The notes under the pieces: generated by a model
Database searches by the model: none
Told to the model about the DNA's origin: nothing
Seen by the model: the letters and a program-made list of their open reading frames with translations, nothing else
Position numbers and translations under genes: made by a program
NCBI GenBank assembly: GCA_026023565.1
Contig: JAPETS010000061.1
Coordinates: 62,001-108,424, forward strand
DNA: 46,424 nucleotides
DNA from: Cirrosporium novae-zelandiae
Lineage: Eukaryota
Reading direction: 5' to 3'
Shown: piece by piece, positions 1-46,424 of the stretch
Position numbering within the stretch: position 1 is the stretch's first letter
How the letters are laid out: each line of letters begins with the position of its first letter

Positions 1-779
1 CCTTTAATACTGACTTGCCTCAATTCGAATATTTTGAACATCACAAGGACCGCATGGAACGATTTGCCAAAACAATGGAGGAAATGACAAGCACCGAAGG
101 TTACAGTACCAAGCATCTTGCTAGTGGCTTCGATTGGGCAAAGGCCCAGGGTACCGTCGTTGATGTCAGTAGTATATTCCGAGAGCACCTAAACACATCT
201 AATGAGCCGAGTTTAGGTTGGAGGTTCATTAGGTCATGCTAGTATTGCTATTGCAGAAAAAGCACCCGGCTTGAAGTTCATAGTCCAAGATCTTCCGAAT
301 GTTATTGCCAGGGGGGAGAGTGCTCTCCCTAGTAACATGAAAGACAGAATTTCTTTCATGGCACACGACTTCTTCACCCCGCAACCTGTACAGGCCGAAT
401 TTTACTTGTTGCGTTTCATTCTTCATGATTACCCAGACAAGCATTCTGTAAAGATTGTACAAAATCTGGTTTCCGCAATGAAAAAGGGAACACGCATCAT
501 CGTGATGGACGGTGTTATGCCACCACCAAATACGATACCGAAAAGCGAAGAAAGGTTAACGCGGTAAGTTAATGCACGCCCACCTCAGGTGTCTTGGCTA
601 TTCTAATTATTTCCAGCATAATGGATCTTGAGATGATGACAACTTTCAATTCACGGGAACGAGAGGTTGAGGACTGGGCTGCAATATTCGCAAAGGCGGA
701 TCCAAGGTTGAAGTTACGCAACACAATAAGACCGCCAGGCAGTATCAACTCCGTCATGGAGGTGGTATTTGAAGAATAG
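1..779 (+). CDS. SAM-dependent O-methyltransferase (Methyltransf_2, secondary-metabolism type), 5' end outside window; exons <1-164, 217-563, 617-779
   Basis: Spliced product reads ...GTVVD|VGGSLGH...FIVQDLP...HDFFTPQP...YLLRFILHDYPD...DLEMM...RER, the typical fungal OMT motifs; introns 165-216 and 564-616 are GT-AG with CTAAT branch sites. Confidence 0.92.
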
Positions 780-1558
780 GATGCCGATTCCTACACCCGA
801 GTATTTTTGTTTAAATGTGGTATGTCCTACGGAGTTCATATTGTTGAATTTGCGCAAAATATTTAAATTAGATAGCAAAAACCTACAGAAGGCCAAACAC
901 CCACCTGGGGAATTTTTCACATTACTTCCAAGGGGGTTTATCTATACTATGTACGATTATCGGCTTCGGTTTCTGTAAGGGTCAGCCCACAACCAAACTT
1001 TGAGGGAGGGGTGGTGATAAAAAACATCCAAACCGGCACTAACTCTACGCCTTTTCAAGTGAGATGCCTTTTATGGAATAGCACCAACGGCCATTTATCA
1101 GCCACGTGGAATTGCGCACATAATTTTTTTTATCGCGGATCTCACCTTACCTGCGGGCTTGAGCGCGCATCTCTGCAACCAATATTACTTCTCTGATGGC
1201 CATCTCGAAGGGCACTCATTATTTGCCCTTTTAGGTTTCTTCACCACCAAGTCAATTGTTTAAGCCAAGGAACAGCCGTTTGCGATGTCAGGAGATGTTC
1301 ACTAAATTTTTATTCCACCAGCTAGCTCGGATAACGGTGAAGTTAAACGGCACAAATTCCTAATGAACGCGGTGAGCGGAGTTTCCGAGTCCTAATGACT
1401 TGGAATTTGTAACTTCAGAGTTTCGGGGTGGCAGAAGTATTTACCCCGTCAGAAAGTAAAGTCCAGACTGGACCGGGTTCACGTGGATCTTTGATTAATG
1501 TAGTGACATCTCCCCAGATCTCCAAAACTTTGTCACTTTCTTTGTATCTATTGTGAAA

Positions 1559-2943
1559 ATGGCCGAGCAAAACGAGGAGGGCAATACGCCCATTGCGGTC
1601 CATACCTCTGATGAGGATTCCGCCTATGGCGATGACATGTCTGCAATCCCGACCGATATTGTTTTTATCGGCTTACAAATTTGTCAGGACCGATTATGCT
1701 GTCTCGCTAAGTTCAAGTGTACAAAACTATCAATGGGAACATGGCCGTCGCTATCATAGCTTTAGGGAAGGGGGTGTGTGATATCAACCTTTTATTTCTT
1801 TCGCAAGTGCTGACGGAGGTAGTCTATCAATTCCCAAATGATGAAAGGGAACAGGATCGCCTCGATATGGTCCACCATATGTTTAGATTGGCTATGAACG
1901 ACAAGCTTCACTTTGCCCCGCTCCCTCCAGATCCAGCCCGAATATTAGATGTTGGTACAGGAACCGGAATATGGGCGATGGAGATGGGTTAGCATAGTCC
2001 ATTATTGAGCGATTCGAGTTGACCTAACGCTCCCAGGGGATATATATCCATCGGCCGAAGTGGTATGAACGAAATCCATCTTGATAGGTCAAGACTTACA
2101 ACCGGTAGATTGGAAACGACCTCAGCCCAATTCAGCCCCAATGGTAAATTCATCGTTTCCAGCTTGTCGAAAGAGTGGGAATAACGCCGATAGGGTCCCG
2201 CCGAATGTTATATTCGAGGTCGACGACTGTGAAAGTGAATGGCCTAACCGAGAACCATTCGACTTTATTCATTCTCGATACATGGCAGGTTCCATATCCG
2301 ATTGGCCAAGATATATGCGACAAGCATACGAGTTTAGTGAATCTATAAGACCGGTTATTGAATAAACGGGAGCTCATGAAGTCACAGGCAAACAAAAGAA
2401 GGAGGCTGGGTAGAGTTTCAAGACTTTGACCTAAATAACTATTCCGAAGATAACTCGATCGGTGCCGATAATCAGGTTATGGAGCTTTACAGACTATTAA
2501 TTGAGGCATGCGACAAAGCAGGAAGGGGTTGCTGTCCCGGTCGGGATCTGAAGAAATGGGTTGAAGAGGCTGGTTTTAAGAATGTGCATCACGAAGTTAT
2601 TAGGCTCCCTGTAGGACCTTGGGCCAAAGATATGAGATTGGTGAGCGCCGTCGATAAAATGGATGCCTAGTTGTGCTAACTTTGATGCAGCGACAAGTAG
2701 GGGCGTTCAATCTTCTTCAGCTTCTTGATGGTCTTGAAGCATTCGCCATCGGTCCCTTTACGCGAATGCTAGACTGGTCGCCGGAACGTGTCCAGACGTT
2801 CCTGGTAGGAGTTCGTGAAGATGCAAAGTTGAAATCCGTACATATGATGCATGAGCTGTAAGCGTCCTGATGGATCTGAGACAGATTCTCGTGCTAACAT
2901 GAACTACAGCCATGTTGTATACGGACAAAAATTAAGCTATTAA
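1559..2943 (+). CDS. LaeA-like class I SAM methyltransferase, about 327 aa, 9 exons (1559-1638, 1688-1773, 1823-1987, 2037-2062, 2109-2143, 2194-2331, 2388-2640, 2691-2857, 2910-2943)
   Basis: Motifs EHGRRYH, FPNDEREQDRLD, ILDVGTGTGIWA, GNDLSPIQP, VPPNVIFEVDD, FDFIHSR, GGWVEFQD, VVYGQK; all eight introns give a continuous frame. Confidence 0.93.
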
Positions 2944-3881
2944 TCTATGGGCCTTTATCGGCTGTTTAAGATGATATGAGCACATGATGGCCATGACTAT
3001 ACCTATTAACGTTGCTAAAAGTTAGACTTGCTTGGACTCGATTAGGAAATTTAGTTTCATTTTGTACCTTGTAGCATAGAATCTTACATGCCGAGCACTA
3101 CAGGATAAGCTCACTGGCGACCATATCACGAACCAGCCGATGACAAAGGCGATATAATAATAGACAAGACTTCTAGAAAAGGTACAGCAGAGACCGTTAC
3201 CTCGGAGATGTTTCCCTGCAACCTAATCTATATTTAGGGGGGTTCACCCCAGAGGACCCAGAGAAGAGGGCCCAGAGGGTAAACCCCCGTCACCCCCAAG
3301 TTAACCGTAGCATTAAGCTAGAATTATGACCGACGATCACTTTACCCAATCTCTGGAAAAACTCCAATGAAACAGTAATAATCATCTTCTTTTTGATCTC
3401 TTCTGTGAACCTGGTTGACCATCAGCTCTTCGTGTCATCTTGTCCATGCGGAGCTCACCGCTAAACAGAGGTACCGTAAAACATGAGGATGGCTGGTACC
3501 CAGGACATCTTACATCATACAGAAACACGATGCAGCCCTGGGAGGTCTGAAGCCGACAGATGCCCCGCCGCAATGTTCCTGCATCTCCTGGGGAACCCTA
3601 GACGAGCAACGAGGATCAAATAATTGAATCCACTTTCACGACTTCCTTCTCGTGTTTTTCTACACAACAATGAGAGGCTGGTTTGAATTGCGTTCTTGGC
3701 TCATCGCATGTCATGTGGTTACACTACGAAAGGTACATAAATACATTCAATCGTCCTCTACATGAGAATCACATCAGAATCCCCTTCACCATCCAACAAT
3801 TGTTCAATTTACTATAACTCTACATATAGAATTGAAGATAATCACTGATTCTTTTATCAAGTCCCCATAAATCAATCGAAA

Positions 3882-4612
3882 ATGCTCTCTCTTGCTCTAT
3901 TGTCTCTGATCGCCGCTGGCCTCACCAATGCCTTGCCTCAACAAACACCAGCCCCTACAACATCTACTCCCGCCAATGGCACATCTACTACATTTTCGAC
4001 GGCTACCATTACTCCTCTAAGCTGTACTTCTGGTTCTACGGTGAAAACCACCACCGATTGTACCTATGGCAACACGTATTCTTTCTGCTACAGTGCTCCT
4101 CCGCCTCTCGAATGTCCCACCGGCTACTATCCGGGAACATATCAACCAGGGCACTGTGAGGTGGCGAGTACATGTTATGCATTAACTGCGGCATGGATAA
4201 CCACAGAATGCACGGGCGGTCAAGTACCATATTCGACCTCAACATTGTACCAAGGAACTCTGGCTGGAGGAACAAGCACCATTATCACACGTACGGGTCA
4301 TCTTCTAACAATTGCCATCAGCTCTTGGTGAATAACTGTGAATAAATGCTAACTCTTTAATTAACAGAGGTTGAATGCCAATGCAACTGGGACGAACAGT
4401 ACTATAGCTTGTACTCGGACGGAACAACCGTTGATGCTTTTTGCATGCCCTATACCAGCTGCGCAGCTGGGATGACCACCAGTACAAGAACAAATACCTA
4501 TTGTGAGACGGCAACCTGCACCGATGTTCCATTGACAACGGATTTCTGCGAATGTGTCACAGGCACTCCTGTTTATCCAGCGAGTGCGACGATGCCTACG
4601 ACTTGCGCCTAA
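3882..4612 (+). CDS. Secreted Cys/Thr-rich protein of unknown function, 217 aa; exons 3882-4290, 4368-4612
   Basis: Signal peptide MLSLALLSLIAAGLTNA; intron 4291-4367 (GTACGG...GCTAAC...CAG) joins two ORFs in frame; 16 Cys counted. Confidence 0.88.
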
Positions 4613-5555
4613 GGGGGGTGTTATATAAGGAAGCAAAAGGGGAGCCTTTAATTACTAATGCATATCACTTGGAGTAATGTTCACAGAGATAATGGCAATA
4701 TATGGATAACAATGTATTGAGATTACGCAAGTTTTTAGCTGTTTTTGTCTAATTATATCGACATGTACCAGAAACAATCCTTATATCTTACTTGTGTCCC
4801 TTATTATTGTAGGCTCCTATTTCATAAGCTCTACCTTGAAGCAAGAGTGGCCTGTTGAAGCACCATGTACTGTACATTCATTTTCATATTTGCCTCTCTT
4901 GGCTCGCCTTCAAAAACCACTTAATCTCCACCTATTAACGCCAATATCAAAGCATAATACTTTCGATGCCTTGGATGTCTTGGTAGCCCTAAAGCTCACA
5001 GTAGTCCAGCCCGTCAAGATGAAGGAAACAGCTCACCTAGCTTTGCCACGTCGTGCGTGTCTAGAAGAGCATTAAGTATGTTTCTCATATTTGATAAATT
5101 TAATAAAATCGTCGCTGTCAATTTTTATTGGAGCAGATAGATGCGACAACTTGTAAATTGTTTCGTTGGGGAATTTTAGAGTAATAGTGTGTATCACGTG
5201 ATCAGAACTACCACATGTGCTGAAGCCTTAGGCAACCAGTAGTCTAGAGTACCTAGGTAGATAGTCCGGACTCGTAACTAACAATCAATGTTGTTTTTTC
5301 TCCATCAGTGTTCATCATCATCATTCGTCATTCATTATCCTTCCCACCATCTCAATCTTCTAAGCAGGGTACCATTTTATATACTTGTACAAGCAGTACA
5401 ACATGAAAATCCCAGCCAGCCCACCAGCCGCCCAGCCATCATGACATGACCAGTAGTCTAGACATTCCGACAGCGAAGAACACCCCCCATAGATACATCC
5501 ACTAAACGACATATACAACATCCACCATGTTCCATCCCACATCCACAAACCCCCC

Positions 5556-6387
5556 TCACTTCTGAAAAATGCTTGGCAGCTCTTTCTGCACCGCCCCCTC
5601 ATAAGCAACCACGCCGGGCTTCCTTTTCCCAACATACAACTCGGCGTGTGGAATCCAATCTTCGGGTCGAGCGTCCACGAGCGTTCCCACCACCACTACC
5701 GTCCATTGAGGTTTTACTGCCAACTGCAGATTGTGGTTATGATGTGAGCTCGAATACAATCGGGGGAGAAGAATAAAAAGAAAAGAAAAAAGAAAAAACA
5801 AGAAAACCGAATAAAGGATATATATATATATAAAAGGGGGGTTTGATCTAGACACACGCACGCACACACACTTAACACACTTAACACACACTCACCTTGG
5901 CAATAAGAGTCGTAGCACAATTTCCACAAAACACATGATCCACATGAGTCCCGCTACCAACATTGGTATCCCTATAGCTTTTAACAAGCTCATTGCCCGA
6001 CGTAATAGCAACGTTCTAATGAAATCACCAAAAAAGCACAATCCAATTAGCATAAGCTTCTCGAAAGAAAAAAAAAAGTCATATCACAATCACAACCACA
6101 GCCATCATATCCATCCTACTCTTCCCCTCCACCTCCGCCCCCACACTCCTCTCCACCAAAACCAGGCCACTGCCACTAAACCACCCCCCAAAACACACAC
6201 ACATAAACATACATACCTCCGTAGCAACCATCATAAGATGCCTATACGCGCCCCCACTCATTAAGCTACAATTATCACAATGACAACGCACAATCCGAAT
6301 CGGATCGCCCGTAACCGTATAAGTAACTCCCTTGCACATACAGGAACCATGGCGGATCGCTGGGGGAGGGTTCGTAGTGGTGGACAT
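5556..6387 (-). CDS. GFA/CENP-V (Mss4-like) zinc-binding protein, 152 aa; exons 6387-6217, 6015-5896, 5723-5556
   Basis: HGSCMCKGV...CHCDNC...VFCGNCATTL...GTL...PHAELY matches the GFA Cys pattern; two GT-AG introns (201 and 172 nt), both phase 0. Confidence 0.9.
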
Positions 6388-6399
6388 GGTTTGGGATTT

Positions 6400-9300
6400 T
6401 TGGGGAATGTTGAGGGATGTTAGTTATTGAGGGGAATTGATAATAATGGATGATAGTAGATTATTTGATTGTCAAACAAACGTATATATATGTCTATGTA
6501 TGTATGTTAGTGTATGTATATAACCGTTTTGATAAAAAAAATCCCACAACAAATCAACTAAACTTGCTCCACATATTTTTTTATTTATTTGTTCCCCTCC
6601 GGCCAATCCCTCCCTCCTCCCCTCCCCCCGGCGGGCCGTTCCCCAAATCCATCCACCTTCCCTTGCCTTACTTTGCTTAAGTACAGTAATTAGCCCCATC
6701 CGACTTTGAAGGAGTGGGTGGATAGGTGGGTGGGCCACGTATAAGTTACCCATGTACCCTAGGTATGATATGATAATATGTCTTGTTTGCTGGTAAACTA
6801 GCAAGGGTCTGGGGGGAAACCGGGGAGAGAGTAGAATGTAAAAAATACCCAAATGAAAAAAGTCTCCTTATCAGGGACGAATGAAACGAATGAAACGAAT
6901 GAAACGAATTGGAATTGGAATGGAATTTGGAGTAGTCCAAGGTAAAGAAACATTCACATTAGTCTAAAAGAATCGAATCGATATCCTGTTATCGATAACT
7001 TATCGGTTAATTAAACAAAAACGTGGAGTGAAAAGTTCACTTTCTTCGATTCGACTAATAATTAATCAACCCACGCCAACTAGTTATAAGTAAAAGAAAA
7101 GAAAAAGGCTCAGCCGAAAAAAAAAGAAGAAAACCGTTGAAGGTTTTATATATATAAAAAACCCCCCACTCGGTTAGATTTTAATTTTTGTTTTATTTTG
7201 CTTTTCGAAAGCAGGTATATCTATCTATCTATAGGTAGAAATGGCTCGCTCAATTGAATGAAGCTTACCGTACGATACAGTACCTAGATAGGTAGGCAGG
7301 TAACACAAGTTCATTCACTCAGGAAATCACAAAGCCATACCAATAACCCCTCCTCGCCCACCATACATACCATTTCAAACCCTCACTCCCTCCCTTTTCC
7401 CCGGATCTATACTCCCAGTACCTCGTCAATCCCAATCTCAATCCCAACTACCAACCCCCAACCTCCCCAACCTCCCCAACCCTCTTACTAAATAAATAAA
7501 TAACTTCACGATCCTATCCTATCTCAATCCCAATCTCTATCCACCACACAAACCACTTACAGTACACACCACTTACACACACACACAGATAATTCAACAT
7601 TTAACATTAACATTAACATGCATCCATTTAGAAGAAGCAGAGCTCCCATATATATATATATATATATGTATACCCTCTCAGCGCGTGTGTTTAAAAAAAA
7701 TTATGACTATATTTTTTTTGTATTTTTTTGTGTGTTTCTTTGAATGTGTGTGTGTGTGTTGTTGGTTTTGTTCAAGAGGTTCGAGCCGGAGGGAGTGGAG
7801 GGAGTGCATTTGTTTATTCTTATTCTTGTTCTTATTTTTATACACATTACAAACATTCCCAGTTCCACACCTCCTCGCAGTTCTCAGCTATGCCCATATC
7901 CCCCCCCCACTCTCTGCCAAAAGTGCACATTATCTAATATCTTATCCCTAACCTAGCCGGCCGAGTTGGATATAAATACCTAGGCTAGCTGAGCTAAAGC
8001 TAAGAGAAACTCTACGACCTACCCATTCAAGGAGGTAAGGAGGTATGTTAACTGATTAACTGGATATATATTTCGATAGTATCCCATATTCCATCGCGGT
8101 AAGATGCTGGCTTCGGTTTCTATGCACACACACATCTTATATTCCGTATTCATTCTATACGTTGGTGCTTGCTCATGAGCAGCAACAACAAGAATCCAAC
8201 TTCGCTATCGCTGGGCTGGGAGTATGTCGTGTAGCACACTATAGAGTCCACCCCCCCTCCCCCTATCCCCTACCCCCAAAGCATCCAAACCATTGTTTAC
8301 AAGAATCTAAAGTAGGTAGTTATAACTTCTGGCCTAGAATGAAATATTAAACGTGCCGTTGAGAAATTGTATCGAATACGGACTACGAGCGATGCTCAAT
8401 TCATAGCACTCGAGGATATGCGGAAGTTTTCTCAGACGGGCTTGGGACAAGAGCGACGTCTCCGTTTGCGTCTGTATACACCACGCCCCCTTTCTAATCC
8501 TAATAATATATATAGATATTTCGTGAATATCCATCGTATGGTATTGATGCCTTATTTATTTATCTACCCATCTATCCATCCATCTATCCATTGCCTATAT
8601 AACCTGTTTACTCCTGTATTTCTACTATTCATTCATTCACTCATTAATATAATCTATATAGTTTTAAGACCTGTAGGGAGGGAGAAGGGGGGGAAGGGGT
8701 GAAAGGAATGAAGGGTACGATATAACATGCAACATAACATTCTAGGGAGATAGATAGAGGGGGGTTTGAATAGCTTACCTCGAATTCCTACGTTGGATAC
8801 CCCTTCCAAGTATCTTAGATACATCGCCAACAACCAACCAACCAACCCTCCCTCCCTTCTATCCTCCTAGACGTTATACGTTATACATTTATACGTTACC
8901 CCCATCCCATTCCATTGTCGTACACAGCAACTATAAACTACAAAGCCACACATATACCTCTATGCCTATACCGATACCAATACCCAATACTCAATACCAT
9001 AACTCAAAAAAAATATTCCACTATTCCGATAACAGGATAACACAAGATATATAGGATTAATTACAGAAGAGAAAAAAAATCCAACGATCCCCCCCCACGA
9101 ACCTAAAACTAATTCTAGCCTAAGATAATATTTCTACTTTTAACTCCACTATATATATACACGAGACTAGTGACTACGCTCCCTTACCTACATACAATAC
9201 AGTACACCCCTCGTGAAACTAGCCCTAACACCAACACATCCTTACCCCCCCCCTCTCATCTTCCTCCCATGACTTACTAACACCCACTAATAACTTCAAC

Positions 9301-10730
9301 CTCAGCTTCAACCTTAATATATTTATTCATTATCACATTATTCACTATTTTCGAATAATATCTTAAACCTTACAACCACAGCCACGATCACGATCACGAC
9401 CACGACCACGACGTGGCATGATTAACCAACCAGCCAACTTAGGTGATATGTGATAGATCAAGATAGGGGGGGAGGGGGGGGTATGGGGATGGCAAGGGCT
9501 TATATCCCTATACTCCTATATCCTTATATTCCTTATACCCTTATATGGTGGAACTGAAAGCGGATGGAAGTGAGGATACTAGTAGTCTTGGTCTTGGTCT
9601 TGGTATTTTTATTTTTTATATATATATCATCAAGAAGAGATGGGGAGTTATGTACATTATACAAGACAGAGCATTTATATTATATTCCCTCCTCCTAGAA
9701 CTACTAGACCAGAGATGGTCATATCATGTCAGGTTCATGATTAAATAAATTAAATTAAATAAGTTTTTGATATTTTAAGGGAAAATTTTTTAAGGGACAA
9801 AGGATAAGGCATAATGATAAAGGGAAGAAGGAGAAGAAGGAGATGAAGGGGATGAAGGGCGTATGGTGGAATACCAATGGGGAGAATGAGGAATCGATGA
9901 TAGTAATGGATGGTGAAACCAATAACCACTCCCCCCCCCCCCCCCGGAACAAAAGTAAGAGTAAGAGCAAGACACCCATCTACCCTAACGGAAACCGAAA
10001 CACACACACACATATATATATAATATACATAACAAACACCAACACCGATTCCAAACCCAAAAGAACGGAAGAAAAAGAATAGAAAAGAATAGAAAAGAAT
10101 CGGTATTAGGAATTATAGAAATAGGAAAAAAGGAAGGCAAAAAAGAATGGAATGGAATAGAATACCAAGGGGGGGGTTTTTTTTTTTTTTTGAATGGGTA
10201 GATGGGTGAGTGGATGAGTGGATGGATGGATGGGAATGTGATCCTTCCCCCTTTTTTTTTTTAGTGGTTTAGGTTGGGTTTGATTTTGTTAATGGGATTT
10301 GATGGTGGGTGAATGGAATAGGAATGGGGGATGGGAAATAAAGAGGTGAATTTATAGTAGAGAATATAATCTTGGGTGTTATAGTCTACGTCAAGAGAGG
10401 GGAAGAAAGAAGGTGTATATATAATATAAATCCCTACTATATAAGAGTTAGGTGAACAGGAGCTAGTCTAATTTAATACGAATATAAATATGATCCTTCT
10501 CCTTCTTTTTTTTTTTTTTAGTAGTTGGGTTATAATAGAATTCGTTAATGGGTTTTTTATAAAAAAAATAAAAATAAGAATAGGGATTGGAATAAGGAAT
10601 AAAGAGTAGAGGGTTTAGATTCGGGGGGTTATACGTCGAGAGAGGGGGAGAAAAAGAGGCAGAGAGAGAAAGTCCCCCATAAGGATAGGTAGTAGAGATG
10701 TTCAATAGCAGTCGAATACTAGAACCCCGG
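6400..10730. repeat. Low-complexity/microsatellite-rich intergenic zone (AT, CA, GAAT, CATC, poly-C/G/A/T tracts)
   Basis: Dense short tandem repeats and homopolymers; the ORFs called here are compositionally biased. Confidence 0.85.
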
Positions 10731-10977
10731 TCTGGATAGAAAACTATAACTACATCTATTCCCTAAAAAGTCATGACTATATTCGCTACCTAGGGATCTA
10801 TAAAATGCCAATATGCCGCTAATCTCAACCGTCTGTCTCCATAGATTGCTCTAAAGGTATCTCATAACCCAACACTAAACCCGTAGAAGCCATGGTATTC
10901 TTAATCCGTCAAAGGATCAGGAGGCCGCCATCCAAAGATCCTTTGCCATGTCGGCTCAATCTCTCTTGCGGTAGCTA

Positions 10978-12477
10978 TCATCCATAGCTGTCGCTGGTTT
11001 CTGCGTCTTTAACATTGAGGGCCTTAAGACGATCCCTTAGTTTCTTCGCCTCCTTCTGCTTCTCCTCTTCTACTCGCTTGGTCTTCCCCCATTCCTGTAA
11101 CTTCTGGGGGTTCCGGTTACACCATAGCACCACCTCCCTGGTAGCCAGTACATCTTCCAAACAATCATGGCCATCTTTTCCATGGTTTTGGACATATTTC
11201 CCGAGAAGCTCACGGCAGAGATTTTTAAGCCCCCATTGGCGAGTGCTGGTTGGGCTCACAGCCTGTTGAGCTAGCATTGCAGAATCCACAACGCGCCAGT
11301 GTATAATTCTTAGCGCATCCAGATCGTTGTGTAACGCCTGCCCAACCAAAATCGTGTTCCCGTCAACATATTTCCAAACCTCTGCTCGTGCTGCCTTCCA
11401 TCCGTCCAGGACCTGGCCTCGACTTTCGGCAGCACTCATTTTTTGGCGGCTCACTCCACTGTAGCGAGTACGCCAGCTGATGATCATCCCCGTAGGTTTA
11501 ACGAGAGTGTCCACAAGCGTGTCACCGGTGAGAAAGTCTATCATGCAAAGACGAACCACCTCGCCCCTACCCCCCTGGACGCCGGCCATTTCACAGTCCA
11601 GAACCACGGCATCGCGGCGTCGCCAATCTACATGTTTTGAGGGATCAACTGCATCAGGAGTGTAGGCGTATTCTTTACACCTCGCTGTTGGAGCTATGTA
11701 CTCATGTTTTGGTAGTACGATACAGCTAGGGATAGTCTTTCCACAGCAGGAGTATGCCATGTGTTTGCTGCCTGGAATCTAGGAGAAAAACATGTCAAAA
11801 TGGTGGTCTTGGCCATATATAAAAGAAAATTTGTACCTTGACATTCTTCTTTCCAGGGTGGTAGTAGCAGCAGGAGGGAAATTCCCGCCTTCGTATAGCC
11901 GTTTCTAAAACTATATACGCTAGGTTAGATCAACCAGCCATTTCTCCCCATAAATCACAGTAAAAGGCCAGCTTACAACCACAGTTTTTGCATTTACGAA
12001 GTAAAGCAATATCTTCATCTGCATATGGGCGGATGAGGTAATGATGTCTTGAAAGATCGAGGATATCATGACAGGACTTGGAAAGCACTTCTAGTGCCTC
12101 CGTCGTTTCGGTGGCCGAAATCACCGACCATTCATTATTTCCATACTGAAAGGTACCTATGTTCGCATCTGGATCTGCTTGTACCAAAGGTTCCCTCGGA
12201 ACCCATGATGAGGTAGTATTATCTCTTTTCTTATTGGTCTGCTGTGTAGGAGGAACGGCTCTCTGATTTCCCTTCAACCTTCTATGAACGGCTGCGGCCC
12301 GCAAATGCATCTGAAGTGCCCGCTCATCCTTGAATTGACGGTCGCAAACATCACAGTAGGATGATTTATAGGCTTTAGGTTCAGTAGTTGCCGTGGTGGA
12401 AGCCTATTACAACATATATTAGATGTATTTCCTTATACTTCAGGTGTAATATAACTTCTTACCTGACCTCTCTCCAT
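10978..12477 (-). CDS. DEDDh 3'-5' RNA exonuclease (REX1/REX3/REX4-like) with N-terminal C2H2 zinc finger, about 438 aa; exons 12477-12463, 12403-11977, 11910-11837, 11778-10978
   Basis: ExoI VVLDCEM, ExoII GQALHNDL, ExoIII GHDCLED; upstream CKNC...CYYHPGK...YSCCG; N-terminal YCDVCDRQFKDERALQMHLRAAAVH; three GT-AG introns in consistent phase. Confidence 0.9.
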
Positions 12478-13242
12478 TTTGTTAACGCGACGATAGTAAA
12501 TAGTAGATAGTAGATAAGGTAGGGTTGAGTTGAATGGTTTATCCCAGTTTTGGAATCCAAATCATGGAGGTTAGCTGTATCTATTAACGCCAGCTCCTCT
12601 CTAGCAACATCGCCGAGATTGATGAAATTATGAGACAAGCCCGTGAAGTGAAACAGGATGGATTCTAGATTCTAACAAACAAGTTAGCTGAGAAAGGCAC
12701 CATGAATTGTCATGGCTGTTACTTGCAGGTATTGAGCTCCCAACCAGTGGAAGAATAGACGCGACATGTTCGGACTAAGACACAGCATTACACATGCATG
12801 AACACCCCACCATCCAATTAATTCACCAAGTACCGATTTGATTTATTTATTTAGAGGCTAACAACCTCAAAGGAAGATGACGCCAATAATAATGATGGAT
12901 TAAAAAGTTGTCCTAAACGAAAATTCGGTTGAAAACGAACGGCCCGATCACCTATCGGATGCCAAAGGGTCCAATTTTCATGTCTTCATGCCCAATTCAT
13001 CAATAAAATAAAATAAAAATGACTTGAATTAATTATATATACACTACAAAGACTTAATATCGTAATCTCATCCACCTTTAAACGAATCAAGGTAACGAGC
13101 TCCTTGTGGAGAACAACAGGGGTCCCCACGGGCCCTGGCATAGCCCCCGGATCCACAATCCCCTCAACGTCCTAATTCAGAACAAGATTAACATCTCAAT
13201 TTCTCTGAAACTTGTTCACAAATATACACCAAAATGGTTAGA

Positions 13243-15367
13243 TCAAGACAAGTTATCCTCGATAATCACTTCTGCTGCCTTTTCACTAATCATATAGATA
13301 GAGGTCACAATGTAAAACCCTGGGATTTTGGGGAAAATGGACGCATCTACAACACGGAGACTATCGACGCCACGGACACGAAACTTTGCATCTAACACAG
13401 CGTTCGCATCATCGTCGGCACCAATCGGGCATGTACATGAGGCGTGATGCCCCCAGGCTTCATTACGAATAAAGTCCTTCAACTCGTCATCGGTGCTGTA
13501 ATCATCCTCGCCGGGCCAGACTTCTGTAAAGGAGCCGCCAAGTGGAATGAGATCCTTATAGATTTTGCGGCTGAATTTCATCCCTTCGAGGACGGCTTGC
13601 AAATCTTTCTCGTCGGCATCGTCGGTCGTGGTGCCTTCATCAAAGTAATTAAAATTTATGAGGGGAGTATCACGGGGGTCCGTAGAGCGGAGGGTAATAG
13701 TTCCCATATTGTTACGTGAGTGTGCTTTGAGGGTAAGCCATGCCCAATGGCGGGCATCCGCAAGCGCATCCACAGAATAACCTGGATAATAGCCTTTAAA
13801 GTATGCAGGTGCGCCGGTGACAATCACATCGGGGTTATCAGATTCAGAGGCAACGCTGGACTTGAGTATGATAGAGATGGCAAGACCAGATGTTGCATAG
13901 GTGCCTGGGTCGATTGCATTATTTTTCCATTGCTCGAGGCATGGGTCGGGGCCGGTGGTAACGTTGTTAAGCCCATTGAAGTTGCAGTTGCCTGTGATAA
14001 CAAAGTTGGAGTTGGTTTTCGCGATGACGCCAGTTTCATAGCGATCTTGAAGATTAGTACCAACGCCAGGGAGATCAACAACAACGGGGATGTTGAAACT
14101 ATTAAGTTCATCGCTCGGGCCGATACCACTAAGTTTGAGGAGTTGCGGCGTGTTGAAAGCACCGGCGGAGATGATGACTTCTTTGGTGGCGTCGACTTGG
14201 CCGGGGGTTCCGGCAGTAGCGTTTGAAGCTCGAGGGTCCGCTTTATAAAGAGATTTCCCATCTAGAAAATCAACACCGATAGCTTTGGGCTTCCCTGAGG
14301 TAGAGTTTGAGAAGCGAATTTTCGTCACAAGGCAATGGGTGCGGATGTCGAGGTGGTACTTCCGGGAGCCATCCTCATTGGTAGCACTAGCTGTATCGAC
14401 GACAAAATCACGCGGGCTGCTTCGTTTATGGGTTAGTGCATCGACAGCGATTGGAACCTGATAAAGACCTAAATCTTGGTCACGTCCAGGGGTATCTGCA
14501 TTCAAATCCAGAGCCAAGACGTGGCCAAGGCCTGCAACAGTGCTAATGACGCTTTCGAGACCCTTGCCCATGGCGGTTGCAGCAGCAGTGATCAGCGAGA
14601 GTAGCTTGGTGTCTTCCACGACAAGCTTCAAAGAAGTAAGGGAGGTTCTGAGCCAGCCGCTGAAGCCATGGCCGACAATACCGTTCGGGAGGTATTCAGA
14701 TCGCTCCAAGCGCTCCCAGTATTGCCTCATGTTATCGGCATCCCATGAATCATCCCCAGTGATGTTTTTAATGTAGTTGAAGTCGCTTTTGTGGGGGTAA
14801 ATGGTGATTTGTGCATTATGGGTAGAACAACCGCCCAAGGACCCTGTGCGAGGATACCAAATGCCCAGCCTCGTCGCATCTGCGGAAGGATCGGGTCCTG
14901 TGTAAAAGCTTCCATCGGGAAGTCGATATGTGAACTTGGAGTCCTGCGTTTGCCGGGTTTCGTTTTGATAATGATTAGTAAAGTAGTCCCACCTCATATC
15001 CTCGTAGTCACTGGCGATTAGATGGAAAGCCGGGACTTGCTGCTCGATCGCGCTTCCTTGGTCGTCACCAGCTTCGATCAGAAGAACTTTACTTCCATTG
15101 ATTGCTAGTCTTGCAGCAAGAGGTCCACCTCCGGGACCGGATCCTACCACAACATAGTCATAGTCTTCAAGGACTGTGATATTTGATGCAGAAGTAGAAT
15201 TGCTTGCACGAGCATGAAGATGCTGATGCCGTTGATGGAGAGTATCACTTACCAGCAAGTTAGTGGGATTTCAGTAGCAGGAGGTAGAGAGATGGATTAT
15301 ATACATACATGGCCGACGCAGTGCCGGAAAGGGCAGCGAGAAAGCTCAAAGCACGTATCACAAGCAT
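13243..15367 (-). CDS. Secreted GMC (AA3-like) FAD oxidoreductase, about 687 aa; exons 15367-15309, 15247-13243
   Basis: Signal peptide MLVIRALSFLAALSGTASA; YDYVVVGSGPGG FAD motif; SLGGCSTHNA; EVIISAGAFNTPQLLKLSGIGP; PGVGTNLQD; WGHHASCT; LRVVDASIFP; intron GTATGT...CTAAC...AAG. Confidence 0.95.
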
Positions 15368-16629
15368 TTTGCAAGCATATCATTCAAGGAACTTTGAATA
15401 TTAATTAAATCGACCTGGACCTCAACAGACTTCAGAATATCAAAAGAACGACTGTCTGTTATCAACCTTAACAAAAATAATGACCCAATACCTATTAATG
15501 GACTATGAACAATGAAACAAAACAACTTCAACCAAAATGATGATTGAGGATTAAATATAACTATCCAGCACGATAAGCTGATCGCGGTAGCGCGGATAGC
15601 TCTGGATTCGGACAGCAGGGATAACATGGTCTGCTGTATGATCCTTTGGAATCATTTCCTCATTTTCCCTGTAAGGGGGAATTGTGTTCTGTTCCTGTCC
15701 CTTCTTTCATAACGGCTAACAGCTGTCAAAGAACGGCATTTTATCCCGGCGATCGTCACAGCGCATTGTTGATCTAGCTCCAAGCAAGTATAGTCTTCAC
15801 TCTATGATAAAATTCAGTCGTGAATTAACATGAATGTTAGTAACGCAATCCTTAGCAAAGCTGTTTTCTGAGTCTTTTTTCCTCAATGGGCGGCGGGTAC
15901 CTGACTTTCGGATGTTTTTACACTGGGATCATCCGCACAAGGGGGTTGTTCCTCGTCAGCTACAGCAGAGGACCATGTTCACATTAGCACGATGTAATAG
16001 GGTTAGTTTCTAAACGATCAGCAATTGAGAATTGGGCGTTTCATCCTCTTCCTCAATAAAGTACCTAGGTAGTTAGCTAGTTAATCCACAGTAGATTCCA
16101 GTATCTGCTGTCGAACGAAGTAAAGAGATTTAGTCAAGCGCCGTAGTCTAATCATTCAGTGCTGACGATTTAAGCCGAATATGGCAACTTTAGCGGAAAC
16201 CTTGTGTAGGGTCTGACCCTAGCACCCTTACCCCTAAGCCCTAACAAGTTCGCCCTATCTCTCCATTTCTTGACCATGAACCCTTGCACGTACTAGTCAG
16301 ATAGCCCTCGTTGCCTAGTTAGATTTCTTGAAGTTTGATCAGCTACCTTACCTCAACGTGCTTGATGGATCCATCATTTTTAAGATTTAAATATCACTAC
16401 TACCTATTTACCCGAATCATTTTCCGGCGACCGACATTGATTAAGGTGTAGACCAGGTAATCTAGTTATGTAAATACAGTGAGAAAGATGATAGGATTTT
16501 TGGCCCCTCAAATCCATCCATAATAATGGTCAGTGTGGAATACTTAAAAATCAATAATACATACGCAATCTGACATGCGAAAATGTAGAAAGTAATTAAT
16601 TAATATGCAATTCATAGGGGAAACCACGG

Positions 16630-18248
16630 CTAAAAGGCCGACCCGCTTTTGTTGGCCCCGGGGAAGAGGTCTTGTAGTCCTTCCCAGGCCGGCTTCCCAC
16701 CAGCCGTGAGATCGGCCACAACGGGACAATTGTTCAGCTTCAAAAGCGCGACATCGAGAGCATCGGTGAGCAACTTGTAGGGTACACCGATCGTCGAGTA
16801 GATTGAGGATAGTGAATTTGGACTGGCAAACTTCATCACCTCCAAGACGAAGCACAGCAAGTTGTTCCCCTCTAGTAGCATTGTAGCATCGTAGACGCCA
16901 CCGGTAAGATTAGCAATATTAACGCCCATAAAGCTGTCAACCGATCCGACATTGCCCCCAATACTTCCGGGGATGTTAGTAAATGGAAAAATATATTGGT
17001 GGTGGGTAGGCTTACTTAGCAAGAATGGGTTCCTTGGCAACCCAGTCGATAATATCCAAATTGAAATTCAAAAGTCCATATTCAGAACCCTTAGGTGCTC
17101 GATACCAATTATCTGGAATCTTTTCCCAGCCTTCCCTGTATTCGAAATTCCCTTCTTCCCCATAAATGGCAAAGAAACTCTTGACGCAATCCTTGGCTGC
17201 TTTGTGTTAGCAATGCTTTGAAGGCATCGGAGGAAAGACTCACTTAAGACGCCCTCGGGATGCTCAGTTGAATGATTTCGCATAATTCGACCTATGAATG
17301 CAAAACCTGCGTTCCGGAAAAACAAACCCGCCACAGGACCGTAGTAAAAATATGGATTCGTCGCAACGCTCTGCTCATATCGTTTCACGCCCAACTCCAA
17401 CATGGCATCCATGCTAAAGGTGCCATTATCATCGGCCAAATTATACCATTCCATGAAGTTGTCCATTTGGAGTTTGTAATTTTCGCCGGTTACATAGAGA
17501 TCACCACGGGTAGGAGAGGCATCGGATTCGATGATATTGTGCCCACCGTCAAGGCCTTGTGGTTCCCCTAATAATCCAAGGGCATTATCGAGAATATTTT
17601 GTGCTTCATCGGATTCCCCTCCAATCGAAAACCCAGGATCTAGGGAAAGTGGGTTGCCAAGCTCAACCGTGGCATATACTCCAAGAACTGTGCCCAGATC
17701 GATTCCCATGCCCAAAACTGCCACTCGGTCAGCATCTACGTCAAATTCTAGTGCAGGTTTTCATCATTTACCATTGTGTATCGCGAGAATTGCGTCAAGC
17801 ATCTACCAAGGACTCATTAGACTGTAGGGTATGAATTACCAACCTCTAACCACTTACACTGGTAACCCCGTCGCGGGGGAGATAGCCATGATTGGCGAGT
17901 GCATTGAGTCCTGGGCAAGGCCCCCGTATGTCGCCAGCAGTAAAGTTGGGCGCCTTAAATGCATGATCGCCAGTGACTTTGGAAAGTTAGGTATGATCAG
18001 TGAGGTCGTCAAGTTTACTTACTGTCCACGGGCTCAGTCAGTGGATTGAAGGTTAAACCGGCCAGTTCAAGTTCGATTGCTGACTCCAGACTTGAAAATA
18101 AAGAGCGTTTGCCCAATCGTTTTGTTGTGCCAGCACCATGACCATGTAAATATTTGCCAATGTGCCCCAATGTTGGCATGCAATGAACCTGGGATATTTG
18201 TTCCCCAGCAAACAAAAAGAGCAGAAACGAAACAGAGAATAACTTCAT
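16630..18248 (-). CDS. Secreted heme-thiolate peroxidase (chloroperoxidase/unspecific peroxygenase family, long type), about 454 aa; exons 18248-18023, 17976-17858, 17802-17772, 17717-17244, 17196-17016, 16963-16630
   Basis: RGPCPGLNALANHGYLPRDG proximal-Cys motif in exon 2 (absent from the ORF track); HNIIESDASPTRGD; SVATNPYFYY; EKIPDNWYR; signal peptide and KR sites; five introns in consistent phase. Confidence 0.93.
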
Positions 18249-18956
18249 GATCAGAAACAAATCGTTAATGAGTGGAGAGAACTAAAGTAAAGAACGACAA
18301 GAACCCCTCAAGCTCCTTGGAGGTGGTAGAGACTGTAATGTGGTGTTCAGTTTCTTAGAGAAATAAATCACTTTTGGGAGAAGATTGATAGAAAACGATA
18401 TCTCTCAGCTTCCCCGGTTGACTCGGATCAGCTCCCCCGCCCCATACCCTCTTCTCTACGGTGACGACAGACGATATACCTCGATTGTCATTGGTTAACC
18501 GGGAAAATGTCTTGTGAAGGAATAATTTCCTATCGTAGAAGGATTTGACTACTGTATGTTTCCATGTTTCCACGCTTCCATTGCTCCCATCACTGTGGAT
18601 CTGCAGGGGGTGGGTCAGGGGAAACTCAAGGTATCTTTAATTGCTGGGTATGATATTAGTTTTTAGTCGGTGTACCTTGGCAAAAAGATGTGGTGAAGCT
18701 TACCATGGCAACTACTTTCGAAAGTACAGGATGATGGGAGTAGGATCGTCGGTAGCATTATCTTGGTTGAGTTAACCATATCTAATAAGGTTTTGACCAA
18801 GACATGTCCCCTGTTGTGCTTGTTGGGCGAAGTTTGACGTTTTTTGTAGTCGACAGCATTAACGTTAGGCTTATAGGTCTTAGGGCATGTAACGGTTAAC
18901 CTAGTTCCAATTAGGGTAAGGGTTATGGAGACTTGCCCCTTTAAGCTCTTGACTCT

Positions 18957-19110
18957 TAACTACTTTCAACTACTTCCAACCACCTCCAACTACCATGAAA
19001 GACAAATACAGTGAAAATGACAATGCAATGACAAGAATTATCAATCAATTAACTAATTACCAAGATCCCTCAAGATTTCCCAAGATTTACCAAGAATCGC
19101 CAAGAGTTGG
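18957..19110 (+). repeat. Two 10-bp-period minisatellites: (YAACYACYWY)x4 at 18957-18996 and (CAAGANNNNN)x5 at 19061-19110
   Basis: taactacttt/caactacttc/caaccacctc/caactaccat and caagatccct/caagatttcc/caagatttac/caagaatcgc/caagagttgg read directly. Confidence 0.8.
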
Positions 19111-19748
19111 TTACCATTTGTCACATAATCACTTTCCAAGTCCAATTCGATATATTTAGCTAACCAGCGACATGTATAAACCCTGGTGAAAAAATCACTC
19201 TTGACCACATATTTCAACGCTACGAAATTCTTGGATCCAAATTAGGCGATAACTACCAAAGAAGAATCCCTGTCATCAAAGGGGTTAAGACCATGAACCT
19301 GGTCCCTGGATTTGATAAGCATCCTTTTGATCCTTTCTCGTCATGCAGTCATGCACCAAAATGTGATCAAGTGATGGAATCAACAGTCACCCCAGAACTG
19401 GGCGAAATATTTTCTCAAACACTCATCGCTTACCAGGAACCTTTGTTCAAGTGGAGGCACAACCCATCCCGAAGATACCCCCACCGGACGCCACTAGTCG
19501 CCAGGCCATGTGGTTGATGTGTCCATGGCGATCAACCTACCTGAAAATTAGTATGCAGGTTGCTAATCGCTCTGGATAGCCCACAAGCCTTATACATAGA
19601 TAATATTGCTCGACGTAACACCAATTAATTAGAAGCACAATAAACACCTGTTTTGCTCCTCTACCCTACACTCTTTTATTTCCTTTTCTTTTCTACTGCT
19701 TGTCATAAATGTAATCATCACTCCTCTCACAATCTCAAATCCGTTACC

Positions 19749-21496
19749 ATGCAATCGTTTTATGGGATCTTGGCCTTTATGGTCGCCTTGATAACAACGG
19801 TTCAGGCATATGATAACAAATATAGCGATAACACCGTCTCATTACCCACTTGTGCTGTGAGATATGATCCTTCAGGCGCTCGGTCTTTAAATACTAATCG
19901 TCATAGGCACCATGCTTTGTCGAATTGATTCCCGAATCGTATTGTCAGACACTGACGAACCTAACATGTATCTGCATGAATGCAAAGTTGTCTGCAGAAA
20001 TCTCTGAATGTGTCGCAGGAAGCTGCCCAGTCAGAGCCCAGTTGCGTATGTTTTGCTGTAGATTTCTGATATCCGCCAACTAACATTCATGACTACAATC
20101 AGAAACAAAGAAATATTCCTACGATCAGTGTGGGCAACCAGTCCGAGATAGAACTCGGCTTGTTTCAATAATTGGGGTGGTCGGGGGCGTTGTTGCTTGT
20201 ATCGCCGTCTTTCTACGTATATTGGCGAGAAGGGGTTCGGGGAGCGGCAAATGGGGATGGGACGACTACATTATTATTGTCACGACCACTGTAGGTTTTG
20301 TTATGAATCCTAATACAACATTCATTAATAAGATTTAGATACTCGTGATCCCTCTTTCTATAATCTCTGTCGTCCGTAAGTTACCCAAATATATGGCACG
20401 AACACTACTGAGACTGAATACTGACCATTTTGACAGTCGCCGAACATGGCCTCGGCAAGGACATGTGGCAGGTTTCTTTCAACGACTTGACTTATATTCT
20501 CAAGGCAAGCTGGCATTGGCAACCTGCTTCGATGTCCACTAACTAGTCAATAGGTTTATTACGCTGATGAACAAATCTACATTACCAGTATCTCTTTGAT
20601 CAAGTTATCTATTCAATTCTTTTATCTTCGCATCTTTCCAGCTCCATACTTCAAAAAGTGTGTATACATACTCATGGCGCTCACGATCCTATACTGCGTC
20701 ATCTTTGACGCCATATCACTCTTTCAGTGTACGCCAGTTAGCTTGGCGTGGACACGTTGGGATGGCCAGCATAAGGGCGTCTGCCGGAACATTAATGCAC
20801 AAATCTGGTCCTGCGCCGCGATCAACATCGCTTTGGATGCTGCGACCCTAATTCTGCCGCTGCCTGAATTATATAAACTCGCGCTCTCAACCAGGAGAAA
20901 GATTCAGATTTTGGCTATGTTCAGTGTTGGCTTCTTGTAAGTTTGAGCCTCCCCAGAGATATCAACCCTAATCCTAACTTTCAAAGTGTTACAATTATCA
21001 GTGTCATTCGACTAGAAGTCTTAGTCACATTTGGAAACACCCAAAATGTCACCTGTTAGTTTCCTCAGAACCACCAAAACTTATCCCACACTGACCCACC
21101 CCAGGGGACTATACCAGCATCGGCTACTGGAGCACCTTGGAAGTACACGTAGCAGTGGTCTGTGCCTGTATGCCGGCAATTCGTTCCCTCTTCCAAAACG
21201 TCTTCCCAAAAGTCTTCGGCCATACCCAAGTCGCCTCCACGGGCAAAACAACGGGATTGTCCACCAACGCAAGCAATGGCAAAATTGTCACCACCCAGCG
21301 ATCTCAGCGCCACCACGAAGACGGCGATTTCATCCCGCTTGTGGACATGGACACCGGAAAAAACGAGGACTTGGAGTTTGGTCAGCGGCCTCCCGGATCC
21401 TCGTACACTACTACTCACGCTCAGAATGCGGGAAGCACCCCCACGCTCGAAACTATAAATGTGAACAGAGATACCAAATCGAATCACGCTAGCTAG
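19749..21496 (+). CDS. CFEM-domain Pth11-like integral membrane receptor, about 460 aa, 8 exons (19749-19856, 19907-20045, 20103-20290, 20339-20375, 20437-20504, 20554-20936, 20987-21054, 21105-21496)
   Basis: Signal peptide; 8-Cys CFEM LPTCAAPC...C...CIC...C...C...C; WGWDD, HGLGKDMW, KLSIQFFYLRIFP, FQCTP, DAATLILPLP, WSTLEVHVAVVCACMPA Pth11-family motifs; one GC-AG intron required. Confidence 0.94.
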
Positions 21497-21939
21497 CTTT
21501 ATAAAGGTAGAGTATTCTTAATTAATTAATGAATGAGAGCTTATCAACCTCTCCACAAGCCAGCTCTCGCTACTAGCAGCAACTCGGCTTTGACAAGTTC
21601 TGCCAACTCGCCGTATCCCTGAAAGAGATTTCCTTGGCTTCGTCATTAATTACTAGGACGGAGACTCTAGATGGAGAGGATTAATCGAGAACAAACAACC
21701 CATGAGGCTCATTGCAACCGTCTTTTTCTCTCTCGCCCGCTGGCCGGGCTTACGAATCGACACCACACCACAGTATCAATTGAAAATATCGGTACTTTTG
21801 GTCATTCAGCTGAGCAGAACTATCCATTCTTTCTTTTAGGAGCTGGAAAGGGGTCGAGGTGGCATGGTATGATATGGCAAATATCAATTATGCGCACCCT
21901 CCTTGTTATATCGATAACACATCACAACACATAAAATAA

Positions 21940-23850
21940 CATTAGACTTTTTTTATAATTCAGACAAGACAGGGAAATTAACTGTCATGTAAGCTTTTAC
22001 TATAAAAGTGGCTACCTATTACTACTTGCTAGGGGGATAGAGATGAGTGTTGTGGAGGGTGGATCAGGGAAGGGAAATGGACCAGACCAAATAGATAGTC
22101 TGGCCCCGACCAACCAGACCGAACTTTTTCATAGCACGACCAGACCAAGCCTCTCCGTCTATAGACCGACCGAGGGCCTTGGTCTGGTCGGTTTGGTCCA
22201 TTCCCTTCTCTGATATTATATAATATCTATGATTGATAGACATCTTTCTTTCACCACTAACCACCAAATCCCCCCCAAAAAACACGAACCAACCAATATC
22301 GTCTATCGAACCCCAAAAAAATAACCAACTTTGTTGGTTACAGTTGTTAACTACCTACATGATATCCTTCTCTCTCTCTATCTATATTCCTTCCTTACCA
22401 TCCGCCTCTCTAATTAATTAATCAAATCTTTCTTCCTCAAAGTTAAAGGATTTACAGAATAGAATCACATCCTTCCTCCTCATCTTCTGACAATAACAAT
22501 AATAATGATCGACTGATACTAATGACGAAAATACCCCCAAATTCCCAAAACAAGTAAAAGGTAAAAAGGTAAAAGGTCCGGCCCACCACTCCCTACTCCC
22601 CGCTCCACTTCCTCAACTCCACAACCAAAACCAGCGAATCTAGCTTTTGCACCACCACCGCCTAATAACGTAAGGTACTTACTATAACCAAGTCTAATGT
22701 AACTATCTAAGTCACCGTAGATAATATAGACGCCAATACCGCTCACCTCCTCTATTCATTTTCTTCAAAGTGGACCGTCTCTTTTCTTTTCCTTACCTAT
22801 AATCGATATTAGAGTTTTGGGTATGTAAGAGGTTTATGTTTTTTTTGGGGGGGGGGGAGTGGAGGGGGGAATCGTTTAATGATGAAAAAAGGAAAAAAGG
22901 GGAAATGAGATTAGATCTTTAGAATGCTTCTTGATCGCTGGTTTATTTATTTTTTAGCATTATAGACTGATTGCCTGTGGTTGCGCCGCACAAGTTAAGT
23001 TAAGGGATTGCTTACAGTAGTTGAATCGCCACACACACACACACACACACACATTATTCTCCCCAAGTCTGAGACCCCCCCTCCCTCCCTCCTTCCTTCC
23101 TTACCATACTGATTATATTCATATTCAAGATGACCCCATCTAACACTCAGTTCCGGTGGTGGATAGATGGCATGAGCATCCCGAACCCGGATAGTAGAAT
23201 CTGAACGGTCCCCTGACGGATTTTGTTGCTGGTAGTGTTATCTTGAATGGCCCCGGAAGCGGGGGTTGGTTGGTTCTGGGTTAAGCATTTTGAACAAAAC
23301 CGCTCTCTCTCTCTCTCTCTTATGGCCCTTTGGAAAATATACAAAGGGCTAGGGCTAGTACTATCGATGTTGTTAACATTCTAAAGATACAGACAGACAG
23401 ACAGACAGACAGATAAACAAACTACACCCTTTAGCTTATTGATTAGTCATTTATCTATCTACATTAAACAAACAAATAAATAAATAGCACCCCCTCCCCC
23501 CCCTGGTTTCACCTTCTTCGCAAGACATAAATATAAGTTATAAAAGGTTTAATTAATTAATTACCTAGGTATACATTGTGCTGTGGCAAAGAAGAAGGAG
23601 GAGGAGGAGGAGAAGATATCCTTACTCTTAAGAAAGGGTTGGTTAGTTGGAATGAATGAATGGAGAGATGGAGAGATGGAGAGGATTTGATAGATTGATG
23701 GATGGATAGAGGGGTCGTGTGTGTGTCCTTATGCTAAGATTACAGATTATAGTAATTATGGAAAGGGGAAGGGTTTGGGGGGTTTAGAATTTTTGGATAT
23801 TTCTCTCCCTTCTCCCTTTTAAAGTAAAAGGTTGATATATCCAGAATGTA
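21940..23850. repeat. Low-complexity/microsatellite-rich zone ((CA)n about 23030-23053, (CT)n, (ACAG)n, (TAAT)n, poly-G)
   Basis: Read directly from sequence. Confidence 0.8.
22063..22214. mobile_element. MITE-like foldback element, about 150 bp, with imperfect terminal inverted repeats of about 27 bp and internal GACCAGACC-type repeats
   Basis: Left ATCAGGGAAGGGAAATGGACCAGACC versus reverse complement of right end ATCAGAGAAGGGAATGGACCAAACC; internal stem CGACCAGACCAAG...CTTGGTCTGGTCG; no target-site duplication seen. Confidence 0.5.
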
Positions 23851-23967
23851 GATATGATTCCAGCTTCACTTATTACGATCTTATCCTACATTCGAATATC
23901 CACAAGCCCCTCAGCTCCTATTGATATAGCAGAAATTCCCTTGATGGCAATAAAAGTCCCTTCAACC

Positions 23968-24855
23968 CTAAGAAGAAGACGCAGTAGCCCCCAGCACCAC
24001 AAACACAAAATTAACAATCTGATCACCCTCCACAGTCATATCCACGCCATCGAATTCCTTCCCCTTCTCCCGCATGTCCCTAACCCCCAACGCTATTATC
24101 ACATCATACCCCTTCCCATCCCAATCAAACTTTGGGAGGTCCTCTCCGAGTTTTCCTCTGAGTTCCTCGCTGATGGCTTCCACAGCTTCAAAATCCTGTA
24201 AATCCATCCGCTTGAGGGTTTCGATTTGGCTGGCTAGCTGAACTAGATTCTCGTCTGGAGGGGGTTGCTGTTGTTGTTGATGTTGTTGTTGTTGCTGGGA
24301 AATTAGGTTTGGGAAGTCCCAGAATAGGTGGACCGAGTCGGGGGGGACATTCAAGGGGGCTAGCATTTGGGAAAGGAATTTGTTTTTCAGCGCTTGGGTT
24401 TTGTTTTCAATGTCCACACCTGAAGACTCTTTTTGGGTGGCGCTGTCATTTTGGCTGCTCGAGACATCTTTGATAGTCTCTGTACCAGCAGGATCCTGAT
24501 CGTTTCCTTCACCTTTCTGTACCCCTTTACTTTTTTCGTCTATAACTTCTCCCTCTCCCGCTATCGCTTTAAATTTTTCAGCATCAGAAGCTGCTATTCC
24601 TTTCTCTTCCGACAGCTCCTCCCATGTATTTTTTTTGTTGGATTCACGCTGCCTCGCAGAGCTTATCGTGAATCTTCTCACCTGCTGTGAATTTGTGTAG
24701 TAGCAAGGATAGCGTTGTATTAATGAGCTATAGCACTTGACTACATCTGCACATAAGGCTGGAGAATGAGTAGTAGCCTGGTAGAATGTAGAACGAGGAA
24801 GCAATGCCAAGTTCGGCCTGCAGGAGGTGCGAATTACCTGCTGCAACTTCGCCAT
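23968..24855 (-). CDS. Hypothetical protein, about 295 aa, with mitochondrial-presequence-like N-terminus, acidic linker and poly-Q
   Basis: Intronless ORF; first ATG at 24855; Arg/Ser-rich, acid-poor N-terminus ending VRRFTISSARQ; no family recognised. Confidence 0.65.
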   Translation of the reverse strand: MAKLQQVIRTSCRPNLALLPRSTFYQATTHSPALCADVVKCYSSLIQRYPCYYTNSQQVRRFTISSARQRESNKKNTWEELSEEKGIAASDAEKFKAIAGEGEVIDEKSKGVQKGEGNDQDPAGTETIKDVSSSQNDSATQKESSGVDIENKTQALKNKFLSQMLAPLNVPPDSVHLFWDFPNLISQQQQQHQQQQQPPPDENLVQLASQIETLKRMDLQDFEAVEAISEELRGKLGEDLPKFDWDGKGYDVIIALGVRDMREKGKEFDGVDMTVEGDQIVNFVFVVLGATASSS

Positions 24856-25585
24856 TCTAGATACCTTCGACAATTTAAAATATAGTCAAGGATAACGAGA
24901 TGCGTGGTCGTGAGAATGATGAGCTTTTGGGTTCGTATTATATCCTCATTAATATACCAATGATTGGTTGCTGGTGATGTAAGAAGTTCGGCTAACAACG
25001 CCATTTAACTAATTATTGCTCCAAGCATCTCGCACAATAAGCAACCGAATATGCAACTAGCCACCCGACGTGGGACAGGACTCCTCGGCCCATCTTTCCA
25101 GCGAGTAAGCTTATTTTCGTTTATATCTGCATCTGTATTTAACTCTTTCATCGCCCGGTTGTATTAAGGACTCCAGTAGTTCCAGTTTGCTATTGGGGAG
25201 ATACCTGCAGGTTTTAGGTATGAAGTATATTAGCTATCTTAAAGAGGTCACTTAAGCAAGCAGCTGGAGGGAGGAGATTCTCAAGCCCAATGGTATTGTA
25301 TTAGTTTGTCGATTTCTCAAGAGGCCGAGGAATATAGTGAGGCTTATATACCATTATGATGGTGGTGCAGATAATAATTCCCGATCCAGACTTAAGATTA
25401 TGCCCTCAGCGGTGTTGGATTAGAGGATATAAATGCCAATAGCAATGGTAACTAGCTAAGTAACATTATCAACTTTCATTCTTTTGTCTACCCCAACCAC
25501 GATTGTCCATGAATCTATTCCATCTTATCATCTCCAGGAAGTTCTTGATTCATCTATATCGTCTATGCAATACACTGGAAACTCT

Positions 25586-25813
25586 TCAAATACGCCCTGA
25601 AATGTAGCCTGTTCTTCCATTTCGATTTTGCCTCCGAAACATCCCCAACATACCCATTACAGTTTTTGGATCCGCACCACGGCGTTAAAGTTCTTCAGCA
25701 CCATCAACAAAATCCAATACAAAGCAGATCAGCGTTAACTCAAGATACCATTTTCGAGGGCATATCTCGTCCAGGTCTCGTCCTTAGTTAAGAAGGGTGC
25801 ACAGCTCTAACAT
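25586..25813 (-). pseudogene. Possible decayed ankyrin-repeat coding relic
   Basis: One frame reads MLELCTLLN*GRDLDE...DFVDGAEEL*RRGADPKT: two LLxxGxD-like motifs 35 codons apart, each broken by TAA. Confidence 0.3.
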
Positions 25814-26389
25814 CGATCGCTTTATGACAGCTTATGCGACTAGCCCATACCCCCAAGTTTATATCAGATATAGAATGGTAAGTTATAACATAAAATCCAT
25901 CGTCGTATGGCAGGAAATTCGCAAACATTCAGTAATATCTAACATCAACATCATCATCATCATCATCAAGAAGATCTTAGTATGAAAACCCCAGAGTTCA
26001 AAGAAAATACAACTCCATTTCAATGATACCAAAATCAAGCCTTAGCAACATCAGGTCAAAGTCAGCTTTGCTAGCCATCAGAGATGAGCTGGAAACTATC
26101 TAGAAAAAAGAAAGCTCATCGACAATTTCACGAAGAGTAGTTGGTCCAGTTAGGGACACCGGTGTTGTCATCCTTCAGCGCTCCTTCTCAATAGCGCTAT
26201 ACCAACCAAATGATAGCATCTAGCCATTAATTATTAAGCGTGCAGATTCCAAATACCAGGGATTCATTGCCCTTATGGTAGTGTATGTACTGAACTGAGC
26301 ATCCCTTTACACCACCGGTGTCTCCCAAGAAAATCTTAATATATCTATCCCAGATAAGATCCTATATTTCCGATATTACTGCATCCACC

Positions 26390-27800
26390 AAAACACCCAC
26401 CATGCCATCTCTCTCTCTCTCTCTCTCCCTAGAAACCACCCCCCTCCATATTTTATTTTATTTTATTTTGGCTGAGTGAGACCTTTTCAACAGGCAGATC
26501 CCCATCCCATCCTAACCCTACTACCCTATATAACAACAAACAGCAAACACGAACACAAACACAAATACAAACACAACCACAAGCCACTTATTCCCCCCAA
26601 ACCATCCCATATCATCCCAACTACCCACTATCACCACCATACCATTCAAAACCCCCTCCCCTTCTCACACTATATACTACACCACACCACAGTGCACTAC
26701 ACTACGGGAACACACACCCCTTTCCATTATATATCTCCTAATTATTCCTTCCTTTTTTTTATTAGCCCGCCTCTCTCTCTCTCTCTTTCTCTCTCTCATG
26801 ATAGTTAGTAGTATTATAAATATAGCATGCATAAAAGCATGGGAAAGGTAACACATCCACCCCCTTTCCAATGCAATGCAATACTCTCTCTCTCTCCCCC
26901 CCTCCACTTTACCAAAAATCCATCATCACTATCACCACCACCACCATTTATTACTCATAAAAAGGATCTCTCCTACTATCCTTCCTACATGAAATTGATC
27001 TTATTGTTTTGTTTTGTTTTGTTTTGTCTTGGTCGAAATTGTCTTGTCTTGTCCACTCTCCAAGATTCATCCTCCATTCCATCCAAGATTCAAGATTCAA
27101 GATAGACAGGCAGATAGATGGGGGCAAGCGTGGGTATGGCTAGGTTAAGGTGAGGTATGTTAAGGTAAGGTAAGGTCCATTTCATATCTTCATCGTTTAC
27201 TAGTAGGCTAGTAGGAAGGACAATGGGGGGGAGGGGATTTCCTACCCCCCCCCCCCCCTTGATTTATTTATTTATAAACGTGGGATCGATGAATGGGATG
27301 AATGGGATATGGATGGTTCTAAGCTTTGGACTAGACTGTGGCTAGATATAGATATGGATATAGTTGCTTTTTAAGTATGTGAACGGTAGTTACTAGATCC
27401 CTGTAAGTACGCATAACACGCATACAGACCTACCCGTATCCTATAACCCGTATTAGTACTACAAGAATTCATATCCGATTCCAGATGCAACCAGCCAGCC
27501 ACCTACCCCCCACATCTAGAAAAATTTCCTCCAACTCTGGAATTTCTTTTTTTTATCCTAAGTTCTTGTTTTCATTATTATGTATACTTTTATATTAAGA
27601 TTGGGAATTGAAAAAATTGTTTTATGATGGTGGTGGTGGTGGTGGTGGCGATATATATATATATATATATATGTATACATTATATAAGATATGACAAGGG
27701 AAAGAAAGGGCAAGTATGGTTGGTACCTTCATATATATATATACCCCTTATCCTCTTTCGTATATTCACATTCACATTTTAAGAAGGGTTATACTGCTTT
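26390..27800. repeat. Low-complexity/microsatellite-rich zone ((CT)n, (TTTTG)n, poly-C, (GGT)n, (AT)n)
   Basis: Read directly from sequence. Confidence 0.82.
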
Positions 27801-27810
27801 TCCCATTCAT

Positions 27811-29627
27811 TCATTCATTCAGAACCCCCCTCCCCCTTTTTCCCCCATAGAGTGGATACCTCCTCACCAAGATATGCAATGCCAGATAAACACAAACCCC
27901 AAAAGCACACATGGCACTAATAACACTAAACCCCATAATATATTTTGGTTTATCCTCGGACGGAAACTACGAAAAACATTTAACTCGTTAGTTGTTCTCC
28001 TTTGCTTTACTTCTACTCTACTACACGAAAGGGCAAAAAAAAAAACTCACCAAATAGGCCCCATAAATCTGAGCCAGATTCCCCATAGCATTGACAAAAG
28101 CAAGAGATACACCACGAGTCTCGCGTCGCATGGGGGAGAAGGTGGAGGAGGCGTAGGAGAGGGATAGGGCATTTGTGGACCAGAGACCTGCGGCCATGAG
28201 GACTAGGAGGACGTAGCGGGCTGTGAAGTTGTAGACGGTGCAGACGGTTATTGCGCAGAGCATGGCGAAGAAGAGCCAGGCTGGGAAGGGAAGAGAAATA
28301 GGGGGTTAGAAAAAAAATTTCAAGAACGGGGGAGGGTAAGGGGTTCGGTTTTGGGGTTGGGAGTACGTACTAGAAATTATGAGGCCACGGTGATGTGGGA
28401 TCTTATCCATGAAGTAGCCGGTGATTGCGGTGCAGATGAAGGCGACGGCGTATATGGGTACGGTCATGTATTGGGCCATGTGGCTGGTGTATCCGAGTCC
28501 CTGGACCAGAGTCGGATAGAAGTAAGATAGGGTTGACGAACCGACAATCACCATGTACCCAAAGGTGAATAGCCAGGTTCTCCAGTTGATGACGGATTGT
28601 TTGAATGCCTGGACATGAGTGGGTTGTTGAATTTGATCTTCCTCCGCCGCTGCGGCCGGGTCCTGCTGCAGCACAAGGAGCCGATTCACAGCAATGAATC
28701 TTTCGCGCTCGGATAGCCGGGTGGAAGTTGCAGGGAAATCGAGAAGGATGAATCCAGCGCAGATGGCCCATCCGATAGTCGCGGCACCCTCAACAATAAA
28801 GAGCCATCTCCAACCACGAATGCCGTGGGCGCCCTCCAGATTACTCGTGATTGCTCCGGCAAGCAGGCCACCAAAGGCTCCGGACAGGATTGCTGCGGAG
28901 ATGTAGACGGCGAAGCGTTTGGATTGCTCGACACGCTTGTACCAGGAGGATATGATGAGGAGAATGCCGGGGGAGAATCCGGCTTCAATGCAGCCGATGA
29001 CGGCACGGAGGCCTACGAGAGCGCTGTAGGTCTTCACGGCGGCCATGCAGCAGGTGAGGGCGCCCCAGATTATCATGATGATGGGGAGGAAGAGGGAGGG
29101 CTTGGATTTTGATAGGATCATGCTGGAGGATGAATGTTAGATATGGAGTCATATATATATGTATGCGTGTGCATCATCTGGAATCAACTGACTAACTCAC
29201 TTGCTCGGAATCTCAAAAATGACATATCCAATAAAAAACACAATCAGAGCCAACGAATACTCTCCCGAATCGAGGTTCAGATCTTCTTGCATACCCGCTA
29301 TCTTGGCGTTTCCAATGCTGTAACAGGATTATTAGCCACAGGATATAAAAAAACTCGATAGGTAAAATAATGTCCAAGTGATGGGGGATTATCAATTTAT
29401 GAAGGATTGGAAAAGATGAAAGCAAATCCTTACTTTGTTCGGTCCACATAAGAAAGTAGATACATCAACCATATTGTCGGTAGGAGGAATAGGTCAATCT
29501 TCCTGATGAGATTCTTCTCCTCTTCCGGAGTCCATCGCTGTTCTTCTGCCGTGGGGAGCTCCTCTTCTACAGCCTCAAGCTCTTGGTGATTGTTATCCTT
29601 CTTCACGTCAAGGTCCTGGATAGCCAT
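27811..29627 (-). CDS. MFS transporter, anion:cation symporter (Dal5/Tna1-like) family, about 482 aa; exons 29627-29434, 29317-29201, 29122-28371, 28280-28051, 27966-27811
   Basis: LIRKIDLFLLP, SYVDRTNIGNAK, FEIPSNMIL, GCIEAGFSPG, SWYKRVE, SGAFGGLLA, GWRWLFIVEG, NAMGNLAQIYG; four GT-AG introns in consistent phase. Confidence 0.95.
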
Positions 29628-30068
29628 TTTGAAGTAAATAAATATATTGAATTGGGAAGTGATATGTCGAAGAAAGATAACATCAAGAATAAATAAGATC
29701 TAGGTAGTAGGTAGTAAGCTGATGTCTTCAATAAAGCAATGGGAGAGACCCATGATTTATGGCGGAGATGATTTGACTTATCCATAAGTGTTCACATTTG
29801 GTCAGGGACTCGATGAGGTCAAAACCTGTAAGGTTCATCGTCATGGTGGGCACAGGGGTTTAAGAAGGTGAAGAATGAATTAAAGTCTTTCTTTTGGTTG
29901 TATCTGGGGTAAAAGACATGGTACAGCATCAAGTACATGTACTCATAATGCAGTAAGCCCATAGTTTGGATATTAGTTTATAGACCGTTGTTATCTCCAA
30001 CCATTAGGATGGTCGTTTAGATTTCTTCTCCGCAACCCCACGGAAAACTTCCCTAAACTCTGTTAGAA

Positions 30069-30081
30069 CCTCGAGACGAGG
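30069..30081 (+). promoter_or_regulatory. Candidate transcription-factor site CCTCG-AGA-CGAGG (copy 1, MFS/SDR divergent promoter)
   Basis: Identical 13-mer at 33100-33112; 12/13 inverted copy at 30146-30158. Confidence 0.6.
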
Positions 30082-30145
30082 GAAACTATCATCGTATCGA
30101 GAAGAAAGTTCGAAGCTCAAATGGAATTCCACTGCGAACTTCTGG

Positions 30146-30158
30146 CCTCGTCTCGGGG
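30146..30158 (-). promoter_or_regulatory. Candidate transcription-factor site CCCCG-AGA-CGAGG (copy 2, inverted)
   Basis: CCTCGTCTCGGGG on the + strand; one mismatch to the other two copies. Confidence 0.55.
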
Positions 30159-30497
30159 CATTCCACTTTCGGACATCTATTTCTAGTCCCTCTACGAAAT
30201 TTAATCCACATACTTACCTTTTGCGAGTTCTCCCTGAAGAATACTGAAGCATACTATTGCAAAGAGAGTCAAGCATGTGGATCATCCTGTCCCTGGATTG
30301 TGGGGCACATCGTCTGTAGCAATGGAAATGGCGGATGTTTTCACCCTCGAATTTATATATAAAATATTTCCTAGAGTTTTCCCTAATCCCTCCCTATTCA
30401 TCCTCATCTTCTCTCCAGGACCATCGTCTGTTCTTTCTTGATACCCGTTCACATTTACCAAAACCCCCCAATCCTAGCAAAATAAAAGATTCACATA

Positions 30498-31463
30498 ATG
30501 GATTCAATCAATGGCTCCAACGGCAGCTCCTCGACTGCTCCAGCCACCAACCCCGTTCTCAATACCATGCCCGAACCAGGTTTCTCGTGGCAGATAACCC
30601 TCAAAGACAAAGTAATCGCAAGTAGGATCCATCCCATTGCACTCACTACATAATCCAGATGGCCAACTCTCCCAGTTACGGGTGCAAACCGTGGCATCGG
30701 TCTCGGAATCGCAGAAGTCTGTCTCGCCAACTCCGCCAAAACAGTCTACTCCCTCGACCTGATGGACCCCAGCGAAGATTTCATCGCGCTCCAAAAGAAA
30801 CATCCCAATCTTCAATATATCCAAACCGATGTCACCTCCGAACCCTCGGTCCAGAACGCCATCGATACAGTCGTGAAGAGGGAGGACGCAATCCACGGAT
30901 TTGTCGCAAACGCTGGCATGACCAAACACCAACCGGCACTAAACTTTGATAGAACCCAATTAGAGCAGCTATTCAACCTAAACGTCTTTGGAGCCTACTT
31001 TTGCGCCCAGATTGTCGCCAGGAAGTTCATTGACCTCCATATCAAGGGCTCCATAGTCTTTACTGCCTCAATGACATGTATATACCCCCCACCTCAATAA
31101 GTAACCAAACATCCTCCTAACAAAAAACCTACCTCAGCATACCGTCCTAACCGCGCTGCTCCCTCGGCCCCCTACGGTGGTACCAAAGCTGCCCTACGCA
31201 ACATGACACACACGCTCGCGATGGAATGGGCATCCCACGGCATCCGGGTCAACAGCATCTCCCCAGGCTTCGTCAAAACAGCCATGACCTATTTTGTGGA
31301 CACGGCCCCAGACTGGGATCTCAAAATGAGTTATTATGGAGGTATGCCGCGATTGGCGCTGCCCCAGGAACTCGGTGGCGCGTATGTGTATCTACTGAGC
31401 GATACCGCGAGTTATACCACCGGGATCGATATTCCGATTGCCGGGGTTGTGGGGGCGTGGTGA
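30498..31463 (+). CDS. Classical short-chain dehydrogenase/reductase (polyol/sugar-oxidoreductase-like), 283 aa; exons 30498-30621, 30676-31077, 31138-31463
   Basis: ITGANRGIG, VYSLD (acidic residue suggests NAD(H)), ANAG, LNVFG, ASM, PYGGTK (YxxxK), RVNSISPG; two GT-AG introns. Confidence 0.95.
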
Positions 31464-31972
31464 TTGATTAATTAAATAGATCAACATAGATGGAACCGAG
31501 CGAATGGATTCGGGATAAATGGCTAGATGTGGCGTTTTTTATCGATAATATTTCTTGTTAGTAGGCATTTGAGTGTGTACATGTGCATGGATAAATGGTC
31601 GCACAACATTCCAGCATGACCTTTCTCATTAATTCGACCCACAAGCAAATCGAGCAACTGTCCAATCAACCAGGACATAACCCATACCTCGCAGAACATT
31701 TCTTGGATATGGCGACGAGATTTGAAGATGCGAGCAGAGATCAGCCAGAGGCGTATATAAACTGTACTAGAACTAGGTTTTGGCACTTTCTAGGCTGCAT
31801 GACATGTGCAAGGTGTCCTGACTCGTTCTGGAAACCTAATTTTTTTTTCCTTTGTTTTCCTGGTATAGCTGAGCGAAATGATAATGAGTGAAAGTGTGGC
31901 TTTACAAAGAGGAGGTCCTGGTTTAGCATGGTAGCACATGGAGGCATTATTGTACTTGTCAAGATTCAAATC

Positions 31973-32940
31973 CTACAGATTGGCAGAAGGGATATCTGTA
32001 GCCTTCCCTGCTGATCCACAAACATCGAATTGCCATTCCATTAATTTGACCACCTTTTCCACTCCTTCTTCCATGATTTGGGTTAGTGGTAGATGGCTGG
32101 AGACTTTCAGGTATCCAAGATAGTCGCTGAGTACTAGTTTGTTGACATTGACCTTTGAGACACCACCTGCGATACACTTTTCCATCACATCATCCTCAAA
32201 GTCGTTTGTGCCGTGAAGGACTAGTCGCACGCGGCCATTGATTGCTTCACGAATTAGGCTAAGGCGGTTGAAATCTAGTTGTGGTCCTCGTGGTCCATAT
32301 TCGCCATGTACGTTGCCAAAGGCTGGAGCTAGAAAATCAACTCCAGTAGCAATGAATTCCTCTACTTCCTCTGGTGTTGTTAACATGCCCTCTAAATCTG
32401 CGGTGTCGGCGATGCCGTCCTCACCGCCTTCGATCCTTCCTGGCTCGGCTTCTGTTGCAATGCCTCTATCATGGCAATAAGCTACGAGCTCGGTTGTCTT
32501 GATCAAATTTGTCTCCTTTTCATAATGCGACATATCCACCATAATAGAATCGAACGGTAGGGTATCAGCGGCCATTCGGATTAGTTTCTCGTCCTGGGCA
32601 TGATCCATGTGGATGGAGATGGGAACGGAAGCTCGTTTCGCAGCATCGGCGGCGGTTCGTACGAGCAAGCCATTACTGAATGTTACTGCCCAGGGAAACA
32701 GTTGGATGATGAGGGGTGATTGTTTTCGTTCCGCAGCCTTGACCATGGCTAAGATATGCTCGACATTATATCTAGAAAACCAATCAGCCTCTGTCAAGGT
32801 TCTGCGGTCAATAGCAGAGCAAGGTGATACATGATTGCGGCAACAACACCATAACCTCCTCTCTCAGCAGCTTCGAGAATCCGAAAGGTCTTGTTTTGCA
32901 CCCTTTTGGTGCGCCAATTATTATCATTTGAAGTAGCTAT
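31973..32940 (-). CDS. Class II (metal-dependent) ketose-bisphosphate aldolase (FBA/TBA-like), about 302 aa; exons 32940-32831, 32771-31973; start codon uncertain (ATA at 32940)
   Basis: ILEAAERGGYGVVAAI|IYNVE, SPLIIQLFP, IHMDHA, SIMVDMS, EAEPGRI, AFGNVHG, LVLHGT, KVNV; intron 32830-32772 GT-AG. Confidence 0.9.
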
Positions 32941-33099
32941 GCTAGACCGTTAGATTTAGGATTTCTCAAAATGTTAGTTAAAATGTAGAATATGCTCGTA
33001 TTGAATAATTGTAGAGTAAAAAGTCAGCATTGTTTTAAGTAACATGAAGCATATCTAGTTCATTATTAGCACTCGAAGATCCCACCATCATCCTCAGGC

Positions 33100-33112
33100 C
33101 CTCGAGACGAGG
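33100..33112 (+). promoter_or_regulatory. Candidate transcription-factor site CCTCG-AGA-CGAGG (copy 3, aldolase promoter)
   Basis: Identical to 30069-30081; lies 160 bp upstream of the aldolase coding region. Confidence 0.6.
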
Positions 33113-34498
33113 CAAATGAAGATGAATCTCGCAGAGATTTCCCTACAACCTAGTCCCATCTTTATCAGTGAGAAATCAACAGCTGTCAATCCATTAATTA
33201 TCCGACAGCTGAACCAACGAAAATGAGAATCGGGATGAGATACCCAATTGAGAGAAATTCGTGATAGTAGTCTAGCCGTGTAGCATTCGAGTGATGGCCA
33301 TATTTTGCTGCCTTGCTGCCTTGTGCCGTGACGCCGTGATACCGTGATGTTGTGGTGCCTCAGGCTTTTGTTCAATTGTGGTTAGATCAACAAATCCTTT
33401 CTTCCCTTTCTTTCCTTTCTTTCCCTTACCTTCCCCTCCCCCTCCCTCACCTTTCTTCCTCTCCACACCTCCTCAAGCCTAATTCATCCTTGCTAACTTT
33501 TTCCTTACTGCCTTGCAAAATACATTGGTTTATATTGATCCACATTGGTTCACAGTGCATCAGGACGGATACATATGCATATCTCAGCTGCAAATTATGA
33601 TTTCCCTGCAATAATATCGTCTTCGGAGTTATTCGCTTTGTTCCCTGCCTACCAGCAGTAAATGTTCAACACACTCCGAAACAAGAAGTACCAAGGTTCA
33701 AGTATCTCAAAAGCGGGTATTCAATGTCCCCCCCCCACTGAATCTAAACCCCTCTAAACCCCTCCTATCACGGATGTCCGGTCCCAGCCCCACAAGTCGT
33801 CCAAGAAGTTTTATCAAAGGCTAAGACCAATAAGTGCTTACAGTTAATATATTATTATGTGAGGGCGCTTTATAACTCGAGAATGTTTGCATCATAGGAA
33901 ATTAGAAGGGCGGCAACTTGTGCCAACTCCTGGAGGGGCAAACTATTTCCTGGAACTAACTGAGGATGGCCTGGTATCCGTCCATCAAGACAAAACAAGA
34001 TAGAATTTAATATATGCTTATTTTAGGACTCTGATAGACCCATACCTTGTCCCTTGGCTTGGTCAAGCGGCATTGAAACAATCTTCGCAGGTACTCATCA
34101 AAGACATCTTAGTCCAACAGAGTATATTTCCCATGCCGTTGGACCAATGGACTATTCACAGCTTCTCCATAAAACGGATAACATCGGGACAATAACCTCC
34201 AAGCCGCTCCTCGGGTACTGACACCCAAACAGGTCTTCCAAGGCCATGGCATTGTCTTAATTTATACAAGCATGGGCGTAACACGGGCGTCATGTTAAAC
34301 CTGAAAGTAGCATGGAGGACTGATTCAAGGTTGGGTCTAGCATGGTCCCCTCACATAAAAGAGCATCTAGTTTGTCTCAATCCTGTTTATCAGACCCTCG
34401 GGATTTTTTTCATCTAAAGACCACTTCATTAGCATATACTTGTACCTCCCACTTGTTATATTCAATCATTCGTTACTCAATCGGTCGCTACTATTACA

Positions 34499-35524
34499 AT
34501 GCGCCTCTCTACTATCTTATCTGCTTTGGCTAGCTGTGCTGTTGTGTCCGGATGCCCTTTTAGCAATATTACGACGAGAGGCCTATACCCAAGAGCTCAA
34601 AATCCAGTTTATGACATCTACGACTTTCCTAATGGCACCTGGGTCGAAGGCCTTGCGGTCCGTTGCAACGGCGAGATCTTAGCTGGTCTATTGAGCTCAC
34701 CCCAATTAGTTCAAATTGGCCCCTGTCCAGGCTGCCCCGACAGCTCGCTTTCAGCCAACGTAGTCTTTGAGCCCTCGGGGGCAACCTCTGTCTCTAGCAT
34801 CACCGAGTTCAAGGATGACGTCTTTGCTGTAGTCGTCGGAAACTTCAGCATCCCCCAACTCGCTTCCATCGCCGGCTCATATTCCATCTGGGAAGTAGAC
34901 ATGAACTATAATCCCGCCCGGTCCAGGATCATCACCCATATTCCTCCAGCAGCTTGGCTCAATGGCATCACAACACTCGACTCACAGCATGTCCTCGCCT
35001 GCGACTCCACCCTCGGCGTCGTCTACCGTGTCGATGTTTCCAACGGCACATACACCCAAGTAGCCAACGACACCCTAATGTCCCCCCCTCCGGGTGTCTA
35101 CCCCCCTCTCGGCATCAACGGCATCAAAGTCCGCAACAGCAACCTCTACTTCACAAACTCGATAGGCCAATCCGTAAACGTAATGCCCATCGACTCTCAA
35201 GGCTACCCAACCGGCGCAGCCACAACCATCGCATCCGGCTTCGCAACAAACGACTTTGCCATTGACAAAAACGGAGACCTGTTCGTCACCACGGATCCTC
35301 AGAACAGTCTTATTCAAGTAACCCCCTCCACGGGCTCCTATGTCACCGTTGCAGGAAGCGCCAATTCGACTGCACTTGAGGGGCCCACGGCCGCGCGGTT
35401 CGGACGTGGTTCTACGGACAAGTCGGTCATCTATCTTAGCACGGATGGAGGCGTCGTTGCCCCGGTCAATGGCGTTGTGCAGGGGGGGAAGATCAAAGCT
35501 GTTTGTGTTGACACTGAGGCTTGA
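34499..35524 (+). CDS. Secreted six-bladed beta-propeller protein (SMP-30/gluconolactonase-like fold), 341 aa
   Basis: Intronless ORF with signal peptide; GTWVEGLAVR, WLNGIT, DSTLGVVYRVD, GINGIK, LYFTNS, NDFAID, GPTAARFGR motifs typical of this fungal family. Confidence 0.88.
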   Translation: MRLSTILSALASCAVVSGCPFSNITTRGLYPRAQNPVYDIYDFPNGTWVEGLAVRCNGEILAGLLSSPQLVQIGPCPGCPDSSLSANVVFEPSGATSVSSITEFKDDVFAVVVGNFSIPQLASIAGSYSIWEVDMNYNPARSRIITHIPPAAWLNGITTLDSQHVLACDSTLGVVYRVDVSNGTYTQVANDTLMSPPPGVYPPLGINGIKVRNSNLYFTNSIGQSVNVMPIDSQGYPTGAATTIASGFATNDFAIDKNGDLFVTTDPQNSLIQVTPSTGSYVTVAGSANSTALEGPTAARFGRGSTDKSVIYLSTDGGVVAPVNGVVQGGKIKAVCVDTEA

Positions 35525-35689
35525 TGAAGTGGATAGATAGATAGATTGGTTTAGCAGCAAAAAGCAAAAGTGGTATTTAAGTTTTCCACCACTGCAATAT
35601 GATATGTGTGTCCTTGTCGTATAGGTACGATTGGGGTTACAAATGATAAATTTATGTGTTACGTATGATCCATACAAGAACTAGTTTTC

Positions 35690-36432
35690 TGTAAAGAATC
35701 CCTTGTCTATTTCCTACTTTTTCTTTCTTTGCTATCTCTCATACCTCACTCCCTTTCCCTTCTTCACCTCCCTACTCCCTGCTTTGTACATATGTGTGTG
35801 TGTATATACTCCACACCTACCCCACGACCATCCAACCAACCAGACCAATCCAAATATTATCCTCTTCATAGCCACGATCTTATACCTCGCTCATATAATA
35901 TCATCTCCCCCTTTTCCTTTTTCTTATTCATCTCCCTACTTACTCTATATATCTATATATACCCCACACCCACACCCACAACCATAACCACCCAACCACC
36001 CAATCCAAACCAAAGATTAGATATACCCCTTTCCCCTTTCCCGCCCCTAAAAAGTGAAACCAAAGTACTTAAACACTTTACATACATACAAGTAAAGTAC
36101 TTAAACAAGTACAACCCACAATCTTATTTTTTATTTATTTTTTTAATTGATTCTTATCGACTCCTGATTATTTGTCCAAATCAAACCAGGTTAAAAAGGT
36201 CATACTATTTATATAATATTATTTAGCATAACTATAATTTAAACTAATTTATTCCACATATCCATATATCCAACCAACTAACTTACCCCCAATCAAGATT
36301 CTCATCTCTCTCACATCCCCACACACTACCCATATATATACCTAACTTATATCCGTGTCCCTGAATCCAGATTTTTAATTTTTTAATTTTTTTAATTTCC
36401 GATTGCAAGTGCATGCATGCATGCATAGCATG

Positions 36433-36464
<32 letters not shown>

Positions 36465-37796
36465 TGTTATACACCTTTGTCTCCCGAGTTTTCTTCTTAG
36501 GTATATATATGGTATGAGGATGTGAGGATGTATGCTAGGGGAGGGGGGGGGGATATGTAGAATAGAATATACCCCGACTAACCCTAATAATAACGATAAC
36601 AATGCTATAAGCAAAAGTAGGCAGTATCTAGTAATTATCTAGTATCCAGCAAAGTAGCCAGTCCAGTCCAGTTCTTACTAGTTCTTACTAGTTCTATGAT
36701 CTATAGTCTCCTTCTTCTTCTTCTTCTTTTTCTTCTTCTTCTTCTTCTTCTTCTTCTTAGAAAAAAAAAAAGGAAAAAAAAAAAAGAAAGAATTCATCCA
36801 TCCATCCATCTATTAGATGAATGCTTATATATATATATGCCTATCTATAAACGAGTGGGTGAGAAGGGGGGCGAGGTGGTGAGTGAGTGAAGGAGGGAAG
36901 GAAGGAATAAATACGATATAAGAAGGAAATATATATATATATATATATAAAAAAAAAATTTAACCAAATATTTCCAAATCGAAGCCTTTTACAAGTAATT
37001 GTTGTGCGATAATTATCTCTAATTAATTAATTAATTTATTAGATAGGATTATTCTATGCAAAACTAGCTATTTTCATGGCATGGATTTGGTTATCAGAAT
37101 GCGTAATCCAAGTAGTAGTAGATATGCATGCTGTGGAAGATCGGGGATCTTAAGGGGGGTAGAGTAGAGTAGGATAGAGCGGACGGGGCGGACAGAACGG
37201 GACGGGGATTATATCCATCCATTCATACATAATACGCGTACGTGTGGGTGTGGGTGTGGGTGTGTTGAACGCGTCAACCGACCATCCAAATGGATGGATA
37301 GGAAAGAAAAAAAAAAGAAAGAAAAAGAAAGGAGGGTTTTGTTTTTTTTTGGAATGGATAATGAAATGAATATTCTAATGGGTATTGGCATGCATTATTT
37401 ATTAATGTTTACTGATTATGTAGTTTGATCCAAGTTCATCAGCCTGCTCCTGTTCAAGCTATACTGTGCTATACTACTGGTGCTGTACTATACTATCCAT
37501 TCATATTACCTACCACCATGAACCATTAAACCAGGATGGAATTTAATTATAGATATAAATATCCTCTTAGATATTCTTCTCATCATTCAATTCAATTCAA
37601 TTCACTCCATTCCACTTCCATTCAGGGTCAGTGTACGCTTTCTTTATATGAATAAAAAAAAATAACAAGAATACTTGTTTTTGTGGGAATCTTCCGAAAC
37701 AGCACAAAAATATATAGCAAGCAAAAAACACCAAAAACAACAAACGCCTCCCTTTCAAAAAAAAATAAAAGTTCTTTGTTTGGCCACTTGTGTGTA

Positions 37797-37839
<43 letters not shown>

Positions 37840-37870
37840 CTTTCAAATTTAAAATTTAATTTAATTTCAA
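35690..37870. repeat. Low-complexity/microsatellite-rich zone ((TATG)n about 36434-36466, (CTT)n 36711-36758, (TG)n 37799-37838, poly-A)
   Basis: Read directly from sequence. Confidence 0.85.
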
Positions 37871-37930
37871 TTCAGAGGGCTTCCGTTTTTCGCCATCGCT
37901 GTCGCCAATGTGGGGGATATTCTAGCATAC

Positions 37931-40271
37931 TTAGTCAACCTTGACTGCCCTATATGTCGTAGAAATCGTTAGTGATTTTTTTCAAGCAAATGATCCTAGA
38001 AAACTTACCCGTATATACGCCTTACGAATGCATAAGCAGCCAAAAACCCAACCGTCCCGGTCAAAAGCCCATAAACCGCGCACGAAAGAAAACTATAGCT
38101 GAAGAAAAGTATGCCGGATACAAAGCCTGTGATATTCAACCTCGTTGAATAATACCAAATACAAAATACAAAAACCCATAGTGAGCTTCCGCTACCTACC
38201 AGGAAGCTTTGCCACCACCAGTGGTAGTTTTCCGAGCAGAGCTGGATGTAGGTGGCGACAATCGAAACCTCGACAATAGTGAGGAGGTGGATGAGGCTAA
38301 CAATGGTGAGGAAACCGAAAAAGTAGTAATAGCCAGACTTGTCTTGCCATATGCTGCGGAACATGAATAAAAGTTCGATGAAAATCACCGCAAAAGGGAC
38401 TAAGCCGGCGAGGATGGCGGCGTTAATACTTTTGGTGTACCATGGCTGTCTGGGCATTTGCCGTGGCAAGATGTTGGTTTTGGTAGGATGTTCCCATGCT
38501 TTGGCTTGAAGAAAGCCATACCAGCTGCCAGCATATACCAAGGGTACCTGGATAAGGAGCCACAGTGCCAAAAGCCCGATAAGAGTTCCAAAGGGTAATG
38601 CTGTGCTCGACGCTTGAGCCCAAACGAATAGGTTGAGAATGAAGATGGTAGTAAAAAGAAGTCCTGGGAATAGTAATGCAGTCTGCAAAATGTTAGCTTC
38701 GGCTTATTTAACCATTCTCGATATTCTGACATACCATTAAAGTGTTTTTTCGCCAATTCACGCCACCAAAAGTCTTATAAATCCTGCCAGAGAAATATCC
38801 AGAGAAGAGGCCGGCGAATATAAATAATCCCATACCAACGCTTATGAAGCCTCCTCTGAAACTTGGATTGAGTACCCCCAAACAACTTAGAGAAAGCAAA
38901 CCAGAGGCCATAAATAACAGCTGCATCCCGGATCCAACAAGAGGCGCCAGGAGTCCAGCATAGGCTGGAGAACGGAAGACATCTCCATGAAGTAATTTCC
39001 ATCCCGTCATTTCTTCAATCGACTCATCATCAGAAGAGATATCTGCATCATTGTCATCTCCGGGATGCTCCAAAAGACCGCTGGAACTTTTCTCGGGAAA
39101 CCGTGGGGATTTTGTTCCACTTCGCGTTCTTCTCAACTTGATTCGGATCTTCCCTTCCTCCATCGCCCCATCTCCGCGGCCTTTGATATCTCCTTGAAGA
39201 GTTCTTCCAACTACGACGATAACCACGGCCGTAAGGATACCTGAAATGACGAGCGCATTTAGAATAGCGAGCCAGTGGATCATCGAGCTTCCCTCCTGAT
39301 TGTTGAAATACAAGTCCCATCGATTCGCCCAGTCAACTCTATCATCTTCACGGAAGTACACTGAATAGGTGTAAGGGATTGTCAAGGTTGCACCGTCGTT
39401 GACATCCTCATCTTCCTCCGGAATGTACGAGGAATGTGGATACTTGGATGCAAGGTTTGTGTTATTCGGCGCAATGAAAAGTTCCATCCCATCCACATCA
39501 CCATGCACATTACTAGGACATCCGCTGTCGCCTCGATGCTCTGCTGTAATACTCTTGGTATAAACCTCAAAGCCAATGATAACCTTGCCACCTTGTTGTC
39601 CAGCTTTTCCGGGAGCCTTCCGCCATCGAACGACGAGGTTGACATGATTGTTGACAAAGTACCTTGGCTTTCCTGTAACCGGGGAGAAATCCGAATACCC
39701 GAGCTTGAAGCCTGCAGCGTAATATTTGCGGCTCCTATCCACGGTAACAAAGCTGGTGGCGCCTGGTAAGTTGTCCATGATCCATTCGGCAACATAACCA
39801 TCGGAAATTAATTGTTGGGCCCATTTCACATCCTTGCGACTAACTTTCCGACTGCAAAGATATTCACATTCTTTATCTTGTCCCATGACCAACTCGTAAT
39901 CCGAAGCAACAATCCTATCGCCTCGGAGAACTTCACCAAGATTCAGAGACAGACTATGGCCGCTTTTTGACTTTCCAAGTTTCTTGCCGGTAGGCTGACA
40001 GACGAACGGTAGGTCGGAATATACAAATGAAAGTTGGGTATTGTCGCTCCATATCTTATTCGTGTACAGTGGTAACACCTCATCGTCTTGGTAGCTTTTT
40101 ATCGAATAACCTAGAAAGGATTTGAATATTAATCATTCATCTACCATTATCATCGTCTTGTTTTTTATTTTCAGACATACCTGGGATATAAAATGCGGTA
40201 GCATAGGACCATATGAGAGAGAAGACCATAAGCTGACACCATCCCACGCCCAGCCTCAAGCCCTTGTACAT
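37931..40271 (-). CDS. Transmembrane 9 superfamily / endomembrane protein 70 (nonaspanin), about 719 aa; exons 40271-40181, 40110-38735, 38682-38009, 37949-37931
   Basis: AFYIPG, LNLGEVLRGDRI, DNLPGAT, IHWLAILN, GWKLLHGDVFR, ENYHWWWQSF, C-terminal IYGAVKVD with KxD retrieval motif; three GT-AG introns. Confidence 0.96.
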
Positions 40272-41461
40272 TTTGCAAGATGACAACGATTTCCTTTGGA
40301 CAAGGGTGATGATGGTGAGGATGGCTACTGAAAGCTTGAACCAGGAAGGGAGAAACAATTGAAGGGTTCGTTGGGGGGGGAGGATGTAATTATTTGAAAG
40401 GTTTAATTTCTCGAATTCGACAGATTGGACCCTGATGATGCCAACCAGAGCCAAGGCTCAAGGTCCAAGGAGTAAGTTGGATTGGAGGATTTGGGGAGGG
40501 AGGGAGGGAGAGGGGGGTGGTCTGGTCGCGATGCGATAGACTCTCCTGAGGTTCGTTTTCAATCTGACTGCCACGACTAGCGAGCGAAATTGGCACAGAA
40601 TGCCGAGGGAGGGAAAAAAAAAGAGTCGTGAAAAACAAACAGTGATGAAGTGAAGGATGAGTTAAGATATTGATCCGAAAGGAAGAGTTTTTGTATGAAG
40701 TAAAAAAAGGTGGGAGAAAGAAAATGAGGTTACATGGTAATAATTATCTTACTCTAGATCTGCTGAGTGCTGAAATGCTGAATGAATGCTGTGTTCCCTT
40801 TCGTTTCCTTTCCTGTGGCCGACCACCATGCCAAGGAGCCCCGAATTGCTGAGGCCCGAACCCCCGTGACACCACCCACCAACACCATCACCCCCCCCCC
40901 CCCGATTTTCCCCTTGAGGAGCCATCTCCACCCCCCATTTATTTATACTTAATAATTAATTCTGGAGTACAGCTAGAAGGTAATTAATTAATCCATGTCT
41001 TTGACCATCACCATCTTTAAAGGGATCTTGACATACTGTATCTATTGAATTTATTGACAGTTACCTGCATCCACCCTCGAACAGACGGCCCGAGACATCT
41101 TACGCTACCTGGATGACCCCAGACCCCCCCAATCTACTGACCCACTCCCCTTCGGATATATGAGTTGCTAAATATAGAATATTCAGGTTTCTTGTATAAA
41201 GTATAGATAATAATATCAATTCACATCACACTACTTTCTCAACTCATTTTCCACCTCCATTTCCTTCTTAACAAGTACTGGCTATTCGCCGTCACAACAG
41301 AATCTCAATTATCAATCCCTCGTAGCTATGCTTACAAGGAGTGTCTTGGTGTATGTATTCGTAAGGAGTGTCGTAGGTCGCGTTAAATCACAATGCCATG
41401 CACGAAAATCAATAAACTATCCCTTCAACCACATCTGATCTCGTTCTTTCAACACTTTTAC

Positions 41462-42481
41462 TCACTGCAACATATATTTGACGGTGCCGTTGACAGGTGG
41501 CACGTATCCTCCTGTGGGCTTCACTGGAGATGAAGAAGTTGAACCCGTCTCGGAAACTGTGACGGTCGTGACTTTGCCGCCAGCGAGGGTGGATGTTTTA
41601 ACGACACATTTTTCGCAAGGGGCTGGTGAACCTCCATTTCCAGAAGAAGATCCCGTGGGAGCTGGTGCATACACGGTGTAGATAATGGTGGAGTAGACCG
41701 TCTCAGCTGGTGGACATGTACCTTGAGCGGAGCCGTAGGTCGTTGATGGAGGGAGACAGGTGGAGGATGTCACTGTTCCTTGGGCAGGGGGGGCAGTGGT
41801 TGCAGCAGTTGGCTTCACAGGTGAGCCGGTGGTAGTTTCGGTCATAGTCTTAGGAGACCCGCTGGCGCTCGATGGGTAGAGAACAGTCGTCTCAGTTGAG
41901 CAGGTTGTGGAGTAGGTTGGTGTCAAATACGTAGAATAGAACGTCGTGCCGCCAGCTGTGGCAACAGGGGTAGAGCAGGGCACCCATTTTGTGACGGTCG
42001 AAGTCCACACCGAGGTAGTGGTAGTTTCCTTTGTGACCGGAGGATACGGGTGGGTTGTCTGGCTCGGCTGAGGTGTGACTGTGCCGGACACTGTAGGTCC
42101 AACCCCTGTTCCGGATGGTTTTTTGGTTGATGATATTGAACTAGGGGTAAGTGTAGGAGTTGAATGGTGATGGCACCCAGCAACGCAGGAAGTGATTGTG
42201 AGCGTGGAGGTGGTGAATGTAGTTACAACACTGACCGAAGAGCCGTGATGTGCTGTGGTTGTAATTGGGCACACTGTTGTCGTCGTGAAGGTGGTGAGGG
42301 TCTCGGTGGACACCGGAATCTCCGTAGAGCTCGTGACAACGGTCCCCTCGGACGAGGTATGGAGTTCAGTTGAAGACTTTTGAGTCGTTTTAGAGGAAGT
42401 GATTGCACTCGTGGTAGTATTCTGCCAGGCAACCGCTGATCCTGCAAGAGCCGCAGCCAAGATCACAATGTTGAAACGCAT
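41462..42481 (-). CDS. Secreted Ser/Thr/Pro-rich cell-wall or mucin-like protein, 339 aa
   Basis: Signal peptide MRFNIVILAAALAGSAVA; TTTTVCPIT, TITSC, WVPCSTPV, TCPPAETV modules typical of fungal Ser/Thr-rich surface proteins. Confidence 0.88.
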   Translation of the reverse strand: MRFNIVILAAALAGSAVAWQNTTTSAITSSKTTQKSSTELHTSSEGTVVTSSTEIPVSTETLTTFTTTTVCPITTTAHHGSSVSVVTTFTTSTLTITSCVAGCHHHSTPTLTPSSISSTKKPSGTGVGPTVSGTVTPQPSQTTHPYPPVTKETTTTSVWTSTVTKWVPCSTPVATAGGTTFYSTYLTPTYSTTCSTETTVLYPSSASGSPKTMTETTTGSPVKPTAATTAPPAQGTVTSSTCLPPSTTYGSAQGTCPPAETVYSTIIYTVYAPAPTGSSSGNGGSPAPCEKCVVKTSTLAGGKVTTVTVSETGSTSSSPVKPTGGYVPPVNGTVKYMLQ

Positions 42482-45400
42482 GATAGTGCTTCTGTAGAGA
42501 TGGTTGGGTTGGAGACGAGTTAGGGCTAATGCCAGGAGTCTTAATTGTAGATGAAAAACGATTGTAACTCTTCAGCGAATGTCGGGACTCAGCGAGAGTG
42601 GGTTTGATATTGGTCGTATATAAATGAACAGTAGAATACAGATATTGAATGAGAGACAGAAAACAGGACGAGACAACTCCTTTATTCTCCATGAGCCCTT
42701 TACGAGCCAAGGCTCTTCCTATACGAGAATAAGATGATGACAGATACGGTTGCCAAAAAAAACAGGATTAGATAGCTAGGAGTGATTCATATTGGCTCGA
42801 ACCAACGAGTCAAGCCACTCCTTGATAGTATTCGGGTCAAATAGCATAGTGTAGGTCTGCTTTAGTCATGCTATCAGAAGTAGAACTCTCGAGGACCTTT
42901 CAGCGTCAGCATTTAGAAAAAACAAGAAGAGGTGAAGAAAATGAGCCGGCGCCAAACGCTTAACTCGATTGACAAACTTGAGGTTATAAAGTGTCTTTAC
43001 AATACGAGGCTTGAACTGATGGAGATGATGTGAGAAGCAACGTTGTGGTGTTCTGGTAATAATCGTTATTATCCCTCGTATTGGATAAATAACCGACCAG
43101 CGCTCTATTTCTGGAGTGGCACCAACAGCACCACAGTCAGGGTAAGCAAAACGATTAACCTTACAGTATTTTAATTCTCTATTGCCCTTCTATCTTTGGT
43201 AGCTGTTAACAGGTCTTTCCATTGAATAGAGATATATTTCTTCCAACCTTGCATTGTCGCAACTATTGAAGCCGCAAGCTATTGGTGCAGCATCGCAAAA
43301 ACAATTCTGGTAGACATGAATCGACCTTCCTGGTTGAGAATCATGTTAGTTGAATATTTTCTCGTGTTTTTTCTAATAAATACGAACGTTTGATGTGCTG
43401 TTCAGGACCTACCACGTCTTGGGCCAAGTGTTTGAATGGGTTGTCTTTGTTGTTTTCTGTCATCTGAGATCTTATTTATGAATCACGTTTTCTTTTCTCG
43501 AGGCTACTCCATGCTCTATGACATTGGCAGCGGGGTTTCGTACCTACTTTCTGTAGCAATACGAGAACTAATCTTAGGAGGTCTCGCAAACTAACCTCAT
43601 TCGGAAGACTATATACCTCTAGGCAATTTTCAATCCCACGTATGGGCTGCATGCCATTCAATCATTTGGGAGATAAAACGGTTACTGTGGAGAACTAGTT
43701 CCTTCGAGAGGCCCGTACTTGGACGGTACAGCGATGGAGCGTTATTTAGAGTATGATTCGGGTTGAAAAGCGTATTGGATAGGTTGTAAGGATGAATTCA
43801 CGATGGATCCGAGCATTAAGATTATTTGAAAGCTCGTTTTAAAGAATTTAAAGTAGAATGCCTGGTAGACCCCTTCTGCACATTCTTATAACATGGCTAC
43901 CTCGGCACTTGGCGTATGTAAAGATGGAATTAAAACGGACATCAAGTGTTCTCACAGGCAAGCTACTCCGATTTCATTGATTTCATCTCACGAAGCCCTC
44001 TTACTGTTAAGAAAAAGGGTTTAACTCGGATTCCAGGAATGGGAAATAGAAGGGTTATCCGAGTTTAAATACACCATAAGTCCAACAAGCGTAGGAGGGA
44101 GGCATCACTTTACCCCAGACTGATCTCCAAACAAGAAAATAGAAATCGAGGAGCCCTCCAGTATGTTAGAGTGTACGGTAGAATAAGATTTAATTCATAC
44201 CACACTTTACATCTTTAGCAATGCTATAAGTTGCCCTGAAACGGAAAGAGACTAGAGGACATCCAAATTTGGAAATGTTGAATACGATATCTCGTGTCTG
44301 GCCATTCCTCGCGTGCTAATTTATAGATGACTAGCAGTAGGATTCTTGAGACATTTAGTTCATAGCAAGAATGGTGATTCGAAGTTGGTCACAACAGATA
44401 CATGAAGTTTAAGCGCCAGTCGCACAGGTCCAAGACAAATGGCGCATATATTTTAATGTAGAGAGCACCTTTGTATTCCTTGTTAACATAGCTCCAATAC
44501 TTGCCAATGAATAATGGGCACAATCCTTAGATGAAAGGGTTCAATGTGTTTCTCAATCCAACGGAGTGAAAAATATATTAGCTTGCACTTGCAACTGAAA
44601 AGGAACAGCCAACTTTCTGAAGATGATTAGATTGGAAAAGAATCCTCCTCGCTCAATAATCAACGAAACAAAGAAAAGGCATTTTGTCAACTAAACACAT
44701 TGTTTGTCACATTTTACTTGAGCTGTCGGAGCGAAGCCTTAAATATATCACCACTCGCGTTCACTCGCTTATTTATATTTACTATATTGTCAAGGTCTGT
44801 CTGAAAAACGCTGCCTGTAGCTTTGATCGCCTGCTCCCGAAGCACCCGCTTAACAAAAAAAAATAGTTTATCTCTGCTTAAGGGTCTCTTGTATTCAATG
44901 TTAGTAGTGGTCATGACAGTAGCGATTGTTTGTGGACTAGGGTTTTAGTCGGCTCGCTTTATATGTACACAGCCGGAGAGGAGGGAAGGTCAGTACATGG
45001 TTGAATTTCATGACAAATATTTGTACATTAATTATGTAAAATATATGGTTGGAAATATACACCTCGGCTGGCACTAGGAGAATAGGGAAGAGGTAGTGAA
45101 TTATCTGGAAAGTAACGGAATGAGGGAAGTAACTTGGAAAGCTACATGTCCCTAAGTAATGAAGGCGAGTGTTGTTACGTAGATATGGGGGTCTTGGTCA
45201 TAAAATGGTAAGATATAAAAGTCTTGATTTTTCTGGGAATTATCATAGCACGGATGGATTGATTTTCAACTCCAGCTTGAATTAATTATGGCGTGAAAGT
45301 TAACCCTTGGCATAGAATAACAGGGCGCCAGAGCATGGGTCTTTGCTTTAGTATATATTTAGGTACTTAGGGAGGCACCTCAATAGTCAAGGTTTACTTG

Positions 45401-46402
45401 TCACTTTGCACATGTTGACAGTTGGTCTGGAGAAGAAGGTTTCAACAAGAAATTATGGTGTTAGTAGAGAGGTAGTACTTATTATATTTTCCATGGGGCT
45501 AACCTCACTGAGAAACGCCATTTACTTACTACCTGTAATTCTTACTCGAGTAGTTCCTGTTTCTAAAATCAAGCACGTGGTTTTCGGGTTCCAATATGAA
45601 ATGTTACCCCATAATTACACGCAGGACACAGTAGTTAATTACCTAGGTACTGTACTCTGGTAGATAAACGTATCGGGATTCAGACACCAGTCGATCAGGA
45701 GAGGCACAAGTAAAGTCAGCGGAAAACCGGAAAAGGGAAAAGCCGGCGCGAACGGATAAACTAAGAGCGGTCCTTGGTCGGCTAGGCACCTGTTAGTGAT
45801 TGGTTAGGCGTAGTACTTAGGTCGGCTTGTGGAAATCAATCGGCGTGTCGGCACACCTCAACACCACCCACCACCACCCACCACCACACCACCACCACAT
45901 ACGCCACAGGATAGATAGTTTCCCTTAGTTTCAAGCCCCGGCTATCTATGGCGCCACAAGTACCACAGTGCCATGGTACGGTTCTGCCCCCCAAGTGGCC
46001 CCCTCAGCATTTTACCTTTTCTTTCCTTTGATCCTTCAACGCCCTTTACACCATTCACAACTGTTTGCGGTTTCTCTTGCATCTCCTGTGTAGAAACTAA
46101 TGCCAGACTTTTACTCTAATTATCTCCTGTATTAAGTTATAGATATTCCCCAACTACCGAAGGTCCATGTATCGGCTGAAAAGCCAAGCTGAAATGAAGA
46201 AACAAAAAAACAAAAAAACAAAGAAGAAGGAAAATATCTATCTTAGATATGGTCGGAATAGAATTTATTTTAAACTTTGATACGCAATTCATGTACTGAC
46301 AGGGAGCACAATCATTTGGTTGATCCGATCTGATCCACCATCGTTCGCAAATCGCAAACAGATCCCCCCGGTTCATTCATGGTCTACTGTTTCGTTATTT
46401 CG

Positions 46403-46424
46403 CCCCCCCCCCCCCCCCCCCCCC
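46403..46424 (+). repeat. Poly-C run at the end of the window (possible contig end)
   Basis: 22 consecutive C bases end the sequence. Confidence 0.8.

Follow-up and report, generated by a model that had tools for sequence, protein, structure and literature searches.

A probable fungal regulon for four-carbon sugar or apiose breakdown, marked by an everted CGA-N3 element and a class II aldolase fold without phosphate pockets

What ties together the MFS transporter, SDR and class II aldolase-fold genes that lie side by side in Cirrosporium novae-zelandiae, and what might they degrade? The window, that is, the whole 46,424-nt stretch of contig JAPETS010000061.1 that was analysed, had been described in a sequence-only reading as carrying an identical 13-bp motif at 30069 and 33100 and a 12/13 inverted copy at 30146, and all three were located there. 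The first, CCTCGAGACGAGG (30069-30081, plus strand), lies 442 bp from the MFS ATG and 417 bp from the SDR ATG and, at 20.6 bits, is the top score of the window for a matrix trained on other fungi only. With the same matrix, the inverted copy CCTCGTCTCGGGG (30146-30158, minus strand, which reads CCCCGAGACGAGG), 340 bp from the SDR ATG, scores 19.6 bits, and the third site, again CCTCGAGACGAGG (33100-33112, plus strand), 173 bp upstream of 32927 on the aldolase side, scores 19.7 bits. A candidate weak site, TTCTCGATACGATGA (30089-30103, minus strand), falls inside the background range at 10.9 bits. As the reading had also held, the window contains no further match to CCTCGNNNCGAGG at up to one mismatch.

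In the window alone, the motif count is marginal (three against 0.73 expected, three being reached in 4 of 100 shuffles). A genome scan, suggested with the original proposal, retrieved three exact copies of the 13-mer in 31.4 Mb, the third before a DenD-family gene, and none of the reversed-pattern control. These copies differ in their flanks, and the motif is therefore not a fragment of a dispersed repeat, the objection that the proposal had itself raised. Degenerate forms occur genome-wide at background level (48 versus 40, 30 versus 31, 30 versus 36 and 31 versus 35), and the majority of genome-wide pattern matches lie in coding or unrelated DNA. The decisive support comes from conservation across species.

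For this purpose, the pattern was fixed from the window and then counted in the orthologous promoters of other fungi. Of 37 independent orthologous SDR/MFS promoters, 26 carried it at up to two mismatches (shuffles, 0.88; reversed pattern, 0; coding DNA, 2), as did 9/9 independent orthologous aldolase promoters (0.21 in shuffles); the orthologous promoters carrying it are not alignable to each other. Matrix recovery of 36 of the 37 promoters is circular and was set aside as evidence. Motif discovery on the 37 promoters, also suggested beforehand, returned CGAGACGA as the top 8-mer, with CTCGAGAC also among the top words; ATCTGGGG was found in 12 promoters and GCGGAGAA in 11, while the top 8-mer in shuffles reached only 6-8. 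The shared cis-element of a catabolic regulon that had been proposed is thus kept upstream of orthologues, and the regulon is very probably real.

The underlying element reads (c)CTCG-W-N-R-CGAG(g), and the 13-mer represents it at its strongest. Two CGR triplets stand in it in everted orientation with 3 bp between them; the CG-N3-CG core is invariant, with YCG/CGR flanks, and the element strictly co-occurs with the cluster Zn2Cys6 factor. It resembles the half-sites of FarA/FarB (CCTCGG) and Upc2 (TCGTATA). No published description of the motif or of the gene cluster was found, and the binding sites given in the accessible part of PMC5468973 do not match it. That part gives SYGGRG as the CreA site, and two CreA-type sequence matches lie upstream of the MFS gene, CTGGGG (29904-29909, plus strand) and, as the second, CTCCGC (30028-30033); the counts of ATCTGGGG and GCGGAGAA in the orthologous promoters bear on these CreA-type sites.

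A Zn2Cys6 regulator had been suggested as a possibility, and a Zn2Cys6/Fungal_trans_2 gene is indeed present in 11/11 long orthologous clusters. With the matrix trained on SDR promoters and scored over the other cluster genes, sites of at least 14 bits were detected in 16 of 22 regulator promoters and, in other fungi, upstream of DAK (3/3), RpiB (2/2) and a second SDR (1/1). Such sites were absent upstream of BUD22 (0/4) and TRS65 (0/2), and background tiles gave 1/134. Transketolase had a near site in only one of three groups, 2-hydroxyacid dehydrogenase in 0/1 and FAA hydrolase in 0/2. In C. novae-zelandiae, the regulator orthologue lies on another contig (C1), divergent from the DAK orthologue and inside the cluster-factor clade (FastTree support 100). 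The DAK/regulator intergenic region and the TpiB promoter of this genome hold no strong site. As predicted from other fungi, RpiB of this genome is preceded, at a distance of 386 bp, by a site of 17.3 bits, and directly 3' of RpiB lies a TPI-family (TpiB-like) gene.

The third exact 13-mer lies 217 bp upstream of a gene (C36) that passes the cut-off for D-erythronate dehydrogenase DenD (NF043036; 334.6 versus 325 bits). Its bacterial relatives neighbour OtnI, LtnD, OtnC and OtnK, and its homologous loci among the best 80 of 599 are all prokaryote-titled. A site also precedes an aldose dehydrogenase-lactonase-reductase trio (C66), found post hoc among background-level pattern matches; the best family of its SDR is L-rhamnose 1-dehydrogenase Lra1 (NF053807), for which its two exon pieces reach 60.6 and 244.8, the whole-protein cut-off being 400. 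In 80 orthologous loci, neither TpiB nor DenD, lactonase, AKR or aldose dehydrogenase was seen. The original idea of a three-gene route by itself is not supported: judged by gene families and sites, the MFS/SDR/aldolase trio belongs to a larger regulon with the regulator, DAK and RpiB, and probably more genes. This regulon is clustered in many ascomycetes and here extends over at least three contigs. It is likely that the cluster-encoded Zn2Cys6/Fungal_trans_2 activator binds the element and also acts on its own promoter, with CreA repression superimposed. Regulator, site and gene list are now available for testing.

The transporter is ACS/Dal5-like (482 aa, PF07690; 29627-27811, minus strand) in a five-exon model (29627-29434, 29317-29201, 29122-28371, 28280-28051 and 27966-27811). 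Its best NCBIfam profile is the D-galactonate transporter TIGR00893, with 127 bits from one exon and the cut-off of 395 not reached. It is divergent to the SDR in 24 of the 30 orthologous groups with at least 2 kb upstream, and the intergenic region would offer a compact inducible bidirectional promoter. The classical SDR (283 aa; 30498-31463, plus strand; exons 30498-30621, 30676-31077 and 31138-31463) has a spliced translation identical to the 283-aa database protein P0123 and orthologues at 64-80% identity. With carbonyl reductases and mannitol dehydrogenases as the nearest solved structures (E ~1e-31), it is by homology polyol-dehydrogenase-like, in the mannitol/arabinitol/carbonyl reductase neighbourhood; it stays under every NCBIfam cut-off shown (DthD, 136.8 versus 286). 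Atlas entries carry generic names only. Among the best-ranked matches, plasmid homologues of the SDR (31-36%) and of the aldolase (35-42%) are all below 60% and thus uninformative.

The class II FBP-aldolase-fold protein (PF01116) is encoded at 31973-32927 on the minus strand, with exon 2 at 32771-31973 and exon 1 ending at 32831. Its likely ATG, at 32927 in a good context, does not share the reading frame of the conserved N-terminal exon; in this assembly an intact start appears only in micro-exon models with weak donors. The gene may be frameshifted at its start in this assembly. The sequence-only reading had overlooked this difficulty.

The closest structure is PDB 3PM6, titled only a 'putative' aldolase. 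For fold comparison, homologue P0003 (78% identical) was modelled; the TM was 0.91 to 3PM6 and lay at 0.8-0.86 for enzymes that have been characterised. The metal and catalytic residues D86, H87, H185, H216 and N238 are invariant in 37 sequences, and the TIM barrel and Asp/His zinc ligands are shared with class II FBP/TBP/sulfofructose-phosphate aldolases and 3PM6; however, both phosphate sites of the former enzymes are replaced. Class II FBP aldolases bind phosphate through Ser211, Thr233, Lys184, Ser49 and Arg259, according to the accessible part of PMC10665668. In the alignment, the 1-phosphate pocket has Asn219, Lys241 and Gly189 for Ser211, Thr233 and Lys184 (or Na+), and the 6-phosphate pocket has Phe55 and Leu244 for Ser49 and Arg259. 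Homologues carry HGTN (118/119), NVNK (119/119) and FPW (118/119), and HGEY is a further motif of the protein. All NCBIfam FBP/TBP cut-offs are missed (186.5 bits versus 343). By alignment, then, the protein keeps its zinc ligands and has lost both phosphate pockets; the ketose-phosphate cleavage first assigned to it is therefore unlikely, and the widespread 'tagatose-bisphosphate aldolase' mislabel gains a testable function.

The profile matches that follow the fungal clade itself prominently include DUF1537-fused (LTD/2-OtnC-type) aldolases. In an unfinished quick tree, the tie to the DUF1537-linked 2-OtnC group is weak, the protein joining it only at support 85, with an open fork. The fused aldolases keep HGASG and NTE motifs, whereas the window aldolase has neither, so that any decarboxylation would precede phosphorylation. 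A DUF1537 kinase (PF07005) had no match in the genome, which is not proof of absence. The genome also encodes a separate long FBA (C38) and an aldolase paralogue (C58), the latter with no strong motif site in the matrix scan. Prokaryote neighbourhoods sought for the aldolase yielded only one short contig, probably fungal, inside a cyanobacterial MAG.

From the gene families and sites we infer the following substrates and reactions. We put a C4 substrate, and with it the degradation of D-erythro C4 compounds (erythritol, erythrose or erythronate) to erythrose-4-phosphate and DHAP, at a probability of about 0.45. In a polyol arm, an AKR would convert erythrose to erythritol, the window SDR would take the polyol to erythrulose, and DAK, TpiB and RpiB would yield erythrose-4-phosphate for transketolase; this lower erythrulose route is fairly probable in its own right. 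In an acid arm, aldose dehydrogenase and lactonase would act before aldonate import by the ACS carrier, and DenD would form 2-oxo-tetronate. The aldolase-fold enzyme would then decarboxylate the unphosphorylated oxo-acid via a zinc enediolate, as 2-OtnC does but without the phosphate, giving DHA for DAK to turn into DHAP. No precedent for a phosphate-free 2-OtnC reaction was found; such class II aldolase chemistry, hinted at here, would be useful in biocatalysis.

The pathway is apparently undescribed, and its substrates are probably four-carbon sugars or apiose, a plant sugar. The odds seem about even that this is the missing fungal pathway for D-apiose or tetronic acids, controlled by a Zn2Cys6 factor that is undescribed, regulates itself and has an everted CGA-N3 site, and built around a class II aldolase fold remodelled for unphosphorylated substrates, which would release formaldehyde from apulose or decarboxylate a free 2-oxo sugar acid. 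If so, the orphan family to which PDB 3PM6 belongs would acquire a function. The main text of a 2026 sugar-metabolic model paper on N. crassa and A. niger is without 'erythr', 'rpiB', 'tpi', 'apiose' and 'threon', and this part of fungal carbon use therefore looks unmapped.

The main rival, possible but clearly less probable than C4 breakdown, keeps the same regulon and regulator with the branched plant pentose D-apiose as substrate. An AKR would give apiitol and the SDR apulose, from which the phosphate-free aldolase would free formaldehyde and erythrulose, the latter entering DAK-TpiB-RpiB; where transketolase is clustered, it could cleave apulose phosphate. In an oxidative arm, aldose dehydrogenase and lactonase would act, apionate would be taken up by the ACS carrier, and the oxidation at C2 would be of the DenD type. 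One bacterial apiose route ends in L-erythrulose and LerK/LerI/DerI. This substrate would account for the co-regulation of a pocketless aldol-cleaving fold with erythrulose-phosphate enzymes, and it fits the mutual exclusion of aldolase (6), DAK (2) and transketolase (2) among the 11 long clusters. Bacteria possess oxidative routes for apionate as well as a transketolase route, and ApnO takes apionate, D-erythronate and D-ribonate alike (accessible part of PMC13753588). However, no GH140 apiosidase (PF13204) was found in the genome, an ApnO-like gene was recognised in none of the clusters, and each step would be new chemistry for fungi.

A C5 substrate, either an aldose or an aldonate, that is D-erythro at C2/C3 is unlikely; the candidates are D-ribonate and, as products of ascorbate degradation, L-lyxose/L-lyxonate. 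Oxidation to an oxo-pentonate and decarboxylation by the aldolase fold would give a tetrulose for DAK-TpiB-RpiB, making a single linear path of the acid and erythrulose arms, and the changes from Ser to Asn and Thr to Lys could seat a diol instead of CH2-phosphate. SDR-type 3-dehydrogenases use C4-C6 sugar acids (accessible part of PMC12994016), and the Lra1 assignment of the C66 SDR points the same way; that link is post hoc, however, and the polyol-dehydrogenase-like SDR and the AKR would be left without a clear role.

More doubtful still is the route first proposed, here spelled out as uptake, conversion to a ketose by oxidation, phosphorylation and a normal class II cleavage, for example of L-erythrulose-1-phosphate to DHAP and formaldehyde or of a tagatose-type hexose phosphate. 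Fold and zinc ligands are as in FBP/TBP aldolases, the kinase DAK belongs to the regulon and Lys241 could hold phosphate in a new manner, but the five phosphate-binding residues are replaced, the substituted motifs are near-universal among homologues and every FBP/TBP cut-off is missed. That the motif is chance or a repeat fragment is already largely refuted and hardly credible: the marginal window count and background-level degenerate forms would suit it, but its retention in unalignable promoters (26/37 and 9/9), against shuffled, reversed and coding controls, does not.

Returning to C4 breakdown, the regulon shares by family the gene types of the Yarrowia lipolytica erythritol cluster (EUF1, EYD1, EYK1, EYI1/EYL1, EYI2/EYL2), where genes for a dehydrogenase, RpiB, a DAK kinase and a TPI-like isomerase are under a Zn2Cys6 factor that contains a fungal TF domain. 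Carriers of the allantoate/tartrate/nicotinate type and an isoform of transketolase are likewise increased by Euf1. However, the Euf1 cis-elements (GGAAAGCCGCY; ATGCA, CGGAT, CGGCTT) differ from the motif and from CGAGACGA and CTCGAGAC, and it has ~950 aa, against main open frames of ~540-690 aa in the cluster factors. Its best Pezizomycotina matches are ~25% identical (Table S1 of the Euf1 literature), and a word search of two Euf1 papers found no aldolase mentioned. The bacterial tetronate pathways (DenD/LtnD, OtnI, OtnK and OtnC; three-step 2-OtnK/2-OtnC) are matched here by the motif-bearing DenD-family gene and, for the 2-OtnC/plant LTD type, by a related F_bP_aldolase-domain protein.

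The fungal RhaR/LRA, GaaR and A. niger glucuronate clusters likewise combine a transporter, dehydrogenases and a specific Zn2Cys6 activator with CreA-type sites, but their enzymes differ. For the A. niger glucuronate pathway, the accessible literature gave no link to the regulon; its GluF is a 265-aa SDR. A link to A. nidulans AN1886/AN1888 likewise found no support: AN1888 gave no match, and AN1886 is a 246-aa LRA1-like SDR.

All three sites of the dyad CCTCG-N3-CGAGG described in the sequence-only reading were confirmed in the window (30069–30081, 33100–33112 and, inverted with 12/13 identities, 30146–30158), where their number is marginal (3 against 0.73 expected; 4 of 100 shuffles reach 3). 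The genome (31.4 Mb) contains three exact copies of the 13-mer, two in the window and one on contig C36, and none of its reversed control. Degenerate forms were found genome-wide at background level, and a lone degenerate match therefore carries little weight. CCCCGAGACGGGG at G000:C1:366035 (locus L004) lies in a convergent gap, about 900 bp beyond the end of an ORF that we take to resemble a sugar-lactone oxidase. Contigs C35 and C47 gave the same matches at near-identical coordinates, suggesting that a contig was duplicated in the assembly.

The motif is conserved upstream of orthologues, in SDR and aldolase promoters alike. A metagenome scan with the SDR alignment as query yielded 84 confirmed loci, of which the best 80 were taken; 62 of these, with 500 nt or more of upstream sequence, formed 37 mutually unalignable groups. 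Within two mismatches, the window 13-mer was present in 26 of the 37 groups, against a dinucleotide-shuffle mean of 0.88 (maximum 3), 0 for the reversed pattern and 2 for coding DNA; within one mismatch it was present in 13, against 0.08. Motif discovery on these promoters, as proposed from the sequence, returned CGAGACGA de novo as the leading 8-mer (16/37 groups), and CreA-type words were also enriched (12/37 and 11/37). The matrix, trained on SDR promoters of other fungi only, has the consensus (c)CTCG-W-N-R-CGAG(g) with an invariant CG-N3-CG. Its top three matches in the window are the three motif sites (20.6, 19.7 and 19.6 bits; next best 12.1), and the C36 copy scores 21.8 bits. For the aldolase, three loci were left out: L103, where aldolase and SDR have a common promoter, L106, whose 5′ end falls outside the locus, and L128, a fragment. 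The remaining 17 loci formed nine groups, all of which match the motif within two mismatches, against 0.21 in pair-block shuffles. Aldolase and SDR locus tags are neighbouring in Malbranchea and Sclerophora, consistent with clustering. Clonostachys rosea, Aureobasidium subglaciale and Malbranchea cinnamomea are among the species that possess the cluster. Additional strong sites (15.5–19 bits) were observed in orthologous loci at L055:265, L059:6654, L083:12238 and L096:14133. A 2.4-kb contig in a cyanobacterial MAG (L151, CAZZYE010001265.1) carries a fungal-type aldolase (72% identical) and a 15.7-bit site, and is probably fungal contamination.

In other fungi, sites were also found in promoters of DAK (3/3), RpiB (2/2), a second SDR (1/1) and transketolase (1/3), against a background of 1/134 tiles, and were absent from those of a 2-hydroxyacid dehydrogenase (0/1), FAA hydrolase (0/2), BUD22 (0/4) and TRS65 (0/2). 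The RpiB prediction was checked in this genome: a 17.3-bit site lies 386 bp upstream of its sole RpiB gene (C65). Directly behind that gene lies a TPI-family gene whose own promoter has no site. The exact copy on C36 is located 217 bp upstream of a gene scoring above the D-erythronate dehydrogenase (DenD) cut-off; among the best 80 of 599 prokaryote loci, neighbours of the DenD family included OtnI (10 loci), LtnD (7), OtnC (5) and OtnK (4), each neighbour cluster being named from one scanned representative. Three tandem genes at C66:64100-69840 (L291), found post hoc, are all preceded by motif-like sites: an aldose dehydrogenase of the SDR family that resembles Lra1 (12.1 bits), an SGL lactonase (14.8 bits) and an aldo-keto reductase (15.3, 11.6 and 11.3 bits), against a background of two sites of at least 14 bits in 130 kb, one of them that of RpiB. 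The tandem trio could also be the rhamnose dehydrogenase locus of Cirrosporium novae-zelandiae. None of the DenD, TpiB and C66 genes was seen among the best 80 of the 84 SDR loci, so that the case for their membership comes from this one genome. Some fungi have a tandem SDR paralogue (P0121, P0122; L091, L103), about 60–68% identical, annotated as a fusion in two species and preceded by a 16-bit site in L103.

The regulator had been guessed to be of the Zn2Cys6 type, and a candidate of that type emerged by co-occurrence. A gene combining Zn2Cys6 (PF00172) and Fungal_trans_2 (PF11951) domains is present in 39 of the best 80 SDR loci and in 11/11 groups long enough to reveal one; the same groups contain the aldolase in six cases, DAK in two and transketolase in two. 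In 16 of 22 groups, a site of at least 14 bits is present within the 800 nt upstream of this gene; a divergently transcribed enzyme gene shares the site in some cases. This genome encodes one clear orthologue (C1, approximately 938,140–940,580), which groups within the cluster factors, whereas three paralogues fall outside them. It is divergent from a DAK gene 65% identical to the cluster DAKs; however, the matrix detected no strong site in their intergenic region, which counts against the regulon reading.

The regulon, for which a candidate regulator can be named, is real and conserved. It is apparently undescribed: searches of the open literature gave no description of motif or cluster, although subscription papers, DAP-seq datasets and further supplements could contain one. 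As far as the accessible text of PMC10935855, PMC11394100 and PMC5624910 describes it, the Euf1 erythritol cluster of Yarrowia is alike in its mode of working, but has another cis-element, and the present system has extra enzymes. Euf1 also raises allantoate/tartrate/nicotinate-type carriers, a transketolase isoform and seven formate dehydrogenases (PMC10935855, accessible part). The first two echo the present carrier and transketolase, and the formate dehydrogenases hint at a one-carbon product.

By family, the SDR is polyol-dehydrogenase-like and the MFS protein an anion carrier. In the accessible accounts of Yarrowia, DAK, TPI-like and RpiB families convert erythrulose to erythrose-4-phosphate (PMC9835291; PMC5992420). 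Since D-erythro C4 compounds are the substrates of characterised relatives of nearly all members, DenD included, we favour a regulon that would handle C4 polyol and acid substrates (probability roughly 0.45), every reaction of which we infer. Second in order of preference, apiose is an unlikely substrate, and a pentonate, ranked third, is more doubtful still; the reactions would be equally conjectural in both cases.

Ordinary ketose-phosphate cleavage, proposed in the sequence-only reading, is the least probable, because the residues at the 1- and 6-phosphate positions are replaced. The fold, from a structure model of homologue P0003, and the metal ligands are of the class II FBP aldolase type. 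In the available text of PMC10665668, the 1-phosphate is bound by Ser211, Thr233 and Lys184 and the 6-phosphate by Ser49, Arg259 and Arg280; at the positions of Ser211, Thr233, Lys184, Ser49 and Arg259, pairwise alignments place Asn, Lys, Gly, Phe and Leu. The motifs HGTN (118), NVNK (119), HGEY (112) and FPW (118) recur among 119 homologues, and the fungal proteins form a single clade (support 100). The enzyme would be predicted to act on an unphosphorylated substrate. DUF1537-fused 2-OtnC/LTD-type domains, which retain HGASG and NTE, are prominent among the next profile matches and join weakly in an unfinished tree. 2-OtnC is described, in the accessible parts of bioRxiv 2025.05.18.654769 and PMC12994016, as an F_bP_aldolase-domain decarboxylase acting on 2-oxo-tetronate 4-phosphate; no DUF1537 kinase was found in this genome. 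A second aldolase of the clade (G000:C58:20370-21300, L050), with HGTD and NINK, is unclustered and lacks a strong site.

The MFS gene model encodes 482 aa and that of the SDR 283 aa, identical to P0123. The main aldolase exon is intact. In the 5′ part of the gene (32927–32831, reverse strand), the best-placed ATG, at 32927, does not share the reading frame of the conserved N-terminal exon, and the database protein begins in exon 2. An intact start is obtained solely with micro-exon models that use weak donor sites, and the anomaly may reflect an assembly error, a micro-exon or recent inactivation. Across the promoter region from the aldolase, and divergent from it, lies an intact forward-strand ORF (34433–35521, 363 codons). 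Its start resembles a signal peptide and its spacing is repeat-like; it has no Pfam or NCBIfam match and is missing from orthologous loci. Elsewhere in the window (13246–18300, reverse strand), a secreted GMC oxidoreductase is encoded close to a heme-thiolate peroxidase (PF01328), possibly as a peroxide-supplying pair.
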